Assembly: GCA_963743885.1 (NCBI GenBank)
Contig: CAVURJ010000002.1
Span: 369,706 to 433,705 of the forward strand
Direction of reading: 5' to 3'
Origin: Candidatus Moraniibacteriota bacterium
GTDB lineage: Bacteria > Patescibacteriota > Minisyncoccia > Moranbacterales > UBA1568
DNA length: 64,000 nt
Positions within the stretch are counted from its first letter, which is position 1; each line of letters opens with the position of its first letter. The position numbers and the translations under genes were made by a program. The notes beneath the pieces are model-generated. The model was not told the DNA's origin, did not search any database, and worked only from the letters and a program-made list of their open reading frames with translations. This document shows positions 1-64,000 of this stretch, piece by piece.

Positions 1-1407
1 CCAGAGACGCTCCGCAAGACATCGAATGCGATCTTTGATTCTATCCGGTTGATGCAGACGAGCGAGCAAGAAGTCTATTATCCGGAGAATTTTCCATATC
101 CGGCTCTTGATTGGATGAAGTCGATCATATCGGTCCTGGCTTTCGTGCCGTTTTTCATCGTGCTTCTCGGTCTTTTGCAGAGAAGAGGAGAGAAAGAGCG
201 GAGGCTGTATTTCGTTTTCTTTGGTCTTTTCGTTGTATTCATCATGCTGGTAGCCCGTGTACGTTTTCCGTTTGATCTGACTAACGATTTTCTCTTCCAG
301 TTGCCGGGTATGAATGCGCTGCGCGGCTGGGACAAGTTGGCGATCTTCACACCGTTCATCATGAGCGCGCTTCTCCTGATGGTGCTTTCCGGCATTGATA
401 CGAAACGATTGAGGATATTCGCGCTCGCAGCATTCTCTGTTCTCGCTATTATGCTTGCACTCCCGTTCTATTTTGGTGGCATACAGACGAAGATGAGCCA
501 TATGCTGGCGCGTGAGGGGAGCAAGGACTTCAAGCAGGCGAATTATAGCGCGTTGGTCAAGATTCCTGAGCCATATCGGGATATCGAGAAAGTCTTCGCC
601 GAAGACAAGGAGGACAACAAGATTTCCATGCTGCCGTATTCTCCAGGATCGAGTATCGGCAAAGTGGGTCTCCCAGTCTGGAAGGTCAATGGCCCGTCGG
701 TGGCGCATGTTTTGTATAGTAAGTCGTACGTGGAATTATCGGCACCGTATATTTCGAATTGGGTATTTGCTGAAGATTTTGAAGACACTACACACGATCC
801 GCGCTGGATTACTGATCTCTTCGGGCTTATCGGTGTGAAATACGTCATTTTTCACAAGGATGCCAAGCTGGATCGTATGGAGGATATGGAAGCATCGAGG
901 AAATATTTGGAGAAGAGCGGCATGCTCGAGCTTATCACAGAAAACGACTCTTTCCGCTTGTATAAGATCAAAGAGGGATGTGTATTCCCGTATGTGTATG
1001 GGAATAGCGGCAGACTTTCTTTCGCTGAGAAATCATTGGGTCTCTCTGAGAAGATTGGTGAGTTCCGCAGTACGATGAAGGAGCTCTCGTATGAGCGTGC
1101 AGGGGTAAAGGATATCATCGTCGATGCTGGGGGGCTCGAGCGCGGGCAGAGTGTATTTCTTAATGAGCAGTATGATCCTCTCTGGAGAGCCGAGTATGAG
1201 TCGCCATCAGGAGAACGTGTGATGCTTGCGAGAGATGCTCAGGTCAAGTATGCCAATGCCTGGAAAATCGACGATGCGGCTGATTCTGCTAAGATAGAGA
1301 TATACTATATGCCGCTTCGGCTTCTTTTCATCGGCATGTGGATTTCCGGGGCTGCTCTTATGACTACGATTGGTGGTTTGCTGTACGTCTCTCGGAAGAA
1401 GATATAA
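1..1407 (+). CDS. Partial (5'-truncated at window edge) polytopic membrane protein with N-terminal TM helices, a large extracytoplasmic domain and a single C-terminal TM. This is YfhO/GT-C-like architecture.
   Basis: The frame is open from base 1, with no stop before the first ATG at 49. Hydrophobic helices lie at the start, there is a ~270-aa soluble region, and the terminal helix is LLFIGMWISGAALMTTIGGLLYV. The gene sits at the edge of a glycan locus. Confidence 0.4.
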   Translation, partial: PETLRKTSNAIFDSIRLMQTSEQEVYYPENFPYPALDWMKSIISVLAFVPFFIVLLGLLQRRGEKERRLYFVFFGLFVVFIMLVARVRFPFDLTNDFLFQLPGMNALRGWDKLAIFTPFIMSALLLMVLSGIDTKRLRIFALAAFSVLAIMLALPFYFGGIQTKMSHMLAREGSKDFKQANYSALVKIPEPYRDIEKVFAEDKEDNKISMLPYSPGSSIGKVGLPVWKVNGPSVAHVLYSKSYVELSAPYISNWVFAEDFEDTTHDPRWITDLFGLIGVKYVIFHKDAKLDRMEDMEASRKYLEKSGMLELITENDSFRLYKIKEGCVFPYVYGNSGRLSFAEKSLGLSEKIGEFRSTMKELSYERAGVKDIIVDAGGLERGQSVFLNEQYDPLWRAEYESPSGERVMLARDAQVKYANAWKIDDAADSAKIEIYYMPLRLLFIGMWISGAALMTTIGGLLYVSRKKI

Positions 1408-1417
1408 TCCTTTTGGA

Positions 1418-1783
1418 ATGCATGTTATGGAAAACGATATCGTCAAAGATCCAGTCATTGCTCCGATCATCGAATTTGCGAAGCATCGCCGCGCAGATGT
1501 CGGCTTCGTGTTGGCTGGAATACTGCTCGGAGTATTTCTCGGCTGGAATATTGTCCAGGTGGCTATCTTTGCTGTCTTCATCTGGTCTATCCTTGGTCCG
1601 ATTCCGTCGCGACTGCTCGCTGTGCCGGCATTATTCTTCCTTACTCTTGTTCCGTTCCTTCTTTTGGTCAAGATGGATGATCAGGCGGAAGAATATGCTA
1701 TCTATGCCTATTATTTCCTCGTTATGGCCGTCATCCGTGGCATAGTAGAGATCCGTGCAGAAAAAGAAAACACCTCTGCGTAA
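1418..1783 (+). CDS. Small integral membrane protein (2-3 TM), hypothetical
   Basis: An ORF in the same frame as the 1370 ORF, with an ATG at 1418/1427 just after the upstream stop. The product is hydrophobic. Confidence 0.4.
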   Translation: MHVMENDIVKDPVIAPIIEFAKHRRADVGFVLAGILLGVFLGWNIVQVAIFAVFIWSILGPIPSRLLAVPALFFLTLVPFLLLVKMDDQAEEYAIYAYYFLVMAVIRGIVEIRAEKENTSA

Positions 1784-1798
1784 GAGGCGTTTTTTCTT
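1771..1798. terminator. Weak hairpin plus T-run between convergent genes
   Basis: cacctctgcgtaagaggcg followed by tttttt. Confidence 0.35.
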
Positions 1799-1804
1799 AC
1801 TCTT

Positions 1805-2821
1805 TTAAGGGAGAGACTGTTGCCATCGCCAGGCGTCCTGGAGGGCTTGGGAGATGGTCAGCTTGGCTTGCCAGCCGAGCTCCTTTTTGATTTTGGATGG
1901 ATCGGCGTAGCAGGAGATGATATCGCCTGGGCGGCGTGGGCCGATACTATACGGGACGGAGGTATGTGTCGCCGCTTTGAAGGCTGATATAAGCTCGAGA
2001 ACGCTTGTGCCGTGTCCGGTACCGACATTGTAGACGTCGTACGCTGGCCGGTCCGTCGTGTCCGAAAAGAGCGCATCGAGCGCAGCGATATGGGCCGAAG
2101 CGAGGTCCATGACGTGGATGTAGTCGCGGATGCATGTGCCATCTGGTGTCGGGTAGTCGTTGCCGAAGACGGTCAGTCGTTCGCGGAGGCCGGCTGCTGC
2201 TTGGGTGAGGTAAGGGACGAGATTGTTTGGGGTGCCGATCGGGAGTTCGCCGATGAGGCCGGAGGGATGGGCGCCGATGGGATTGAAGTAGCGGAGCGCT
2301 ATGGAACGGAGCGACCCATGGGCTCTGTGAGACGCTTCCTCGAGCTTGTCTTCGCAGATTTGTTTGGTCTCGCCGTATGGTGAGGTGGCGGGTTTGCGCG
2401 GAGCGGTTTCTGGTATCGGAAGCGTGTCTGGTTCACCGCAAACCGTGGCCGATGACGAGAAGACGAAGACTTGCGTACCGTGCTTTAGTGCGGCAGCGAG
2501 GACAGTGACGAGTGATCCGACGTTGTTCTGGTGGTAGAGTTCTGGTTTTTCCATGGACTCTCCTACGGATTTGAGTGCGGCGAAGTGGATGACGCCGTCG
2601 ATAGGCCGGGCGGAGAAGACTGACTCGATGAATGCTGGATTGGCGCAATCTCCTTCGAAGACTTCGAGTTCCCGCCCGAGTATCTGCGCGATGCCGCGGA
2701 GAACGGACCGGTCTGAATTGCAGAAATTGTCGAGGATGATCGGCGTGTGTCCTGCTTGGGCAAGAAGCACGGCCGTATGCGATCCGATGAATCCCGCTCC
2801 GCCAGTGATGAGGATATTCAT
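1805..2821 (-). CDS. galE: UDP-glucose 4-epimerase (NAD-dependent epimerase/dehydratase, SDR family)
   Basis: N-terminal GGAGFIGSH Rossmann motif, YxxxK (PYGETK), and full-length similarity to GalE over 338 aa. Confidence 0.9.
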   Translation of the reverse strand: MNILITGGAGFIGSHTAVLLAQAGHTPIILDNFCNSDRSVLRGIAQILGRELEVFEGDCANPAFIESVFSARPIDGVIHFAALKSVGESMEKPELYHQNNVGSLVTVLAAALKHGTQVFVFSSSATVCGEPDTLPIPETAPRKPATSPYGETKQICEDKLEEASHRAHGSLRSIALRYFNPIGAHPSGLIGELPIGTPNNLVPYLTQAAAGLRERLTVFGNDYPTPDGTCIRDYIHVMDLASAHIAALDALFSDTTDRPAYDVYNVGTGHGTSVLELISAFKAATHTSVPYSIGPRRPGDIISCYADPSKIKKELGWQAKLTISQALQDAWRWQQSLP

Positions 2822-2888
2822 GACGAATGATAGTTCTTATGTACATAGCATATCAGCAAAATCATTCTTTCGAAAGATGAGTGTTTAT

Positions 2889-2930
2889 GATTTTTCGGCC
2901 TGGATTGCGGGTTTTTCGGCGGTGGGGTAC
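2889..2930. repeat. Direct repeat copy 1 (about 40 bp), a partner of 5187-5226
   Basis: gatttttcggcctggattgcgggtttttcggcggtggggtac compared with cgtttttcggcctggattgcgggttttttggtggtgaggtac. About 37 of 40 positions are identical. Confidence 0.7.
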
Positions 2931-3039
2931 TTCAGTTATATCCCTGGACCCCCGCCTTCGCCAGCCTCGACGTCTAGGCGGGCGGGGATGACAACTAAAC
3001 AATCGTCTACTTTTCGTCTAATTATTGTCTATTTATAAC

Positions 3040-4155
3040 ATAAATATTGGCGTATTTAAGCCATAAAACTGTAATATTGTTAACATTGCAGCAAAAGGGT
3101 TTACACTTCCCGAGGAAGGTTTAAGCTAAAAAGTCCTCTTTTTAGCTTAAACAAGTATGAGCGCTTTTGATCCCAGGTATATGTTGCTGCAAGAAGAAAA
3201 ACTGAAGACTATCCTCTCCAAGCAAGCAACTGCGACAGCGGTTGCCAAGGACCTGTCCGTCTCCCGTCAGACCATCCACAAGTGGCTGGCTCGGTACCGA
3301 CGTTTCGGAACGGACGGGCTCATCGTACGAAGAAAGAAGCATCATACTTCCGCCCACAACCGTACGGCTCCTGCTCTCGAACAATTGGTCGTGAATACAG
3401 CGAGAGAACACTACTACGATGGAGTAGAGACCCTGCACGACCGATTAGAAGAGACCTACAATCTCACGCTCCATCCCACTACCATTTACCGTATCTTAAG
3501 GAGAACTGATACTCGCTACACCGATGGCTACGCTGCTACCAAGAGACAATGGAAGAAGCAGCTCTATGCCCATGAAATTCCGGGATTAGAGCTTCAGATG
3601 GATACAGTCTATCCTTTTGGCTACAAACAAGGCAAAGTCATCTACACCATCATTGATGATGCAACACGATGGGTCTTTGCCTGGTCATACAGCACAGCCA
3701 ATCAGGAACATACGTTGGATTTTCTTGAGAGAGTTTTAGCAAGAGCCCCCTTTCCTGTCCGGAAGATTCGTACTGACCAAGGCAGGGAATTCATTGGGAA
3801 CAGAGCGAAAGCTTTTTTAGAAGAAAGAGAAATTACGTATCGGAACAATACTCCGTACTGTCCCGAAGAGAATGGCAAGATCGAACGCTTCCACCGTACC
3901 CTGAAAGAGAAGGGCATCCGGAGATCCTTCCTGACAGAAGATTCCTTGGAGATGATGCAGTATCGGCTGAACCTCTTCCTTCACTACTACAACTACCGAA
4001 AGAAGCACCGAGGATTGGGGATGAACGGACGGACTCCCATGGAAAGACTGGTGGAACTGGGGAGTGTAAACTTGACGCTGCAATGCTACAAATATTGACT
4101 ACAATAAATTATTATTGTATATTGGTTTACAGTTAATAGTAAACTGTAAACTTTA
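3040..4155 (+). mobile_element. IS481-family insertion sequence (boundaries approximate)
   Basis: A single transposase ORF of ~1.1 kb. Perfect hairpins lie immediately 5' (3120-3152, GTTTAAGCTAAAAAG/CTTTTTAGCTTAAAC) and 3' (4125-4152, GTTTACAGTT/AACTGTAAAC). GC is lower than the flanks. Confidence 0.55.
3157..4098 (+). CDS. IS481-family DDE transposase (N-terminal HTH plus rve integrase core)
   Basis: HTH (VSRQTIHKWLARY), rve-core D..D..E signature (DTVY, IIDDATRW, TDQGREF, PEENGKIERFHRTLK), 313 aa. Confidence 0.8.
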   Translation: MSAFDPRYMLLQEEKLKTILSKQATATAVAKDLSVSRQTIHKWLARYRRFGTDGLIVRRKKHHTSAHNRTAPALEQLVVNTAREHYYDGVETLHDRLEETYNLTLHPTTIYRILRRTDTRYTDGYAATKRQWKKQLYAHEIPGLELQMDTVYPFGYKQGKVIYTIIDDATRWVFAWSYSTANQEHTLDFLERVLARAPFPVRKIRTDQGREFIGNRAKAFLEEREITYRNNTPYCPEENGKIERFHRTLKEKGIRRSFLTEDSLEMMQYRLNLFLHYYNYRKKHRGLGMNGRTPMERLVELGSVNLTLQCYKY

Positions 4156-5126
4156 TGAAAACATCAGAAAAAATAATAGCTTATATTAAACTAAAAAAAC
4201 AGGTTTCCGTAAATGAATTGGTTGGGTATCTTGAAATAAGTAGGATGGGGACATCGAAGCAGCTTGCTAATCTTGTTGCGGAAGGAAAGATCAAGAAAGT
4301 CGGCCGCCCCCCAGTAGTTTTTTATATGCTCAGGGACGAGGGGAAGCTTCCGACGCAAGAAACTATTTTTGATGAACAGACGAAAGATTTGATTGATAAG
4401 AACTATCTCCTCATTACTCCATCCGGTGAACGTAAGGAGGGTTTGGATGGTTTTGCTTATTGGTGTCAGGGGAACAATCTTCCATTGAATAAAACCGCCG
4501 AAGAATACAGGAAAACGTTGAAAAAATATCAGGCGTTTTATAAGGGCGGTCTTTTGGATGGAATGCATAAATTCGAGACAACTTTTGAAAAAGTTGGGCT
4601 GGACTCCGTTTTCTATCTTGATTTCTATAGTATCGAAAGATTCGGAAAGACGAGGATGGGGCAGTTGCTTTTGTATGCGAAGCAGAGCCAGAACAAGAAA
4701 CTCATACGAGAACTCATTACCGATATCCGCCCTCGAGTCGATGATATGATAAAAAAATATCATGTTGATGCGATCGGATTTATCCCGCCTACCGTCAAAA
4801 GAGAGGTGCAGTTTATGAAGGAACTAGAAAAGAATCTGCATCCGAATGTCAAGAGGATCTCAATCGCTAAGATAAAAACGGAAATAATCGTTCCGCAGAA
4901 AACGCTGAATAAATTGAAAGACCGGATTGAAAATGTACAGAAAACGATTGTCGTGAATGAGCCGGGAAGCTATGGGACCATTCTCTTGATCGATGATGCG
5001 GTTGGTTCCGGTGCAACGCTCAATGAGACTGCGACACAAATAAAACGGAAGGGAGTCGCTAAAAAAGTCATCGGCCTTGCTATTACTGGAAGCTTCAAGG
5101 GGTTTGATGTCATCAGTGAGGTTTAA
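4155..5126 (+). CDS. Winged-HTH fused to a C-terminal phosphoribosyltransferase (ComF-like PRTase) domain. AT-rich cargo gene.
   Basis: The PRPP-binding motif ILLIDDAVGSGATLNE lies near the C-terminus and an N-terminal wHTH is present (VNELVGYLEISRMGTSKQLANLVAEGKI). GC is about 38-40% against about 58% in the flanks. Confidence 0.5.
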   Translation: MKTSEKIIAYIKLKKQVSVNELVGYLEISRMGTSKQLANLVAEGKIKKVGRPPVVFYMLRDEGKLPTQETIFDEQTKDLIDKNYLLITPSGERKEGLDGFAYWCQGNNLPLNKTAEEYRKTLKKYQAFYKGGLLDGMHKFETTFEKVGLDSVFYLDFYSIERFGKTRMGQLLLYAKQSQNKKLIRELITDIRPRVDDMIKKYHVDAIGFIPPTVKREVQFMKELEKNLHPNVKRISIAKIKTEIIVPQKTLNKLKDRIENVQKTIVVNEPGSYGTILLIDDAVGSGATLNETATQIKRKGVAKKVIGLAITGSFKGFDVISEV

Positions 5127-5186
5127 ATATCCGTTATCGTCTTATTTGTATCTAGAGATGATAAGCGAAAAACACGAGGAGGATTC

Positions 5187-5226
5187 GTTTTTCGGCCTGG
5201 ATTGCGGGTTTTTTGGTGGTGAGGTA
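5187..5226. repeat. Direct repeat copy 2 (partner of 2889-2930)
   Basis: See copy 1. The pair brackets the transposase and the PRTase gene. Confidence 0.7.
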
Positions 5227-5280
5227 CAATAGAGGGGTATCTAGAGCTTATCTCAAAATTCACCGCCTAACCTAAATCAT

Positions 5281-6222
5281 ATGTCAGAGAACCAGCCGTA
5301 TCTGTCGGTCGTTGTGCCACTGTATAACGAAGAGGGGAACGTGCTCGAGCTGCATCGGAAGATTCGTGAGGCGCTCGAGAAGATCGGCAGACCATTCGAG
5401 ATCATCTTTATCGATGACGGGTCCAAGGACAAGACGCTCGAAGAAGCGAAGCAGTGCCATCCGCTTCGGCTCGTCTCTTTCCGCAAGAATTTCGGCCAGA
5501 CGGCAGCCTTTGATGCTGGTATCAAGGCAGCGACCGGGGAGATCGTCATCACGCTCGATGGTGACCTCCAGAATGATCCGGCTGATATCCCGCTTCTTCT
5601 CGAGAAGATCGATGAGGGGTATGATGTGGTGTCTGGCTGGCGGCACAAGCGTCAGGATCCATGGAGCAAGAAGATCCCGTCCCGTATCGCCAATCTGCTC
5701 CGCAAGATTCTCATCCAGGACAATATCCATGATTCCGGCTGCAGCCTGAAGGCCTACCGCCGTGAGTGTTTCCGTGATGTGGATCTCTTCGGTGAGATGC
5801 ACCGTTTCATGCCGGCACTCCTGTCGCTCGATGGCTTCCGTGTGGCTGAGGTCAAGGTCTCACACTATCCTCGCGTACATGGCGTGACGAAGTACAACTG
5901 GAAGCGTGGCATCAAGGGCTTCGTCGATATGATCTCGATCTGGTTCTGGCGCAAGTATTCGCACCGGCCGATTCATCTTTTTGGTGGTTCTGGCATCCTG
6001 CTTTCGGTCGTTGGTTCTGGTATCCTCGCTTGGATGCTCATCGAGAAGCTCGTCTTCGGCGCTTCGATCGCGGAGCGCATGTGGCCGCTCGTCGGCATCT
6101 TCTTCGTGCTGGTCGGCGTGCAGCTCTTCGTCTTTGGCCTTCTGGCTGATATCGTCATCCGCAATTACTACCACTCACGCGGAAGGATGAATTATTCCAT
6201 AAGGGAGATAATTGAAAATTAA
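5281..6222 (+). CDS. GT2 polyprenol-phosphate glycosyltransferase (DPM1/GtrB/ArnC-like) with C-terminal TM helices
   Basis: VVPLYNEE, IFIDDGSKD and DGDLQND motifs, with two C-terminal TM helices. Confidence 0.85.
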   Translation: MSENQPYLSVVVPLYNEEGNVLELHRKIREALEKIGRPFEIIFIDDGSKDKTLEEAKQCHPLRLVSFRKNFGQTAAFDAGIKAATGEIVITLDGDLQNDPADIPLLLEKIDEGYDVVSGWRHKRQDPWSKKIPSRIANLLRKILIQDNIHDSGCSLKAYRRECFRDVDLFGEMHRFMPALLSLDGFRVAEVKVSHYPRVHGVTKYNWKRGIKGFVDMISIWFWRKYSHRPIHLFGGSGILLSVVGSGILAWMLIEKLVFGASIAERMWPLVGIFFVLVGVQLFVFGLLADIVIRNYYHSRGRMNYSIREIIEN

Positions 6223-6223
6223 T

Positions 6224-6303
6224 CAGTTAACGGGTTCACGGGCTAACGTGTTTTTCGGATTTTGAACTCGTTAACGCGTTAACTCGTAATACTTTAACGG
6301 TTA
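6224..6303. promoter_or_regulatory. GTTAACG-containing upstream motif, copy 1 (upstream of ugd)
   Basis: cagttaacgggttcacgggctaacgtgtt ... gaactcgttaacgcgttaactcg. It shares modules with 36549-36632 and 57672-57710. Confidence 0.45.
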
Positions 6304-6307
6304 CGCT

Positions 6308-7618
6308 ATGAAGCTAGCTTTTATCGGTACTGGATACGTAGGATTGGTGACGGGAGCGTGCATGGCGGAACTGGGGCATACGGTCGTCTGTGCGGATGTC
6401 GACAAGAAGAAGATCGCGGGGCTCAAGAAGGGCATCATGCCGATCTATGAGCTCGGCCTGGAAGAGCTGGTCGGGAAGAACGTGAAAGAAGGGCGCTTGT
6501 CCTTCACGACATCCATCGGTGTGGCCATGAAGGCGGCTGATGTGGTCTTCAGTGCGGTCGGGACCCCGGAAGACAAGAAGACTGGCAAGGCTGATATGCA
6601 GTATGTGCATGCGGTTGCGGAGACCTTTGGCAAGAATCTGAACGGCTACAAAATCCTCGTGAACAAGTCGACCGTACCGGTGGGGACGGCGGACGCAGTG
6701 CGCGACATCGTGCTCCATGCAAGCAAGGGGAAGCACGAGTTTGATATCGTCTCCAATCCGGAGTTCCTTCGCGAAGGCGCAGCTATCAAAGATTTCCTCA
6801 ACCCGGACCGTGTGGTGGTCGGTGTCGCTTCGCCGCGTGCCAAGGAGATGATGGAGAAGATCTATCGTCCAATCGCCCGTGCCGGTCGCCCGGTCATGGT
6901 GACGGATATCCGCTCGGCCGAGCTCATCAAGTACGCTTCGAACGCTTTCCTCGCGGTCAAGATCACCTTCATCAATGAAATCGCCAATTTCTGTGAGCTC
7001 GCGGGAGCGAACGTGAAGGAAGTGGCGCGCGGTATGGGTGCGGACAGTCGCATCGGATCGCGTTTCCTCTACGCTGGCATCGGTTTCGGTGGATCGTGCT
7101 TCCCGAAGGACGTGCAGGCGCTCATGCAGACCGGCAAGGACTACAAGCAGCATTTCTCGATCATCGAGGCGGCTGACAAGGTGAATGATATGCAGAAGCT
7201 TCGCCCGATGGCTTTTCTCAAGAAGCATTTCAAGAGGGGGCTCAAAGGCAAGACGATCGCGCTTTGGGGTCTCTCCTTCAAGCCGCGGACGGATGATGTG
7301 CGCGAGGCACCGGCGCTCTATGTCGCTGAGGCACTCCTCAAGGCAGGGGCCAAGGTGCGCGCGTTCGATCCGGTGGCGATGGAGAATTTCAAAGCGGCTT
7401 TCCCGGACAAGCGGGTGAAGTATGCCGCACATGCCTATGAAGCCGTCGAGAAGGCAGATGCGCTCCTCGTGATGACCGAGTGGGATGAGTTCCGCACGGC
7501 GGAGTATCCGGAGCTTGCGTCACGCATGAAGGAGCGTGTGATCGTCGATGGCCGCAATATCTTTGAACGTCGTGAAGCTGAAGCGGAAGGATTTACGTAC
7601 TTTGGAATTGGCGTGTAA
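6308..7618 (+). CDS. ugd: UDP-glucose 6-dehydrogenase
   Basis: GTGYVGL Rossmann motif, catalytic GFGGSCFPKD, and C-terminal LWGLSFKPRTDD, over 436 aa. Confidence 0.9.
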   Translation: MKLAFIGTGYVGLVTGACMAELGHTVVCADVDKKKIAGLKKGIMPIYELGLEELVGKNVKEGRLSFTTSIGVAMKAADVVFSAVGTPEDKKTGKADMQYVHAVAETFGKNLNGYKILVNKSTVPVGTADAVRDIVLHASKGKHEFDIVSNPEFLREGAAIKDFLNPDRVVVGVASPRAKEMMEKIYRPIARAGRPVMVTDIRSAELIKYASNAFLAVKITFINEIANFCELAGANVKEVARGMGADSRIGSRFLYAGIGFGGSCFPKDVQALMQTGKDYKQHFSIIEAADKVNDMQKLRPMAFLKKHFKRGLKGKTIALWGLSFKPRTDDVREAPALYVAEALLKAGAKVRAFDPVAMENFKAAFPDKRVKYAAHAYEAVEKADALLVMTEWDEFRTAEYPELASRMKERVIVDGRNIFERREAEAEGFTYFGIGV

Positions 7619-7652
7619 GAGTGTATTTTGTATTGAGTATTAAGTATTATGT

Positions 7653-8027
7653 ATGGCGGAGAAGATTCGGTCATTTACTGATCTCAATGCTTGGCGCGAG
7701 GCACATGCACTGGCGCTTGATGTATACGCTGCTACGAAAGGATTCCCGAAAGAAGAAATTTTCGTTCTTGTGAGTCAGATGCGGCGCTGTGCTATATCTG
7801 TTCCATCCAATATCGCGGAGGGGTTCAGTCGGAATTCTGCTAAAGATAAGATGCAGTTTTATGCGATAGCGCTCGGTTCAGTGACAGAGTTGCAGAGCCA
7901 ACTTATGATGGCGCGCGATATGAAGTACATGACCAAACTGGAATTTCAGAAAATAGCAGAAAAGACAGTTATTGTAAGTAAGCTCATCAATGGTCTGAAG
8001 AAAACAGCCCAAGGAAGACCTTCTTGA
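7653..8027 (+). CDS. Four-helix-bundle protein (TIGR02436 / 23S rRNA intervening-sequence protein family)
   Basis: 124 aa with the characteristic AIS.PSNIAEG.....K..F..IA.GS..E motif. Confidence 0.8.
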   Translation: MAEKIRSFTDLNAWREAHALALDVYAATKGFPKEEIFVLVSQMRRCAISVPSNIAEGFSRNSAKDKMQFYAIALGSVTELQSQLMMARDMKYMTKLEFQKIAEKTVIVSKLINGLKKTAQGRPS

Positions 8028-8064
8028 ATCCCATACAAAATACGTAATACAGGATACATACTAC

Positions 8065-9225
8065 ATGAAACTGCTTTTTCTTAACTACGAATACCCGCCG
8101 ATTGGGGGTGGGGCGTCGACGGCGACGGAGGCTATCCTTCGGGAATGGGCGGCCATGCCGAATATCGAGGCACATCTCGTCACATCGAACGTCGGGGATG
8201 TGTATGAGCGCCTCCATCTTGGCGGCAAGGTCTATGTCCATCGTCTGCCGATTGGTAAGGATTCTGAGAAACTTCATTCGCAGTCGATGCGGGATATTCT
8301 GGTGTATAGCTGGAAGGCGTTCTGGTTTGCCCGTACGCTCATAAGACAGGAGCATGGAAAGCAGCGTTTTGATGCAACGCTCGCCTTTTTCACGGTGCCG
8401 TGCGGGTTCATCGCGTATGCACTCAAGCTCTGCTATGGCATCCCGTATGCCGTGTCGCTCCGCGGGGCGGATGTACCGGGTTTTAGTGAGAAGTATGATA
8501 CGTTCTATCTCTTTGTGAAACCGCTCGTGCGGTTCCTCTGGCATCGTGCACTTGTGGTGATACCGAATAGCCAGGGGATCACTGAGCTTGCGAAGAAGAC
8601 TGCTGCCAAGCAGGAGATGACAATCATCGAGAATGGTGTCGATACGGAGCTTTTCTGCCCTGCCAAAGAGGCGAAGCCAGATGTGCCGGTCATCTTCATC
8701 TCTACATCACGTCTGACGCCAAGGAAAGGCATCGATACCCTCATCCGGGCGTTCGCTGCTGCGGTGAAGCGTTCTGATGTGCCGATGGAGCTCCGTATCG
8801 TTGGCGAGGGGGAACAGCAGTCAGCACTTGAACAGCTGGCAGCTGATCTCGGTGTCGCAAAGGAAGTCGATTTTCTCGGCCGGGTTGAACATGATCATCT
8901 GCCGGAAGCGTACCGGTCGTCGCATGTCTTCGTTTTGCCGTCAAAGAACGAGGGGATGAGTAATTCCGCACTTGAGGCGCTCGCCTGTGGGTTGCCGCTC
9001 ATCGTGTCTGGTACGGGCGGCATGCAAGAGCTCGTTTCTGAAGGTGTGAATGGCGCTTTCGTGGATCCGGATGATACCGAAGGTTTCGCGACGGCATTGC
9101 TCCGATTCGCTGAGGATCGCGATATCATCGCTGCCTATGGAGCGGAGAGTCGGCGGCGTGCATCGGAGCGTAGCTGGCGGTCGGTCGCTGAGCGTTTCCG
9201 TGATGTCATTGCCGAAGCACTATAA
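8065..9225 (+). CDS. GT4-family glycosyltransferase
   Basis: C-terminal EGMSNSALEALACGLPLI motif and a GT-B fold. Confidence 0.8.
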   Translation: MKLLFLNYEYPPIGGGASTATEAILREWAAMPNIEAHLVTSNVGDVYERLHLGGKVYVHRLPIGKDSEKLHSQSMRDILVYSWKAFWFARTLIRQEHGKQRFDATLAFFTVPCGFIAYALKLCYGIPYAVSLRGADVPGFSEKYDTFYLFVKPLVRFLWHRALVVIPNSQGITELAKKTAAKQEMTIIENGVDTELFCPAKEAKPDVPVIFISTSRLTPRKGIDTLIRAFAAAVKRSDVPMELRIVGEGEQQSALEQLAADLGVAKEVDFLGRVEHDHLPEAYRSSHVFVLPSKNEGMSNSALEALACGLPLIVSGTGGMQELVSEGVNGAFVDPDDTEGFATALLRFAEDRDIIAAYGAESRRRASERSWRSVAERFRDVIAEAL

Positions 9226-10151
9226 TGAAAAAGACACTGCTTTTTTTTGCGAAGATTATCGTGAGCGTGGCGCTGGTGCTGTGGCTCATCGAGCGGGTCG
9301 ATTGGCCGACGGTCGGTGAGCACTTGCTCGGCGTCTCGTGGTGGCTGCTCATCCTCTATGTCGCGTTGCAGCTCTCTGGCAACCTGATATCGGTCAGCAA
9401 CTGGCGCAATATCGCCGGGTACAAGGGGCTTTCGTTCACAGTGAAGGAAGGTTTCTTCGCTTTCATGACCGGAGCATTCATCAATAATTTTCTGCCATCG
9501 ACCATCGGTGGGGATGCCTATCGTGGGCTGTGGCTCGCTCAGCACACTGGTGCGAAGGCGGCGTCGATTTCTACGGTTGTCTTCCATCGGTTCATCGGAC
9601 TCTGGACGACGGCGCTTCTTGCGGTCGTTTTCAGTCTCGTCCTCGCGGAACATATCCCCGGAAGTTTGCCACTTTTCATAACGCTTTTGGTCCTCATCGG
9701 ATTTCTTGTGATCGATCTTATCATCACGCTCTTCTTCCGCTGTGCGTGGTTCCAGCGGCTCATCGAGAGGATTCCATTTCATAAGGTGAGGCGACTACTC
9801 GATGAGATTGTTTCGTATACAAAGAAGGGTATCTGGATCGATACCGGGCTCCGGGCGGCCCTCTTCGCCTTCGTCGGTGTGGGACTGACCAATTTCACGC
9901 TTTTCCATGCTCTGGGGAGCACGGTCGCGTTTGTGCCGTTCCTCGCGGCGGTTTTCCTTGTGGTGATTGTGTCGAGCGTGCCAATCTCAATTGGTAATAT
10001 CGGCATCAAGGAATGGGCGTATATCACTTTTTTCGGTCTGATTGGGGTCAGTGCGGAGATAGCGGTGACGGTCGCGCTCCTTTCGCGCTTCATCCAGATG
10101 ATCATCTCGTTCGTTGCACTGCCACACTATTGGCGCACACGTGGGCAGTAG
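9225..10151 (+). CDS. Flippase-like / lysylphosphatidylglycerol-synthase-TM-family (UPF0104) membrane protein
   Basis: About 8 TM helices, 308 aa, overlapping the upstream GT4 stop (ATGA). Confidence 0.55.
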   Translation: MKKTLLFFAKIIVSVALVLWLIERVDWPTVGEHLLGVSWWLLILYVALQLSGNLISVSNWRNIAGYKGLSFTVKEGFFAFMTGAFINNFLPSTIGGDAYRGLWLAQHTGAKAASISTVVFHRFIGLWTTALLAVVFSLVLAEHIPGSLPLFITLLVLIGFLVIDLIITLFFRCAWFQRLIERIPFHKVRRLLDEIVSYTKKGIWIDTGLRAALFAFVGVGLTNFTLFHALGSTVAFVPFLAAVFLVVIVSSVPISIGNIGIKEWAYITFFGLIGVSAEIAVTVALLSRFIQMIISFVALPHYWRTRGQ

Positions 10152-10228
10152 AGAGTTTCTCGGGTTCACCTTGTAATCTCGTCATACCAGTGTTCACCAG
10201 ATGAGCAATTTCACAGGGTAAAAAAACA

Positions 10229-10266
10229 CCCCCGAGTTCTCTGTGAGAACCTGGGGGCTGTTGCTT
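10229..10266. terminator. Intrinsic terminator between convergent genes
   Basis: cccccgagttctctgtgagaacctggggg flanked by A/T runs. Confidence 0.55.
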
Positions 10267-10281
10267 TGCTGCGTCGTCCGA

Positions 10282-10812
10282 TCAGATGGCGCGCATCTCG
10301 GGGGTCATGACCAGATCTAGTGGGAGTAGCGGCTCGTCCCTGAAATGCCGTGGCCGGATACTGAAGGCCAGGTAGGTGGTCAGACTGATCACATGAGTCC
10401 TGCTGACAATGACCCCACGCTCCGCCGGGAGCAGCATCTCACGGTAGAGCACGTGGCCGAACCGCTGGTAATCGGCTTCATCAATCGGGCCGAATTGCCG
10501 CTTGATCGCTTCGAAGATGAACGCTTCCACTTCGGGCAGGAAGCGGGTGCCGCCCGAAATGATCGCGCGGTCCCCCTCATCGACGTTCGGGGTGAACTTC
10601 TTCAGGATGCCCTGGAAGGTTTCCAGGATAAACCGGCAAGCTTCTTCTTTGAACTGATTCGGATCAGCGTATGACTCACGCCATGCGGTGAGGTCGCCGG
10701 CTAAACCTTTTCCGTTCCGTGTTTCTTTGAGAAGCGTGACGAGCTCGTTGCTCGGGAAACCTGGGAGACAGCGGGCGATATCCATAGTGTTTTCTTTCTG
10801 GTCGATGACCAT
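10282..10812 (-). CDS. Hypothetical protein
   Basis: A 176-aa ORF with no recognisable motif. It is the last gene of a three-gene minus-strand block. Confidence 0.4.
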   Translation of the reverse strand: MVIDQKENTMDIARCLPGFPSNELVTLLKETRNGKGLAGDLTAWRESYADPNQFKEEACRFILETFQGILKKFTPNVDEGDRAIISGGTRFLPEVEAFIFEAIKRQFGPIDEADYQRFGHVLYREMLLPAERGVIVSRTHVISLTTYLAFSIRPRHFRDEPLLPLDLVMTPEMRAI

Positions 10813-11041
10813 AAGAGAGTAAGAGGGGGTGGCGCGGAGGCGTGTTTGGAAATTGTTCAGGTACTACGAAAACAATTCATTATAGCATAAAAAATGATAT
10901 GCGTCAATCAAAGTGGTGAATTTTGGCTTTGATAGAGCATGATTCGGTGTATATAAAGTATTCGAAACGGCTTTGAAAAAGCAAAACCCGCGTTGTCTCT
11001 TGTGAGAGATGACACGGGTCGAAGGTGCGTGGCCGATGCCA

Positions 11042-11539
11042 CTAGGCGATGTATGGCGCTGTTTCTGAATAGCAGCAGCCTATTGTTGGAGATTGCTTTT
11101 CGCGGATAACCAGCGTGTCGCCATCATAGTCGAAAGCGAGTTCATGGGTGCTGCCGATGGGGTAGGGTTTTCTGAGCGTGTACACCATCCAGGCCATGAG
11201 TTCGGAACCCATGAGCCCTAGGATCTTTTCCTCGTCGTGATGGCCGACGATTCCGAGCCGGTGGAGCATCTTAATCGCGAAATTATCGCTGGGTATGTCG
11301 CCGTCATCAATGATGGCGAGCTCTTTGTCGCCTAAGAAGTGCGCTATTTCGAGGAGCGTGCCGTCGAAATGATGCCAAAGCGTTTTCGTGAAATCCACGC
11401 TAATCCTGAAGTAGTCATGCTGTGCGTTATTTGAATGACTGGCAGCGTAGAGCAGACTGATTAGCTTGTGACTCGGAAAATCCTTGGCGCGTTCTCGGGT
11501 GTTATGGCGCGGCTTGCTAGTCGGTGCGCGTTTGTGCAT
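11042..11539 (-). CDS. Hypothetical protein (start revised to the internal ATG with an AAGGAG RBS)
   Basis: aaggagattctcATG at 11539, His-rich segment HRLGIVGHHDEE. Confidence 0.4.
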   Translation of the reverse strand: MHKRAPTSKPRHNTRERAKDFPSHKLISLLYAASHSNNAQHDYFRISVDFTKTLWHHFDGTLLEIAHFLGDKELAIIDDGDIPSDNFAIKMLHRLGIVGHHDEEKILGLMGSELMAWMVYTLRKPYPIGSTHELAFDYDGDTLVIREKQSPTIGCCYSETAPYIA

Positions 11540-11706
11540 GAGAATCTCCTTCGTGCGAAAGTTGGCGGGTGGTAAAGGAACTATGATTCGGATATGATAG
11601 CGCAGAATAGGCTTGGCGTCAATGCTATTTTCGGGTGATTCAGGGAAAGAAAAAGCCCCAACGATGATACGTGTCGGGGCGTTTCGCGGCAATGTCGCAG
11701 TTGGGG

Positions 11707-12171
11707 TCAGGCAGCATCCTGGAAATGATCAGCACGTTCGGCGAGAGCGAACGGGCAGAGGACTGCCATACAGCCGTTGTGGAAGGTGAAAGCGAATTTC
11801 TCGCCGACAACCTTGTCTTCGTGCATAGCGATTGGCCGGAGCTCTTGGTAGAGCTGGCTGATGAACCGGTCTTCGAAGTCCGGATGGACCTTGAATTCCC
11901 GCAGGAAGCAGATGACGAACGGCGTCATGGTCAGGCCGTCATTGTGCGACAACTGCACGCTATCGTGATTGCTGGCTTCCATGCTATGGATGGCGCTCTT
12001 GAGGGTGGCTTCGAGGCGTTGCCGGGTCATTTCGCGGAATGCGGAGGCGTTCCTTTTGAGGGCCTTTTTAGCGGTCATCTGGCCGCGCATGATCTCGTTC
12101 TCTGTCAGGAGGTCAAGGAATGCAACGCTGGGGGTCGTGACTGCCGGAACTGCCTTTTGTGCGTTGTGCAC
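11707..12171 (-). CDS. Hypothetical protein
   Basis: 154-aa ORF, co-oriented with the two genes downstream. Confidence 0.4.
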   Translation of the reverse strand: MHNAQKAVPAVTTPSVAFLDLLTENEIMRGQMTAKKALKRNASAFREMTRQRLEATLKSAIHSMEASNHDSVQLSHNDGLTMTPFVICFLREFKVHPDFEDRFISQLYQELRPIAMHEDKVVGEKFAFTFHNGCMAVLCPFALAERADHFQDAA

Positions 12172-12305
12172 GGTGGATCTCCTTCTGGTTGGCGCTACTG
12201 GTTGGAAAAGGTGCTACAAGTGAAGATGATACCACAGAATACCGTCTTGGTCAAGTGTTGGAAATGGTAGAAAAAACGGCTTGTTTTCGACCTATTTTTG
12301 AGGGG

Positions 12306-13959
12306 TTATTCCTTTATATAGCTGATAGCCGATTTTCGTACGCCTTTGCCGAGGCGGATCGAAGCGGATGGATATCCGGATCCGAAAGAGATATCCGATG
12401 ATTGGCTCCCTTCGATGAGGACGGATGGGCGGGAGGAGGATGGCTGGGAAGGATTCTTGAAGGCGGCGCTGCGCACATTAGTTGCGCGGATACTCGGCTG
12501 ATTCGTCGTCTTGATCTTGATATCCTCGAATCGTATGCCATCTACATTCCGTATACTTATCCCATTCTTCGATCGTGTCTGTATGTTCTCAAATGAGAGA
12601 TTTTGGACGAAGCTATCATCGGCTCCGACAATCAAAATTGCATCATTTGCCTGGGAACATGAGATGTTCTTGAATGAGATATTCCGGAAGACGGGTGGAC
12701 CAGTTGTTGTCGGCCGGACGACATTTTTGGAATCGTAGAACATGTTGAGGAAGATGGCTTCGGCTAAGATGTCATTCATTTTGATATCCTCCACCCAGAT
12801 ATTCTCGACGATCCCACCTCGTCCGGGCGCTGATTTTATCCGGAAACCTCTTTTCGTGCCATCGAAACGGCACTGCGCTACAGAGACGTTCTTCACTCCT
12901 CCGGACATCTCGCTTCCGATGACGATGCCTCCGTTCCCTCGGCCGACCGTACAATCTCTGATGATAATGTTTTCCGACGGGATACCGACGCGCTGGCCGT
13001 CCTTGTCGACTCCGGATTTGATCACGATGGCATCATCTTCCGTGTCGAGACGTACCCGTTCGATGAGGACATTTTTCGAGGAATCGATGACGATTCCGTC
13101 ATTGTTCGGGCCGTCTGTCTCTACAGTCACGTCGCGGATGAGGATATCTTCGGAATAGAGCGGGTGGATGGTCCACATGGGACCGTTCTTGGCTGTGAAT
13201 CCTTCGAGTCTGATCCGTTCGCAGTCGACGAACTGGATGAGCGAAGGGCGGAGACCGTCGTCTATCGTCCCGAATACCCGTTCTTCCGCGGGGACGCCGG
13301 CATCGGAGAGAGCGTAGAGCCTTTTCGTTCCTGAGAGTTGCCATCGTTTCCAATCCCACCAGGATTGGCCTCGGCCGTCAATCAGGCCTTTGCCGGTGAT
13401 GGTGATGTCGTGGCAGCCGTGCGCGTAGATGAATGGGGAATAGTTGTAGAGCTCTATCCCCTCATAACGCGAGAAGACGGGCGGCAGGTAGTCCGCAGGA
13501 TCCTCGGCTGAAGAGGAGCTCGGCTCCTTCTGAGATATCGAGACGGATATTACTCTCTAGGCGGATCGGTCCGGTCACGAAGCGGCCAGCCGGGATGCGC
13601 ACAGTCCCGCCTCCGTCGCCCGAGCAGTCGTTCAAAGCGAGCGCGATCGCTTTGGTGTTTGATGTCTCTCCATCACCGATAGCGCCATAGGCATCGATCG
13701 AACAGACGCGGTCGAGAGTCTCGAAGAGGCGCATCGGAGGCATTTCGAATGGCAAGACATAAGCGCTCCAATCTTCTGAGAAGGCGACAATCCTCTCTTT
13801 CGGTATCTCATCTGACTGATGGATAGAAAATGCTGCCAGGGTCAAAAAGAGTACGAGCGAGGCGGTCTGGAGGAGGAGTATCTGTGTCCGCACCCGTTTT
13901 CTTTCTGAATCGTTTTTTCTTTTGTGGAGGTAGTTTTTGCAGGTAGCAAATATTCCCAT
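12306..13959 (-). pseudogene. Glycoside hydrolase family 28 (polygalacturonase-like beta-helix) gene with a single frameshift near 13500
   Basis: The N-terminal ORF (13462-13959) carries a signal/TM helix and DAYGAIGDG..GGGTVRIPAG..TGPIRL. The downstream frame reads PADYLPPVFSRYEGIELYNYSPFIYAHGCHDITITG ... NNDGIVIDSS. The break lies at ...LLFSAEDPADY. Confidence 0.6.
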
Positions 13960-13985
13960 AGCATGCGGAGAATACCTATCTTGGA

Positions 13986-15830
13986 TTATGGCAGCTTCAC
14001 AATCTTGATGAAGTTGCCTGGGCGGCTATCTACCCAAAGCTGCCAGGCTGGATCGGATATATCGTAGTAGCGGTAGGCGGTGAGGCCAGAGAGTCGCTCC
14101 CAACGGTCTGCACGCGACATGTAGCGGATCTTGCCGCGGCGGGTCAGGACGTAGTAGTCCGGCTGTATGATGGCCGGGTCGAAGGTATAGGCAGTCAGGC
14201 AGCGGCCGACGAAGAATTCGCAGACGCCGTAGTAGTCGCTCCAGATAGTGAGATGCTCCGCATCGGGAAGCGAATTGAGATACTGTGCTGCCTCGTAGCC
14301 GCCGTAGCCCCATGCGTCATGGATGAGTGCGTCCTCCGGTAGAAGGGCGTTCGCGTAGTTGAAATAGAACGGTTTGATGGCAGAGAGGCTTGCGATCGAA
14401 CCGAGGAAGATGATTGCGGTGGCGAGGGTTTTTGTAGGAACTTTCGGGAAACGTCCGAGGGTGTGACAGGCTTCCTGGATGCCGAGTGCGGCGAGGAAGG
14501 CGAAGACCGGATAGAGGAGGATGCTATAGCGTGGCGTAGCGAGGACGTTGGAGAGGATGAGGAGGATGGAATAGGCAAACGCGAGAAAGAGCAGGCTCTG
14601 AGCCGGGAAACGACATTCCCCGCCTCGTTTCCGCATCATCGCTGCGAAGAGTATGAGGCAGCCGAGGAGCATGATGGGCGTGAAGGAGAAGACGAGTGGA
14701 TTCCACTCCATGATGAAGGCCTCGGAGAAGTTTGGGATATCGGTCACGTAGCGGGCGTCGCTTAAGTCCTTGATATCGAAGGGGATGATGGCAAAGATAC
14801 TCCATTCTGGGAAGAGATGACGGACAGCGATCAATCCAATGAAGACCGCGAAGAAGATAGCTGGCAGGAGCATGTGCGCGAACCGGAGGCGTGCGAGACT
14901 TCGGCGTAGCAAGAGAAGTAGCTTGTTTCCGAAAGCGAAGGTGTCGATGAGGAAGAGCGAGAGGAATGTCACTGCGACCGCTGCGAAAGCGGTCTTGTTG
15001 TGTACGGTCGCGAAGAGTCCAAAGGCATACTTGGAATCGATGAGGAGTGCTGGTAGAAAGAGGCAGAGAAGCGCGATCGATATCGTCGCGATGCCGGTCC
15101 AGGCGAGGAAATCTCGCTTCAGCCGAGCCGAAAGCTCATGAATATCAGTGATATGTCCGTCGAAGAGGAAGCGCGAGACGATGAGTATAAGGAAGAATGG
15201 CAGGAGGATGAAGGCGGCGTATTTGGCGAGGAGTGCGAAGCCGAGGAAGATTGCTGTTAGCCAGAAGTATCTCTTCTCGCCAATCTTGAGGAAGGCGAGA
15301 TATGAGAAGATGGCTGCTCCGCCGATCGACCAGAGGAGCGAATCGGGGTTGATGATCTGTGAGATGCCGAGAAGGATCGGCGAGAGCGCGGAAAATGCCG
15401 TCGTCCAGAGAGCGACCCATGGGCCAGCGACCCGGCCGATGATCCAGAAGAGATAGATGAGCAGTAGTCCGTTTATGATGAGGATCGGCAGCCGGAAGAT
15501 CGTATAGAGCGATTCGGTGCTGTTGATATCATAAGCGAGTGTGCGGTCCTGGTTTTCGGAGGAATGCTTTTCCGGATGCGGCTCAGAGAGGAGGCCGACG
15601 CCTGAGACGAGCGCGAGCGTGACGCCCGGCTTGTCATTGATGAAGGTTTTCTTCCAGTTCTGGTTGGTGATGGCGTCCCAGTACTGCGGGATGCGCTCTT
15701 CTACCCAGTAGTGCTCATCAGCCGTGATGAACTGGCCGATATGATGCAGTCCGAACGCGAGGTACGCGGCGATGATAGCCGTGAGCGCGAACGAAAAACG
15801 ATGCCTTGTGATGAAGGGGGGAATATTCAT
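13986..15830 (-). CDS. GT-C-fold membrane glycosyltransferase (ArnT/PMT-like, GT39/GT83-type)
   Basis: About 12 TM helices, a first-loop ADEHYW motif, and a C-terminal soluble domain. Paralogous to 15840-18161. Confidence 0.65.
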   Translation of the reverse strand: MNIPPFITRHRFSFALTAIIAAYLAFGLHHIGQFITADEHYWVEERIPQYWDAITNQNWKKTFINDKPGVTLALVSGVGLLSEPHPEKHSSENQDRTLAYDINSTESLYTIFRLPILIINGLLLIYLFWIIGRVAGPWVALWTTAFSALSPILLGISQIINPDSLLWSIGGAAIFSYLAFLKIGEKRYFWLTAIFLGFALLAKYAAFILLPFFLILIVSRFLFDGHITDIHELSARLKRDFLAWTGIATISIALLCLFLPALLIDSKYAFGLFATVHNKTAFAAVAVTFLSLFLIDTFAFGNKLLLLLRRSLARLRFAHMLLPAIFFAVFIGLIAVRHLFPEWSIFAIIPFDIKDLSDARYVTDIPNFSEAFIMEWNPLVFSFTPIMLLGCLILFAAMMRKRGGECRFPAQSLLFLAFAYSILLILSNVLATPRYSILLYPVFAFLAALGIQEACHTLGRFPKVPTKTLATAIIFLGSIASLSAIKPFYFNYANALLPEDALIHDAWGYGGYEAAQYLNSLPDAEHLTIWSDYYGVCEFFVGRCLTAYTFDPAIIQPDYYVLTRRGKIRYMSRADRWERLSGLTAYRYYDISDPAWQLWVDSRPGNFIKIVKLP

Positions 15831-15839
15831 GGAGGATTA

Positions 15840-18161
15840 CTATTCTTCGAACTTGAAGATCTTGACGAAGTGGCTCCGGCGGTTGTTGATATCGATCTCG
15901 TGGGCGGTATCAGTACGATCGTAGTATTGGTCGAAGCGGATGAGCCCAGGTTTCTGGCTGAGGATATCTCCGGACATCATCTTGCTGGTACGGCTCTCAC
16001 GTCCGGCTGAGACGACGAGGTAGTCGAGGCCGTCCGTGCGGAGCTTCTGGTAGTCGCGGCCACGCTTGCAGCGGCCGACGAAGAACTTGCAGACACCATC
16101 CTTGTCGGTCCAGATGAGCATATTCTCGGCGTCAGGGCGGCTGTTGAGCCACATGGCGGCCTCGTAGCTACCGGCGCCCATATCTTTGACGTCGATATGG
16201 TAGGTGGCTGGGAGCGCAGTCGAGGCGTACGAGAGCGGATGCGGCGCAAAGAGGAGCGAGATGGTGCCGAGGAAAATGACGGCGGATGCGGCGAAGACCG
16301 GTGTCGGCATATCTTTGACACCGAGGCGCTTGTGGATGAGGACGAGGAGATGCTCAAGCGCGATACCTGAGACGATGGCTGCTATCGGGAAGAGGATCAC
16401 TTGGTAGCGGACGATGGAAGCGACGCCGTTGACCGTGGCGCCGAGGTAATAGAGCAGAATGAAGACGACGAGGTAGAGCGCGGTGCGGAGGGCGACGGAT
16501 TCGAAGAAGCTTTTCTTGAGGAAGAAGAATGGCGCAGCGAGGAGCGCGAGGAGCGAGAGCGGCGTGATGCCGAAGAGGAGCGGATAGAAGTTGGTCAAAA
16601 AGACGCCAATGAAGTCACTCCTGGTCGCGATGGTCTTTGGGGAGGCGAGGAGGTCCATGAAATCATACGGCCGCATGCCCGCCCAAACGTCGATGATCGT
16701 GAAGAGGGCGGCGCCGAGGAAGACGATGGCGACCGAGGCGGCGATAGAGCGTTTGAAGCGGACAAAGAGCTCGGCTAGTCCCGTGGTGATGCGCGAGCGG
16801 TTGAGCCACTGGTCGAGGAAGATGGCGATTGCGAGGACAGCGAAGACTGGCGCGACCTTCTCGAAGGCTTGGCTCATGATGGTGCCGTCGAGGAGCTTGG
16901 CTGGTTTGACCCAGACGGCTGGGAAGAGGAGATAGAAGGTGGCGAGGGCGGAGAAAGTGAGGATGGCGAGGTGCTTGAGGGAACGCTTGAGATGATCGGC
17001 GAAGGCGATGACGGAGTATTTCCGGTCGAAGAGGTATTCAAGGAAGATCAGGCCGAGGAAGTAGACGAAGAGGATGTTGGCGATGTACTTCGTGAGGAGC
17101 GCGAGACCGAGAAAGATGCCGGAGAAGACGAGGTAGCGGAAAAAGCCGCGTTTGCGGAAGACAAGATAGGAGATGAGCGAGAGCGGTGTGAAGAGCCAGA
17201 GGAGCGAGTCGGGGTTGATGATCTTGGACATGCCGATGAGGATCGGCGATGTGGCGAGGAAAGCGAAGGCGAAGAGCGCGCTCCGCCGTCCTATGAGGCG
17301 CTCAAGGAAGAAATAGAAGAGCGGGAGCATGAGCGTGATGAAGAGGAGCTCCGGGAAACGGAAGGCGAAATAGTAGCTCTCAACGTCATTCTTCAGGTTG
17401 AGCACCTCGCCCTGATAGTGGACGGTCTTGAATTCCTTGGAGCTCTTGAAGAGCGTGCCGGGACCGGTGACGAGTGCGACAGTGATGCCAGGTTTGTCGC
17501 TGATCGAGGTGCTGCGCCAGTCATGCTCGCCGATGTTCTTCCAGTACTTGTGGATGCGTCCGTCGAGCCAGAGTGGTTCGTCGACCGCAGCGTACTTGGT
17601 AAGACCCGAGAAGCCGAAGGAGAAGAAAAGCATCGTCGCGAAGAGGACGAGAAGGAGTGTTGGTAAGCCTTGGGCGCGGAGCCATTCCTTGCATGAGAGG
17701 GCTTCTGGATCTCTCTCCTCGGCCCCGCGTTCCTTCATGATGGTGTAGGCGGAGATGAGCGTCCCGGCAAGGAGAGTATAGGCGCCGACCGCTACCATGA
17801 AGACGTAATGGAAATTTTTGGATTCCGAGAGGCCATAGGTGAGGATGACGGTCGCAGGTAGCCAGATGAGGAGTGCGGCCGAGAGAGAACGCTTCCAGTC
17901 GAAATGCGTGGAGAAATAGGCGATGGCGCCTACGGTCAGTGCTCCGAGGACAGAGAAGAGGGCATAGAAGACATCATTATCAGCCGAGGTCTTGAAGAAG
18001 CTCAGGGCAGGGGTCTGCTTTGCAGCGAAGAAGAAGGTGTTCACGGCAGCGAGTGTCGCTAGGGCAGTGTAGACACGGTTTTCGAGGGTATCGAAAAAGG
18101 CTTGCATAGAAGCTTGCTTATGGGATAAAAGGGGGATACAATACGCTTGTACTAGAGACAA
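15840..18161 (-). CDS. GT-C-fold membrane glycosyltransferase (ArnT/PMT-like), longer paralog
   Basis: The block DEPLWLDGRIHKYWKNIGEHDWRSTSISDKPGITVALVTG aligns to DEHYWVEERIPQYWDAITNQNWKKTFINDKPGVTLALVSG of the upstream gene. Confidence 0.65.
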   Translation of the reverse strand: MSLVQAYCIPLLSHKQASMQAFFDTLENRVYTALATLAAVNTFFFAAKQTPALSFFKTSADNDVFYALFSVLGALTVGAIAYFSTHFDWKRSLSAALLIWLPATVILTYGLSESKNFHYVFMVAVGAYTLLAGTLISAYTIMKERGAEERDPEALSCKEWLRAQGLPTLLLVLFATMLFFSFGFSGLTKYAAVDEPLWLDGRIHKYWKNIGEHDWRSTSISDKPGITVALVTGPGTLFKSSKEFKTVHYQGEVLNLKNDVESYYFAFRFPELLFITLMLPLFYFFLERLIGRRSALFAFAFLATSPILIGMSKIINPDSLLWLFTPLSLISYLVFRKRGFFRYLVFSGIFLGLALLTKYIANILFVYFLGLIFLEYLFDRKYSVIAFADHLKRSLKHLAILTFSALATFYLLFPAVWVKPAKLLDGTIMSQAFEKVAPVFAVLAIAIFLDQWLNRSRITTGLAELFVRFKRSIAASVAIVFLGAALFTIIDVWAGMRPYDFMDLLASPKTIATRSDFIGVFLTNFYPLLFGITPLSLLALLAAPFFFLKKSFFESVALRTALYLVVFILLYYLGATVNGVASIVRYQVILFPIAAIVSGIALEHLLVLIHKRLGVKDMPTPVFAASAVIFLGTISLLFAPHPLSYASTALPATYHIDVKDMGAGSYEAAMWLNSRPDAENMLIWTDKDGVCKFFVGRCKRGRDYQKLRTDGLDYLVVSAGRESRTSKMMSGDILSQKPGLIRFDQYYDRTDTAHEIDINNRRSHFVKIFKFEE

Positions 18162-18212
18162 AAGAACCCGGACTTTTCCCGTATTTTAGCTCAGATTTCG
18201 CAAAAAAGAAAG

Positions 18213-20027
18213 ATGTTTGATTTCTCTTCGAAACGCACCGTTTTTCTCGTTCTCGTAGCGATCATCGCTCTTGGATTTTTTTTACGCGCCTATCATTTCC
18301 CCGATTGGCTGCATTTTGAGCTCGACCAGGCTCGGGACGCGCGTATCGCGGATGATGGTCTCCGGGGAGGTTTCTTCGATTTGCCACTCCTCGGTCCCAA
18401 GGCGGGTGGGACGGTGCTCCGGCTGCCGCCTGGATTCTACTATCTCGAATATCTGAGCGCGGTCGTCTTTGGCGGGACGCCGTATGGCATGGCGGCTTTC
18501 GTCATGATCCTTTCCGTGCTTTCGATTCCAATCTTTTACCTCTTTGTGCGGCGTTTCTTCTCTGTGAAGCTTGGGCTCCTGCTCACGTTCCTCTTCTCGG
18601 TCTCAGAATTCTTCGTTATGTACGGGCGCTTCGCCTGGAATCCGAACGTTATCCCGTTCTTTGCACTCCTCGGCTTCTACGCACTCCTCCGTGCTGCTGA
18701 TCACGAGGAATCACGGCGGGGCCGCTGGTTTCTCTTGTCCGCTTTCGCACTCGCGCTCGCGATGCAGATGCACTCGCTCGCTTTCGTGGCGATACCGATC
18801 ATCACGTTTGCATTCCTCGCTCTCCGGCGTCCGCGAATCCACTGGAAGGCCTGGCTCGGAGCAGCGGTTATCGTTTCGGTTCTTTACCTGCCGATGATTC
18901 TCAATGAGATCGAGACGGGCTTTGCCAATTCCAAAGCGTTCGTCAGTGCGACGACGGAGAAGTCTTCCAAGAATGACCACTCTCTTGCTGAGAAGGCGAT
19001 TCGTGATGTGGCGGAGCATGCTATGCACGGCGTCGTTATCCTGACTGGTTTCGAAGGGACGACTTTTCCAGTCATCAAATTCCATACGAAAGAAGGGGAG
19101 TTCGTCGGTTGGGCCTGTGATGCGCGCTGCGACCGTGGCAAGTGGTATGGCGTCGCGGCCGTCCTTATGCTACTCGCTTCAATCGTCGCGCTCGTGACGC
19201 TCTGGTGGAGAGAATCTGTGCGGCGAAAATCGGATTTCTTGCTGCTTTCCGGTCTCTGGTTTGCTGTCTCTTTCACACTTTTCCTTCCGCTCGCCTATGA
19301 TATGGCGCCACGCTTTTTCCTTGTTTCTGGCCCGGTTTTCTTTGTCCTTATCGGGGCGCTGCTTTTCGCTCTGAAGAGCCTTTTTGGAGAGCGGAAGATT
19401 GGCCGACAGGTCGTCTTTTGGGCGATCGTACTGCTCGCGCTATCAAATCTTTCATCGCTTCAGGCGCGCTTTGATGAGATCGACCGGTCACAGACGGAAG
19501 CGTATGACAGTCCGCCGGACCGTATCCTCAAGGAGCGCATCCGCGTGACGCTCGCGCAAGAGGAGAATATCGTTGATTTCCTGGGCGCGCGTTCGCAAGA
19601 GACTGGCTATCCGGTCTATATGTGGAGCGAGCCGCAGTATCGCCGGGCGCTCAAGTATCTTATGGAGAAGCGCGGGATAGAGAATGCCGTGCTCGGGTTC
19701 GATGGTGTGTACCAAGAAGGTGTGTACTACATGGTCCTGCGTGCGCAGTCGGATCTTGAGGATGCAGTCGCGAAGTATCGGACGAGTTATGAGATCGGAC
19801 AGACGACCTCGTTCGGGACGCTGGTCGCCGTGGAACTCTTCCCGAAGCCTCAGGCGATCCAGGGGCAGCAACAGGATTTCTCGAAGCCGAAGCTGAATGA
19901 TTCACAGGGATTGCCGCGCTATACGTGGCGTGAATTTTTCCAGAACCGCGCGGCGACCGGCGCCGATGATGATCGTCCGGATGATCCTGATGAAGAAACG
20001 GCGGCAGATGATGAAGAAGGAGCGTAA
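18213..20027 (+). CDS. GT-C-fold membrane glycosyltransferase (ArnT-like) with an acidic C-terminal tail
   Basis: N-terminal TM helix, then FELDQARDARIADDG..FFDLPLLGPKAGG loop, multiple TM helices, and the C-terminal tail DDDRPDDPDEETAADDEEGA. Confidence 0.65.
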   Translation: MFDFSSKRTVFLVLVAIIALGFFLRAYHFPDWLHFELDQARDARIADDGLRGGFFDLPLLGPKAGGTVLRLPPGFYYLEYLSAVVFGGTPYGMAAFVMILSVLSIPIFYLFVRRFFSVKLGLLLTFLFSVSEFFVMYGRFAWNPNVIPFFALLGFYALLRAADHEESRRGRWFLLSAFALALAMQMHSLAFVAIPIITFAFLALRRPRIHWKAWLGAAVIVSVLYLPMILNEIETGFANSKAFVSATTEKSSKNDHSLAEKAIRDVAEHAMHGVVILTGFEGTTFPVIKFHTKEGEFVGWACDARCDRGKWYGVAAVLMLLASIVALVTLWWRESVRRKSDFLLLSGLWFAVSFTLFLPLAYDMAPRFFLVSGPVFFVLIGALLFALKSLFGERKIGRQVVFWAIVLLALSNLSSLQARFDEIDRSQTEAYDSPPDRILKERIRVTLAQEENIVDFLGARSQETGYPVYMWSEPQYRRALKYLMEKRGIENAVLGFDGVYQEGVYYMVLRAQSDLEDAVAKYRTSYEIGQTTSFGTLVAVELFPKPQAIQGQQQDFSKPKLNDSQGLPRYTWREFFQNRAATGADDDRPDDPDEETAADDEEGA

Positions 20028-20079
20028 AGAGAAGAAACAAGATACAAGAGGCAAGATATAAGACGTAAGAGATAAGAAT

Positions 20080-21633
20080 ATGGGACTCACTTGGAATCGG
20101 ACGTGGCAGCTGCTCTTCGTGATCGTGGTACTCGCGGCGGGGATGCGTTTCTATGGGCTCGGGAACAATTCGTTCGTGGCGGATGAGTTCCTCGATATCA
20201 ACTCGAGCTATGGTTACGCGCAGACGGAGGAATGGAAGGCTTGGGATTTCAATTTCGGGCAGCCGGCCGTGATGAATGAGAATGATGCTCGCGATGAGCG
20301 TGCCTTCATCTACAAGTGGCAGGTGGCGCAGCTCTTCGAGGTACTGCCGCCGACCGAAGCCGTCGCCCGTTCCGTGAGCGTAGCTTGGGGGCTTGTCTCT
20401 GTCGTCGCGATGTTCTGGGCGGCGTATGTCTACACACGGAAGAAGGAGATCGGTCTGCTTGCCGCACTTCTTTTTGCAGTAGCGGTTTCTGGTATCATCT
20501 TCGATCGTCGTCTGCGCATGTATGCGATGTTCTTTCCGGTCTATCTTGTTCTCGCGACCGTACTGTATCGTTTCCTCGAATCAGAATATCAGGGGAAGAT
20601 TGAATGGATCCGGACGCTCTGGAAGCGGACCGAGCTCAACCTCTCCTATGCACCGGCTGTTCTAGTGTTTGGCATCCTTGGAATCATGACACATCAGCTG
20701 ACCGCCGTCATCGTATTTTCGGCTGCAGCCTACCTCGCCGCTCGTGCCGTGTGCGAATATCGTGCTTCGCATACCCTGAAGAACAAATATGTAGCACTTC
20801 TCGGGGCAGGACTACTCGGTCTCGTGCTGCTCTACTTCGTCGCGTCGGGGCTCATCCTTGCTTTCGCGGCTGGACTGACATTCCTTGATGACCATTATAG
20901 CTATTTCGGCTATATCTTCGCGGATTATGCACACCAGCTCCTGGTAGCGGCGCTTATGGCATACGGTGCGTATACGCTCGCTCGAACGGGCGAAGAGGGC
21001 CGCAAGGCTGCAGGATGGCTCTCGCTATCTTTCCTTGTGCCGCTCATCCTCGCGGTCTGGTTCTTCCGTCGCAATGCCGGCCCGCAGTATATCTTCTTCG
21101 CGCAGTCCTTCGGTATGATTCTGGCAGCAGCTGGTATCTGGTATCTGTGGGAACTTCTTTCCAGTCGTTTCGCCGAGTGGGGGAAGAAGGGTTCGTATGC
21201 ACTCCTCGTGCTCATGATCTTCCTTGTGCCGAATTGGGGGTATTTCCTCGAGGAGAACAATACCTATCACGAGACATCGACTGGCGGCAATCCGAACTAT
21301 CGCAAGGTCTTCACATATTTCGAGAAGACCATGGCGGAAGGCGATGTGCTCATCACCCGCAATTTCCGCAATTATTATTGGTCGGACGCAAAGGTACCGG
21401 TCTTTGATTTCGGCGGCGAGCTGTCCAAGGAGCGCTTTTCGCTTGCGGAGCTTGAGAAGATCGTGGCGGAGCATCAGCACGGTTGGGTGATCATCTCGAC
21501 GAATGACTACGACTACATTTCGAAGGAAGCTGAGGAATACTGGAAGAAGCATATGGAGCGCGTGAGTAACGATAAAGTCCGCGGTGATATTGAGGTGTAT
21601 CGGTGGGGTGTCAGTGTGCCGATGCTGCCGTAA
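20080..21633 (+). CDS. GT-C-fold membrane glycosyltransferase (ArnT/PMT-like)
   Basis: Motif ADEFLDINSSYGYA after the first TM helix, with a polytopic topology. Confidence 0.6.
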   Translation: MGLTWNRTWQLLFVIVVLAAGMRFYGLGNNSFVADEFLDINSSYGYAQTEEWKAWDFNFGQPAVMNENDARDERAFIYKWQVAQLFEVLPPTEAVARSVSVAWGLVSVVAMFWAAYVYTRKKEIGLLAALLFAVAVSGIIFDRRLRMYAMFFPVYLVLATVLYRFLESEYQGKIEWIRTLWKRTELNLSYAPAVLVFGILGIMTHQLTAVIVFSAAAYLAARAVCEYRASHTLKNKYVALLGAGLLGLVLLYFVASGLILAFAAGLTFLDDHYSYFGYIFADYAHQLLVAALMAYGAYTLARTGEEGRKAAGWLSLSFLVPLILAVWFFRRNAGPQYIFFAQSFGMILAAAGIWYLWELLSSRFAEWGKKGSYALLVLMIFLVPNWGYFLEENNTYHETSTGGNPNYRKVFTYFEKTMAEGDVLITRNFRNYYWSDAKVPVFDFGGELSKERFSLAELEKIVAEHQHGWVIISTNDYDYISKEAEEYWKKHMERVSNDKVRGDIEVYRWGVSVPMLP

Positions 21634-21666
21634 GCGCGAGAGGATTTGTGGAGAAGTAAAAAAAAT

Positions 21667-21703
21667 CGTCCAGAGTCCCCATATGGGTTCTGGACGTTTT
21701 TTC
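21667..21703. terminator. Bidirectional intrinsic terminator
   Basis: aaaaaaaaTCGTCCAGAgtccccatatgggtTCTGGACGttttttc. Confidence 0.75.
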
Positions 21704-21727
21704 TGTCGGGTTTCCGATAGAATGTGG

Positions 21728-22438
21728 CTAAGTAGCTTCGGTGATAATCGTGGTCTGCCCGTCGCTATACGGCCCGGATCTCTTGTTGGATTCCTTCCGA
21801 AGGCAGTAATCCTCGATTTCTGTCGGGGTGAAAGCACATTCGTGCTCGAGCAGGTAGAGCGCTTCCCCTTCTGGGTCTGCTGTAAGCGACAGCTTTTTCA
21901 AGAGAAGTTTGTAGAGCTTCCGGCAGAAGAGTTTCCTGATTTTCGCGTACGTCTCGTTGCTGATTTCAGAACGATTGGCGTAGTAGAACTCATGGAATGA
22001 GACCAAATAGCCGCTTCTGGTCTGCTGATAAGACTGCCAGCATTCGTTATCCGGATCTGATGGATCCAAGCTCTGCTTGTATGCGCTGATGATTTGTCCT
22101 GGCCGATTCTTGCAATCCTCGTAGAGATCATCTGGTGTAGCGTCGAATTCGATCCAATCGATGGCGCCGATCCGGTCGGCTCGCTTGATGATATTCATAA
22201 GCCGCATAGCGCAATCATAGCAGAAGCATTGATTGAACGGGCTCCGGAAATTTTCAACCGTCACTTCCCGTTCGAGCGCGAGCTTGATGTTGAGAGCGCG
22301 ATTCCGGGCGAGCGCCCGTAGGATCGGTAGGAGAGTGACGTTGTGGATGCTGATAAGAACAGCGAAAAGGGCATTCCTCATGGCTGCTATTCCTTTCTTG
22401 GGGGCAATGGGATTGTGAAGGAACAGAATCTCTATCAC
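21728..22438 (-). CDS. Hypothetical Cys-containing protein (start possibly at the MRNALF codon, 22381)
   Basis: An ORF of up to 236 aa with no confident family assignment. Confidence 0.35.
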   Translation of the reverse strand: MIEILFLHNPIAPKKGIAAMRNALFAVLISIHNVTLLPILRALARNRALNIKLALEREVTVENFRSPFNQCFCYDCAMRLMNIIKRADRIGAIDWIEFDATPDDLYEDCKNRPGQIISAYKQSLDPSDPDNECWQSYQQTRSGYLVSFHEFYYANRSEISNETYAKIRKLFCRKLYKLLLKKLSLTADPEGEALYLLEHECAFTPTEIEDYCLRKESNKRSGPYSDGQTTIITEAT

Positions 22439-22463
22439 GCTATAGTATGCATTGGAAGCATAA

Positions 22464-24017
22464 TTATGTCAATATTTCGCCGGTCTTTTTTGGTCGGGAG
22501 AAGAGTTTGATGAGCGGGGCGATATCGTCGTCTGTAAGCTCTCGGACGAGGCGGAGCAATGCGAAGTAAGCGAAGAAGAGGATAGTACCGGAGACGAGGA
22601 AACTCCAATCGCCCATCGGGAAGACGTGTTTGGCAAAGAGCGCGATGATGATGGCGGCCAAGTGCGAGAAGAAGATCATGTGGATCGAGATATGCGCGTG
22701 GAAGTGAATCTTGGTATAGATGAGGATACCAATCATGAGGAGACAGGAGATGATGGTCGTGGCGAAGGCGGCACCGAGGATGCCGTAGGGCGGAATGAGG
22801 AAGAAAGTGAGGATCGCCATGCCGATGAAGCCGCCGATCGAGAGGTACATAGGAATCTTTACCTGGCCTGCGCCGTTTAATGCGAAAGCGAGGACATAGA
22901 AGACGGTGAGGAAACCGACACCAATCGCGAAGACGCCCATGGTCGCTTCGGCGCCCTCGTAACGGCTGCCGTAGAAGAGATGGAGCACCTGCGAGGCATA
23001 GGTGGAGAGGAGTGTGATGACCGGGAAGAGGATGAGGACGAGCAGCCGGAGCGCTTTCTCAACGAGGCTCTTGGTTTCAGCATCATTGCGTTCGGCGGTC
23101 GTCTTGGAGATGGCCGGAAGCATGATCATGGCGAGTGCCGCGAAGAGGTAGTAGGGCACGCGGCCGACAGTGATGGCAGCGTTGTAGAGGCCGGTCAGGT
23201 GATCATTCTGGAGGAGTGCTTTGACGAAATAGAGGTCGATGGTGAGTAGAAGCTCGTAGAAGACGAGAAAAAGCGTAAGCGGGCCGGCGTAGGCGAGGAT
23301 GGTCTTGGCAGGAAAATCGAAGGCATGGCCGTCTTGTTTCGCACCATAGCCGAGCCGGCGCTTGACGTAGAACTCGTCGATCAGGATGGCTGCGCCGAAA
23401 GTGAAGAGCGGAGCGAGGATATAGCCGCCGACCGCGCCTTCGAGGCCGAAGAAGACAGCTGCAAGCGCGATGAAACCGACGCGAGCGAAAGAGCGGATGA
23501 TCTTCATGATGGCCTGGATCTTGAAGAGATGGAGGCCGATCAGGTAGTAGTGATAGAAGGAAGCCGCGGCGAAGGCCGGGATGATGAGTGAGGAGATACG
23601 AAAGAGTGACGTGAGCGATGGGTCGCGGAGTGCCCAAGCGATGACCGGAGCGAGCAGAAAGAAGAGGACGGTGATACCGCCGATGATCGCTGCCTGGAGG
23701 AGGGCGGTCTTGTGTTTGATAGAGCGGATCTGCGACGGATCTTGCTCGAGAACGGCGCTCAGATACTTCGACATGGCAGTCGGGATGCCATTGCCGATGA
23801 GTACGATGACCATGGTCGTGAGCGTGACCACGAGACCGTAGCGGCCGTAGTCAGCCGGCCCCAAGATGCGCCCGGCGACCGAATGTACGACGTAGGCGGC
23901 GACGTTGAATATCAGTTCAGAGGCTGTCAGCCAGATGAGCGCGGAGGAGAATTTTTTCATAATCGATACGAATACTATCACCCGATACGAATACTGCGAA
24001 TTATATCCGAATGACAC
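22464..24017 (-). CDS. Wzx-like polysaccharide/oligosaccharide flippase (MOP superfamily)
   Basis: About 14 TM helices, about 500 aa, and an N-terminal region typical of PF01943 polysaccharide-biosynthesis proteins. The start is likely at 23957 (MKKFSSAL). Confidence 0.7.
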   Translation of the reverse strand: MSFGYNSQYSYRVIVFVSIMKKFSSALIWLTASELIFNVAAYVVHSVAGRILGPADYGRYGLVVTLTTMVIVLIGNGIPTAMSKYLSAVLEQDPSQIRSIKHKTALLQAAIIGGITVLFFLLAPVIAWALRDPSLTSLFRISSLIIPAFAAASFYHYYLIGLHLFKIQAIMKIIRSFARVGFIALAAVFFGLEGAVGGYILAPLFTFGAAILIDEFYVKRRLGYGAKQDGHAFDFPAKTILAYAGPLTLFLVFYELLLTIDLYFVKALLQNDHLTGLYNAAITVGRVPYYLFAALAMIMLPAISKTTAERNDAETKSLVEKALRLLVLILFPVITLLSTYASQVLHLFYGSRYEGAEATMGVFAIGVGFLTVFYVLAFALNGAGQVKIPMYLSIGGFIGMAILTFFLIPPYGILGAAFATTIISCLLMIGILIYTKIHFHAHISIHMIFFSHLAAIIIALFAKHVFPMGDWSFLVSGTILFFAYFALLRLVRELTDDDIAPLIKLFSRPKKTGEILT

Positions 24018-24547
24018 GAATTAATTGAGGCCCGATACGAATGATCCGAAAAATATCCGAATAACACGAATTAATAATTCCCTACCTATCAGTAAGAGAA
24101 TAACCGACTATTTCTTTTATTGTAGAGGTTTTTTGGAAAAAAAGAAAAGGCTACTATGGAGGGTAGCCTTGGGTGGGACGGAGATCCGGAGGGTTGAGAT
24201 GATCGATCCCTTGTCGACTTTTGTCGAATCCTCTGGTTTCAGCTCGGGCAGGCGTATCGTCGCATGAGTGGAAGGGTTGGGCGTTTGCACGCGTTTTCCA
24301 AAACCCGCATCACTAATGAGCCGTGCCGCTGGAAGAAATTTTCTTCCTTAGCTGATTATCGCAAGGGATATCCCGTATTTTCGGTTGAGGATGAGTATGG
24401 GTCTGCAATGTGCAGTTACGTCCATGCGATATCTCTCCCGGGCTCTCCGTCCCTGGAAAAGCTCTTCTGAAAAGCCCTTTCAGGGACGGGGAAAGCATTG
24501 TTAAGAACATTTATTCTAGCGCAAAAAACGTATTCTGTCAAGAATAT

Positions 24548-25177
24548 TTATGATAGAATTCCTGATTTTTCCTTTACTTGAACGAATATTGACTCTTTAT
24601 CTGTGGAGGCGTCGATGACGGTCATGTTCCAGGAAGTAAGCTTTTTCTTGAAGAGAGTCTGCTTGGCGTGGAGATAGTCGATGCCTTGTTCTGGGGCGCG
24701 CTCGCGCGACATGATGGTCTCTGGGGTGAGATCGAAGTATAAAGCGAAATCTGGATGTGGGAGGATGCCCTCGATGAGGCGAGCACGGAGATCCCAGAAA
24801 GCGAAGCGCGGCGGCTTCCCTTCGGAGAGGTATTCGAGGTTGATGATGGTGTCGTAGAAGTAGCGGTCGGAGAGGAGATAGTCGCAGTTCTCTTTCTTGA
24901 GTTTCCGGAGCAGGCAGTGGAAGCGCCAAATATCGATGACGAGGAATTTCTGTCTGGTGACAAGCGAGAGCCAGGAGGCTCGAGTAATCGCCTTGTCTTT
25001 GCCTGGTTCGAAATCTTTCCGGCCCTTGAGGAGGCGTGCCAATCTGTTCAGGAATGAGAATTCGATTGCGTGGAAATACGCGACATTGTGATTGTCGCGC
25101 TCAAGCTTCTCCCGAAGGAGTGTTAATTGGGTCGATTTTCCGGATCCGTCGACACCGGAAAAAGTGATGAATTTCAT
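24548..25177 (-). CDS. Thymidylate-kinase-like P-loop nucleoside monophosphate kinase
   Basis: P-loop FITFSGVDGSGKSTQ and a DRY-like DRYFYD motif, 209 aa. Confidence 0.5.
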   Translation of the reverse strand: MKFITFSGVDGSGKSTQLTLLREKLERDNHNVAYFHAIEFSFLNRLARLLKGRKDFEPGKDKAITRASWLSLVTRQKFLVIDIWRFHCLLRKLKKENCDYLLSDRYFYDTIINLEYLSEGKPPRFAFWDLRARLIEGILPHPDFALYFDLTPETIMSRERAPEQGIDYLHAKQTLFKKKLTSWNMTVIDASTDKESIFVQVKEKSGILS

Positions 25178-25272
25178 AGACTAAGAGTATCAAAAATGGC
25201 TTCTGTTCGCAAACAAAGAAATAGCCCCGCGATACTGCACGTATGCGGGGCACGAGGGAATGAGCGGGCGGC

Positions 25273-25620
25273 TTACTGATAGTCCGTAAGTGCGATTTCC
25301 TTGGCCTTGTCGTAGGCTGCGGCAATGATCGGGGCAGCGTTGTAGCTGTTATCGCATCTTCCATTGGGAAGGCTACGGAAGCATCCTTCGCGAGAGAGGT
25401 CATACCCCGTTATGGCGCGTGCGGCTACACTTCTTTGTTGTAGGGTCTCGTCGAGTTGCTCGCAATCGACGATGAAGTAAACAGCAACACCGAGAGCTGG
25501 GAAACAGGCTACCATCTGGTGCGGGCCGCTCCCAGAGTACGGGTTGTGCTCGTAAATGAACGGATTTTCAGGGAACTGCATTGCAATCTCCTTTTCGTTG
25601 GTTGGTCCGGATTTGGACAT
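25273..25620 (-). CDS. Hypothetical protein
   Basis: A 115-aa ORF with no motif. Confidence 0.3.
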   Translation of the reverse strand: MSKSGPTNEKEIAMQFPENPFIYEHNPYSGSGPHQMVACFPALGVAVYFIVDCEQLDETLQQRSVAARAITGYDLSREGCFRSLPNGRCDNSYNAAPIIAAAYDKAKEIALTDYQ

Positions 25621-25747
25621 TCGATTATGGCATGATATCGGTTTTCCGTCAATGCGCCACTACGCTTGTTTGTGCTATTCTTATATAAAATACGCAGTGG
25701 GATATGACAAGAAGAATACCCAATAAAGTGGTCGTACCAGTTTTGAT

Positions 25748-26155
25748 ATGAAAGACCAGAATTATTACGATACCTTCATAGAAGTCGCAGATGATTGTCC
25801 GGCGATGGCTGGTGAGGTGCCAGTACAGAAAACCACTGAGAAATCAGTGGCTGTCTTGCAGCATGAACTGATAAGCAAGCATCCGGGGAAGTATACGCAA
25901 GAGGATGTGCTTTTCAGGGTCTTCGCTACGAGGCAGGGGATTGCCCGTGCCGATCAGAAGAAAGCTCGCGAGGTATTCTTTTCCAAGGGGCAGCCGTGTA
26001 TGCGGTGTTCGCCGCTCGGGAAACGATACGGATGGGGCATTTATTGCGATTCAGATGGCAGAGTCTCTCTGATATCGAGAGGTACGAAAGAATATGCGAA
26101 GTTGGCTAGCGACAAGACGATAAAGCATCTCAAAGCGATGCGATCGAAACGTTAG
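25748..26155 (+). CDS. Conserved hypothetical protein (small Cys-containing, DUF-type)
   Basis: 135 aa, NYYDTFIEVADDCP ... FFSKGQPCMRCSPLGKRYGWG. Confidence 0.4.
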   Translation: MKDQNYYDTFIEVADDCPAMAGEVPVQKTTEKSVAVLQHELISKHPGKYTQEDVLFRVFATRQGIARADQKKAREVFFSKGQPCMRCSPLGKRYGWGIYCDSDGRVSLISRGTKEYAKLASDKTIKHLKAMRSKR

Positions 26156-26158
26156 TAT

Positions 26159-27619
26159 ATGGTAAGATATTTTTTCTTTGCATTTCTTTTTCTTCTGCCG
26201 CTTCAGACGGTGTATTTGTTGCGCGAAGTATTTGTCGGGGGAGAGAAGTGGCAGTATGGTGTGATTGCCGTGTATGGAACAGACGTTATACTTCTTTTTT
26301 CGATAGTTGCTTTTATCTTTTCTTGTGATCTAAGGAAGCGATGGCAATCGATAAGTGATGCAGGATGCAAGATAAGTGATTGGAAACGAAGTTTCCAGAA
26401 TCCTTTATCCCTTATCTCTTATCCCTTATCTCTTATCGTGCTCGTTCTGTGGGCTGGTCTGTCTATTCTATGGGCGCCGGATCAGATGCTGGCTGCATAT
26501 TTCTTCGTGAAACTCCTACTTGCGGCCGGAGTATTCTTTTTGGCGCGATCGCTTTCTGATGAAGATACAAAGACCGCGATTAGATTGCTGATTATCGGAG
26601 CGGTAGTGCAGAGCCTGCTTGGAGCATGGCAGTTCCTCGCACAGAGCACGTTCGCCTCGACGCTCCTCGGTATGAGCGCACACGAGGTGGCAGAGGCCGG
26701 GACGTCGGTGCTCAAAGGTTGGCACCAGCGTTGGCTCCGTGCGTATGGAACGTTCGAGCATCCGAACGTGTTAGGAGGATTCTTAGCGACTGTACTTGTG
26801 TTGATTGTCGGTTATTTTTCTTCTGTCATTCCGGCCCCCGAGCCGGAATCCAGGACTTCGTTTTCTGGATCCCGGATCAAGTCCGGGATGACAATAGCTA
26901 GCGCTATCATTGTTCTCCTTGGATTAATCCTGACCTTTTCTCGTTCCGCGTGGCTCGGAGCAGCTTTAGGTATCACTGTTTTTTCAATATATTCCTACCT
27001 GAACTTGGTATCTAATCGTGTCATAATTCCGCGGCCGCGGAATTATGACACTGTTTTTGGAATGCTCATGGTATTGGGAGTGGCAGGAGCAGTGTTTGTG
27101 GGGGTGTTGCATGAGACGGTGTTTCCGCGGTTCGATAGCGCGGCGATAGAGCGTGAGGGATCGGTCTCAGAGCGCGTACAATCGCTCGAGGACGCGAAAA
27201 CGGTCATAGGTGAGGGGAATATGCTCCTCGGCACGGGAGTTGGCAATTCCACAGCTGAAATGATGCGATTACAGCCTGGCCGGCCCGTATGGAGTATCCA
27301 ACCGGCGCACAATATTCCCGTTCTCGTCTTTGCCGAGCTTGGCTTGGTCGGACTGGTGCTCTTCATAACTTTTCTTTTCTCTGTCATTCTGATCCGCCAG
27401 CCAGCGGAGAAGAATCTCGAGATTCCTCGACAACCTGCCCGACACGCTGATGCGAGTCACGCGGGCGGGGCTCGGAATGACAGCCAGGGGCATGGCGCGA
27501 TATATATCGTCGCACTTGTAGTGCTTGTCCCCGCGCTACTTCTCGACCATTACCTCTGGACATCGCATTTCGGATTGTTATTCTTCTTCCTGCTCCTTGG
27601 CTTTGCAGCGAGGAGATAA
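26159..27619 (+). CDS. O-antigen ligase-like (Wzy_C domain) polytopic membrane protein
   Basis: TFSRSAWLGAALG motif within a TM domain of about 12 helices, and an embedded low-complexity repeat at 26349-26438. Confidence 0.6.
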   Translation: MVRYFFFAFLFLLPLQTVYLLREVFVGGEKWQYGVIAVYGTDVILLFSIVAFIFSCDLRKRWQSISDAGCKISDWKRSFQNPLSLISYPLSLIVLVLWAGLSILWAPDQMLAAYFFVKLLLAAGVFFLARSLSDEDTKTAIRLLIIGAVVQSLLGAWQFLAQSTFASTLLGMSAHEVAEAGTSVLKGWHQRWLRAYGTFEHPNVLGGFLATVLVLIVGYFSSVIPAPEPESRTSFSGSRIKSGMTIASAIIVLLGLILTFSRSAWLGAALGITVFSIYSYLNLVSNRVIIPRPRNYDTVFGMLMVLGVAGAVFVGVLHETVFPRFDSAAIEREGSVSERVQSLEDAKTVIGEGNMLLGTGVGNSTAEMMRLQPGRPVWSIQPAHNIPVLVFAELGLVGLVLFITFLFSVILIRQPAEKNLEIPRQPARHADASHAGGARNDSQGHGAIYIVALVVLVPALLLDHYLWTSHFGLLFFFLLLGFAARR

Positions 27620-27624
27620 AAAAA

Positions 27625-27656
27625 GACCTGCCGAAGTTTTGCCTCGGCAGGCTTGT
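27625..27656. terminator. Intrinsic terminator (serves the minus-strand gene)
   Basis: aaaaaaaGACCTGCCGAAGttttGCCTCGGCAGGC. Confidence 0.6.
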
Positions 27657-27669
27657 CATGGTGGATCGT

Positions 27670-28122
27670 TCAGGTGTTGGCCTTCAAGAAGGCGGCGATG
27701 ATGTTCTTGGCCTCTTCAGGGGTTTCGTAGCTGTGACACTCGAACGGTGTCGAAATGAAAGCCGAGCCTTGTTTACCTCGAGTGTAGGCAGACACGGCTA
27801 CTTTGTCGCCTTTGAATAGGCAAAGAATTGGCTTTCCGAGGTGGGCCATGTCTGCGATTTCGCCGCCAGTACCCAGGCTCGGATTACTGATTTCGAATAC
27901 GCCGGCAGCGGATGCTTGCAGCCAGCGGTAGTCCCGATCATGGATATCGGCTGGCGATAGAGCGTTCTCTTCTTCAAGGACACCCTTCCGCACCTGGTGC
28001 TTCGAGGCGAGCTCATAGCCGAGTTCTTCGATGATGGCTGGGAGCTGAGCCAGGTCTTCCCGACTCACTACTCCGTGACCGCCACGCATGGAACATCCGA
28101 AAAACACTTTCTTATTTGCCAT
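27670..28122 (-). CDS. Nucleoside 2-deoxyribosyltransferase-like protein
   Basis: 150 aa. The N-terminal KVFFGCSMRGG, the Rossmann-like order and the conserved acidic residues fit the PF05014/PF15891-like fold. Confidence 0.45.
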   Translation of the reverse strand: MANKKVFFGCSMRGGHGVVSREDLAQLPAIIEELGYELASKHQVRKGVLEEENALSPADIHDRDYRWLQASAAGVFEISNPSLGTGGEIADMAHLGKPILCLFKGDKVAVSAYTRGKQGSAFISTPFECHSYETPEEAKNIIAAFLKANT

Positions 28123-28341
28123 CAGAATCTCCTTGTTTGATTGGAAACAACTATTACTAACACCTGAGCATAGGGAATAAGCGGCTTGTTGTCAACAAAA
28201 AACCGCTTCGGTCAATATGACGGAGCGGCTTTTTCTTTGTCTGGGATATTCTTGGGTGTCACCACGGGATTCTTCGCTACGCTCAGAATGACAAGAAATT
28301 TGAATTCCGTTGATTGTTAGCTGTTCACTGCTGACTGATTC

Positions 28342-29847
28342 CTAATACATGATCACTGACACTGGCTGCATCTTGGCGACAGGCTTCACGATCTGGTTCT
28401 CTTCGACGCTTGCGATGACGTCTTCGGCACGCTTGTAATGCGAGGAATCTTGTTCGATCACTTTGGACGAGCGGCCGTTATAGAGCTTTACGCCTTTCGC
28501 TTCAAGTTTTTTATCGAGCTCGGCTTTGTTCTCTGGGATGACGGTATCGGTCTTCTGGGCGGACTTGCCAGCACCGTGGTTGCAGGAGAAGAACGTGGAA
28601 TCATTGCCGTCCTGGCCGACACAGAGATAGGCTTCCGTCGACATAGAGGTCGGGATGAACGCTGGTTCGCCGGTCTGCCCGAAGAGCGGATGATCGGTCA
28701 TGCGTGACGGGCCGAAAGCACGACTGGTGCCATTCCTATGCACCCAAGCCTTCTGTCCGAAGTGCTCTTCCTCTGAAACAAGGATGTGCGGCATGTCGTA
28801 GATGAGCTCAAGTTCCGGGTCACGGTCGAGGACGCGCTTGATCGTCTCGGAGACGTTGTGCGCGATGACAGCGCGGTTGGCATGTGCGAAGTTGGAGCAG
28901 GCATTCCTGGCAGCCATATAGAGGCGACCGTCTTCGCCCTCGCCATCAAAGGAGATGAGCGGCTCGGCTTTGCCGAAGTCGGATTCCCGGATTTTCTTGG
29001 CGATACCGTTTACGATCTTCTTGTACGGAGTGCTCCAGAAGAAGCGGCCGATGTTCATGAGGATAGCGGTCGAGAGGTGTTCGCGCTTCTTGGCGGTGTA
29101 CATATACATCGCATACTGTCCGAGGATGCCGGAACCACAGTGGATCATGAAGACGTACTGGCCCTTCTTGATGCCGAACTTCTCTGCGACCGTCGGATCG
29201 ATGATGTCGGTGATCTTCATGAGATCGAGGAAATGGTTACCGGCGGCTCCGAGGATGCCAGAGCGGAACTGTGCGAAGAAGAGGAAGAGCTTGGGCAGGA
29301 TGTCGTAGATATGCTTGCGTGACTGTTCCTCACCGAAGAAGTTGCCGCGATCAAGCGAATTCTCAGCCTCATATTTCGTCTCGATACCAAGGTGGTCGAT
29401 GAGCGGGCGGATGCCTTTGCGGCAGATGTCGACAATGACCCGGAACGGGAGGTAGGTGCCGACGTATGCTTTGGTCGGGACCTTCGCCACGAGTGCTTCA
29501 AAGAGACGTTCCAGTTCTTCGGGTGTCGTATTTTCCTCGGTGAGATTGGTCTTGACGAGGCGCATGCCACAGGCAGGATCACTGTCATTCAACTGTGGGA
29601 GAATGTGATGCTCGGAGAGGACGGTCGTACCGGTCGCGTTCTTGCGGCCAGGCTTGCTGTGCACGTCGGCCATGGCAGCGATGTGATGGAAGACCTCCTT
29701 GTTTGATGCGACGCTCTCGAGCTGGACAAGAGTCGAATCGTTCGGCAAAAGCTCATCCTGCACGTGGAAGATGACAGGAACCCTCATTTTTCCTGTCTTG
29801 AGTTCGGATCGATAATCGGATATTTTCTTGATATCGTTTGCCAACAT
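28342..29847 (-). CDS. rtcB: RtcB-family RNA ligase (divergent)
   Basis: Catalytic CNHGAGK (NHGAGR-like), an HCGSGILG metal-binding motif, and a C-terminal region of about 500 aa. The start is reassigned to the internal M because the ORF-caller start MELEILNFEF is encoded by the intergenic repeat. Confidence 0.65.
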   Translation of the reverse strand: MLANDIKKISDYRSELKTGKMRVPVIFHVQDELLPNDSTLVQLESVASNKEVFHHIAAMADVHSKPGRKNATGTTVLSEHHILPQLNDSDPACGMRLVKTNLTEENTTPEELERLFEALVAKVPTKAYVGTYLPFRVIVDICRKGIRPLIDHLGIETKYEAENSLDRGNFFGEEQSRKHIYDILPKLFLFFAQFRSGILGAAGNHFLDLMKITDIIDPTVAEKFGIKKGQYVFMIHCGSGILGQYAMYMYTAKKREHLSTAILMNIGRFFWSTPYKKIVNGIAKKIRESDFGKAEPLISFDGEGEDGRLYMAARNACSNFAHANRAVIAHNVSETIKRVLDRDPELELIYDMPHILVSEEEHFGQKAWVHRNGTSRAFGPSRMTDHPLFGQTGEPAFIPTSMSTEAYLCVGQDGNDSTFFSCNHGAGKSAQKTDTVIPENKAELDKKLEAKGVKLYNGRSSKVIEQDSSHYKRAEDVIASVEENQIVKPVAKMQPVSVIMY

Positions 29848-29856
29848 AGTTTTATG

Positions 29857-29982
29857 AAATTCAAAATTCAAAATTTCAAGTTCCAAATAAATCTTAAATC
29901 CTAATATTCAAACCCTGAGCGTTTTTGTTTTTGGATTTTGATATTGTTATTTATTTGGAAATTGTGATTTTGGATTTGTAAT
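29857..29982. repeat. Intergenic quasi-palindromic repeat family, copy A
   Basis: aaattcaaaatttcaagttccaaataaatc ... atttatttggaaattgtgattttggatttgtaattt. Confidence 0.75.
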
Positions 29983-31101
29983 TTATAATGAATCATATAT
30001 ACGTTCATATTGTTCCACGGTCTTTCGGAGATCGAAGCGCTCTTCGACGAACGCGCGGGCAGCGGTGCCGAGCCGGGCTCTGGCGTCTGGATTATCCTTG
30101 AGATAAGCCAATTTTTCCTCGAATTCTCTCGCTATGCCACGGGGTATAGTAGCACAGATGTTCTCATTTGAGAACTCCGCGAAGATGGGAAGATCAGAGA
30201 GAATGACTGGCTTGCCGCAAGCGTAAGCTTCGATGATGACGAGCGGCACATCGAACTTGCCGCGCATGTCGTTCACGGGGAAAGCCATGATGTCGGCAAG
30301 ATTGTAGAGCTTGGGCATGTCGGCGTAGGTATCGGTGAAGCGTATATGACCGATGACACCGGCTGCCTCGAAGCGCTTTACAATCTCCTCCTTCTTCAGA
30401 CGGTCGTCCTCATGCTTGACGCGACAGGCAAAAACGAACTTCATATCCGAATCCGGATGCCGAGTGAAGTATGAAATCAACCACTCGGTGAGCATATCGG
30501 TCGCGCCGAGGCGGACGTATTCGCCCGGGTACATGACGACGAAGTCCTTCTCGGTAAGACTGAAATGTGCGAGCGCGGCGGTATCCTTAGCGGCCGGGCG
30601 GTAGAGATCAAGGTCGATACCAGGATAGATGCGCGTGACGTTCGTGAAGCCGAGACTCTCCAGACGATGCAGGGAGTAGTCAGAGTAGACAATGATGCGG
30701 TCGGCGAAAAGGAGTTCTCTCAGCTGCTTGGGACCGTAGAGGTCCTCGCGGAGCGTCGCGACGGTCTGGATGGTCTTGCCGCGGGTCGGTCGGCTGAAAT
30801 AATTGATGATTGAGGTGTTGTTGCGGGTCGGTGTGAAAAGGTAGTGCGTGATATCAAACTTGTTCCGCAGACCGCGCAGGCTCTTGAGCAGGCGGAGCTT
30901 CTCGGAGAAATCAAGCTCATTCTTGGTGTAGCAGGGGATTTGCGTGACATTAGCTGGCAGGTCGGAGAGCCAAACGGGCGTCGTCAAAATACTCACATGA
31001 TGAGTCGTGAGCGACTTCGCGAGGAAGTAGGCGAAGTTCTTGGAGGCTTCGTCCCAGGGAGGAACCAATGGACGAGTAGCGAGAAGAATCTTTTTGATCA
31101 T
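29983..31101 (-). CDS. GT4-like (GT-B fold) glycosyltransferase
   Basis: C-terminal EAYACGKPVILSDLP motif. Confidence 0.6.
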   Translation of the reverse strand: MIKKILLATRPLVPPWDEASKNFAYFLAKSLTTHHVSILTTPVWLSDLPANVTQIPCYTKNELDFSEKLRLLKSLRGLRNKFDITHYLFTPTRNNTSIINYFSRPTRGKTIQTVATLREDLYGPKQLRELLFADRIIVYSDYSLHRLESLGFTNVTRIYPGIDLDLYRPAAKDTAALAHFSLTEKDFVVMYPGEYVRLGATDMLTEWLISYFTRHPDSDMKFVFACRVKHEDDRLKKEEIVKRFEAAGVIGHIRFTDTYADMPKLYNLADIMAFPVNDMRGKFDVPLVIIEAYACGKPVILSDLPIFAEFSNENICATIPRGIAREFEEKLAYLKDNPDARARLGTAARAFVEERFDLRKTVEQYERIYDSL

Positions 31102-31107
31102 ATCTTA

Positions 31108-31262
31108 TAAATTCAAAACTCAAAATTTCAAGCTCCAAATAAATCTTAAATTCTAATTTTCAAAATTTTAAACATTTCGATGTTTTTGATTTTGATATTG
31201 TTATTTGTTTGCCTGCCTGCCGGTAGGCAGGGAAATTGGGATTTTGGATTTGGTGCTTATGT
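31108..31262. repeat. Intergenic repeat family, copy B (with a GC-rich palindromic insert, gcctgcctgccggtaggcaggg)
   Basis: aaattcaaaactcaaaatttcaagctccaaataaatcttaaattctaattttcaaaa ... gggattttggatttggtgcttatg. Confidence 0.75.
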
Positions 31263-31264
31263 AT

Positions 31265-31624
31265 TCATCGATATAGTTCTTTCTTCTCCGTCCCATCGCT
31301 TACAATGACCGAGGTACGGGTACCGGGTACGGCCGGCTGGTCTGGCGTGATAGTGATCGATTTTCCTTTCTCGACGATGAAGGAAGCTTCAGAAAGCACT
31401 CGCTTATCGGAAATGATCTGGTAATCGAAGCGCGCAGTGTCGCTATGGTTACCAACGATGAAGGCAAGGTTGTCTGCCTGGTCGAGCGCGACAAATGAGA
31501 GCGTCCACCAGCTGCCGGCGCGGTCAGGATCCATCTCGCGCGCATTCTGCCAGAAAAGAAGGACGGCGCTTGCGGCGAAGAGGGCGAGGAACGCAATGAT
31601 GAGAGTCTTTTGGGACATAGTCAT
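31265..31624 (-). CDS. Small signal-anchored hypothetical protein
   Basis: N-terminal TM helix (LIIAFLALFAASAVLLF), 119 aa. Confidence 0.35.
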   Translation of the reverse strand: MTMSQKTLIIAFLALFAASAVLLFWQNAREMDPDRAGSWWTLSFVALDQADNLAFIVGNHSDTARFDYQIISDKRVLSEASFIVEKGKSITITPDQPAVPGTRTSVIVSDGTEKKELYR

Positions 31625-31625
31625 T

Positions 31626-31750
31626 TAAATTCAAAATCTCAAGCTCCAAATAAATTCAAAATCTTAATTTCAAAATCCGAAACGTTTGATTTTTTGAGTT
31701 TTGATATTGTGATTTATTTGGAAATTGTAATTTTTGATTTGTGATTTACT
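31626..31750. repeat. Intergenic repeat family, copy C
   Basis: aaattcaaaatctcaagctccaaataaattcaaaatcttaatttcaaaa ... gatttatttggaaattgtaatttttgatttgtgatttac. Confidence 0.75.
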
Positions 31751-33716
31751 TCGTTCTTTTATAAATATCCACCAGTTCAGAAGCATATACTCTGGAGAAA
31801 GATGATGATTTCTCGAACTGCGCCGTATCGTATGCCGGGTTGACCATGACGAGGTCAGTACTGGTCTCGGCATAGCATTTCTCTCCTTGTGGGGTATTGG
31901 GCACTGAGATCATGAGGAGTGTGCACTGCTCGCGGTTTGGATTGTCCTCGTAGCGCTTGAAAAAACCACGTGAGAACGGATAGGAGTAGTCGCGCATGAA
32001 GAAGAGCTTGATCCAAGAGTCCGCGGAGAGATAGTTGTGATCTTTGAGAACGACATCGCTCGTGTCGGTCCGATCTGAGAGATAGCGCGACGCGGCGAAG
32101 GTTTGGGCAGCTTCAAGAGATTTGGTTGCCGGTAGAAGCGTCTGGCTATTGTCGAAGGATCCGCTGCCGGACGCGAAGGCAAAGACAGAAAAAATGGCGA
32201 CGAGAAAAAGAATCGGCGGGAAATAGGTCCTTCGGTCGGTATTCCGGATCCAGGCGAAGAGCATGATGATGCCAAAAGCGGCGAGCAGACCGAGCGGAAA
32301 GGAGAGATACGCGCCGATGCGGCTCGAGGGGATATCGATGAAAAGCCACTCTGGTCGCATGGTCATGATAAGGAGGATGATACTCCAGCCCGCGAGGAAG
32401 GCGCCAGCATAGGAACGGCGGGCCTTGCGGAGCATAAGGAGAGCGGCGAGTCCTGCGAGGCCGAGAGCGACGCGTGCTTCGCCGTTTGAGGATGCGATCT
32501 GCAGGAAGGAAAGGCCAGTGCGTGTCGTCTTGGTCGGAGTACCGATGGCGGTGCCGACGGCATGGGTCTCGATATAGGTCGGCATTGCGACTGCGAAGAA
32601 GAAGACGATGCAGGCAATCGCGACGAGAAGCGGTCCAGGTGAGAGGATGAGTCGCATCCAGGAACGGAAAGTCTCTTGGAGGTCATCTGATCGGAAGATG
32701 AGATAGGCGAAGACGGAAGCAGCGAGCGTGAAGAGGAGAATGAGTGTACTCAGATGATGCGTGTAGGCGAGTGTGAAGGTGAGGAAGAATCCGAGCGCGA
32801 GGAAGCCAGAGCGTTTTTCAGTGAAAGCGCGGTAATAAGCGAGGAGGATGAGTGGGATGAAAAGGTTGCCGAATGTGTTGCCGACGACGCCGCCGGAAAC
32901 GAACTTGGCTTGTGGCGAGGCAAGACTGTAGATCGGTCCGAAAAGGAAGAGTGTAGCAAGTGCGATATTGCCAGGATTGAAGATGCTTTCGGAAGTGAAG
33001 AGGCCTTTCAATCCGGAGGCGAGTCTATAGGCAAGGAAAGCGATTGCAAGGAGTGCAAGGAGATTGACGAAGAGGAGGAAAACAATCGGGAAAGCTGAGA
33101 AAAAGCTAGCGCCGGAGAAGATCGCTACCGCCGCGAAGGGAAGATGCTCGCCGATGATGAAGTCAGCGATTGGCTGCGGATCAGATAGAGCATAGGCGCC
33201 GTCGATGCCGGTCACGATCTCTTGCTTCGCATAAGAGGGGAGCGTACCGGTCTCCGCGACGAGTTTCGCCCAGTACATATGATGACCGAGGTCAGTCGCG
33301 GTCGGAAGCACAGCGTGCATCATGTAGATGGTTTTGATAAGGAGAGTCAGCACGAGGATAGAGAGGAAGACCCAGCCTTGGCGCTTCGAGAAGGCGGGCT
33401 GATCAGAGAGGATAGCTGCCCCAGTAGTTTCTGGTCGGACTTTCCGTATGAGTGAGATGACAAGTACGAGGAGTGCGAGTCCGGAAAGCGTGCCTGTCGC
33501 GAGCGAGAGCGGACTGAAAAGCACCCCGGACTTGCCGAGGGCGATCATGAGGAAGTCGAGGAATCCGATGCTTGTTGCGAATGAGAACAGAAGTGTCTCA
33601 AACGGCACGAGTGAGCCATCCTTCCTGAAAGCGGCACGCAGCAAAAAGAATCCTGGTACGAAAAAAAGGATGCCAGAAACAAGAAGGAATGAGAATGAAG
33701 GGAAAAATGCGTGCAT
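31746..33716 (-). CDS. Large polytopic membrane protein with a C-terminal soluble domain (GT-C-like architecture, hypothetical)
   Basis: More than 14 predicted TM helices over about 520 aa, then a soluble tail of about 130 aa. Confidence 0.4.
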   Translation of the reverse strand: MHAFFPSFSFLLVSGILFFVPGFFLLRAAFRKDGSLVPFETLLFSFATSIGFLDFLMIALGKSGVLFSPLSLATGTLSGLALLVLVISLIRKVRPETTGAAILSDQPAFSKRQGWVFLSILVLTLLIKTIYMMHAVLPTATDLGHHMYWAKLVAETGTLPSYAKQEIVTGIDGAYALSDPQPIADFIIGEHLPFAAVAIFSGASFFSAFPIVFLLFVNLLALLAIAFLAYRLASGLKGLFTSESIFNPGNIALATLFLFGPIYSLASPQAKFVSGGVVGNTFGNLFIPLILLAYYRAFTEKRSGFLALGFFLTFTLAYTHHLSTLILLFTLAASVFAYLIFRSDDLQETFRSWMRLILSPGPLLVAIACIVFFFAVAMPTYIETHAVGTAIGTPTKTTRTGLSFLQIASSNGEARVALGLAGLAALLMLRKARRSYAGAFLAGWSIILLIMTMRPEWLFIDIPSSRIGAYLSFPLGLLAAFGIIMLFAWIRNTDRRTYFPPILFLVAIFSVFAFASGSGSFDNSQTLLPATKSLEAAQTFAASRYLSDRTDTSDVVLKDHNYLSADSWIKLFFMRDYSYPFSRGFFKRYEDNPNREQCTLLMISVPNTPQGEKCYAETSTDLVMVNPAYDTAQFEKSSSFSRVYASELVDIYKRTK

Positions 33717-33803
33717 AACACGATGTTAGACATAAAACCACCCCTCAGTCTCGATGACTCAACAGCTCCCCTTGGAAAGGGGAGCGGGAGAGAGGTAGAA
33801 TCT

Positions 33804-34889
33804 CTATCTAGTATGCACTTTTTCGGCTATTTTTTCCAGTGCCTCGATATAGAGGCGAGAGACGTATTCCCAGGAATAGTGATCCACGACATAGCGGCGG
33901 ACCTGCTTTCGGAAATCCGCAAGTTTGGCATTGTCCGCGAGGAGCTCGGTGATGACGGAGACGTATTGCTCTATATTCTCTGTTTCGACGAGCCGACCGT
34001 TCTCGTCATCCTTGATGGCGTCCATCAGTCCTTCGAGTGCCGAGGCGACGACAGGCAATTCACAGGAGGCAGCTTCAATGACGGAGATGCCGAAACCTTC
34101 CATGTCACCTTCTACCTTGATATTTGGCTGGATGAAGAGGTCACAGGTATTGAGGAGTGTATCGCGCACATCATCCGAGACGTAGCCAAACATTCGGACG
34201 CGGTCAATCATCCCAGCATCTCTGCGAGCATGCTCGATATGCTCGCGGTCGACACCGTCACCAGCCACAACATAAAGGATGTTCTCAGGAAGCGCTGGCA
34301 TGACGTTCCTCACGAACCAGGCGACGCCTTTGCGCAGAGCGAGCCGGCCGGAAGTGAGGAGGACGTGTTTACCCGCAAGCGAAAGACCAAGGATGTCCTC
34401 GAGCTCCTTCCGATCATGTTGACCGAAATGCTTTTCCGTATCGACGCCGTTCGGGATGAAGGTGAATTTGGCTTCCGGGATGCCACGCGCGACGCCCTGG
34501 CGGATCGTCTCATTGCCGACAGCGATCAGCCCGTCGAGCGAAGGGATGAAGAAGTGGACCCAGACGGCCTGGTAGAAAGCACTTTTGAAAGTGAGGTCGA
34601 GCCCGTGAACGACCGAAATGATGGTCTTTTTCGGATAGCAGAGCTTCACGGCCCATCCGACGCAGGCGAGCACGCCATCACCAAGAAGGAGGACGTCATA
34701 CTGTGGCATGAGAAAAAACGCTTTGATGAGCGCGTAGGGCAGGAAGAATGGCAGAAAGTTCTTGCCTTTCGTATTGGCGATGGTCCGGACCTCCGCGTGC
34801 TTTGGCAACCACTCTGAGAGTTCGTAGTTCTGGTTCTCAATGCCACCGACGATCGGAGGGTAGGCACGGGAGATGAACAAAATCCGCAT
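33804..34889 (-). CDS. GT4-family glycosyltransferase
   Basis: MRILFISRAYPP at the N-terminus and FGISVIEAASCELPVVAS at the C-terminus. The caller start MNLFGNCNFEF lies in repeat copy D and is rejected. Confidence 0.8.
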   Translation of the reverse strand: MRILFISRAYPPIVGGIENQNYELSEWLPKHAEVRTIANTKGKNFLPFFLPYALIKAFFLMPQYDVLLLGDGVLACVGWAVKLCYPKKTIISVVHGLDLTFKSAFYQAVWVHFFIPSLDGLIAVGNETIRQGVARGIPEAKFTFIPNGVDTEKHFGQHDRKELEDILGLSLAGKHVLLTSGRLALRKGVAWFVRNVMPALPENILYVVAGDGVDREHIEHARRDAGMIDRVRMFGYVSDDVRDTLLNTCDLFIQPNIKVEGDMEGFGISVIEAASCELPVVASALEGLMDAIKDDENGRLVETENIEQYVSVITELLADNAKLADFRKQVRRYVVDHYSWEYVSRLYIEALEKIAEKVHTR

Positions 34890-34894
34890 AGATT

Positions 34895-35030
34895 TGAAAG
34901 CACAAAATTCAAAATTACAATTTCCAAATAAATTCAAACAGTAAAAAATTCAAAAATCAAAACGGCCTGATTTTGAAAATTAGAATTTGTGATTTATTTG
35001 GAACTTGAGATTTTTGATTTTGAATTTTAT
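34895..35030. repeat. Intergenic repeat family, copy D
   Basis: aaaattcaaaattacaatttccaaataaattcaaa ... gatttatttggaacttgagatttttgattttgaatttta. Confidence 0.75.
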
Positions 35031-35980
35031 TTCCCGTATCTTTCCTTCTTCAGCTGGTACATCAAATCCTCGGTCAGCTTGCGGTTGGACTTGATCATAT
35101 CGGCGATGAAAGCAAAGATGAGGAGCTGGATGCCGATGATGAAGGTCACGCTCGAGATGATGAGGTAGTTGAGATACGGCGTGATCTTGAAGCCGCTTGC
35201 GAAATATTGAACGAAAAACGCGATGAATCCGGCGAAAGCGAAGCCGATAAGGATGAGCCCCGGGATGCCGAAGAACTTCATCGGGCGGACATCGCGCACG
35301 GCCTTCAGGATAATGCGGGCGCTGTTGTTAACGAAGCTCCAGACGCTCTTTACGATCTTGGACTTCCGATCGGCGAAGTAGGTGACCGTGACCGGGACCC
35401 AGAGGACGCGCAGGTTCTTGCCGACAGCATCGATGATGGTCTCTTGGGTATAGGTGAAGCCGGTCGGATTGTTGAGGCGGAGCAGCGTCTCGCGGCTGTG
35501 TGCGCGGAAGCCGCAGGTGAGGTCATCTGTCTTGACGTTGAGGAATGACCCTACGAGCGATGCACCGAGACGATTGAAGAAATCCTTGATCCATGGGATG
35601 TTCTTGGCGGTCGACTGCGAGAAGCGGTCACCCACGACCATATCAGCCTTGTTCGTGAGGATAGGGTCGATGAGTGTCTGGATCTCGGCAGCATCGAACT
35701 GGCCGTCCGCATCGATATTAACCATGATATCAGCGCCTTCCTTGAGGGCGTTCTCGCTCGCGGTCGCGAACATCACGCCGAGGCGTCGGTTGATGCCGTG
35801 CCGGAGGACAAAATCTGCGCCAGCTTCTTTGGCGACATCGGCGGTGCGGTCGGATGATCCGTCGTCGACGACCTGGATGAAGGTCTCATCGATGCCGTTG
35901 AATCGGCGTGGCATATTCTGGATCGTCTTGCCGATGACAGACTCCTCGTTGTAGGCCGGGATGTTGATGATGAGACGCAT
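35027..35980 (-). CDS. GT2 polyprenol-phosphate glycosyltransferase (GtrB/DPM1-like) with C-terminal TM helices
   Basis: INIPAYNEE, VVDDGSSDRT and NIDADGQ motifs, with two C-terminal TM helices. Confidence 0.85.
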   Translation of the reverse strand: MRLIINIPAYNEESVIGKTIQNMPRRFNGIDETFIQVVDDGSSDRTADVAKEAGADFVLRHGINRRLGVMFATASENALKEGADIMVNIDADGQFDAAEIQTLIDPILTNKADMVVGDRFSQSTAKNIPWIKDFFNRLGASLVGSFLNVKTDDLTCGFRAHSRETLLRLNNPTGFTYTQETIIDAVGKNLRVLWVPVTVTYFADRKSKIVKSVWSFVNNSARIILKAVRDVRPMKFFGIPGLILIGFAFAGFIAFFVQYFASGFKITPYLNYLIISSVTFIIGIQLLIFAFIADMIKSNRKLTEDLMYQLKKERYGK

Positions 35981-36023
35981 ACCAAGTGTGATAAGTGATG
36001 ATTGATGAGAGACAGATGATAGA

Positions 36024-36239
36024 TTAGAGCTTCTGGATTTCCTTGAGGTCCTTGTCGGGGAGATAGAGGATTAGGAGGCCGATGACCACGCCGCCGATAG
36101 CTGTAATCATCTTGTTCCCGTCGAGCAGGTAGATATCCACGCCATCAAGGACGTGCCATATGCCACGCCATACCAAGACGAGCCCGATGACGATGCTGAG
36201 ATTCTTCGTGAGATAAGAGAGCGTCAGCTTATGTTTCAT
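36024..36239 (-). CDS. Small 2-TM membrane protein
   Basis: 71 aa and hydrophobic, immediately downstream of the GT2 gene. Confidence 0.35.
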   Translation of the reverse strand: MKHKLTLSYLTKNLSIVIGLVLVWRGIWHVLDGVDIYLLDGNKMITAIGGVVIGLLILYLPDKDLKEIQKL

Positions 36240-36279
36240 AGGATAGCTTGGTTAGGCGGATATATGGATGATGTCTGTT

Positions 36280-36531
36280 CTACTTTGATGACTGCTTCTT
36301 GATGAAGAGCGATGGATCGACGCAGCGGAATTTTGTGATGCACTGCTCCTTCACACCCTCGACGCCCTTGCTGATGAGCGTCTTTTGGCACTCATCAAGC
36401 TGCTTACGGCACTCTGCTTGCGCACCTTTGAAATAGCTCACGTTGAGCTCATAACCGAAGTAGGGCAGCACGAAATACGCGATAACAGCAATCCCAGCGA
36501 TCCAGATGATGAGACGGATGAGGTGAAACAT
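36280..36531 (-). CDS. Small membrane-anchored Cys-rich protein
   Basis: 83 aa, N-terminal TM helix, 5 Cys. Confidence 0.35.
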   Translation of the reverse strand: MFHLIRLIIWIAGIAVIAYFVLPYFGYELNVSYFKGAQAECRKQLDECQKTLISKGVEGVKEQCITKFRCVDPSLFIKKQSSK

Positions 36532-36548
36532 ATCTTTTTGATATTTAT

Positions 36549-36632
36549 CCGTTAACGAGTTATACGGGTTAACGGGTTACAATCCAATGAATTTCTCACT
36601 CGAACTCGTTAACGCGTGAACACGTTAACTGA
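36549..36632. promoter_or_regulatory. GTTAACG-containing motif, copy 2
   Basis: ccgttaacgagttatacgggttaacgggttac ... cgaactcgttaacgcgtgaacacgttaactg. Confidence 0.45.
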
Positions 36633-36642
36633 ATAACCGTAC

Positions 36643-37932
36643 TCATCTGCCGATGCCACGATAGACGAACGACTTCTCCTTCATGAAAAGGTCACGGTCG
36701 AGACAGTTCTTGCCGTCGAGCACTGCTTTGATCTTGTATTTCTTGAGCAGCGCCGGAGTGAGCGCCTTCATGAACTCCTTGTGGTTGGTCGCGATGAAGA
36801 GCGCATCGGACTTCTTGAGGAGTGCCTCGAGACTCTTCACGGTCGAGAGCTTCGGCAGGTATGGATCATAGGACTCCACCTTCGCCTTGTGCTCCTTCAG
36901 GTGCTTGATCACTTCGATGGCTGGGGATTCGCGCAGGTCATCGATATCCGCCTTGTAGGCGAGGCCGAGGACGCCGACCGTTGTACCGTTCATAGCGATC
37001 TTCTTCTCATTAAGCGCGTCCTGGAGCCGTTCCACGGCATACATCGGCATATTGTCGTTGGTCTGGATAGCGTGGCGCAGGAAGACATGGTCGAAGCCGG
37101 ATTCCTTGGCACGCTGCACGAGATAGTGCGGATCGACCGGGATGCAGTGGCCGCCGATGCCACAGGACGGGTAGTGTGCCATGAAGGCGAACGGCTTGGT
37201 CGCGGCGCCGGTGATGACATCCTTCACATCAATGCCGAGCTTGTCGAATGACATAGCGATCTCGTTGACGAACGCAATATTGACGTTGCGGAAGGAATTC
37301 TCAAGGATCTTGGTCGCTTCGGCTTCGCGGATGGACTTCATCGGCCGGATATCGGCATCGATGATGCTTCGGTAGAAATCGAGCGACATCTGGAGGCCCT
37401 TCTTGTCGAATGAGCCAACGACGCGAGGGATGTTGGTCACATCCCACTTCGGATCTCCAGGATTGATGCGCTCCGGGCAGTGCGAGATGAAGACATCGCG
37501 GCTTACAGTGAAGCCATACTGCTCGAAGATCGGCTTGACGACTTCCTCGGAGACGTACGGATTGACGGTTGATTCGAGCACGACGAGCGCGCCTTGCTTG
37601 CAGTGCGTCGCCACCGTTTCCGAAGCGCCGATGACCGGGGTAAGGTCCGGCTGACGAAGTTCATCGACCGGTGTCGGAACGCAGATGATATGGATATCGG
37701 CCTGAGCGATATCTTTCGGATTACTGGTCACCTTGATAGGGTACTTTTGCTGGTTCTTCTTCAGGTAGGCATCTTTGAAGATCTGCTTCCCAGCTTTGAG
37801 AGCTGTGATCTTGCGCTCATCGATATCAAAACCGATGACGTCGTATCCGCGCTCCTTCGCCCGCACAGCGAGCGGGAGACCGACATATCCGAGACCAATC
37901 ACTGCCACCACCGGCTTCTGTGTCTTTGCCAT
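36643..37932 (-). CDS. Nucleotide-sugar dehydrogenase (UDP-GlcNAc/ManNAc 6-dehydrogenase-like, WecC/WbpA-type)
   Basis: VIGLGYVGLPLA Rossmann motif, a catalytic Cys region (SCGIGGHCIPVDP), and the UDPG_MGDP_dh C-terminal domain. The start is taken at MAKTQKP. Confidence 0.85.
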   Translation of the reverse strand: MAKTQKPVVAVIGLGYVGLPLAVRAKERGYDVIGFDIDERKITALKAGKQIFKDAYLKKNQQKYPIKVTSNPKDIAQADIHIICVPTPVDELRQPDLTPVIGASETVATHCKQGALVVLESTVNPYVSEEVVKPIFEQYGFTVSRDVFISHCPERINPGDPKWDVTNIPRVVGSFDKKGLQMSLDFYRSIIDADIRPMKSIREAEATKILENSFRNVNIAFVNEIAMSFDKLGIDVKDVITGAATKPFAFMAHYPSCGIGGHCIPVDPHYLVQRAKESGFDHVFLRHAIQTNDNMPMYAVERLQDALNEKKIAMNGTTVGVLGLAYKADIDDLRESPAIEVIKHLKEHKAKVESYDPYLPKLSTVKSLEALLKKSDALFIATNHKEFMKALTPALLKKYKIKAVLDGKNCLDRDLFMKEKSFVYRGIGR

Positions 37933-38007
37933 AGCGATCAAAACAGAGGAATTAGATATGACTCCATTGTAGGCGACAAGGACCCCTCTGGCAAGGTAAA
38001 AATCCAA

Positions 38008-38200
38008 GTAACTGTCTAAAATCTCACCGCTTCATAAAAGAAGAAGAGGATCTGCTTGTCGGCTGAAATTCTGAAATTTCGGCTGCAAAACGCGAATGCT
38101 TCGTCAGGTTATCTTCCAGGTAGCCTTTCCGAACCCTTCACATTTTTCGCACGAAATTTCCGAATTTCAACTCGACATGAGATTTTAGACAGTTACTTAA
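38008..38200. repeat. Large nested imperfect palindrome in the divergent intergenic region
   Basis: aagtaactgtctaaaatctca (38015-38035) is a perfect inverse of tgagattttagacagttactt (38170-38192). An inner arm pair is ggctgaaattctgaaatttcgg / cgaaatttccgaatttcaac. Confidence 0.6.
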
Positions 38201-38293
38201 AAGATTGGCTTTCTTTGGGATAAGAATGTAAACTTGATTCTAGATTTCACAGCTTTGTAATTTGGGTTTTGGATTTTGGTATTTACTTCGGAT

Positions 38294-38902
38294 ATGTTTC
38301 TCACACCGAAAATTGAACAGGCCATCAAGCGGGCGACGGAGCTCCATGATGGTCAGAAACGCAAGGTGAGCGGGATGCCGTATATCGTGCATCCGTACGC
38401 GGTCGCTTTTCTTTTGGCGCACTATACCGAAGATGAAGATGTCATCATTGCCGGCCTCCTGCATGACGTCCTCGAAGACGTGCCTGGCTATACGGAAGAC
38501 GATCTCATCGCCGAGTTCGGCGCACGCGTCACGGCGATCGTGAAGGAAGTGACAGAAGATTATACAGAAGCCGAGAAGGTGGATCACAGCCTCCGCCGGC
38601 AGGGGTGGAAGGAGCGCAAGAAAAAATATCTCGCCAACCTATCCGATGATAGCCACGAAGCGCTTCTCGTCGCGACGGCCGACAAGATCCACAATATCCG
38701 CTCGCTCATCGATGATTATACGGTGCACGGCGAAGCGACATGGGAGCGGCTTGGCAATAAGGAGCGGATCTTCTGGTTTTATGGAGAGACAGTCCGCATC
38801 ATCTCTGAACGACTCAGCCACCCGTTGTCTGAAGAATTGAGAAAAACCTTTGATGAAGCCAAAAAGGTAGTCGCTAACAATAGTATTTCAGATGAATCTT
38901 GA
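38294..38902 (+). CDS. HD-domain phosphohydrolase (RelA/SpoT-like small alarmone hydrolase type)
   Basis: HD motif (IVHPYAVA ... LLHDVLED), about 200 aa. The start is reassigned to MFLTPK because the caller start lies in a partial repeat. Confidence 0.65.
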   Translation: MFLTPKIEQAIKRATELHDGQKRKVSGMPYIVHPYAVAFLLAHYTEDEDVIIAGLLHDVLEDVPGYTEDDLIAEFGARVTAIVKEVTEDYTEAEKVDHSLRRQGWKERKKKYLANLSDDSHEALLVATADKIHNIRSLIDDYTVHGEATWERLGNKERIFWFYGETVRIISERLSHPLSEELRKTFDEAKKVVANNSISDES

Positions 38903-38927
38903 CAGAATCTTGATAAGGTGCTATACT
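38899..38927 (+). promoter_or_regulatory. Consensus sigma70 promoter P1 (TTGACA - 17 bp - TATACT)
   Basis: cTTGACAgaatcttgataaggtgcTATACTg. Confidence 0.6.
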
Positions 38928-38929
38928 GT

Positions 38930-39870
38930 TTCTTCACCCTGAAATACTTTATAGCATTGACGGGCGAAAGGATTGATGGTATATTAGTCCTATGTTCTTT
39001 GAATGATTATGATGATGTCTCAAGAGAAGCGGACGGTACCGCGGGTAGCTTGTTTGTCCTGAAGAGTTCGGAACAAGCAAGCTACCGACGTGGTAGTATC
39101 TGAAGGAGCAATCCGACATGAAGAGGTTCGCCTTCGCGATGAGCATCGACTACACGACACGTACGACCAAAACCTGCGCCTCCGGCACCGGCAGTTCCTG
39201 AACCACGCTGGGCGGCCAGGGCGACGCTTTTCAGGTGTTCCTTCGGGGATACCGAGAGCGTGCCAGCCCTTTCGCCGACCTGCGGTCGTGAGCAGGAGTA
39301 GTAAGTAGTTCGCGACATTCCGCCGGGATATGAAAATCCCACGGGACGAAGGCAAGGAATAGGGGACAGACGTCCGATTGGTTGTGTCGCGTCCAGTAAG
39401 TACGGATGCGCCTGAAGATCGGTCCGAGTCCGCCACCTGTCCCTTGCGTCCCAAGGGTTTTCCGACGGAAAAGGGTAAGTATCATCATCGCCAATCGCGC
39501 ATGGGCTTCGGGGGAATTCGATCTCCCGCGTCTAGGCTATCGGCCGCGTACCCCTGATTTTTTTGGGTCGCCGCCGCGCCGCTCGCCCATCGTGCACAAC
39601 GAGGAGGAAGCAATGCAAGCATCGCAACCCCTCGACGACATCGACCATCGCCGGTTCCGGTACCATGCGGCTCTGACCCGCATATCGGCCGGACGACTGA
39701 TGGACGCGTCGTCGCCTGACATTTCAGGCTCACGCCAGCTGATAACGAAGTTCTAAAGGGAACGGAGAATCGGCGGCAGGCAGGCGCTCTCCTGCCAGAA
39801 TACATTTTCGAAAAGTGTGGTATAATCCGGGGCCTCGTGCAGATTCTTTGCATGAGGCCCCTTCAACTTT
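38930..39870 (+). ncRNA. Candidate large structured non-coding RNA (about 0.9 kb, class unknown), or a decayed gene
   Basis: About 1.1 kb with no plausible ORF (only Arg/Pro-rich junk frames). It is GC-rich, preceded by tandem consensus promoters, and ends at two strong intrinsic terminators. Local hairpins are abundant. Confidence 0.3.
38957..38985 (+). promoter_or_regulatory. Near-consensus sigma70 promoter P2 (TTGACG - 17 bp - TATATT)
   Basis: aTTGACGggcgaaaggattgatggTATATTa. Confidence 0.55.
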
Positions 39871-39876
39871 TTTCTC
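39829..39876 (+). terminator. Strong intrinsic terminator
   Basis: GGGGCCTCGTGCAgattctttTGCATGAGGCCCCttcaactttttt. Confidence 0.75.
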
Positions 39877-39887
39877 TACTGTTTTTT

Positions 39888-39911
39888 GAAACCGCTTTTT
39901 GCGGTTTTTTC
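39888..39911 (+). terminator. Second intrinsic terminator
   Basis: gAAACCGCtttttGCGGTTTtttc. Confidence 0.65.
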
Positions 39912-40070
39912 ATACTCTTGTTTGCTGGTATAATAGAGGCACTATGCCCGGTAGTAGAACTTCGATCGGGTGTTTGGTAGACGATCAAAGAAAAGAGCGT
40001 CTTTTCCTGTTCAGTAGAGAGGCGATATCGGTTAGGTTTTTGGGGAATTATCAAAGTTTCACTACCGGGT

Positions 40071-41273
40071 ATGAAAATCGGTATTAACGCGTCATTTTTG
40101 CGGAAGCCTGGGACCGGTATCGGGCAAGTTACCACTAACTTCTTGCAGAAGTTAGTGGAGTATTATGTATCCAGTAGTACGTATCAAGAAAATACAAAAT
40201 ACATACTACATGATACGAAATACATTCTCTACACCGAAGAACCGATCACTTTCCCATTACCTGCGAATTTCGAAAACAAGCACTTCCTGCCGAGATGGTG
40301 GAAGCGCGATGATGTGCCGCGCAAATGGCTCTGGGAACGAGAGCTCTCGAAACATGCCGCCGAAGACGGCTGTGATGTGCTCCTCTCGCTGTATCAGTCA
40401 GCTACGGATTTCCATGCGACGTGCGTCATGCCACACGATACGCCGGTGCGCCACGTGATGATCGTGCATGATATCATCCCGAAGCTCTTCCCTCAGTATC
40501 TCGGCAAATGGTCGCAGCGTCATCATTGGAAAGCTGTTGAACGGGCTATCGAACGGGCTGATCATATCGTTACCGTCTCAGAAGCGACCAAGAGCGATCT
40601 TATTTGGAAGTTTTCCTTGCCCGCGAATCGGATCTCAGTGGCCCATCCTGATGCGAGTCCGCATTTCTCCGAAGTGCCGTCCGAAGCAAAGGTTGCGAGC
40701 GTACTTGAAAAATATCAGCTCAATCCGGGATATATCTATCATGGCGGGGGACTTGAGGTGCGAAAGAACGCTGAAGGTTTATTGCGAGCGTACAAACAGC
40801 GAACAATGAACAGCGAACAGAGAACAGAGATGCCGAAGCTGGTGATTTCTGGGAAGGTGCATACAAAATCGAATAAGCTAGCGACGGATGTCGAGGGACT
40901 CATTCAGGAGCTCGGACTAGAAGAACATGTGAAGTTGCTTGGCTTCGTCCCGGACGAGGATCTGCCAGCACTCTATCGCGGTGCGCTCTTTTTTGCTTAT
41001 CCGTCGTTCTACGAGGGATTTGGGTTGCCGGCGCTTGAAGCGATGCGGATGGGGACGCCAGTGCTTGCATCAGATGTTTCGTCGCTGCCAGAAGTCTGTG
41101 GTGACGCCGCGCTCTACTGCGATCCAGAGAAAATAGATTCCATCCAGGCAGGTATAGAGCGCTTCATTAGTGATGCCGCACTACGCCAGAAGCTTTCCGA
41201 AAAGGGGATGGAACAAGCGGCTCAGTTCTCATATGACGCTTTCGTAAGCCATATCATCGGGACACTCGTATGA
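40071..41273 (+). CDS. GT4-family glycosyltransferase
   Basis: EGFGLPALEAMRMGTPVLASD. An extended -10 (tgcTGGTATAAT) lies at about 39927. A short tandem repeat is embedded at 40793-40832. Confidence 0.8.
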   Translation: MKIGINASFLRKPGTGIGQVTTNFLQKLVEYYVSSSTYQENTKYILHDTKYILYTEEPITFPLPANFENKHFLPRWWKRDDVPRKWLWERELSKHAAEDGCDVLLSLYQSATDFHATCVMPHDTPVRHVMIVHDIIPKLFPQYLGKWSQRHHWKAVERAIERADHIVTVSEATKSDLIWKFSLPANRISVAHPDASPHFSEVPSEAKVASVLEKYQLNPGYIYHGGGLEVRKNAEGLLRAYKQRTMNSEQRTEMPKLVISGKVHTKSNKLATDVEGLIQELGLEEHVKLLGFVPDEDLPALYRGALFFAYPSFYEGFGLPALEAMRMGTPVLASDVSSLPEVCGDAALYCDPEKIDSIQAGIERFISDAALRQKLSEKGMEQAAQFSYDAFVSHIIGTLV

Positions 41274-42877
41274 TCAAGCTTCCTGCTTCGTGGAATCAGA
41301 ACAGGCTGGCGCTCGTAGCGTCGAGCACGCTTTCATGCGCCGCGCTCATCATGCTCAGCAATGCCCGCGTACTGCCGCTTGATCCGATCAATCTGGCATT
41401 TTTCACTTTTGTCACACTACTGTTCGCACTTTATCGGCCAGGATGGGCATTCCTTTTCTTCGTAGGAATGATACCGCTTGAAATCATAAATATCGCTCCG
41501 CTCATGTGGGGCTTCGACCTGCGGCCATACCAATGGCTCGCGATCATCATCTTCGCTGCCGTCATGCTCCGCGCTGCCGCTCGCACGCTACCATTTGATC
41601 TCGTGAAACCGCGCTGGTTCGATTGGATACTCCTCCTCGTACCGGTCGGTGCATTCATCGCAGCAGCCTATGCGCCGGATACGAACGCCACTCTCAAGCA
41701 AGCAATCATCACGCTTTCCTTCGGATTGGTCTATGCGGTCGGCAGAATATTTTGGCAATCATACGACGATATCAGGCAGGCTGTACCGTTCTTTCTCGGC
41801 TCAAGCCTAGTTGTTCTCAGCTATGCGCTCTGGCAGAATCTGCGTTTCCTCGCCGACGGGACAGGCTTCGAAGTAATGGCGGGGCGGCCCAATGCGACGT
41901 TTTCCGAAGCGGATTGGCTGGGACTCTTCATCATTGTAGTCATAAGCGTATTGTATAGTCTCATTTTTCAGATGTTCTTTCCTAAAAAGCAAGAGGGTAT
42001 ATCGTATCCTGTATATCGTATATCGGAATGGGTGCGGAAGCCGGACGCGTGGCTTGTGTTCGTCGCGCTTGTTTTCACATTCGTGATTCTCATCATCACC
42101 GTCGCGCGGAGCGCTTGGCTCGGAGCTACCGCTACTACCGTAGTCTTCATGGCGGTGGTGTGGTTCCAGAATGGCCTGCGCGAAGCGGCGCGATCATCTG
42201 TTTTTGTAGGTGGATCAGCTATCTTCGCTCTCGCTCTCGTATTCATATTCCAGCTTACACCGTTCGATATCGCCAATCGGGCGCAGAGCACAGCATCAGG
42301 ACTCCAGGAGATCACTATCGCTTGCGAACAGGATTCTATAGTACCCGTATTGCCGTCGAAGATCAGCGATATGGGTGAGCTCGAGCCGTTCCATTGCCGC
42401 CATATCATGCTCGAGGAGATCGGGAGCGAACAGGCGGGCGGCCGTTTCATCTCGACCATATACCGTGATGATCCGAATATCTCCATCCGTCAGAAGATCT
42501 ATGCGAAGACTTGGAACGAAATCCAGAACCATAGCGTGACCGGCATCGGCTGGGGGAGCATCGCCTCGATACTCGGTACCGATGAACGTGGCGCCGGTCT
42601 CAATGCGAGCAATGTATTCCTCGAAGTCTGGCTCGGCAGCGGGCTCATTGGCCTCATTGCTTTTTCAGTGGTCTGGTTCGGCATCATGATCTCGGCAGGC
42701 CTACGACTCTTCAAAAATACTTCACCAAGCGACAAGCCACTGCTTCTTTTCGTGCTTTCCACTTGGGCTGGTATCACTCTCTTCGATCTCTTCAATTCCG
42801 GAATACTCTTAGGTTTTTTCTTTCTCTATCTCGCATTGGGAGGATTGATATTACAAAAAAATGAACATAGAGTATAG
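41270..42877 (+). CDS. O-antigen ligase-like (Wzy_C) polytopic membrane protein, second paralog
   Basis: ITVARSAWLGATA motif, about 12 TM helices, and a 4-bp overlap with the upstream GT4 stop. Confidence 0.6.
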   Translation: MIKLPASWNQNRLALVASSTLSCAALIMLSNARVLPLDPINLAFFTFVTLLFALYRPGWAFLFFVGMIPLEIINIAPLMWGFDLRPYQWLAIIIFAAVMLRAAARTLPFDLVKPRWFDWILLLVPVGAFIAAAYAPDTNATLKQAIITLSFGLVYAVGRIFWQSYDDIRQAVPFFLGSSLVVLSYALWQNLRFLADGTGFEVMAGRPNATFSEADWLGLFIIVVISVLYSLIFQMFFPKKQEGISYPVYRISEWVRKPDAWLVFVALVFTFVILIITVARSAWLGATATTVVFMAVVWFQNGLREAARSSVFVGGSAIFALALVFIFQLTPFDIANRAQSTASGLQEITIACEQDSIVPVLPSKISDMGELEPFHCRHIMLEEIGSEQAGGRFISTIYRDDPNISIRQKIYAKTWNEIQNHSVTGIGWGSIASILGTDERGAGLNASNVFLEVWLGSGLIGLIAFSVVWFGIMISAGLRLFKNTSPSDKPLLLFVLSTWAGITLFDLFNSGILLGFFFLYLALGGLILQKNEHRV

Positions 42878-43017
42878 AAATTCAAAGCTCAAAATCTCAA
42901 TTTCCAAATAAATTCAAAATTATAATATCAAAACAAAGAGCTACGTACTTCGACTTTTGTATTTTGTTCTTGTGATTTGTTTGGAACTTGTAATTTTGGA
43001 TTTTTGATTTACATCTT
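42878..43017. repeat. Intergenic repeat family, copy E
   Basis: aaattcaaagctcaaaatctcaatttccaaataaattcaaaatt ... gatttgtttggaacttgtaattttggatttttgatttac. Confidence 0.75.
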
Positions 43018-43019
43018 TT

Positions 43020-44186
43020 ATGTATACCTTTGCTATCGACATCCGACTGATCGGCAAGAAGCGCACCGGCGACGAGACCGTGTTCTTCAATCTGACCAAG
43101 GAACTCCTCGCGCTCGATAAGGAGAATCACTATTTCCTCATGACAAACATCGATGACGCGCAGGAGAGAGCAGTCATCCAAGGCCGTCTCGGCTGCATCG
43201 GTCAGGGAAACGTCGAGATCGTCACGCTTCGCGGCCGGAATCGCTTCATCTGGAACCTCGTGACGCTGCCATGGTTCCTCTTCCGCCACCGGATTGATGT
43301 CTATCACACCCAATACATTCTGCCGTTCTTCGTCCCGTCGCGAACCAAGGTCGTGACACATATCCATGATGTCTCATTCCGCGCCTATCCAGAGCTCATT
43401 GGCTGGAAGGATCGATTCTTCCTCGCGCTCCTCATCCCGTCCGCGCTCCGTCGCGCCGCACTCATCGCTACGCCTTCGCAGTTCACCAAGGATGAGATCA
43501 TCGACCGCTATGGCATCAACGAAAACAAGATAGCTGTCATCCCAAATGCGCTTTCGGAAGATTTTTTGGTTCAGATCGCCGCTCCCGAAGATATTGCCCG
43601 TGTCCGCGAGAGGTACACCTTACCAGAGATGTATGCCGTCTACGTTGGCACGCTCCAACCACGCAAGAATATTCCGTTCCTCATTGAGGCCTTCGCAAAG
43701 CTCAAAGAGCGCCTGCCAGAAGCAAAGCTGGTCCTGGTCGGCAATCGTCGTGGCCATCATGCGGATACGCGCCTCGATTCGACCATTGATCGTCTAAATA
43801 TGGCGGGGGATATCGTTTTCCCTGGTTTTGTCGACCAGGCTGACCTCCCAGCGGTCATATGCGGGGCGAAAGCTTTCGCTTTCCCATCGCTGTATGAAGG
43901 TTTCGGCATCCCACTCCTCGAAGCTATGAGCCAGGATGTACCTGTCGCGGCAGCGGATATCCCAAGTCTCCGCGAGGTAGCAGAGGGGGCCGCGCTCTAT
44001 TTCCCGGTTTCAGCCGAAGATGCGAGCCTTGCTCGAGCAGCAGAAACGTTGTATACTCTTTTCATTGACCAGACGAAGCGTGAAGCGCTCATCCGAAGTG
44101 GAAAAGAGCGTCTACAAGCCTTCTCTTGGAAAAAAAGTGCTGTGCTCATGCTCTCAGAATACGGGCGTCTCGCAGCAAAGCAATAA
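43020..44186 (+). CDS. GT4-family glycosyltransferase
   Basis: EGFGIPLLEAMSQDVPVAAADIPSLREV. Confidence 0.8.
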   Translation: MYTFAIDIRLIGKKRTGDETVFFNLTKELLALDKENHYFLMTNIDDAQERAVIQGRLGCIGQGNVEIVTLRGRNRFIWNLVTLPWFLFRHRIDVYHTQYILPFFVPSRTKVVTHIHDVSFRAYPELIGWKDRFFLALLIPSALRRAALIATPSQFTKDEIIDRYGINENKIAVIPNALSEDFLVQIAAPEDIARVRERYTLPEMYAVYVGTLQPRKNIPFLIEAFAKLKERLPEAKLVLVGNRRGHHADTRLDSTIDRLNMAGDIVFPGFVDQADLPAVICGAKAFAFPSLYEGFGIPLLEAMSQDVPVAAADIPSLREVAEGAALYFPVSAEDASLARAAETLYTLFIDQTKREALIRSGKERLQAFSWKKSAVLMLSEYGRLAAKQ

Positions 44187-44204
44187 TCAGTCTCATAGCT
44201 TATT

Positions 44205-45434
44205 ATGTTCGGAAAGACATCGGTCGAAACACCGGAAAACAGCCTGTCTCCGGAGACCCCAAAGAAGCGCCGCGCCCTGCGGATCGCGCTCTTTTTTATC
44301 GTACTTCTCATGATCGGCGGTGGCGTCTTCGCCTGGAAGACTGGCAGCGTCATCAACAAAATCACTGGCGGTAATGGTAATATCTTCGGTAGCATCGTGA
44401 AATCCATCCCGGGCGTCGAGAAGAAACTCAAGGGTGAGGAAGCTGGTCGCATCAATATCCTTCTTCTCGGTATGCGCGGCGAAGGAGTCGAAGGTGGCGG
44501 CCTCCTGGCTGATACCATCATGGTGCTTTCCATCCATCCGAAGCAGAATGAGCAGGATACGGCCAAAGCATCGCTCGTCTCTATCCCGCGTGACCTTTAC
44601 GTGAAGGTCCCTGGACAGGACTGGCAGAGCAAGATCAACGGTGTCTATGCCGAAGGCGAGAAGCGCGAGCTTCATAAGGGCGGCATGGATGATATGCGGA
44701 CGATCGTCTCAGAAGTCTCTGGACTAGATATCCCGTACGCAGCCACTATCAATTTCCAGGGCTTCAAAGACCTGGTCAATGCCATCGGTGGCATCACCAT
44801 CACACTTGATCAGCCGTTTGAGGAAGGGATGCAGTTCCGTGGCCTCGAGAAGCGCTGTGATGGCCTGAAATACACGGTCTTCTCTGGTAACTACGAGGAA
44901 AAGCGCATCCAACGAAAGAATGGCACGTATTATGCCAATCCGAAGCGCTACCCGCTTTGCTTTGAGAAGATGACGACCCAAGCGATCGCCGAGCTCGAAT
45001 GCGGCGGCAATTTCAAGCTGCCAGTCGGAGAGAATCTCCTCGATGGTGAGAAGGCGCTCTGCTACGCCCGCGCCCGCTACACATCAAGCGATTTCGACCG
45101 GGCCCGCCGCCAACAGGAAATCATCAAGCTGATCAAGGCGAAGGCGCTCTCTCTCGGCACACTGACGGATTTCTCCAAGGTGAGCGCCATGATGGATAGC
45201 TTGGGCAACAACGCCAGCACGAACATGGAAGCTTGGGAAATGAATCACCTCCTCGATCTCTATCAGACCGCTGGCGATGCCGGCAATATCAATCAGAAGG
45301 TGCTGAGTACGGATGAGGGCGGACTGCTGTATTTCCCTGAGAGGGATCGGTATCCGGGAGCCGGGTCCATCATTCTCCCGCTGGGTGATAACTATGATCT
45401 TATCCGCGAGCTCTTCCGCAACTCGCTCAACTAG
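44205..45434 (+). CDS. LytR-CpsA-Psr (LCP) family glycopolymer transferase
   Basis: N-terminal TM helix, then INILLLGMRG ... ADTIMVLSI ... SIPRDLYV ... INFQGFKDLVNAIGGI. Confidence 0.85.
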   Translation: MFGKTSVETPENSLSPETPKKRRALRIALFFIVLLMIGGGVFAWKTGSVINKITGGNGNIFGSIVKSIPGVEKKLKGEEAGRINILLLGMRGEGVEGGGLLADTIMVLSIHPKQNEQDTAKASLVSIPRDLYVKVPGQDWQSKINGVYAEGEKRELHKGGMDDMRTIVSEVSGLDIPYAATINFQGFKDLVNAIGGITITLDQPFEEGMQFRGLEKRCDGLKYTVFSGNYEEKRIQRKNGTYYANPKRYPLCFEKMTTQAIAELECGGNFKLPVGENLLDGEKALCYARARYTSSDFDRARRQQEIIKLIKAKALSLGTLTDFSKVSAMMDSLGNNASTNMEAWEMNHLLDLYQTAGDAGNINQKVLSTDEGGLLYFPERDRYPGAGSIILPLGDNYDLIRELFRNSLN

Positions 45435-45445
45435 GGGATCCGACC

Positions 45446-46270
45446 ATGGCATCCAAGGAACTCACCATCGCGATCAATGGCTATCGGAATCCGGAGCTCC
45501 TCCGGCTCTGTCTCGATTCCATCTATCGCGAAATGTCCGGGACTGGCATCGACTATGAAGTCTTAGTGACTGATAGTGCTACCGAAGAAGCGACAGAGAT
45601 GCTCATGCGCGAGACCTTTCCGGAGGCGCGCTTCTTCCCGTTCCGAGAGAATGTCGGCTTCAAGGCGATGGTCAACACCTCACTTAAGGAAGCGGCAGGG
45701 GAATATGCTTTCCTCATCAATAGCGACATCGTGCTGACGCCCGGTGCCGTACCGAAGATGCTTGCATACCTCAAGGAGCATCGGGACATCGGCATCCTGA
45801 GCCCGAAACAGATGAATTTCAACGGCACGCTCCAGCAGAGCTGCTTCCGTTTCTATCGACCATGGACCGTACTCTACAGACGCACATGGCTCGGTCGACT
45901 TTCGTTCGGCAAGCGCCATCTCGAATGGTTCATGATGAAAGATTATGATCATCAGTCGCCGCGTGCCGTCGACTGGGTCATGGGTTCCGCCATGCTCGTA
46001 CCGCTCTCAGCTGTACAGAAGGTCGGACCGATGGACAGCCGCTTCTTCATGTATATGGAAGATGTCGACTGGTGCCGGCGCTTCTGGGAGGCTGGACTCA
46101 AGGTCGTCTACTATCCGGAAGCGATGGTCTATCACTACCACGGGAAGGGTAGCGCCCGAGGCGGCTTCATCGGCTCACTCCTCTCCAATCGCCTCACCTG
46201 GTACCATATACAGAGCGCTATTAAATACTTCCTCAAGTACCGCGGCAAGCCTCTCCCGAAGACCGCATAA
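45446..46270 (+). CDS. GT2-family glycosyltransferase (WbbL/rhamnosyltransferase-like, soluble)
   Basis: ELTIAINGYRN ... DSA ... INSDIV ... DxD-like motifs ... MYMEDVDWCRR. Confidence 0.8.
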   Translation: MASKELTIAINGYRNPELLRLCLDSIYREMSGTGIDYEVLVTDSATEEATEMLMRETFPEARFFPFRENVGFKAMVNTSLKEAAGEYAFLINSDIVLTPGAVPKMLAYLKEHRDIGILSPKQMNFNGTLQQSCFRFYRPWTVLYRRTWLGRLSFGKRHLEWFMMKDYDHQSPRAVDWVMGSAMLVPLSAVQKVGPMDSRFFMYMEDVDWCRRFWEAGLKVVYYPEAMVYHYHGKGSARGGFIGSLLSNRLTWYHIQSAIKYFLKYRGKPLPKTA

Positions 46271-46289
46271 CCTGAACAAAAAAGATCCT

Positions 46290-47579
46290 ATGTCCGAAAT
46301 CGAAACCACAGACGAAACATACGCCCGTGGACAGCACGTATTCCGCCGAGCCTTCCTGTTCTTCTTCATTGTTTTCATGGTCGGTGGGGCTTTTTGGATC
46401 GGCTATGAGCGCGGACAAGGTGATCTCAAGGAACAGGCCGCTGAAGAAGAAATACCAGCACTCTCTCCAGACAAAGCGATCTTCCTCAACAAAGAAAGCC
46501 AGGACAAGACCGTCGACTTCGCGCTCTTCTGGAAAGTCTGGGGGCTGCTCAAGGACAAGTATGTCGACAAGGCATCGCTCGACGCGAATGCTCTCTTTTA
46601 TGGTGCTATCAAGGGCATGCTCGCTGCAGCCGGTGATCCGTATACGACGTTCTTCGACCCTAAGGAGAATCGGGATTTCAACGAGGACATGACGGGGACT
46701 TTCGACGGCATCGGCGCTGAAATGGGCATCAAAGATGATATCTTGACCATCATCGCGCCACTCGAAGGCATGCCAGCAGAAAAGGCCGGCCTCATGCCGG
46801 GAGATAAGGTACTCAAGATCAACGGCGAGGATTCATCCAATTTTACCATCGAAGAGGCGGTCTCAAAGATTCGTGGACCGCGCGGCACCGATGTAACGCT
46901 CTCCATCTATCACAAGGGCGACCTAGAGGCGCATGATGTCATCGTAAAACGCGATGTCATCCTCGTGAAGAGCGTTCGTTTCGAGATGAAGGATGGCAGC
47001 ATCGCCTATATCCGCATCAGCCGTTTCGGTGAGGATACTGAGCGCGAATTCCGCGAGGCGCTCCGACAGACGACGGATCATAAAGCGACGAAGCTTGTCC
47101 TCGATTTGAGGAGCAATCCGGGCGGCTATCTCGATAGTGCCGTCACGATTGGCAGCTTCATGATCCCGTTTGGCAAGACCGTCGTCATCGAAGAGAGTGG
47201 CACAGGGGAGCGTCATGAGACGAAGACCCGTGGCGGCGATGAACTTTCCGGTCTGCAGACTGTCGTACTCATCAACCAGGGCAGCGCGAGCGCATCAGAG
47301 ATCCTCGCCGGCGCACTCAGCGAGACCCGAGACAACGTGACGCTTCTCGGTGAGACATCCTTCGGCAAAGGATCGGTCCAAGAATTCATCCCCGTCGGCA
47401 AAGGCACCGCCGTCAAAATCACGGTCGCCCGCTGGCTGACTCCGTCCGGCAAGCAGATCAACAAGGTCGGCATCACTCCGGACGAGAAAGTGGAGCTGAC
47501 TGCCGATGATGCGGCGAACGATCGGGACCCGCAGCTCAATAAGGCGCTCCAGATCCTCAGTAAAGGAATCAAGAATTGA
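46290..47579 (+). CDS. ctpA: Carboxyl-terminal processing protease (S41 peptidase with PDZ domain)
   Basis: PDZ (GMPAEKAGLMPGDKVLKING), S41 catalytic region (LDLRSNPGGYL ... NQGSASASEI). The start is set at MSEIETT because the longer caller ORF overlaps the upstream gene by 325 bp. Confidence 0.85.
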   Translation: MSEIETTDETYARGQHVFRRAFLFFFIVFMVGGAFWIGYERGQGDLKEQAAEEEIPALSPDKAIFLNKESQDKTVDFALFWKVWGLLKDKYVDKASLDANALFYGAIKGMLAAAGDPYTTFFDPKENRDFNEDMTGTFDGIGAEMGIKDDILTIIAPLEGMPAEKAGLMPGDKVLKINGEDSSNFTIEEAVSKIRGPRGTDVTLSIYHKGDLEAHDVIVKRDVILVKSVRFEMKDGSIAYIRISRFGEDTEREFREALRQTTDHKATKLVLDLRSNPGGYLDSAVTIGSFMIPFGKTVVIEESGTGERHETKTRGGDELSGLQTVVLINQGSASASEILAGALSETRDNVTLLGETSFGKGSVQEFIPVGKGTAVKITVARWLTPSGKQINKVGITPDEKVELTADDAANDRDPQLNKALQILSKGIKN

Positions 47580-47674
47580 GAATCATGAATCATGATTTAA
47601 TACTTTTGTTTATAATCCTGTGAAATTCCATTCTGCGCGAACCGACGAAGTTTGGTATTGCACGGGGTTGACGC

Positions 47675-47703
47675 AAGTACCCGTCTTTTTTACAATAGAT
47701 GGT
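47675..47703 (+). promoter_or_regulatory. Putative sigma70 promoter upstream of groES
   Basis: TTGACG - about 17 bp - TACAAT. Confidence 0.4.
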
Positions 47704-47736
47704 GCCCATAAATGATAAGTAGTAACGATAACGATT

Positions 47737-48015
47737 ATGAAGAAGACCAGTGTACAGCCGCTCGGCGAAAATATCCTCATCCACCCAGAAAAGCCAGAGC
47801 AGAAGACGGCAGCCGGCATCTATCTTCCGGATACCGCAAACCAGGAACGTTCCCAGCTCGGCCGCGTAATCGCTATCGGTGAGAGTGATACGATCAAGGT
47901 CAAGAAGGGTCAGACCGTCATCTTCCGGCGTTATGGGAGCGAGGAAGTCAAGATTGACGGGGAGGAATATCTCATCGCCGACCGTAAGGATATTCTTGCC
48001 ATTATCAAACAGTAG
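47737..48015 (+). CDS. groES: Co-chaperonin GroES (Cpn10)
   Basis: 92 aa, full-length match to Cpn10 (PLGENILI ... AAGIYLPDTA ... GRVIAIG). Confidence 0.9.
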   Translation: MKKTSVQPLGENILIHPEKPEQKTAAGIYLPDTANQERSQLGRVIAIGESDTIKVKKGQTVIFRRYGSEEVKIDGEEYLIADRKDILAIIKQ

Positions 48016-48045
48016 GCGTCGGGGAACAATCTCTGATCAACATGA

Positions 48046-48087
48046 AAACACCCCTGCTCAACATAATGCAGGGGTGTTTTTTTTTCT
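48046..48087 (+). terminator. Strong intrinsic terminator immediately after groES
   Basis: AACACCCCTGCtcaacataaTGCAGGGGTGTTttttttttc. Confidence 0.8.
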
Positions 48088-48098
48088 CTTTGGATGTT

Positions 48099-48971
48099 TC
48101 AACGCGAACTATCAAGAGGCAATCCTGATTTCGACATCAGATGGTCGTTCCCGGAGAGCGTCTTCACGGGAAATGCCCCAAGATCAGATATCCTGACTCC
48201 GGCCTGGAACGACTCGAGATCATTACTGCCATAAACAACGACGGTCCGCGCGATAGGCGGTTTGATCTTCTCAATCTCCATTTCGATCCGATCGAGTGGG
48301 AGATTCATGGCGCCGCTGATATGGCGTTCCCGGAAAGCTGATTCGTTTTGAACATCGATTAGAAAAATCGTATCGTTTGATATTTCAAGCGTTTTCCGGA
48401 GCTCTTCTGGGGATATATATAATACCTTCGATTGATCAGAAAATGATTTCGGATCTCCTATCGAGATTATCGGATAGTGCGCTGATTTCCAGGCTTCTAT
48501 GCCACCATCGAGCAAAACGAATGATCCGGGATGTTTGCTCATTATGTTTTCAATCGTTTCCGATGTTAGAACATCATTTGTAGCAATAACAAGCACTGAA
48601 AGGATATCCGTATCCGAAGTGAGAGACGAAAGGGTTAGATTCTGCGATCCGTTTATATGCTCACGGCGGTAAGCTTCTTCGGGACGAAGATCGATAATCC
48701 GAATCGAATCACCGTTTGAAATTTTTTGCGAAAGCGATGCTGGATCAATCGATTGAAGATGCGGGTAATCTTTTTTCGTATCGTCAGTTGACAGCGGAGC
48801 GCCGTCCGACGAAAACAATCCTCCATAGAGGCTTGGAAAAAATGATTTCGAAGCGAAATACGTCCCAATAAAAAAAATGAATGCAAACCCGACTAAAAAC
48901 GCATATATATCACCTTTTCGTACCATTATCCGCCTATTTTCTCCTGTTGTTTCCATATGAAATCGAATCAT
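48099..48971 (-). CDS. Tandem rhodanese-domain protein with an N-terminal TM anchor (AT-rich gene)
   Basis: Two rhodanese-like modules (IIDLRPEEAYRREHINGSQN; LIDVQNESAFRERHISGAMN). GC is lower than in the neighbours. Confidence 0.65.
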   Translation of the reverse strand: MIRFHMETTGENRRIMVRKGDIYAFLVGFAFIFFIGTYFASKSFFPSLYGGLFSSDGAPLSTDDTKKDYPHLQSIDPASLSQKISNGDSIRIIDLRPEEAYRREHINGSQNLTLSSLTSDTDILSVLVIATNDVLTSETIENIMSKHPGSFVLLDGGIEAWKSAHYPIISIGDPKSFSDQSKVLYISPEELRKTLEISNDTIFLIDVQNESAFRERHISGAMNLPLDRIEMEIEKIKPPIARTVVVYGSNDLESFQAGVRISDLGAFPVKTLSGNDHLMSKSGLPLDSSR

Positions 48972-50035
48972 TGAAGGTTGGATCCTATGAATTCCTGATT
49001 GCCGCGGACAAACTCCGCGATGCCCATCCGGGTCTTGCCTTCGAGCTGGATCTCTTCAAGAAAGATAATACCGGATCCAGCCTGGACACCGACTTTCTCA
49101 CCGACCTCGACGACCTGGCCGAGCGGATAGCCTGCCTGTGGGGACTGTTTCTGATATGACACTTTATGAAGCTTGAGACGGAGCAGTCCATCATCCTTCT
49201 TCCAGAAAGCGAAGATGCCCGGCCAAGGGAAAAGCGCCCGGTAACGGTTGTAGATGCTTTCGGCATCATCAGTCCAGACGATATGGCCATCATTACGCTC
49301 GATCAGCTGGCAGAGCGTCGCTTGGCTACCATCTTGCGGCGTAGCCGATATCGTGCGCCGTACCCATACCGGAAGCGTCCGGAGGAGCAGATCGCGCCCA
49401 AGACCGGTCAAGCGGAGCAAGAGGAGCTCTTTCGTCTCGTCCGGACCGATATCCGTCCTTTCCTGGGCTATGATATCACCTGTATCCATGCCTTTGTCCA
49501 TGAGCATAATCGTCACACCCGTCTCGGTCTCACCAGCCAGAAGCGCGTTCTGGATAGGGGAGGCACCTCGCCATTTCGGCAGAAGCGACGCATGCACATT
49601 GATGCAGCCAAAACCAGGGATATCGAGTACGGACTGCGGCAGGATCTTGCCATAGGCGGCGACAACGATCAGATCTGGCTTCCAAAGAGCGATCTTCTTG
49701 ATCGCCTCTTCGTCCAGCTTCTCGGGCTGTTCAATGGAGAGTGAGTGCTCAAGCGCGACTTCCTTGACGCGACTCGCGACTGGCTCCTGTTCGCGACCAG
49801 CCGGCTTGTCCGGCTTTGTGACAACACCAACGACATTGTACCCATCATCAATGAGGCCATCGAGCATGACTGCGGCAAACTCCGGCGTGCCCATGAAGAC
49901 GACTCGAATCTTGGTGTTAGCACCGTTTTCCTTCGGCGATGCCACCGATGCCGAAGAGGTCACCGTCACGGGTATTGACTGGGAGTCGTCAGGCTCCTCA
50001 TTCTTTCCCGGCTTCATCATATCGATCCAGGCCAT
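48968..50035 (-). CDS. fmt: Methionyl-tRNA formyltransferase
   Basis: FMGTPEFA, HASLLPKWRGASPIQ, and a C-terminal Fmt domain. There is an N-terminal extension of about 45 aa. Confidence 0.85.
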   Translation of the reverse strand: MAWIDMMKPGKNEEPDDSQSIPVTVTSSASVASPKENGANTKIRVVFMGTPEFAAVMLDGLIDDGYNVVGVVTKPDKPAGREQEPVASRVKEVALEHSLSIEQPEKLDEEAIKKIALWKPDLIVVAAYGKILPQSVLDIPGFGCINVHASLLPKWRGASPIQNALLAGETETGVTIMLMDKGMDTGDIIAQERTDIGPDETKELLLLRLTGLGRDLLLRTLPVWVRRTISATPQDGSQATLCQLIERNDGHIVWTDDAESIYNRYRALFPWPGIFAFWKKDDGLLRLKLHKVSYQKQSPQAGYPLGQVVEVGEKVGVQAGSGIIFLEEIQLEGKTRMGIAEFVRGNQEFIGSNLQ

Positions 50036-50052
50036 AGGTATGAGATACTATC

Positions 50053-50541
50053 TTAGAGTTTTATCTTTGCTTGCTTCTGCTGCTTCTTGTAACGGTCGCA
50101 AATGAGGATGCCATCGAGATGATCGACTTCGTGCTGGATGACGATAGCGAGGAAGCCTTCCGCACGGAGCTTTTTCGGCAAGCCTTTCTCGTTGAGATAT
50201 TTCACCGTCAAGCCCTCCGATCGGACGATAGGGAAGAATTCGCCTGGAAGTGACAGGCAACCTTCCTCAAAGAGAATCTTCTCCTGCGAGAGCGAAGTGA
50301 TCTCGGGATTGATGAGAAAATACTGCTTTTCGTCGACTTCCATGACAGCGAGACGAATCGACTGACCAATCTGCGGCGCCGCGAGACCAACACCTTCCTC
50401 GCGATGCATCGTCTCAATCATTTCAGGCAGGAGTGCTTGAATCTCAGGCGCGAGCGGATCCGCGACGAGTGCAGTCTTCGCGTGAAGCATGTCATTCTTG
50501 GCACCAGTAACGAGAGAGAGCATATGCAATAAGGGAATCAA
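50053..50541 (-). CDS. def: Peptide deformylase
   Basis: GLAAPQIGQ, EGCLSLPG and QHEVDHLDG motifs. Confidence 0.9.
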   Translation of the reverse strand: MIPLLHMLSLVTGAKNDMLHAKTALVADPLAPEIQALLPEMIETMHREEGVGLAAPQIGQSIRLAVMEVDEKQYFLINPEITSLSQEKILFEEGCLSLPGEFFPIVRSEGLTVKYLNEKGLPKKLRAEGFLAIVIQHEVDHLDGILICDRYKKQQKQAKIKL

Positions 50542-52514
50542 TAGAACGAGAGGGGATCGACATCGATGATACAGGATGTGTCTTTGGCGAACGGGCGGAG
50601 CTCGGCATAGGGCAGCTCTTCCGAAACCGGTACGCGAAGCAGGAATGCACTCTCGGAGATCCGCTGCCGCTGCAGTGTCCGCGCAGTCCGCGGCGCGCTC
50701 TGCCTGATAGGCAGATGCTGCTTGAGAAATGCTTGCTTGAGGCTCTCAGCGGCTTTTCCTGCCAGGCGCTCAGCCTTCTTCGGATCAGGATCACGGAAAG
50801 AAAGAGCGACAAGCCTTGAAAAGGGCGGGTAGCCGAGTCCTTCGCGGTCGGCAGTCAGACGCTTCGCGAACTCGTAACTGTCATACGCCGACACCTGCTG
50901 CAAAAAGGCGCTTTCCGGATGGAACGTCTGGATGACGACCTGTCCGGGGCCGACTCTTTTCACGGCCCGTTCCAGATGCTGGAAGAGGCGCTCATCGGAG
51001 CGAAAATCCGGGAAAGAAAGCAGGCTATCCGCATCAATCATACCAATCAGAGCGAGTTTCGGCAAGGCAAAATCCTTAAGGATCATCTGTGTCCCGATGA
51101 GGATATCGATCTTTCCTGAGGCTGATTTTTCATAAAGATCCTCCGCCGCTCCTGGCTTGCGCATGGTCGAGCTGTCAGCCCGAAAGACAGATGCACCAGG
51201 AAACATCTTACGGACCTCCTTCTCCACGCGCTCGGTACCGAAACCGATGTTCCGGAAAGAGAGGTGGCCGCACTGCGGACACTTTGGGAAAAGCCCTGTC
51301 TTCCAACCGCAGCCGAGACAGCGATAATCACCGTCTTTCGTCCCGGTGAGCGTTTTGCCGCACTCCGGACAACGGAAGATGCTCTTGCAATCTTCGCAGA
51401 CCGAGAATGCGCTCATACCCTGGCGATGAATATAGAGCAGTGCCTGTCCTCCCGATGCGAGCACTGATCGGATCCGGGCGACGAGATCTTCCGAGAGAGG
51501 GGAGTAATTCTTCCTCCATCGCTCTAGGCGGAGGTTGACGACAGCAAGCTTTCCGCCGAATGCCGGCAAAAGAGAGAGTGGGCGAAGCGGCACGAATTCG
51601 TTGACTGCGATATGGTAGCGGCTCTCGATGCTCGGCGTCTCGGATACAAAGAGCAGCCTGGAATGATGGAGTCCCGAGAGGATGGTAGCAGCACGGCGGG
51701 CATCGTAGCGCGGGCTCATATCCCACTGCTTGTAGCTCTCATCCTGCTCTTCGGCGATGACGATGAGCCCGAGACCCTTCCAGGGGGCGAAAAGACCCTG
51801 GCGGGTAGCGATGACAACCTTCGCCTCACCAGCGCGGATCCGCTCCCAGGTTTCGCAGTACGGACCATCCGCCAGCTGACTATGGAGCACGGCGATATCC
51901 TCGGCCGGAAAATACGTCCGATAAGCAGCCTCGAACGCCGGAATGAGCGTGATCTCTGGGACGAGCACGAGAACTTGCCGCTTCTTCGTCATCGCTTTCT
52001 TCGAGAGGAGCGCGAGACAATGCTTCGGGTCATCAAGTCCGGTCGTATCGAGATAGAGCGGCGCATCAGCCTGACTTTTCCCGAAGATAGCGAGCGGCAC
52101 CGACTCGTCCTTGCGCGCTTTCAATGCGAGCGGCTTCTCTTTTTCGGCAGCCGCCTTCTTCCTTGCCTTCGCCTGCTTCGGCAGAAAATGCTTGAGCGTC
52201 TTGCCAAGCGGCGTCAGGTATTCCTCGCTGATCGCTTCGGCGAGCGTGCGCTGCTCCTCGGATAGATGCGCGGATGATATGACGCTCGAGACATGCTTCA
52301 TCCACTGTGGGGCGCGGCCCGGGAACGCTTGGCTCTTCCAAACCACGCCTTCGATCTCGCGTTTGCCGAAAGGCATCCGAACGAGCGACCCAGGAACGAT
52401 GTCTGTATCAGAGAGGTAGCTGAAAAACGGTGACCGACTCAGGGGCAAGATCACGAGCGGAGCGATTTCCAGGCGGTAGAGTGATGTTTTCTTCATGCCT
52501 TCATAGTAGCACAT
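50538..52514 (-). CDS. priA: Primosomal protein N' (replication-restart helicase PriA)
   Basis: Helicase motifs, Cys4 zinc-binding insertions (CEDCKSIFRCPECG...CLGCGW...CPQCG), 658 aa, 4-bp overlap with def. Confidence 0.85.
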   Translation of the reverse strand: MCYYEGMKKTSLYRLEIAPLVILPLSRSPFFSYLSDTDIVPGSLVRMPFGKREIEGVVWKSQAFPGRAPQWMKHVSSVISSAHLSEEQRTLAEAISEEYLTPLGKTLKHFLPKQAKARKKAAAEKEKPLALKARKDESVPLAIFGKSQADAPLYLDTTGLDDPKHCLALLSKKAMTKKRQVLVLVPEITLIPAFEAAYRTYFPAEDIAVLHSQLADGPYCETWERIRAGEAKVVIATRQGLFAPWKGLGLIVIAEEQDESYKQWDMSPRYDARRAATILSGLHHSRLLFVSETPSIESRYHIAVNEFVPLRPLSLLPAFGGKLAVVNLRLERWRKNYSPLSEDLVARIRSVLASGGQALLYIHRQGMSAFSVCEDCKSIFRCPECGKTLTGTKDGDYRCLGCGWKTGLFPKCPQCGHLSFRNIGFGTERVEKEVRKMFPGASVFRADSSTMRKPGAAEDLYEKSASGKIDILIGTQMILKDFALPKLALIGMIDADSLLSFPDFRSDERLFQHLERAVKRVGPGQVVIQTFHPESAFLQQVSAYDSYEFAKRLTADREGLGYPPFSRLVALSFRDPDPKKAERLAGKAAESLKQAFLKQHLPIRQSAPRTARTLQRQRISESAFLLRVPVSEELPYAELRPFAKDTSCIIDVDPLSFY

Positions 52515-52743
52515 GGTGTCATGGATTACAGGCTTGGTTTTCCCTTCTGTGGCCGATGTCGAACATGCCTGACTCGCTCACCGAACAGGGAGCTATCCGG
52601 TCGAAGCATCCCGTCACGCTCGACCGTTACCGGCTCGCTCATCACGCCTGTTACCGACATCTTACCAATGAAGAGGAAAACCAAGCCTGTAATCCTAGAC
52701 TTGTATTTGATTTTTTGGCTCAAATAGGCTATCATCAACACAT

Positions 52744-53292
52744 ATGAACAAGACCCGAAGATTATTCGTCGGTATCCCGCTCTCTCCGCCACTTCGGAAG
52801 CGGCTGAAAAAGGAGATGCTTTCCTGGCCCAAGGAGGCCGTGCTTCAGACTGCCGAAGACAACCTCCACGTGACGCTCATGTTCCTCGGATTCGTCCATG
52901 AGGAGGACGTGCCGGAGATGTGCGCCCGGGTAGGGGAGGTCTGCGAGGATATTCAGGCTTTTGAGCTTTCCTTCACCGGTATGGAGCTCCAGGATAGCGA
53001 GGAAAATCCAAAGACGATCTGGCTCCGCGGCGAGCCGAGCGAGGAACTGAAGGCGCTCCGCGAAGCGCTCGAAAAGGCGTTCTCAGCCTTCATCACGGAA
53101 AAGAAAGCCTACCGTCCGCATATCACGCTTGCCAAGATCAAGAAGTCAAAGTGGCTGAAACTGGAAACAAAGCCAGCACTCAAAGAGAAGATCAACCTCA
53201 TCGAGCCGGTCGATACAGTCGCGGTCTTCGAGAGTCTTTCAATCGACGGCAAACGCCGCTATGAGCAGATAGATACCTTTCCGCTCGAATAA
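52744..53292 (+). CDS. thpR: RNA 2',3'-cyclic phosphodiesterase (2H phosphoesterase, ThpR/LigT)
   Basis: Two H-x-T-x motifs (HVTLMF, HITLAK), 182 aa. Confidence 0.8.
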   Translation: MNKTRRLFVGIPLSPPLRKRLKKEMLSWPKEAVLQTAEDNLHVTLMFLGFVHEEDVPEMCARVGEVCEDIQAFELSFTGMELQDSEENPKTIWLRGEPSEELKALREALEKAFSAFITEKKAYRPHITLAKIKKSKWLKLETKPALKEKINLIEPVDTVAVFESLSIDGKRRYEQIDTFPLE

Positions 53293-53336
53293 CGAGCGCG
53301 TAACTGGTAATTTGTAAATCGGTAACTGGGAAGAGG

Positions 53337-54059
53337 ATGGAGATACTCGGCATCCCGATAGACAATCTTTCTAAAAAAGAGGTCCTGAATCATATCCGGG
53401 GATTTTTGGATGAACCAAGATACCATCGCACCGCGACGGTCAACCCAGAGTTCCTCTTGCTTGCAGAGCAGGATGCTGCATTCCATGAAGCACTCCTCGC
53501 GGCCGACCTCCGTATTACTGACGGCTTTGGCATCGTCCTTGCTGGACTACTCCACGGCCGATGCATCACACGTTTTCCCGGGGCTGATCTCATGGAAGCG
53601 ATCTTGGAAATCGCGAACAAACACAAGCTTTCGATCTACCTCGCCGTCCGCGCTGACGGACTCTCTTCGTATGAGGAGGTGGCGACGGCGATATCAAAAA
53701 AATATCCGGGCTTGAATATTGATGGTGCAAATATGGATACGGAATCCGTATGCCGTATACCGTATGCCGGCATCGGAACCGATATACGATATACGAAATA
53801 CGATATACTCCTCTGCAACTTCGGCGCGCCCGAACAAGAACTCTTTCTCGCAAATCTGAAAAACAATCCTAAAAATATACGCCTCGGCATGGGTGTCGGC
53901 GGCAGCTTCGATTATCTGACTGGCAAACTACGCCGCGCCCCGAAGTGCCTACGCATGTTCGGTCTCGAGTGGCTCTGGCGCCTCATCCTCCAACCGAAAC
54001 GTTTCGGGCGCATCTGGAACGCTGTGATCGTCTTTCCTTGGAGATGCATGACTAGATGA
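53337..54059 (+). CDS. GT26 WecB/TagA/CpsF-family glycosyltransferase
   Basis: ILGIPIDNLS ... ATVNPEF ... ITDGFGIV ... DILLCNFGAPEQE, with a low-complexity insert at 53741-53812. Confidence 0.8.
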   Translation: MEILGIPIDNLSKKEVLNHIRGFLDEPRYHRTATVNPEFLLLAEQDAAFHEALLAADLRITDGFGIVLAGLLHGRCITRFPGADLMEAILEIANKHKLSIYLAVRADGLSSYEEVATAISKKYPGLNIDGANMDTESVCRIPYAGIGTDIRYTKYDILLCNFGAPEQELFLANLKNNPKNIRLGMGVGGSFDYLTGKLRRAPKCLRMFGLEWLWRLILQPKRFGRIWNAVIVFPWRCMTR

Positions 54060-54072
54060 CAAACAATATTTT

Positions 54073-54687
54073 ATGAAACATTTTTTACAAAGCGATAGGT
54101 TCCTTTATTTACTATTTGGGCTTTCTATTTTTTCCATCGTATTAAATGCATTCCCGGGATTACTGTGGAGCATAGTCACTTGGGAAAACGGGAGGATATT
54201 TGAATTGTTATTCTTATTTGCTACAGCACTAGGTGTTTTTCTTGCTTTTTATCAATTTAGAATTACGAATGAAAGACAGAAAAAGATTGATTACTCTTCG
54301 GTAAGTGTAAATATAAAAAGCGGAACGGAAGGGGAAGTGGGAATATTTACTATTACAAATTATGGTGATATTGAGCACATGATAAGGGTTGAAAAAGCCA
54401 TACTTAATGACGGTACGCAAACACCAACTGATTCAGAGATAGACACCCCGTCATTTGAAAAAGTATTTTTTGGATTGATCAAGCCAAAACAGAATATAGA
54501 TCTTCATTTATTTAATTTATCAATTGAAGAAATCTTTGTTTATCGTGGATTAGTAAGACTAACAATTGATAATAAGGTAATTACGGAAACTAAGGTCAAG
54601 TTTTCTGGAAAACATGCAGAGACCATCAAAGATAAATGCCAATATTTGCACCCATTCTATAAATGGATCATATACTCTCAGAAATAG
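54073..54687 (+). CDS. Hypothetical membrane-anchored protein encoded in an AT-rich island
   Basis: 204 aa with N-terminal TM helices. GC is about 35% against about 58% in the flanks. Confidence 0.4.
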   Translation: MKHFLQSDRFLYLLFGLSIFSIVLNAFPGLLWSIVTWENGRIFELLFLFATALGVFLAFYQFRITNERQKKIDYSSVSVNIKSGTEGEVGIFTITNYGDIEHMIRVEKAILNDGTQTPTDSEIDTPSFEKVFFGLIKPKQNIDLHLFNLSIEEIFVYRGLVRLTIDNKVITETKVKFSGKHAETIKDKCQYLHPFYKWIIYSQK

Positions 54688-54773
54688 ATTACTTGGCAAA
54701 ATAGCTAAATAATGCCATAATTTAGCCATAAATTGCTTTCCGTTTTCTGCTAATTGTTGACTGTTGACTGCTT

Positions 54774-56312
54774 ATGTCTGTCCGTGTCCGTTTTGCCCCA
54801 TCACCGACCGGTTATCTCCATGTCGGAGGTCTCCGTACTGCGCTCTATAATTATCTCTTCGCCAAGCGCCACGGCGGCACGTTCATTCTGCGCGTCGAGG
54901 ATACTGATCGGAACCGTTTCGTCGAAGGAGCGGTCGAGAGCCTGGCACAGGTGATGGAAACGACCGGCCTCATCCCGAATGAAGGCGTATTTAGACAGTC
55001 AACAGTCAACAGTCAACAGTCAACAACTCAGGAATCGAAGAACTATCCTGGAATGGTGGAGGTCGGCGAGCATGGTCCGTACATCCAGTCCGAGCGTCTC
55101 GATATCTATCGGCAGTATGCGGACGAGCTTCTTGCGAACGGCAAGGCCTATCATTGTTTCTGCACAGCCGAGCGTCTCGAGCAGGTGCGCGCGGAGCAAT
55201 CAGCGAACAAGCAAGCGCCGCGATATGACAAGCACTGCCTCGCCTTGCCGAAGGACGAGGTAGAGCGCCGGATCAATGCGGGGGAACCGCACGTCATCCG
55301 TCTCAATGTTTCCATCGACAGGGGAGATATCGTCTTTGATGATCTCGTACGTGGATCAGTGAAGATCAATGCCAAGGACATCGACGATCAGGTACTCATG
55401 AAGTCGGATGGTTTCCCGACCTATCATCTCGCGAACGTCGTCGATGACCATCTCATGGAGATCTCGCACGTCATCCGTGCTGAAGAGTGGCTACCATCGA
55501 CGCCGAAACATATCCTGCTCTACGAAGCGTTCGGTTGGGAGGCGCCGCAGTTCGCACACATTCCGCTCCTTCTTAATCCTGACAAGAGCAAGCTCTCCAA
55601 GCGCCAGGGTGATGTCGCTGTTGAAGACTATCTCAAGAAGGGCTACCTCAAAGAAGCGCTCATCAACTTCGTCGCCCTCCTCGGATGGAATCCAGGATCC
55701 GGCAGCACGGAAGAAATCTTCTCGCTCGATGAGCTCGCTGCAATTTTTGATCTCGCCCAGGTCCACAAGGCCGGCGCCGTCTTCGATCTGAAAAAACTCG
55801 ACTGGATGAACGCCGAATACATCAAGCAACTCACTCTGGATGATCTTTATGAGAAAGCTTTGCCTTTCTTAGAATCAAGAATCCAGAATCAAGAATCCAG
55901 AATCAAGAACCAAAATGAAAATGTGACATTTTTAAAAAAGGTATTAGCGATAGAACAGGAAAGATTGGCGAAATTATCTGACGCTGGTGTGAACAATCCG
56001 TTCTTCTTCGCCGAACCGTCATACGAAGCGGTGCTCCTCAACTGGAAAGACAACTCAGCCGAAGCGACCAAGGAAGCGCTCGAGAAGGCGCATGGCATCC
56101 TTGAGAATCTCACCGATATCGAATGGGAGAAGCGCGACGTCATCGAACGAATCCTGCTCGAAGCAGCAGGGGAGAAGCGCGGCGATTTCCTCTGGCCGCT
56201 CCGCGTCGCCCTGACCGGTGCACAGAAGTCCCCTTCGCCATCCGACTGCGCCTGGGTGCTCGGCCGCGATATGAGCCTCATCCGCATCCGCCAGGCCATC
56301 GAAAAACTTTAG
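54774..56312 (+). CDS. gltX: Glutamyl-tRNA synthetase
   Basis: RFAPSPTGYLHVGG (HIGH), KLSKRQG (KMSKS), 512 aa. It carries two embedded tandem-repeat inserts. Confidence 0.9.
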   Translation: MSVRVRFAPSPTGYLHVGGLRTALYNYLFAKRHGGTFILRVEDTDRNRFVEGAVESLAQVMETTGLIPNEGVFRQSTVNSQQSTTQESKNYPGMVEVGEHGPYIQSERLDIYRQYADELLANGKAYHCFCTAERLEQVRAEQSANKQAPRYDKHCLALPKDEVERRINAGEPHVIRLNVSIDRGDIVFDDLVRGSVKINAKDIDDQVLMKSDGFPTYHLANVVDDHLMEISHVIRAEEWLPSTPKHILLYEAFGWEAPQFAHIPLLLNPDKSKLSKRQGDVAVEDYLKKGYLKEALINFVALLGWNPGSGSTEEIFSLDELAAIFDLAQVHKAGAVFDLKKLDWMNAEYIKQLTLDDLYEKALPFLESRIQNQESRIKNQNENVTFLKKVLAIEQERLAKLSDAGVNNPFFFAEPSYEAVLLNWKDNSAEATKEALEKAHGILENLTDIEWEKRDVIERILLEAAGEKRGDFLWPLRVALTGAQKSPSPSDCAWVLGRDMSLIRIRQAIEKL

Positions 56313-56336
56313 GTAACTTTGTTCAAATTTCGCTGA

Positions 56337-56378
56337 AACAGGCTTATCCGCCAGCCGGCGGAGGCCTGTTTTCGTTTG
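56337..56378 (+). terminator. Intrinsic terminator after gltX
   Basis: AACAGGCttatCCGCCagccGGCGGaGGCCTGTTttcgttt. Confidence 0.7.
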
Positions 56379-56400
56379 TGGTATACTAAAAGGTACTGCG

Positions 56401-57660
56401 ATGGATACAAAAAAAACACACTACAGTACCGCTTCTTGGATCATAGCGGCCGCGTTCTGCGGTATGCTCGCTTTCCCTATCCAGACAGCCCTCGCTGCCG
56501 ACGATCTCGATGATCTGGAAGACCAGTATGATGAGAACGCCGCCAAGATCAAAGCCTACAACAAAATCATCGAACTAAAACAACGACAAGGTATCACGCT
56601 CTCGAGTCAGATCGCCACGCTCCAATCCCAGACCGACAAGCTGGAAAAGGAGATCGGCGAGAACAAGCAGAAACTCGAGGATCTCGAGGGGAGTATCACC
56701 GCTCTTTCTTCGCGCATCACCGAGAAGGAAAGCGTGATCAACCAGCAGCGCCGGATGCTCTCGGAGCTCATGCGCTCCTCATACGACGATGCGCTCATTG
56801 GCGCCGTCGTCCCGGTCGTCTTTTCTCCAGCGGAAGCGCTCGGCTATTTCCGCAGGGAAGATGCTTCTGCTGCCGCAAGCGACAAGCTGCGCGATATGCT
56901 CGACTCGATGAAGACGCTCCGCGAAAGCCTCGTCAAGGAAAAATCTGATCTCGACCAGAAGAGAAAAGAAGCCGGCGACATCCACGCCCAACTTCTCGAA
57001 CAGAATAGCTACCTCGAGAGCGCCGAGAGTAGCAAGCGTTCCCTCCTCGCCAAGACATCCGCCGAACAACAGAAATATGCCACGCTCGTGAAGTCACTCG
57101 AGGAAGAACAGAAGGATATCGAAGATGAAATCAACAACCTTCAGGCCGGAGAGATCGGATCGCTCTCCGATGCTGATATGCCGAAGTCGCAGAAAGGCCT
57201 GCTTGACTGGCCGGTCAGCAAAGTCACTATCACTCAAGGCTACGGCATGACCTCGTACGCCAAGAAGGGCGCCTACGGCGGCGGCCCGCACAACGGCATC
57301 GATTTCGGCATTCCGACCGGCACATCTATCTATGCGCCGCTCGGCGGCAAAGTCGCCGCGACCGGCAGCATGTACAAGAATAGTCGCTGGTACGGCTATG
57401 GCCGATGGATCGCCATCGACCACGGCAACGGCATGGTGACCCTCTATGGCCACCTCTCTTCCATATCCGCCAAGAAGGGCGCGACTGTGAAGGCTGGGGA
57501 TAAGATCGGTTCCTCCGGTAACACCGGCTATTCCACTGGCCCGCACCTCCATTTCTCCGTCTTTTCATCCAAGTCATTCAAGGTCGTGCCTTCGTCGAAA
57601 GTCAAAGGCGTCTATCTGCCATACGGCGCGCACGTCAATCCGACGAAGTATCTTCCGTAA
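56401..57660 (+). CDS. M23-family (LytM) peptidoglycan endopeptidase with an N-terminal coiled-coil
   Basis: Signal/TM helix, a coiled-coil region, HNGIDFGIPTGTSIYAP ... GYGRWIAIDHGNG ... GPHLHFSV. Confidence 0.85.
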   Translation: MDTKKTHYSTASWIIAAAFCGMLAFPIQTALAADDLDDLEDQYDENAAKIKAYNKIIELKQRQGITLSSQIATLQSQTDKLEKEIGENKQKLEDLEGSITALSSRITEKESVINQQRRMLSELMRSSYDDALIGAVVPVVFSPAEALGYFRREDASAAASDKLRDMLDSMKTLRESLVKEKSDLDQKRKEAGDIHAQLLEQNSYLESAESSKRSLLAKTSAEQQKYATLVKSLEEEQKDIEDEINNLQAGEIGSLSDADMPKSQKGLLDWPVSKVTITQGYGMTSYAKKGAYGGGPHNGIDFGIPTGTSIYAPLGGKVAATGSMYKNSRWYGYGRWIAIDHGNGMVTLYGHLSSISAKKGATVKAGDKIGSSGNTGYSTGPHLHFSVFSSKSFKVVPSSKVKGVYLPYGAHVNPTKYLP

Positions 57661-57671
57661 AATTCCAATTG

Positions 57672-57710
57672 CCAGTTAACGGGTTCGAGAGCTAACGTGT
57701 TACGTTAAAG
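57672..57710. promoter_or_regulatory. GTTAACG-containing motif, copy 3
   Basis: cagttaacgggttcgagagctaacgtgttacgttaaag (28 of 32 positions identical to 6228-6259). Confidence 0.45.
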
Positions 57711-57718
57711 AATTTCTT

Positions 57719-58486
57719 ATGGCTGCAAAGAAAAAATCGTATCCGATACGGACACGATTCGCGAAAGATATCGTGGCCGAAGTCATGTTGCCAGAGCACC
57801 AGAAGGGGAGGGTAGCAATCATCTGCACCGGAGCCCCCTCTTCGCCATCAAAAAAAGATCGCCTAAGTTTTCTTGCTGATCAAGGCTACGTCGTCATCGC
57901 GCTGCGCTATCGCGGTACCTGGGAAAGCCAGGGGAATTTCCTCGAAAAATCTCCAGCTCAAGACGTCAAAGATGTCATCAACGATCTGATGAGACATGGT
58001 AGCATCCGTGATCTCCATACAGAAGAGGTGATACCCGTACGGGTATCTGCCGTCCATCTCTTCGGATCATCATTCGGGGGACCGGCCGTTATCATGAACT
58101 CACATCTGCCGATCGTGAAGAAGATTATCGCGATCTCCCCTGTCATCGACTGGAAAGAAGAAGGGGAAGATGAACCGTTCGACTTCTTCGTCCGCTTCAC
58201 CCGGGAAGCCTTCGGCGGCGCCTACCGGACCAGACATGCGGATGATTGGCAGAAGCTCATCCGGACAGACTTCTATGATCCGATAGCGCACACGGATACG
58301 ATCGACGGCAAAAAAATACTCATCATCCATACGAAGGATGATACCGTCGTACCAGTAGGACCGGTCATCCCATTCGCAGAAGCGACCGGAGCATCATACT
58401 ATATCAAACCGAAAGGCGGACACGTACCACCCATCACGCATAAGTTTCTCTGGAAGAAGATCGACACCTTCCTTAAGAAAAAATAG
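57719..58486 (+). CDS. Alpha/beta-hydrolase (dienelactone-hydrolase/S9-like)
   Basis: Nucleophile elbow GSSFGG and a C-terminal catalytic D/H region (HTKDDTVVP ... GGHVP). Confidence 0.6.
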   Translation: MAAKKKSYPIRTRFAKDIVAEVMLPEHQKGRVAIICTGAPSSPSKKDRLSFLADQGYVVIALRYRGTWESQGNFLEKSPAQDVKDVINDLMRHGSIRDLHTEEVIPVRVSAVHLFGSSFGGPAVIMNSHLPIVKKIIAISPVIDWKEEGEDEPFDFFVRFTREAFGGAYRTRHADDWQKLIRTDFYDPIAHTDTIDGKKILIIHTKDDTVVPVGPVIPFAEATGASYYIKPKGGHVPPITHKFLWKKIDTFLKKK

Positions 58487-58552
58487 TCTTTGCATCCAAG
58501 AATCCCAATTCGTATCATTCGAATATTTTTCTGGTCATTTGGGTCGATACGG

Positions 58553-58625
58553 AGATACATAGATGTACCCCTGTGATGGATGAAACTCCTTAGAAACGAT
58601 TATACGCATCCGTTTTCCGAACATT
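58553..58625. repeat. Integrase-proximal direct repeat, copy 1
   Basis: gatacatagatgtaccc ... gaaac..tagaaacgattatacgcatccgttt. Confidence 0.6.
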
Positions 58626-58917
58626 TCCCTCATTTTTCAGATTCAAGACTCCCCTGTGATATTTCACGAAAAACGGGGGGTTTTTATTACCAAACGAAGC
58701 GAGTGAAACGAAAGTAAACTTTCGTTTTCGAGCGAGTGCAGGTAAAATCGGGTTAAATACCCTCCGCCTCTGGCGGAGAGGGATTGAGTCCAGGGCTTGC
58801 CCTGGTGTGAATACCCGTTATATCTGAAATATGAAATATAAAAATGAAAAAATAATGAGGCCAGATACCAGCAAGACCTCTTACATAGAGATATGCCATA
58901 AGAATGAGCGAGGGGAA

Positions 58918-58988
58918 GGATACATAGATGTACCTCCCATGTATTCCGAAACGCTCAGAAACGATCATGCGCATCCGTTTCGGGGATG
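58918..58988. repeat. Integrase-proximal direct repeat, copy 2
   Basis: gatacatagatgtacctc ... gaaacgctcagaaacgatcatgcgcatccgttt. Confidence 0.6.
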
Positions 58989-59217
58989 ATCAGAAGTATA
59001 TTCGAACAATCTTTTGTGCTTCCTTGCCTATTTTCCTTTTTTGCTTTATTACCAAGTATCTATACTATTGTAATGTCTCATAAGTTACATAGGAAGACAT
59101 TGTATGCTTTAAAGAAAACCCGTTACAAACGGGATATTTGATTTTTGTTTTCAAGGTTCTCCTCTACCTCGACAAACCCATTATAGCATACTTTTAAAGT
59201 CCATGCAATAGATTCTG

Positions 59218-60051
59218 TCAATCGAGGAACCTTCGCGCCCGCTCGACCTGCGTTCCTTCGTACAGATTCAGGTAGTGGAATGACGACAACGGGTTGGTAT
59301 GTCCGAGGATGAACTGCACGTCCTTGACCGTTCCCCCGCCATCGAGCACCTGCCAGGCCTTGCTGTGCCTGAAGGAGTGCGCGACGATCCGTTTCTTGAT
59401 CCCGGCCCTCTGGCAATACCCGTGGATTATCCTTGTAGCGCTCCTGGATGTCATCCGCCATCCGTCCCTGGTATTCCCGAATACCGGACCGGTTTCGGTG
59501 CCACAGCGGTCCGCGTAGTCCTTCAGGAACTCGTTCGTGTCCTTCCCCCAGAATATCAGCCGCCGCCGGTCTGTCTTCTTGGTGTCGATGAACGCCTGCC
59601 TATGGAACGTGTCCATGGCCTCAAAATCAAGCGATAGAAGCTCTGAGACGCGCATACCGGTGTCATAGAGCATCCTGACCATCAGATTATCCCTGGCGCC
59701 TTGTAGCGTGTCTACGCGCAGCCATGAGAGCAGCGTGACGTACTCCTCCGGCGTGATCGGCTCATACGGGACCGATCTGGTATGAGGCGGCCGGATGTCC
59801 TTGTAGTCGAAGCGGAGAATCTTGCGGCGCGAGACGAAGGAAGCATAGTCCCGGATAATGGACATGGCGTAGCCTACCGTGCCGCTGGCGTACCGGCTCC
59901 TGATATCCTCAGAGAACCGTAGGACGTCTGAAAGCTCCGCATCAGCCATTCCCTTGCCAGTAATCTCCCGGAAGCGCCGCACCCATATCGCATACGCCTC
60001 GCCGGCGCGCCGGGTATACGATGCCTTCCACCTGATGTATTCGATTTCCAT
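59218..60051 (-). CDS. Tyrosine site-specific recombinase (phage-integrase/XerCD family)
   Basis: C-terminal catalytic region with R ... HSFRHSKA ... LGHTNPLSSFHYLNL (R, K, HxxR, H, Y) and a SAM-like N-terminal domain, 277 aa. Confidence 0.85.
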   Translation of the reverse strand: MEIEYIRWKASYTRRAGEAYAIWVRRFREITGKGMADAELSDVLRFSEDIRSRYASGTVGYAMSIIRDYASFVSRRKILRFDYKDIRPPHTRSVPYEPITPEEYVTLLSWLRVDTLQGARDNLMVRMLYDTGMRVSELLSLDFEAMDTFHRQAFIDTKKTDRRRLIFWGKDTNEFLKDYADRCGTETGPVFGNTRDGWRMTSRSATRIIHGYCQRAGIKKRIVAHSFRHSKAWQVLDGGGTVKDVQFILGHTNPLSSFHYLNLYEGTQVERARRFLD

Positions 60052-60286
60052 AAAACAGGAGCCCCATCTACTTCCTTCAGCTTGGCGGCTTCAGGTTTCG
60101 AATGGGGCTCCTGTTTTTATAATAGCAACGGAATCTATCTTTTGGACGTGATTCCCCTGCTACAAAGGAGTATACCACGAACCAGCCGCCAAGCGTACCG
60201 GGATTCCGGCACCTTTCCGAAGAAAGAAGGTTCTAAGGCATTAGATTGTAACGGCGCACTCTATCCTATTCTGGATATTTTGTCAA

Positions 60287-60320
60287 GCAAAAACCGCCCC
60301 AGATTGAGGCGGTTTGATAT
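60287..60320 (-). terminator. Intrinsic terminator ending the minus-strand lysis-cassette transcript
   Basis: Minus strand reads AAACCGCCtcaatctggGGCGGTTTttgc. Confidence 0.55.
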
Positions 60321-60321
60321 G

Positions 60322-60552
60322 CTACGCGGCGTATGCGGCCCGCTTGATGCGGTACCGGCCGTAGATAGCCTCCACGATACCCATGACACCAAGCACCGTC
60401 GATACGGACTGCAGCGTCCCATCAACCACTCCATCAACCTCTTCCTGCGACGCATAGTCGCTCAAGAAGTACGCGAGCACCATCTTCGCGATGCCGATGT
60501 AGGTCATGCTTCCTTGAAACATAGGATGTTCGTTATGCGGATTATTTCCCAC
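60322..60552 (-). CDS. Small hydrophobic protein (possible lysis-accessory/holin-like)
   Basis: 76 aa with one hydrophobic helix, overlapping the upstream lysin-like gene. Confidence 0.3.
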   Translation of the reverse strand: MGNNPHNEHPMFQGSMTYIGIAKMVLAYFLSDYASQEEVDGVVDGTLQSVSTVLGVMGIVEAIYGRYRIKRAAYAA

Positions 60553-61330
60553 CGAGGAACTTCTGGAGAGCCAGGCGGAAGAGTTCGACCGCGCTCATGT
60601 CCGACTCGAGCACCCTCTTCTCGACCACGACCTCCTTTTCAACTACCTTCTCCACCGGCACCTCCACCGTCACTTCCTTGATGACCGGAGGCTTCGATTT
60701 GCACTGCTCGAGCGCGACCCGGAGTTCCACGTTGCTATCGTAGACCTCGGAGATCTTCTCGCCGAGCTTGTCCATCTCGCTGTCATTGAGCTTATCCCCG
60801 AAATCGAACCCCAGCTTCTTCGCTGCCTTCTTGAGCTTTTCCGTCATAGACGTGTCGTTAATGATTTCCTCTACCACGATCAGATGCCCCCAGCCGCCGT
60901 TCGGACCGGTGCCGGCGTAGACGTACCGGACGATTCCTTCTGCGACGCAGTACACCGGGGCGTCATAGTCAGCGTTCCCACTCCCCTTCCCGTTCTCATC
61001 CAGGCCCGGGTGGTAGCACATCCTCGGCTTGGCGGCCGTCCCATAGTTCGCGAGATCGAGCCAGTCATACCCGAGATGACTATACCCTTCTCCAAGCGCC
61101 TTCGGATATTTCGTCGGATCGACGAACTGCGCGATCGTCTCCTCCTTCGTCCATCCGATATTGTAAAATCCGTAGTTCCCACCCGGGATGGTCTTCGGAT
61201 GGTCTCTATGGCAGTGCGCGGCCCATTGGCCGTTCCCGGTTCCATTGGTCGCTATCTTCTGCCCAAGCTTCACCTTGTCCCCGACCTTTACGAAGACCTG
61301 GTTGACGTGTCCATATCTTGAAAATGGCAT
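60542..61330 (-). CDS. M23-like peptidoglycan hydrolase (putative phage lysin) with permuted LytM motifs
   Basis: VKVGDKVKLGQKIATNGTGNGQWAAHCH (the C-terminal half of an M23 motif) lies at the N-terminus. HPGLDENGKGSGNADYDAPVYCVAEGIVRYVYAGTGPNGGWGHLIVV (the N-terminal half) lies about 100 aa downstream. An RBS aaggtagatagatATG is present. Confidence 0.5.
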   Translation of the reverse strand: MPFSRYGHVNQVFVKVGDKVKLGQKIATNGTGNGQWAAHCHRDHPKTIPGGNYGFYNIGWTKEETIAQFVDPTKYPKALGEGYSHLGYDWLDLANYGTAAKPRMCYHPGLDENGKGSGNADYDAPVYCVAEGIVRYVYAGTGPNGGWGHLIVVEEIINDTSMTEKLKKAAKKLGFDFGDKLNDSEMDKLGEKISEVYDSNVELRVALEQCKSKPPVIKEVTVEVPVEKVVEKEVVVEKRVLESDMSAVELFRLALQKFLGGK

Positions 61331-61332
61331 AT

Positions 61333-61602
61333 CTATCTACCTTCAAACGGATTATGCTGCGCAGGCCAATCTCTCGGCTCGAAGCCTCCTACTGATTCGA
61401 CGGAAAAAACATTGAACAAGAGAAAAGCCAGACCGATAGCGCCAGCGATCCAAAAAGGACTATATTTAACATTCTGTTGAGCTCCTGCATATCGTTTTAT
61501 AGGCTTAGTATTACTGATTAATGCCGCAGAGCGTAGGTGCGGTCTTAGGAGATCAGGATAAGGGGAATGGGTATCCAGATCAAAAAAGAAATGCCGAATC
61601 AT
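61333..61602 (-). CDS. Small single-TM protein immediately upstream of the lysin (holin-like position)
   Basis: 89 aa, TM helix FWIAGAIGLAFLLFNVF, with its stop abutting the lysin start. Confidence 0.35.
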   Translation of the reverse strand: MIRHFFFDLDTHSPYPDLLRPHLRSAALISNTKPIKRYAGAQQNVKYSPFWIAGAIGLAFLLFNVFSVESVGGFEPRDWPAQHNPFEGR

Positions 61603-61737
61603 CTAATCATCATCGCCGTGATATTGACGGTTTAAAGAACTGTTTCCCCTCCCGCTCCTCCCGAAGGAGAAGCAGAATGGCCGCATTGCTTCCGAAGAAG
61701 CGGGAGAGTGGGGAAGCGTTGGCCTCCCCGAAGATGT

Positions 61738-61932
61738 TCATGTCCCATAGACCCTCGCAAGCAGTTCGCAGGCATATTCCGGTACGTTGCCGAAATCGTG
61801 GTATTCCTGGACTGCTTCATCGATAGCTGTATCCGCAGGCTCTTTTCCGGTAGACCATTTGAAGGCTCCGTAGAAGAACGCGCGCGGCGTTACGTTGTGG
61901 GCCATGCAGTAGGCCCGGCAGAGCGCTTGCAT
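61738..61932 (-). CDS. Small hypothetical (phage-like) protein
   Basis: About 64 aa, starting MQALCRAYCMAH. Confidence 0.3.
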   Translation of the reverse strand: MQALCRAYCMAHNVTPRAFFYGAFKWSTGKEPADTAIDEAVQEYHDFGNVPEYACELLARVYGT

Positions 61933-61942
61933 TATGGTCTCC

Positions 61943-62104
61943 TTAGTCGATCTGCCAGTCTTGCGGCTGGTGGATCGGAACGAGCGGTTGCCGTTCCGGG
62001 TGCATGATGGCCCAGTTGGGAAGCTCGAGCTCGCATTGCGGGCATACGGACCAATCCCCATCCTTGACCATCGGCGTGTCGCACTTCGGGCATTGCGGTG
62101 TCAT
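61943..62104 (-). CDS. Zinc-ribbon small protein
   Basis: MTPQCPKCDTPM ... CPQCEL (CxxC ... CxxC), about 54 aa. Confidence 0.4.
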   Translation of the reverse strand: MTPQCPKCDTPMVKDGDWSVCPQCELELPNWAIMHPERQPLVPIHQPQDWQID

Positions 62105-62280
62105 GATACCCTCCTTTTGAGTTTGAAATCGACTTCGATGACGATGCAGCGCTTCCGCTGTGTTTCGTAGGCGCTGCGCCAGAAGAGATACCAAAACCAC
62201 CAGTCTGGATAGAACATGATAATCTCCTTTTCGTAAGGTACTGGGAGAGGCGCAAAGATAGTCACGTCCCTCCCGCTGCC

Positions 62281-62736
62281 CTACTTCTTGTCGCGCATTT
62301 CCGATACCCGGTCATTGATCAGTGCCACGACTCGGACTGGTGTCCGGAACCCGAATATGGAAAGATTCTCAAATATGGAAAGCGATTCAGACAGGATTAG
62401 GTATATGGTCATCCACTCGAACATCCATCCGAACATAACGCGTTCTGCCTGCGACAGGACGAAGACCGTGAAGAGTGCTGCCCCGTAGAGCGCTATCTTC
62501 TTCGAGAGTGGCTGGCCCATCTTCCAGGAAGCGATGCGCTTCTGTTTGTAGGCGGCCGCTATCGCTACCACGGAATCTGCGATGATGATGATTGAAAGCA
62601 GCCAGAGCACGCGGATCTCATCCACTGAGAGCTGGAGCGCCGGAAATGTCAGCAATAGCGCCACGACACCCTGCCGCGCCTTTTCCATTAAGGTGAGATT
62701 CTTCGCTATTGCTCCGGTTGTGATGGCTGATTGCAT
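62281..62736 (-). CDS. Membrane protein with 3-4 TM helices (holin-like, hypothetical)
   Basis: 151 aa and hydrophobic. Its 5' end abuts the left inverted repeat. Confidence 0.4.
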   Translation of the reverse strand: MQSAITTGAIAKNLTLMEKARQGVVALLLTFPALQLSVDEIRVLWLLSIIIIADSVVAIAAAYKQKRIASWKMGQPLSKKIALYGAALFTVFVLSQAERVMFGWMFEWMTIYLILSESLSIFENLSIFGFRTPVRVVALINDRVSEMRDKK

Positions 62737-62758
62737 AGGCTACAAAGTTATCTTTTTA

Positions 62759-62813
62759 CGTCCTACAACTGGTCTATTCCGACATTCACTGCCGCTAATC
62801 TCATCCAGAGGCC
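62759..62813. repeat. Inverted repeat IR-L (41 bp perfect plus about 14 bp partial) encoding SYNWSIPTFTAANLIQRP
   Basis: cgtcctacaactggtctattccgacattcactgccgctaat is the exact reverse complement of 63580-63620. Confidence 0.85.
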
Positions 62814-63174
62814 TATCTACGATGCGAGAGATGTAACGACCGTGTCAGGGAAAATAATAAAAGTTTCTGGGAAGACCGTTCAAATTATTGGATATGATTT
62901 TGTTCTTGGTGATGGGACTACTGGCTCAAAAGCAAAAGCTGTAACGTACCCGATAACTTTTGCGTCTATTCCTGTGGTTATTGTCACTTACGCCGGGTGG
63001 AAAAATGGTTCAGATTTTAGCTCATTTGCTGATGGTGCCGGAGGAGAGATGGCTTATGTTGGGGCTCCTGAAAATAAGCTAGCAACCGGATTCGGTATCA
63101 GGGTAAAACCTGACACTGCTCTTTCGAGCGCATACCGACTTGGTGTTCATTATGTCGCAACTGGCGTGATGTAA
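62759..63174 (+). CDS. Alternative tail-fibre-like C-terminal cassette Cv2. It is promoter-less, has no start codon, and is oriented opposite to the host gene.
   Basis: It begins inside IR-L with the same peptide as the host gene (SYNWSIPTFTAANLIQRP), then diverges (IYDARDVTTVSGK ...). It ends 3 nt before the stop of the convergent Cv1. Confidence 0.5.
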
Positions 63175-63177
63175 ATA

Positions 63178-64000
63178 TTAAATCTTAGTGAAAAACTCTC
63201 CCTCTGTTTCTTTCAGTCCAGAAGCCGTAAATCCACCGAAAGCGTTTGCCGCTGCGGTAGACAAATTGATACCAATCTTAGCTGTATTATTTGTAGCCCC
63301 GACATTCAATCCTAAAATCCCAGCGTTAACCCCATGCGTCGTATTATCGGTCACTTTAATTGGAAGTCTGAATGTCCCAGCCGCCATTGTTGCTGGTACA
63401 AATGGAAGAGTAAAATTGAATGTTGCGCTATTTGATGTTCCGGAAAATTGAATGTAATAATACACGGAATCATTCACTACTTTATACCCAACAGTTGCCG
63501 TTGGCGTAGGTGCAAATCCAGTGAGTACAGGCGCCCACGATAACCACCTCGTCTCATACACCGGCCGCTGAATCAAATTAGCGGCAGTGAATGTCGGAAT
63601 AGACCAGTTGTAGGACGCTCCGCCCGACAATGTAGCGGCAAAACGTCCGATATTCTCAAACTCATCGCTTACGGCCGTATTGGCAGAATTATCCAAGAGA
63701 ATGCTCTTTTCATTCGTAGTAGTAAGGTAGAAAAAATCATCAAGTCTCGTCCCGTATGGGATTCTTGAAATACCAATCATTACCCGGGAATCAGTCGCAT
63801 TCCATCCAAGATAGACGAAACGGTCTATTTCTTTCGTTGCGAGTTCGGCTCCGCCAGAATTGCAATAGTTCGTTCCGGCGTTCCATGTTCCAGAAAGTGC
63901 AGCGGTGATGCTACGTATAGTGTCGCCAATCCTGATATATACAGGCTCGATTACTGACGGATCATTTCCAGCGAGCGTCTTGATTGCCACGGTAAGATTA
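63178..64000 (-). CDS. Tail-fibre/receptor-binding-like protein. The 5' end runs off the window. It currently carries C-terminal cassette Cv1.
   Basis: The frame is open to the window edge. The constant part ends at IR-R, which encodes SYNWSIPTFTAANLIQRP. Cv1 is rich in G/T/N/S, typical of fibre tips. Confidence 0.5.
   Translation of the reverse strand, partial: NLTVAIKTLAGNDPSVIEPVYIRIGDTIRSITAALSGTWNAGTNYCNSGGAELATKEIDRFVYLGWNATDSRVMIGISRIPYGTRLDDFFYLTTTNEKSILLDNSANTAVSDEFENIGRFAATLSGGASYNWSIPTFTAANLIQRPVYETRWLSWAPVLTGFAPTPTATVGYKVVNDSVYYYIQFSGTSNSATFNFTLPFVPATMAAGTFRLPIKVTDNTTHGVNAGILGLNVGATNNTAKIGINLSTAAANAFGGFTASGLKETEGEFFTKI
63566..63620. repeat. Inverted repeat IR-R (partner of IR-L)
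   Basis: Reverse complement gagcgtcctacaactggtctattccgacattcactgccgctaatttgattcagcggcc. Confidence 0.85.

Follow-up and report, generated by a model that had tools for sequence, protein, structure and literature searches.

A candidate RNA gene of ~0.9 kb, which appears from its sequence signals to be transcribed separately, lies between two cell-envelope genes in tiny-genome, Moranbacteria-like Patescibacteria. From the comparison of its copies we favour, with a confidence only slightly above even, the reading of an independently transcribed and vertically inherited RNA gene of ~0.85 kb, belonging to a Moranbacteria-like clade and working mainly through the folded RNA. Such a gene would probably represent a new, lineage-restricted large structured RNA, and possibly a dual-function one.

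To our knowledge, the bacterial non-coding RNAs longer than ~500 nt fall into only a handful of described classes. OLE, ROOL, GOLLD and others are each structurally unusual and, for the most part, functionally unexplained, and the large ornate RNAs of bacteria are regarded as acting in trans, as structured RNAs or as parts of ribonucleoproteins. Patescibacteria have tiny, gene-dense genomes, we know of almost nothing on regulatory RNA in them, and our literature searches returned no description of such an RNA in this group. If our reading holds, a lineage-specific large RNA is added to a phylum whose regulatory RNA has scarcely been studied, with an immediate impact limited by the narrow distribution of the element and by an expression that is predicted only.

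Organization of the locus and its copies

The DNA analysed is a single stretch of 64 kb (hereafter the window), in which the element occupies a gene-free cassette of 1.1 kb between an HD gene and a GT4 gene. Using homologs of these two genes as entry points, we reached contigs of four element-bearing lineages (the window, L004, L006 and L132, all with a full copy between HD and GT4, in the orientation of the GT4 operon), of one lineage with a remnant (L001) carrying an internal deletion of the core, and of six lineages without the element. The neighbouring genes were recognized through Pfam as UGDH, HD_4, GT4 and Wzy, and an independent gene caller placed no gene between HD and GT4 in the window. 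As the preliminary description had remarked, the segment is GC-rich (0.53-0.635 over 39000-39800 vs 0.385-0.425 at its edges), which is high for intergenic DNA. The parts of the unit, in window coordinates, are the following.

38899..38927, + strand: promoter P1, TTGACA-17-TATACT (11/12, with a TG-extended -10), the -35 hexamer overlapping the HD gene's TGA stop
38928..38985, + strand: window-specific duplication of ~58 nt carrying P2, which no homolog in alignments A1 and A4 has
38957-38985, + strand: promoter P2, TTGACG-17-TATATT (10/12, TG-extended), inside the duplication
39040..39090, + strand: H1, a predicted 5' hairpin (~21 bp) whose apical CCUGAAGAGUUCGG is nearly invariant; 96% of cells paired, one compensatory pair
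39102..39201, + strand: SD1 GAAGGAG (39102-39108) and ORF1 (39118-39201, 27 aa, MKRFAFAMSIDYTTRTTKTCASGTGSS), in all four copies
39228..39275, + strand: hairpin region of variable length (alignments A4 and A5), with large indels between copies
39276..39340, + strand: H8/H9 domain (H8, 39285-39293 / 39308-39316; H9, 39325-39340)
39343..39452, + strand: H10-H14, a long irregular hairpin domain, the best-supported part of the fold, with seven two-sided compensatory pairs
39478..39496, + strand: conserved, predicted single-stranded stretch AUCAUCAUCGCCAAUC (conservation in A4 and A5)
39497..39595, + strand: H16-H19, a branched domain with the invariant block CGCCGCCGCGCCGCUC; 95-100% of cells paired, single-sequence z -2.1
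39601..39756, + strand: SD2 GAGGAGG (39601-39607) and ORF2 (39613-39756); SD, ATG and frame kept in all four copies
39633..39714, + strand: H20-H23, a hairpin of ~26 bp inside ORF2 (single sequence, -38.4 kcal/mol, z -2.7)
39715..39828, + strand: non-conserved 3' tail with local hairpins (11-23% invariant columns)
39829-39861, + strand: terminator T1 (-28.9 kcal/mol, z -9.0), with a U tract to ~39875
39888-39908, + strand: terminator T2 (-10.8 kcal/mol, z -4.4), with a U tract; the T1/T2 pair spans 39829..39911
39907..39934, + strand: promoter of the GT4-Wzy-GT4-LytR operon, TTTTCA-16-TATAAT (TG-extended), the right-hand boundary, outside the RNA

Conservation and predicted fold

Among the four copies, identity at the four-fold degenerate sites of HD and GT4, the two flanking genes, is 29-64% and thus near saturation, whereas the core of ~440 nt (window 39276-39720) retains 75-83% identity and the 5' hairpin H1 77-92%. 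Blocks of the core are 70-83% invariant across all four copies, and the core as a whole is at least as conserved as the nucleotides of the flanking genes. In a tiny, gene-dense genome, conservation at this level makes it unlikely that a gene-free cassette of 1.1 kb lies idle.

The aligned copies were folded with RNAalifold, yielding 154 pairs in 23 helices, with 95.4% of the cells paired, against only 84.6% when the same helices are read on the minus strand. Two-sided compensatory changes fall at 16 pairs, compared with 7.5+-1.9 in shuffles (0/500 reaching this count) and 2-5 in slid controls, a count which comes from four sequences, has low power and tests a structure derived from those same sequences; the D3-D4 domain alone contributes compensatory changes at 8/54 pairs. 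Variable columns are enriched at unpaired positions (46% vs 26%, p 2.6e-5), the changes sitting in predicted loops. Judged from the aligned copies, H1 and the core are thus under purifying selection which tracks base pairing and not codons. The preliminary description had proposed a homolog search followed by covariation analysis, and its outcome (four copies at one locus, conserved above neutral and with pair-preserving changes) is, within the low power of four sequences, the pattern expected generically of a conserved structured non-coding RNA.

The 891-nt transcript of the window folds better than its shuffles (z -4.65) and so does its minus strand (z -5.28), which means that single-sequence folding by itself proves little. 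The minus-strand alignment also folds almost equally (-156 vs -163 kcal/mol, with 16 vs 17 compensatory pairs); in the model, the fold is nevertheless better suited to the + strand than to the - strand.

Several of the predicted domains have distinctive features. The hairpin gtagcttgtttgtcc...ggaacaagcaagctac, singled out in the preliminary description, is real, occupying 39040-39090 (-34.6 kcal/mol, z -6.7). The loop of H8 is a conserved 14-nt sequence, AGGAGUAGUAAGUA, and one H8 pair is U-A, U.G or C-G depending on the copy. As a single sequence, H10-H14 folds with -51.1 kcal/mol (z -3.9). For H16-H19 we observed one compensatory pair and several one-sided changes, and in H20-H23 nearly all the variation is confined to loops and bulges. 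A cUUCGg-type hairpin (~39237-39250) in the variable-length region is retained in L132 with an altered loop. The predicted single-stranded stretch AUCAUCAUCGCCAAUC may pair, through AUCAUC, with GAUGAUG of the 5' leader (39016-39024), a pairing that is strong in L132 only (-21 kcal/mol, 0.3% of shuffles) and weak in the other copies, and which we consequently treat as tentative.

Short reading frames

The unit had been described as free of ORFs, a claim that did not stand, since it contains mechanical ORFs of 144, 122 and 116 aa (which are not conserved among the copies), as well as two short ORFs led by SD sequences. ORF1 keeps its SD, ATG, TGA and open frame in all four copies (27, 27, 26 and 44 aa), with a chance of ~0.002, while its interior is only 40-62% identical between copies at the nucleotide level, i.e., roughly in neutral drift. 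ORF2 measures 47 aa in the window and 30-31 aa in the relatives, because the TAG of the relatives was lost in the window (adding 16 residues). Its variable columns are distributed over codon positions 1, 2 and 3 as 11/9/5, third positions being depleted and the changes mostly nonsynonymous, and 20/25 of them are unpaired in the predicted fold (Fisher p 1.5e-4); the substitutions in ORF2 are thus seen, in this alignment, to follow the RNA pairing rather than the codon position.

An alternative to an RNA acting by its fold would be a structured bicistronic mRNA, whose peptides from ORF1 (27 aa) and ORF2 (~31 aa) are the effectors and whose fold sequesters SD2 and times ORF2 in a hok/mok-like manner. 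We consider it unlikely, though the likeliest of the alternatives discussed here. The start signals and frames kept by both ORFs in all four copies, and an openness of ORF1 that is hardly due to chance, are what such an mRNA would display, together with the single in-frame 3-nt indel of ORF2 and the conservation of its stop in three of the four copies. In addition, the predicted fold pairs SD2 with a run of pyrimidines upstream of it (H5, with two covarying pairs), and the patchy presence of the element resembles that of accessory or addiction modules. These points have to be set against an ORF1 peptide that is essentially unconstrained, ORF2 changes that avoid third positions and are confined to loops, and the loss of the ORF2 stop in the window. 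Moreover, neither peptide is hydrophobic (that of ORF2, read from the sequence, is basic and hydrophilic), and searches of Pfam and PHROGs with the short peptides, and with an 86-aa ORF of L132, gave noise only. A consensus scan of limited sensitivity found no promoter-like site on the minus strand inside the element in any of the four full copies. Finally, the two ORFs are ~410 nt apart, and the RNA between them, ~400 nt of conserved multi-domain sequence that constitutes the most conserved part of the unit, far exceeds what the sequestration of an SD would need.

Type I toxin mRNAs of the hok/mok type fold extensively, carry overlapping sORFs and sequester the SD over a long range. The element is similar to these in its mRNA-like structured transcript, where one ORF is followed by another, in an SD predicted to be paired and in an accessory-type distribution, and differs from them in the lack of a hydrophobic, toxin-like peptide, in the antisense promoter not found and in the distance between its ORFs. 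A type I toxin-antitoxin identity was rejected on the unconstrained ORF1 peptide, the hydrophilic ORF2 product and changes that are not codon-patterned.

Staphylococcus RNAIII (encoding delta-haemolysin), SgrS/SgrT and SR1/SR1P are dual-function RNAs with a conserved peptide. The element resembles them in having its own promoter and terminator and in being a long structured RNA with a short SD-led ORF, although its ORF1 peptide drifts neutrally, the constraint on ORF2 is on the RNA, and no homology to these RNAs exists. On its predicted signals, an independent transcription unit with an SD-led short ORF, as in RNAIII-like dual-function RNAs, is present. As every copy has retained both SD-led ORFs, the element may be a dual-function RNA, or a structured sORF mRNA with peptide products.

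Transcription signals and the downstream operon

Tandem sigma70 promoters had been reported directly after the HD stop codon, and both sites exist, P2 being specific to the window and the relatives having P1 only. The P1 orthologue, TTGACA-17-TAT(C/G)AT, scores 11/12 in L004, L006 and L132, and the L001 remnant carries TTGACC-17-TATCAT at the same position (read from the sequence). A promoter scan over 3 kb returned 6 promoter-like sites, against 2.8+-1.7 in shuffles. Transcription is likely to start near 38992, as judged from the predicted promoter.

At the other end, the two consecutive intrinsic terminators do fold in the way that had been claimed; both were recognized by folding, a strict terminator pattern scanner having missed them. 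The same T1/T2 pair is present in L001, and L004, L006 and L132 have, at the terminator position, a different GC-hairpin followed by a T-run (called by eye and not by the scanner). The extended -10 elements said to flank the terminators are both there, a few bases away from where they had been placed, and have different standings. The downstream one (39923-39934) is conserved and belongs to the promoter of the GT4 operon, which the scanner also detected in L004 and L132, which is visible in the L001 sequence and of which L006 retains only the -10, CTGGTATAAT. The upstream one, the TG-extended TGTGGTATAAT at 39816-39826 in the 3' tail, has no -35 and is common only to the window and L001.

Lying directly upstream of the GT4-Wzy-GT4-LytR operon and in its orientation in every copy, the element could also be a giant cis-acting leader or attenuator, with ORF1 as the leader peptide, the RNA as the sensor and a conditional read-through of T1/T2 from P1. 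A leader-peptide-like ORF1 and terminators placed directly before the operon would suit this arrangement. We nevertheless find it improbable, because GT4 has a separate promoter, located past the terminators, in the window, L004, L132 and L001, the two consecutive terminators are strong, the operon of the relatives without the element follows spacers of only 19-96 bp with no such leader, and no riboswitch or T-box was matched with Rfam. In the mgtL/mgtA and corA leaders, a short ORF controls Rho termination or folding through its translation, and the element shares with them a 5' short ORF in a long structured RNA and a conservation that apparently concerns translation and not the peptide. Contrary to those leaders, strong terminators close the RNA and the operon downstream has its own promoter, for which reasons the RNA does not look like the leader of a protein gene.

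Distribution and inheritance

The element is missing in close relatives (L133 and L145) as well as in more distant ones. Among the close relatives, P1, the RNA, the terminator and the GT promoter are either all there or all missing, as a single cassette. One clade, with outgroups that do not have the element, unites its copies, the remnant and two relatives without it, a pattern that calls for a single gain, a single loss and one internal deletion. Vertical inheritance of the element fits this phylogenetic pattern. The loss in one sublineage, the deletion of the core in another and the absence from the close relatives also indicate that it is dispensable.

A patchy cassette that comes and goes as a unit could, on the other hand, be mobile or phage-derived cargo, or a remnant of it, such as an orphan RNA, guide or structural, with its protein partner either lost or encoded at another site. 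The unit is flanked in the window by an imperfect direct repeat of 14 nt (38921-38934 and 39874-39887), which could be taken in the same sense, but which is not visible in the aligned homologs and is for that reason probably due to chance. The locus, moreover, is constant, the phylogeny fits vertical descent, there are no terminal inverted repeats at the element in the window, and the neighbourhood contains no gene for a transposase, reverse transcriptase or nuclease. Pattern scans of IMG/VR gave chance seeds only and no copy, GenBank phages and PLSDB plasmids held no match to the element, and no second copy was found elsewhere in the window. We thus rate a mobile origin as having little probability, marginally less than that of a leader. 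Mobile elements proper (IS, MITE, group II intron, retron or DGR) were rejected as identities on the single copy in the window and on the same locus in all lineages.

In a metagenome scan, a pattern with 20 specified bases matched only the contig of L006 itself, and a covariance model of the D3-D4 domain matched only its four training copies among the window and the related-locus sequences analysed.

Comparison with known families

The preliminary description had placed the unit with large non-coding RNAs such as GOLLD, ROOL and OLE. The large structured RNA is supported by the comparison of the copies, whereas membership in any Rfam family is not. Rfam 15, whose families include GOLLD, ROOL, OLE, HEARO, raiA, RNase P, tmRNA, SRP and 6S, as well as group I/II introns, riboswitches, T-box and self-cleaving ribozymes, gave 0 matches that reached a gathering score anywhere in the window; when 38700-40150 was searched in E-value mode, the top hits had 11-18 bits, against thresholds of 34-270, and three homologous loci gave nothing inside the element. 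ARAGORN likewise found no tRNA or tmRNA in the window. Two motif candidates, a T-box-like GGUACCGCG (39038-39046) and an ops-like GGTAGC, were rejected, each occurring only in the window and L132 and having no Rfam model support.

Concerning proteins, a long protein gene is ruled out by the many frame-breaking indels of 1-2 nt throughout the core. The three longest ORFs gave nothing in Pfam, a concatenated six-frame translation of the core had no match at E<=1 among the 8000 word-sharing candidates scored from a collection of 5.8 billion protein clusters, and the 116-aa frame, which contains ORF2, had none in an exhaustive HMMER search of 1.84 billion representative proteins. Intact protein homologs in relatives had been named in advance as the finding that would make this a decayed gene, and none were found. 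The idea of a decaying protein gene or of non-functional DNA which by chance is GC-rich and folds, to which the coding-like GC content, the mechanical ORFs of 116-144 aa and the better-than-shuffled folding of both strands would lend themselves, is very improbable, being already largely refuted by the conservation data (the core compared with the four-fold sites), with no protein homolog in any frame, long ORFs that are not conserved, and a promoter and terminators that are.

Large 'ornate' RNAs (OLE, ROOL, GOLLD, raiA and HEARO; see also PMC12286853) are GC-rich, many-helix molecules of ~0.6-0.9 kb, forming their own unit, with no known protein product and with a patchy occurrence. The element is alike in size, in its many-helix predicted fold, in being a GC-rich intergenic outlier and its own unit, in having no known protein product and in a restricted, patchy distribution. 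It differs in matching no Rfam model, in being known from four copies of one narrow Patescibacteria clade and in having two short SD-led ORFs that are conserved. Neither tRNAs nor prophage genes, frequent neighbours of ROOL and GOLLD, are found near the element, which, unlike OLE, is not beside OLE-associated protein genes either.

Possible mode of action

In our preferred reading of a gene for a folded RNA, the molecule would act in trans, either as a structured RNA or within a ribonucleoprotein. ORF1 might be translated with its product being irrelevant, translation itself being what acts, in cis: by occupying the 5' part as it emerges, a ribosome could keep the long untranslated RNA from being terminated too early or degraded, or could time its folding. 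ORF2, embedded in a conserved hairpin and with its SD predicted to be paired, would be either untranslated or conditionally translated, in which latter case the element would be a dual-function RNA.

In a broader form, to which we give somewhat less than even credence, the element may belong to an undescribed class of multi-domain functional RNA in the Candidate Phyla Radiation, of a size and complexity like those of OLE, ROOL and GOLLD and maintained for long in spite of extreme streamlining. Such an RNA could work as an RNA machine or as an RNP scaffold, with a translated 'pilot' ORF governing its own synthesis or folding, and be linked, perhaps, to alarmones or envelope glycans. If these proposals are correct, the element offers a compact case for the coupling of a peptide-indifferent translated short ORF to a long structured RNA, and likewise for deciding whether an ORF-shaped hairpin such as ORF2 encodes a peptide or serves as an RNA element. 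The sole hint of its function is its fixed position by a small HD gene of the alarmone-hydrolase type and an envelope-glycan operon.

A probable structured RNA between the HD and GT4 genes

From the comparison of four sequences, we lean on balance towards reading the element between the HD (HD_4-domain) gene and the GT4 glycosyltransferase gene as a structured RNA of about 0.85 kb that is inherited vertically, can be dispensed with and is transcribed on its own, and whose function would reside in its fold. The gap between the two genes measures 1168 bp in the window, an independent gene caller placed no gene in it on the same contig, and the GC content inside the element (0.53-0.635, against about 0.39-0.42 at the edges) agrees with the GC-rich segment of the preliminary description.

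Features of the locus in the window
about 38294-38902, +, HD_4-domain gene (Pfam)
38899-38927, +, first promoter (P1), TTGACA-17-TATACT, TG-extended -10 (promoter scan 11/12)
38957-38985, +, second promoter (P2), TTGACG-17-TATATT, TG-extended -10 (promoter scan 10/12)
39118-39201, +, ORF1, led by a Shine-Dalgarno (SD) sequence; 27/27/26/44 aa across the copies, with SD, ATG and TGA conserved
39613-39756, +, ORF2, SD-led; 47 aa in the window, 30-31 aa in relatives
39829-39861 plus U tract, +, first terminator (T1), -28.9 kcal/mol, z -9.0
39888-39908 plus U tract, +, second terminator (T2), -10.8 kcal/mol, z -4.4
40071-41273, +, GT4 glycosyltransferase gene (Pfam)

RNAalifold, applied to the four copies (the window and the relatives' loci L004, L006 and L132), gave 154 pairs in 23 helices, with standard pairs formed in 95.4% of the cells of this consensus structure. 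Covariation analysis, which the preliminary description had suggested, returned 16 pairs with changes on both sides, against 7.5±1.9 after shuffling of columns (none of 500 shuffles gave 16), for four sequences only and a structure derived from the same four. Sliding the partners by 1-3 columns leaves 2-5 such pairs, and the covariation score is 0.210, against 0.164±0.010 in shuffles. Seven compensatory pairs lie in a long hairpin domain (39343-39452), and one position of helix H8 is found as U-A, U.G and C-G. Additionally, among the ungapped columns of the core (39276-39720), 46% of the unpaired positions are variable versus 26% of the paired ones (p 2.6e-5).

The plus strand is favoured by the orientation of promoters and terminators and by the poorer pairing of the same helices on the minus strand (only 84.6% paired, 79 cells being G.U); a minus-strand fold optimised in its own right comes close, however (-156 vs -163 kcal/mol). 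The fold of the full 891-nt transcript is more stable than those of shuffled sequences (z -4.65), and since the opposite strand does so too (z -5.28), thermodynamics alone is no evidence. Of the local hairpins noticed earlier, a strong one is confirmed at 39040-39090, the 5' hairpin, with -34.6 kcal/mol (z -6.7).

Short ORFs

The region had been called ORF-free, with only short junk ORFs in all six frames; this is not literally true, as mechanical ORFs reach 144 aa and two SD-led short ORFs, present in all four copies, had been overlooked. Identity within the interior of ORF1 is only 40-62%, near what neutral drift would leave. With ATG and TGA taken as conserved, the probability that the other three copies keep the frame and stay free of stops by chance is roughly 0.002 ((1/3)^3 x 0.38 x 0.48 x 0.31, the anchors being chosen post hoc). 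ORF1 is thus probably translated, into a peptide that would not be under selection. By likeness to leader-ORF systems, we propose that its translation could act in cis on the nascent RNA, either by shielding it from decay and early termination or by setting when it folds.

ORF2 is longer in the window because the TAG of the relatives, placed in a 4-nt internal loop, is mutated here. Its nucleotides are highly conserved and its SD (SD2) is present in all four copies. Its 25 variable columns split 11/9/5 by codon position (1/2/3), the reverse of what a constrained peptide would show, and 20 of them are unpaired positions of hairpin H20-H23 (Fisher p 1.5e-4). ORF2 therefore resembles a hairpin of the RNA that is an ORF by coincidence or serves as one as well. 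Tentatively, a pyrimidine stretch upstream is the predicted pairing partner of SD2, with two competing candidates. In L006, about 38 nt covering SD2, its ATG and the H20 5' arm are duplicated in tandem (2040-2146), yielding a second ORF with a shared N-terminus (MKVQSLDDS) and a different tail.

A structured sORF mRNA with peptides as effectors would accord with the conserved SDs and appears unlikely to us, given the near-neutral interior of ORF1 and the codon-position pattern of ORF2.

Transcription signals

The -35 of P1 overlaps the HD stop codon, and P2 sits in a duplication of about 58 nt (promoter and leader start, 38928-38985) that the alignments place only in the window, all four homologous loci lacking it. 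Of the tandem promoters described earlier, both sites are therefore real, and the tandem state is confined to the window, relatives having P1 alone. Folding bore out the two consecutive intrinsic terminators. The units of L004, L006 and L132 end in another GC-rich hairpin and T-run, judged by eye from the alignment; a strict terminator scanner called none of these three ends.

The extended -10 reported near 39927 is present (39923-39934) and belongs to the promoter of the GT4 operon (TTTTCA-16-TATAAT), which recurs in L004, L132 and L001. Since the operon has its own promoter, the RNA unit and the operon are separate transcription units, and a giant leader of the GT4 operon, which the position of the element upstream of GT4 might suggest, is improbable.

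A further TG-extended -10-like site, TGTGGTATAAT, lies 3 nt before T1 (39816-39826), without a -35; it is conserved in L001, and a transcript from it would be little beyond the terminator hairpin. An imperfect 14-nt direct repeat (CTATACTGTTTCTT / CTCTACTGTTTTTT, at 38921-38934 and 39874-39887) brackets the unit, probably by chance, since it is not visible in the aligned homologs. The GT4 5' UTR (39935-40070, about 136 nt) contains local hairpins; its counterpart is missing in L006, where GT4 starts within about 10 nt of the promoter, and the GT4 start of L004 is annotated further upstream.

Relatives and inheritance

Among named organisms, the flanking proteins have their nearest relatives in the Patescibacteria, within Moranbacteria/Moraniibacteriota, and the order UGDH<- | HD-> GT4-> Wzy-> GT4-> LytR is kept in these, with an HD-GT4 spacer of varying length.

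HD identity to the window and HD-GT4 spacer in relatives' loci
L132: 88%; 1393 bp, extra 86-aa ORF included
L004/L005: 89%; 940 bp
L006/L007: 80%; 1081 bp
L001-L003: 89%; 156 bp as annotated, really about 210 bp
L133 (85%), L145 (82%), L008/L009 (74%), L134-L143 (66%): 19-96 bp
L150, L151: without HD and without element

The four long spacers, the window's among them, are homologous along their whole length. L001 (6454-6683; likewise L002 and L003) carries a natural mini-version of the locus, in which the core of some 800 nt is missing, whereas the promoter, a leader of about 45 nt, a single GACGAC/GTCGTC hairpin, TGTGGTATAAT and the T1/T2 pair of the window are retained; it reads as an internal deletion that could still yield a small RNA of about 140 nt. 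In neighbour-joining trees of HD, the element-bearing lineages, this remnant and two close element-less lineages form one clade, with L006 as its deepest branch and outgroups (L008, L134) without the element. The simplest history would be one gain and vertical descent, after which L133 with L145 lost the element completely in one event and L001 underwent one internal deletion. Beside this history, mobile or phage-derived cargo, another conceivable source of an element found in some lineages only, seems very unlikely. A metagenome pattern scan returned only the already known contig of L006; further copies may exist beyond the four.

L132 alone has, between the element and the GT4 promoter (5462-5826), the additional 86-aa ORF (MDNKQFSVLGRAALLLL...). 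This ORF has a separate promoter-like site (TTTACA-17-TATAAT) and no Pfam or PHROG match.

Conservation and known families

Between genomes, HD and GT4 share only 29-64% identity at four-fold degenerate sites, close to saturation (0.39-0.42 for window vs L006). The core is 75-83% identical in every pair of copies and the 5' hairpin 77-92%; in 30-nt bins, 43-83% of the core is invariant in all four copies, versus 8-33% of the ORF1/variable regions and 11-23% of the 3' tail. In nucleotide conservation the core thus equals or exceeds the neighbouring protein genes (HD 68-80%, GT4 62-83%), which excludes neutral or decaying DNA and leaves a pseudogene or junk hardly credible. Many 1-nt and 2-nt indels exclude one conserved long reading frame across the core. 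No homolog pointed to a decayed protein gene either: the three longest ORFs of the element lack a Pfam domain, the six-frame translation of the core matched no protein at E<=1 in a collection of 5.8 billion clusters, of which 8000 word-sharing candidates were scored, and the 116-aa frame containing ORF2 matched nothing among 1.84 billion representatives (exhaustive HMMER).

The element had been likened to large ncRNA classes and fits no family tested in Rfam 15, with 0 matches at gathering score in the whole 64 kb, only noise in a permissive search of the region (best 17.6 bits vs a threshold of 76) and nothing inside the homologous elements of relatives. ARAGORN found no tRNA or tmRNA in the 64 kb. 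The closest likeness, in size, complexity and autonomy, is to the large "ornate" bacterial RNAs, and the embedded ORFs recall dual-function RNAs and hok-type folded mRNAs. Judged from four sequences, the element would be a new class among large structured bacterial RNAs, unusual in its conserved pilot ORF and ORF-shaped hairpin. Specialists would find it notable that a streamlined CPR genome has a new RNA exceeding 700 nt, though the case is built on four sequences and a narrow distribution.

Other observations

On the minus strand, two small genes (71 and 83 aa, without a Pfam domain) lie between GT2 and UGDH (35981-36642); most relatives examined have at least one called there, of 79-84 aa. 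A 656-aa minus-strand ORF of the glycan cluster (31746-33716), with no Pfam match on record, has counterparts of 654-660 aa in relatives, with DUF6541 in L150 and a faint DUF1616 match in L151. In L150 (2993-4921), which lacks HD and element, the UGDH call is 642 aa long rather than about 429 aa, possibly through a fusion or a wrongly placed start. A crude ORF map of the window leaves other long gaps at 58487-59217 (731 bp, GC 0.40), 24018-24547 (530 bp), 60052-60541 (490 bp, GC 0.52) and 13179-13461 (283 bp, GC 0.58).

Follow-up and report, generated by a model that had tools for sequence, protein, structure and literature searches.

The question raised by this locus is whether an inverted repeat, found inside the coding sequence of a prophage tail-fibre gene, bounds a DNA segment whose inversion would exchange one receptor-binding tip for another. 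The window analyzed here is a stretch of 64,000 nucleotides from a Candidatus Moraniibacteriota bacterium, and it was compared with 158 related loci, of which 8 came from species-representative genomes (a set that does not contain the genome of the window itself), 66 were viral and 80 were metagenomic, the set being completed by look-ups. The locus lies at the right-hand end of the window and consists of the following features:

62759-62799, plus strand: IR-L, a perfect 41-nt arm (CGTCCTACAACTGGTCTATTCCGACATTCACTGCCGCTAAT) that heads the silent Cv2 cassette
62800-63174, plus strand: Cv2, the silent tip, consisting of LIQRP, about 119 amino acids and a stop, with a predicted fold like that of H-type lectins and pyocin fibre tips
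63178-63576, minus strand: Cv1, the expressed tip, consisting of LIQRP, about 127 amino acids and a stop (63178-63180), the tip type that is common in the family
63577-63617, minus strand: IR-R, the reverse complement of IR-L, inside the expressed fibre gene and encoding SYNWSIPTFTAAN
63618-64000, minus strand: constant part of the tail-fibre or receptor-binding gene, with a conserved central beta-domain; the gene runs past the end of the window

Geometry of the repeat and the segment

A preliminary description of this DNA had reported a perfect 41-bp inverted repeat within coding sequence. The repeat and the coordinates of its left arm proved exact, and the right arm, placed there at 63580-63620, was 3 nt off and actually lies at 63577-63617. 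Both arms translate to the same peptide, SYNWSIPTFTAAN, on opposite strands, as that description had stated, and both frames then continue with LIQRP. Inward of the 41-nt core the similarity between the arms reaches 70 nt at 86% (62759-62828 and 63548-63617), and the segment from arm to arm (62759-63617) measures 859 bp. A search of the 41-mer for dyad symmetry, in the form of internal inverted arms of at least 5 nt with a spacer of 2-13 nt, found none. In the direction of holin transcription, the start codon of the holin gene comes 22 nt after the outer edge of IR-L.

The two divergent cassettes, described earlier as lying tail to tail with their stops 3 nt apart, do so, with stops at 63172-63174 and 63178-63180, and a 6-nt palindrome is the sole sequence shared at the joint in the centre. 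The segment contains the two tips only and is promoterless. On the plus strand the Cv2 frame is open from 62758 to the stop at 63172-63174; the claim that Cv2 has neither a promoter nor a start of its own held for the promoter and was not quite accurate for the start, there being an in-frame TTG at 62731. When the segment 62759-63617 was reversed in silico, the constant part became joined in frame to Cv2, giving 265 visible amino acids and then a stop, and Cv1 was placed in the silent position, which confirms the earlier statement that inversion would swap Cv2 in frame onto the constant region. The proposal of a Mu-G-like layout, with a constant part, two alternative C-termini and repeats in coding sequence, is supported by this architecture.

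Identity of the fibre gene

The visible fragment of the expressed gene comprises 273 amino acids and has more than 1,500 metagenome homologues of about 300-470 amino acids, the best of which (P0001-P0004) are 59-60% identical; since the relatives are 300-470 amino acids long, the window gene is short of roughly 30-200 codons. The constant part together with Cv1 gave zero matches in Pfam, PHROG or NCBIfam, and a tblastn search of the fibre fragment against 50,697 deposited phage genomes returned no match. Alignment of the family revealed a conserved central domain between an N-terminus and a C-terminal domain that are both variable; the central and C-terminal domains are joined by the most conserved motif of the family, Y-x-W-S-x-P-T-F-T-A-x-N-L-I-Q-R-P-I-Y-E-T-R. 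It is with this interdomain junction motif that the inverted repeat coincides. In the AF2 model of the fragment, the domain at residues 1-126 has a pLDDT of ~90 and the junction residues 127-147 form a low-confidence linker between folded domains.

In relatives with conserved synteny (L001, L161 and L009) an SU10-type adaptor and a tail protein of 518-652 amino acids precede the fibre gene and the holin comes after it, and in L009 the fibre gene stands immediately before the holin gene, whose start is 27 nt past the fibre stop. Membership of a virion tail module is read from these relatives, the window itself displaying the downstream side only (holin and lysin); by synteny, the side upstream of the fibre gene, beyond position 64000, should hold structural genes. 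Fold matches of the fibre gene among phage proteins were the tail needle of Pseudomonas phage Pa223, gp15 of Listeria phage PSA and the receptor-binding protein (RBP) heads of the lactococcal phages TP901-1 and p2, and other viral matches were reovirus sigma1 and sigmaC and adenovirus fibre knobs. Foldseek against predicted viral structures returned proteins with the names minor tail protein, tip attachment protein J, T7 tail fibre and lambda side tail fibre. The predicted folds are those of receptor-binding domains, and by sequence the gene falls in none of the annotated fibre families. Because of the synteny and the fold matches, we conclude that the gene encodes the receptor-binding tail fibre of podovirus-like phages that form an uncultured group, and the earlier reading as a tail-fibre-like gene with a constant N-terminal part is upheld on the same two grounds.

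The two tips

Cv1 and Cv2 have no similarity to each other that blastp could detect (E 0.9). Sequence similar to Cv1 was found by tblastn in 78 of the 158 related loci, and Cv1 is 55% identical to the tip of P0001. The single match to Cv2 among the 158 loci was L055, in which the Cv2-type region is the true C-terminus of a 367-amino-acid fibre gene (37% identity over 139 amino acids). Word-indexed searches with Cv2 returned nothing, or P0122 only, and a viral scan with an alignment of Cv2-type tips returned the contig of L055 alone. An exhaustive HMMER search added P0121, a family member of 385 amino acids whose C-terminus is 50% identical to Cv2. In both L055 and P0121 the Cv2-type tip is fused to the same constant domain as in the window, and among relatives both tip types are in use as real C-termini. 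HMMER also identified about 45 proteins that have the Cv2 body as a C-terminal module, some of which match the Pfam families H_lectin and Gp53-like_C; Cv2 itself is sub-threshold for H_lectin (E 0.007), and its homologue P0126 is above the H_lectin cutoff.

The model of Cv2 has a pLDDT of 88.7, and its structural matches include the C-terminal domains of tailspikes. A comparison of the Cv1 and Cv2 structures with phage fibre tips, suggested in the preliminary description, was run, and both resemble receptor-binding domains of phages or other viruses. By their models, both cassettes are intact as receptor-binding tips, and their fold classes differ. Cv2 stays open for 138 codons, a length that 0.04% of shuffles attained (P ~0.0004), and it retains the invariant residues of the family with no visible decay. 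A low GC3 of 0.34-0.44 is common to the constant part, Cv1 and Cv2; elsewhere, GC3 is 0.68-0.77 in the holin, lysin and recombinase genes and 0.58-0.70 in host genes. Because this unusually low GC3 is common to all three parts, it suggests that they evolve together as one unit.

Sequence exchange between the arms

Across the 13 codons of the repeat there are 0 differences between the arms, synonymous sites included, and across the next five codons, which encode the same residues (LIQRP), 5 of 15 nt differ. We compared these counts with 87 distinct junction DNAs from relatives, for which the pairwise median was 11 differences in 39 nt. In 748 pairs the LIQRP codons differed at 5 or more positions, and every one of these pairs had at least 4 differences upstream, against 0 for the arms of the window. 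The identity of the arms is thus not due to protein constraint, since the LIQRP codons diverge and the junctions of relatives differ upstream. Nor is the 41-nt repeat a product of chance, since the 13-mers of its core have no further copy within the 64 kb, leaving the two arms only, and the junction DNA diverges among relatives.

Both arms carry the variant Y-N-W-S-I, which was seen in 0 of the 87 other junction DNAs; Cv2-type relatives carry the usual Y-T-W-S-V, not Y-N-W-S-I. The exact repeat core found no match in IMG/VR. Since the tips diverged anciently and the arms are nevertheless identical, with a peptide variant private to them, the arms must have been homogenised at the DNA level within this genome, by the copying of one onto the other, and after the tips had diverged.

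Neighbouring genes and the tyrosine recombinase

Downstream of the fibre gene the following genes were identified:

62281-62736, minus strand: holin, encoded immediately after the fibre gene (Pfam Phage_holin_4_1, 4.5e-10; PHROG 199, holin)
60542-61330, minus strand: M23-peptidase lysin (Pfam Peptidase_M23, 2.3e-8; PHROG endolysin and peptidase families; 43% identity to the lysin of L009)
59218-60051, minus strand: tyrosine recombinase of 277 amino acids, armless and XerC/D-like (Pfam Phage_integrase, 5e-27, and a SAM-like N-domain)

The order on the minus strand past the fibre gene is the holin, a zinc-ribbon ORF and small ORFs, the M23 lysin, the tyrosine recombinase and a terminator-like hairpin, beyond which lie host genes (a hydrolase, an M23 peptidase and gltX). 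The holin gene is transcribed through the silent cassette, which is antisense to it. The holin, the M23 lysin and the zinc-ribbon ORF agree with the earlier description of a prophage-like block with a holin and lysin pair. Two short Logan contigs (run ERR12035942) with the exact proteins of the window both stop at ~58,710-58,730, in the stretch that separates the hydrolase from the recombinase, an end point consistent with a prophage junction. A scan of the window for tRNAs and Rfam families gave no matches, and its housekeeping genes are of generic types.

None of these downstream neighbours of the segment is a serine recombinase. Using a Hin sequence as the tblastn query, we obtained best E values of 0.65 in the 64 kb and 1.2 in 160 loci, in agreement with the earlier statement that no serine invertase is adjacent. 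The tyrosine recombinase is the sole recombinase in the 64 kb and has no paralogue there. It has a SAM-like core-binding domain (residues 10-67) and a catalytic domain (99-263) only, the arm-binding domain being absent, and its NCBIfam matches are to XerA-, XerD- and XerC-like families, every one of them under the curated cutoff. In L009, a prophage in a Candidatus Moraniibacteriota MAG, the order is fibre, holin, M23 lysin, recombinase and host genes, with no cassette and no notable inverted repeat, and the recombinase is 37% identical to that of the window (E 3e-54). Because it has this homologue in the same order, at the phage-host boundary of a relative without a cassette, the 277-amino-acid recombinase is probably the prophage integrase.

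The preliminary description had pointed to this recombinase as a candidate driver of the switch, and the enzyme might specifically fill that part, either as an invertase of the Rin or Rci type or as an integrase that doubles as an invertase. There is no other recombinase in the 64 kb to choose from, its R...HxxR...H...Y catalytic motifs are readable in the sequence, and its armless XerD-like organisation is that of Rin and Tsr15. The known sites of tyrosine shufflons are asymmetric (the 11-bp rix sites), so the missing dyad symmetry is not contrary to such an enzyme, and the sharp edges of the 41-bp identity are easier to reconcile with a site under selection than with a conversion tract that spreads. 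Against this, the gene is 2.7 kb away, on the far side of the lysis genes, where the prophage borders host DNA, with the hairpin after it, and its homologue occupies the same place in L009, where there is no cassette for it to invert. In addition, the repeat does not resemble the sequence that flanks the recombinase gene: aligned locally with 58487-59217, the repeat region scored the same as shuffled sequence did on average, and the repeat contains none of the motifs that recur next to the gene. In view of the homologue in L009 and of this dissimilarity, the claim that the recombinase drives the switch has no specific support in the sequence, and we consider it rather unlikely.

Rarity among relatives

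The 158 related loci, translated in six frames, were searched with an HMM of the junction motif. An inverted second copy of the junction was present in 0 of the 158, and the window alone has one. The mirror arrangement was also sought at the two Cv2-type fibre genes: in L055 the fibre gene is followed by a small gene and after that by structural genes, and there is no cassette, and for P0121 there is none in the 56 nt between the gene and the contig end. Other combinations of the same parts were found. Two loci (L005 and L131) carry two complete fibre paralogues in tandem and in direct orientation, P0122 has the N-terminal anchor of the family joined directly to a Cv2-type tip, and P0125, P0134 and P0139 are stand-alone proteins of 121-145 amino acids made only of the lectin-like module. 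As far as these sequences indicate, modules are freely shuffled within the fibre family, and the inverted cassette is a rare arrangement among those that result.

Alternative explanations

The main rival to a switch is a frozen relic, in which one past inversion or illegitimate recombination left the silent Cv2 behind and the 41-nt identity marks that recent joint. It would account for an arrangement that is unique among the 158 related loci, for a repeat that lacks recognisable features of a recombinase site and has no invertase adjacent, and for the more frequent provision of a second specificity in the family by a separate tandem gene, as in L005 and L131. However, a relic does not explain why Cv2 is undecayed, with an open frame, a confidently predicted fold and the invariant family residues retained. 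The cassettes diverged anciently, yet the arms are identical and have a private peptide variant, so sequence exchange at a later time is needed in any case, and whatever homogenises inverted repeats could equally cross over between them and cause inversion. For these reasons we regard a frozen relic as unlikely.

Instead of an exchangeable tip, Cv2 could also be a separate small gene, with translation starting at the TTG at 62731 and giving a lectin-like protein of 147 amino acids; stand-alone modules of this kind are known, as described above, and the in-frame start is present. Upstream of it on the plus strand, however, there is no promoter-like site, and the putative start lies inside the holin gene of the opposite strand. 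Moreover, the first part of the ORF is the fibre junction motif, whose DNA is 100% identical to that of the fibre gene and for which a lone lectin would have no use, and the exact 147-amino-acid product is absent from the protein collection, all of which makes a separate gene very unlikely. An assembly artefact that joined two strain variants of the fibre gene was rejected on topology and is extremely improbable, for although the window is probably from a metagenome-assembled contig of 500 kb and the repeat length of 41 is near common k-mer sizes, the holin upstream region adjoining IR-L, with Cv2 pointing away from the holin, is impossible from two co-linear variants, the centre joint shares the 6-nt palindrome only, and an inverted repeat that may blur the orientation of the inner segment for an assembler cannot create the architecture.

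Proposed switch and its significance

The reading that we favour, with moderate confidence, is a G-segment-like, single-segment invertible switch of the receptor-binding tip in a prophage tail-fibre gene, and from sequence the switch is probably real and functional. The minus-strand gene would encode a constant part that ends in the conserved linker, where the 41-bp repeat sits. In the present orientation Cv1 is joined to the constant part and Cv2 is silent and antisense. Recombination between the arms would flip the segment and join Cv2 in frame, so that the virions of a lysogen population could have either of two receptor specificities. Ongoing inversion and the change of host range are what we infer.

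Since the segment has no invertase gene next to it, the reaction would be catalysed in trans. A tentative candidate for the catalyst is the armless tyrosine recombinase of the prophage itself, in a second role; a recombinase encoded outside the window and general homologous recombination on the 41-bp repeat are both more doubtful, to an equal degree, and that there is no current inversion is less likely again. It is likewise unlikely that a single armless XerD-like recombinase serves as both integrase and tip invertase, acting on an asymmetric 41-bp site in the RBP linker; if it did, one recombinase doing both would make a minimal one-enzyme module for lysogeny plus host range. As to the phage lineage of such a module, its closest relative by synteny is found as a prophage in a Candidate Phyla Radiation (CPR; Moraniibacteriota) genome.

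If the segment flips, this would be a host-range switch in a large and wholly uncultured phage family, whose fibre has more than 1,500 homologues in metagenomes and 0 among the roughly 50,700 phage genomes that have been deposited. Ultra-small CPR bacteria, about whose phages very little is known, are hosts to some members of the family. The locus pinpoints the linker at which this RBP family swaps its tips, which helps the annotation and engineering of fibres, and it offers a compact test case for the catalysis of inversion without an invertase encoded alongside. It brings no new principle, because invertible fibre tips (Mu, P1 and p15B) and versions driven by a tyrosine recombinase (Rin) are already established; it is a known kind of host-range switch, here in a new phage family.

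Comparison with known systems

In the Mu G/Gin system, as in P1 C/Cin, e14 P/Pin and p15B Min, the repeats also lie inside tail-fibre coding sequence, and a constant N-terminal part is joined by inversion to one of two C-terminal parts, the outcome being an alternative host range. The Mu repeat is 34 bp, of the same order of length as the 41 bp of the window. In systems of the Mu G type a serine invertase gene directly adjoins the segment, the 26-bp crossover sites have dyad symmetry, an enhancer is present, and the segment carries a second gene (U/U') as well. The window differs in that no serine recombinase was found in the 64 kb with the Hin query and that the repeat has no dyad symmetry; its segment consists of the two tips only, and its protein family is unrelated.

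In the R64 shufflon, the tyrosine recombinase Rci swaps the C-terminal adhesin tips of PilV at asymmetric sites within coding sequence. That system differs from the window in belonging to a plasmid conjugative pilus and in having multiple segments, 19-bp sfx repeats and an adjacent rci gene.

A precedent against the expectation in the preliminary description that an RBP switch driven by a tyrosine recombinase would be unusual is the Rin shufflon of Bifidobacterium prophages, reported in 2018 as the first tyrosine invertase to be encoded by a phage (Mavrich et al. 2018, PMC6109161). Rin is an armless XerD-like enzyme whose gene immediately flanks 3-5 cassettes with 11-bp rix sites, and a separate canonical integrase is present (PMC6109161). 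In both systems the N-terminal part of a prophage RBP is constant and its exchangeable C-terminal parts, of ~100 amino acids in Rin, are dissimilar; both also have a recombinase of the tyrosine family without an arm-binding domain, and asymmetric crossover sites. The window, however, has one cassette pair and 41-bp repeats, and its recombinase is 2.7 kb away and conserved in a relative without a cassette. Neither a flanking recombinase that co-occurs with the cassettes nor multiple cassettes with short sites, which mark the Rin and Rci type, were found here.

Bifidobacterium prophages integrated at tRNA-Met provide a second comparison, with a segment of ~500 bp that is inverted between strains and has no flanking recombinase (PMC6109161). 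This segment comprises a small gene and the 3' end of its neighbour, with dissimilar gene segments and an 8-bp site; its genes have no known function, and a comparison of two prophages revealed the inversion (PMC6109161). The window resembles this system in having no neighbouring invertase, and differs in its 41-bp repeat, in its identifiable RBP gene and in being known from one orientation alone.

Within the same protein family, the tandem dual-RBP genes of L005 and L131 likewise provide two receptor specificities from one locus, but they do so as two whole genes in direct orientation, which can be co-expressed, and without a repeat-bounded cassette. Of these systems, Mu G is the one to which the window locus is closest in form.

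Composition and junction of the fibre module

Analysis of third codon positions gave a GC3 of 0.34-0.44 in the fibre module (the constant part, the common C-terminal tip Cv1 and the silent alternative tip Cv2), compared with 0.68-0.77 in the adjoining holin, lysin and recombinase genes. This step suggests that the prophage is a mosaic and that the fibre module, or the entire structural module, is of different origin. Over the span 59218-64000 the change in composition is sharp and lies at the 62759 / 62736 boundary. The fibre protein and any product containing Cv2 were absent from the protein collection, although the proteins of neighbouring genes were present, and several large ORFs in the window (535-773 aa) had no NCBIfam match. 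Neither tRNA genes nor Rfam families at gathering score were found in the 64 kb, which are part of a contig of 500,284 bp.

Residues 127-147 of the fibre fragment (window 63558-63620) are the most conserved peptide of the family. In the model of the fragment, these are the only residues predicted with low confidence (pLDDT < 50); the model is a monomer prediction and so cannot place an element shared between subunits. The junction peptide probably forms such an inter-subunit element (the neck of a trimer).

Repeats and hairpins near the recombinase gene

The region 58500-59010 has the host hydrolase on one side and the recombinase gene on the other and contains two blocks that each occur twice, 365 nt apart. 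These blocks, two hairpins and an inverted repeat on the far side of the recombinase gene are listed below.

58554-58569 and 58919-58934, direct repeat of the block GGATACATAGATGTACC
58592-58615 and 58957-58980, direct repeat of the block AGAAACGATYATRCGCATCCGTTT
~58706-58729, strong hairpin AAACGAAAGT-AA-ACTTTCGTTT
58762-58778, strong hairpin CCTCCGCC-TCT-GGCGGAGG
60052-60117, perfect 16-nt inverted repeat AAAACAGGAGCCCCAT / ATGGGGCTCCTGTTTT with a 34-nt loop, directly 5' of the recombinase start codon

The repetition of both short conserved blocks is far above chance, and no further copies of GGATACATAGATGTACC or AGAAACGATYATRCGCATCCGTTT were found elsewhere in the 64-kb window. The direct repeats are candidate binding sites, at the prophage end, for the recombinase or a regulator. 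The region of the two hairpins had a DNA fold z of -3.9, and the ends of two independent Logan contigs (run ERR12035942), at ~58,710-58,730, coincide with the hairpin site, which could possibly be an att core or a prophage junction. The 16-nt inverted repeat is possibly an operator or attenuator controlling recombinase expression; a promoter-like site accompanies it at 60286-60258.

Holin and lysin genes

A weak sigma-70-like site (9/12) at 62883-62854 on the minus strand lies within the invertible segment and is directed at the holin gene, in a region where the number of such sites is not above chance. If the site is real, inversion of the segment would break its connection with the holin. 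The match of the lysin ORF to the Pfam M23 profile is confined to the C-terminal half of that profile, with profile positions 47-82 corresponding to residues 4-39. An 89-aa ORF (61333-61602), for which no homologues were found, adjoins the lysin ORF on its upstream side. Across the two ORFs (60542-61602), the M23 lysin may be split, or it may be N-terminally truncated.

Fibre arrangements in related loci

Other arrangements of the fibre were seen in relatives. In one related locus (L161, 2304-2930), the 208-aa family member P0122 has a lectin tip of the Cv2 type joined straight onto the N-terminal anchor domain, skipping the conserved central domain; its gene holds the normal position, preceded by genes for an SU10-type adaptor and a tail protein of 536 aa. 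Two further loci, L005 (323-3193) and L131 (56-2030), each carry two complete tandem fibre paralogues, a long copy with the N-terminal anchor and a short copy of ~290-300 aa without it. With two paralogues in tandem, these loci have a dual-RBP arrangement as their alternative to an inverted cassette.
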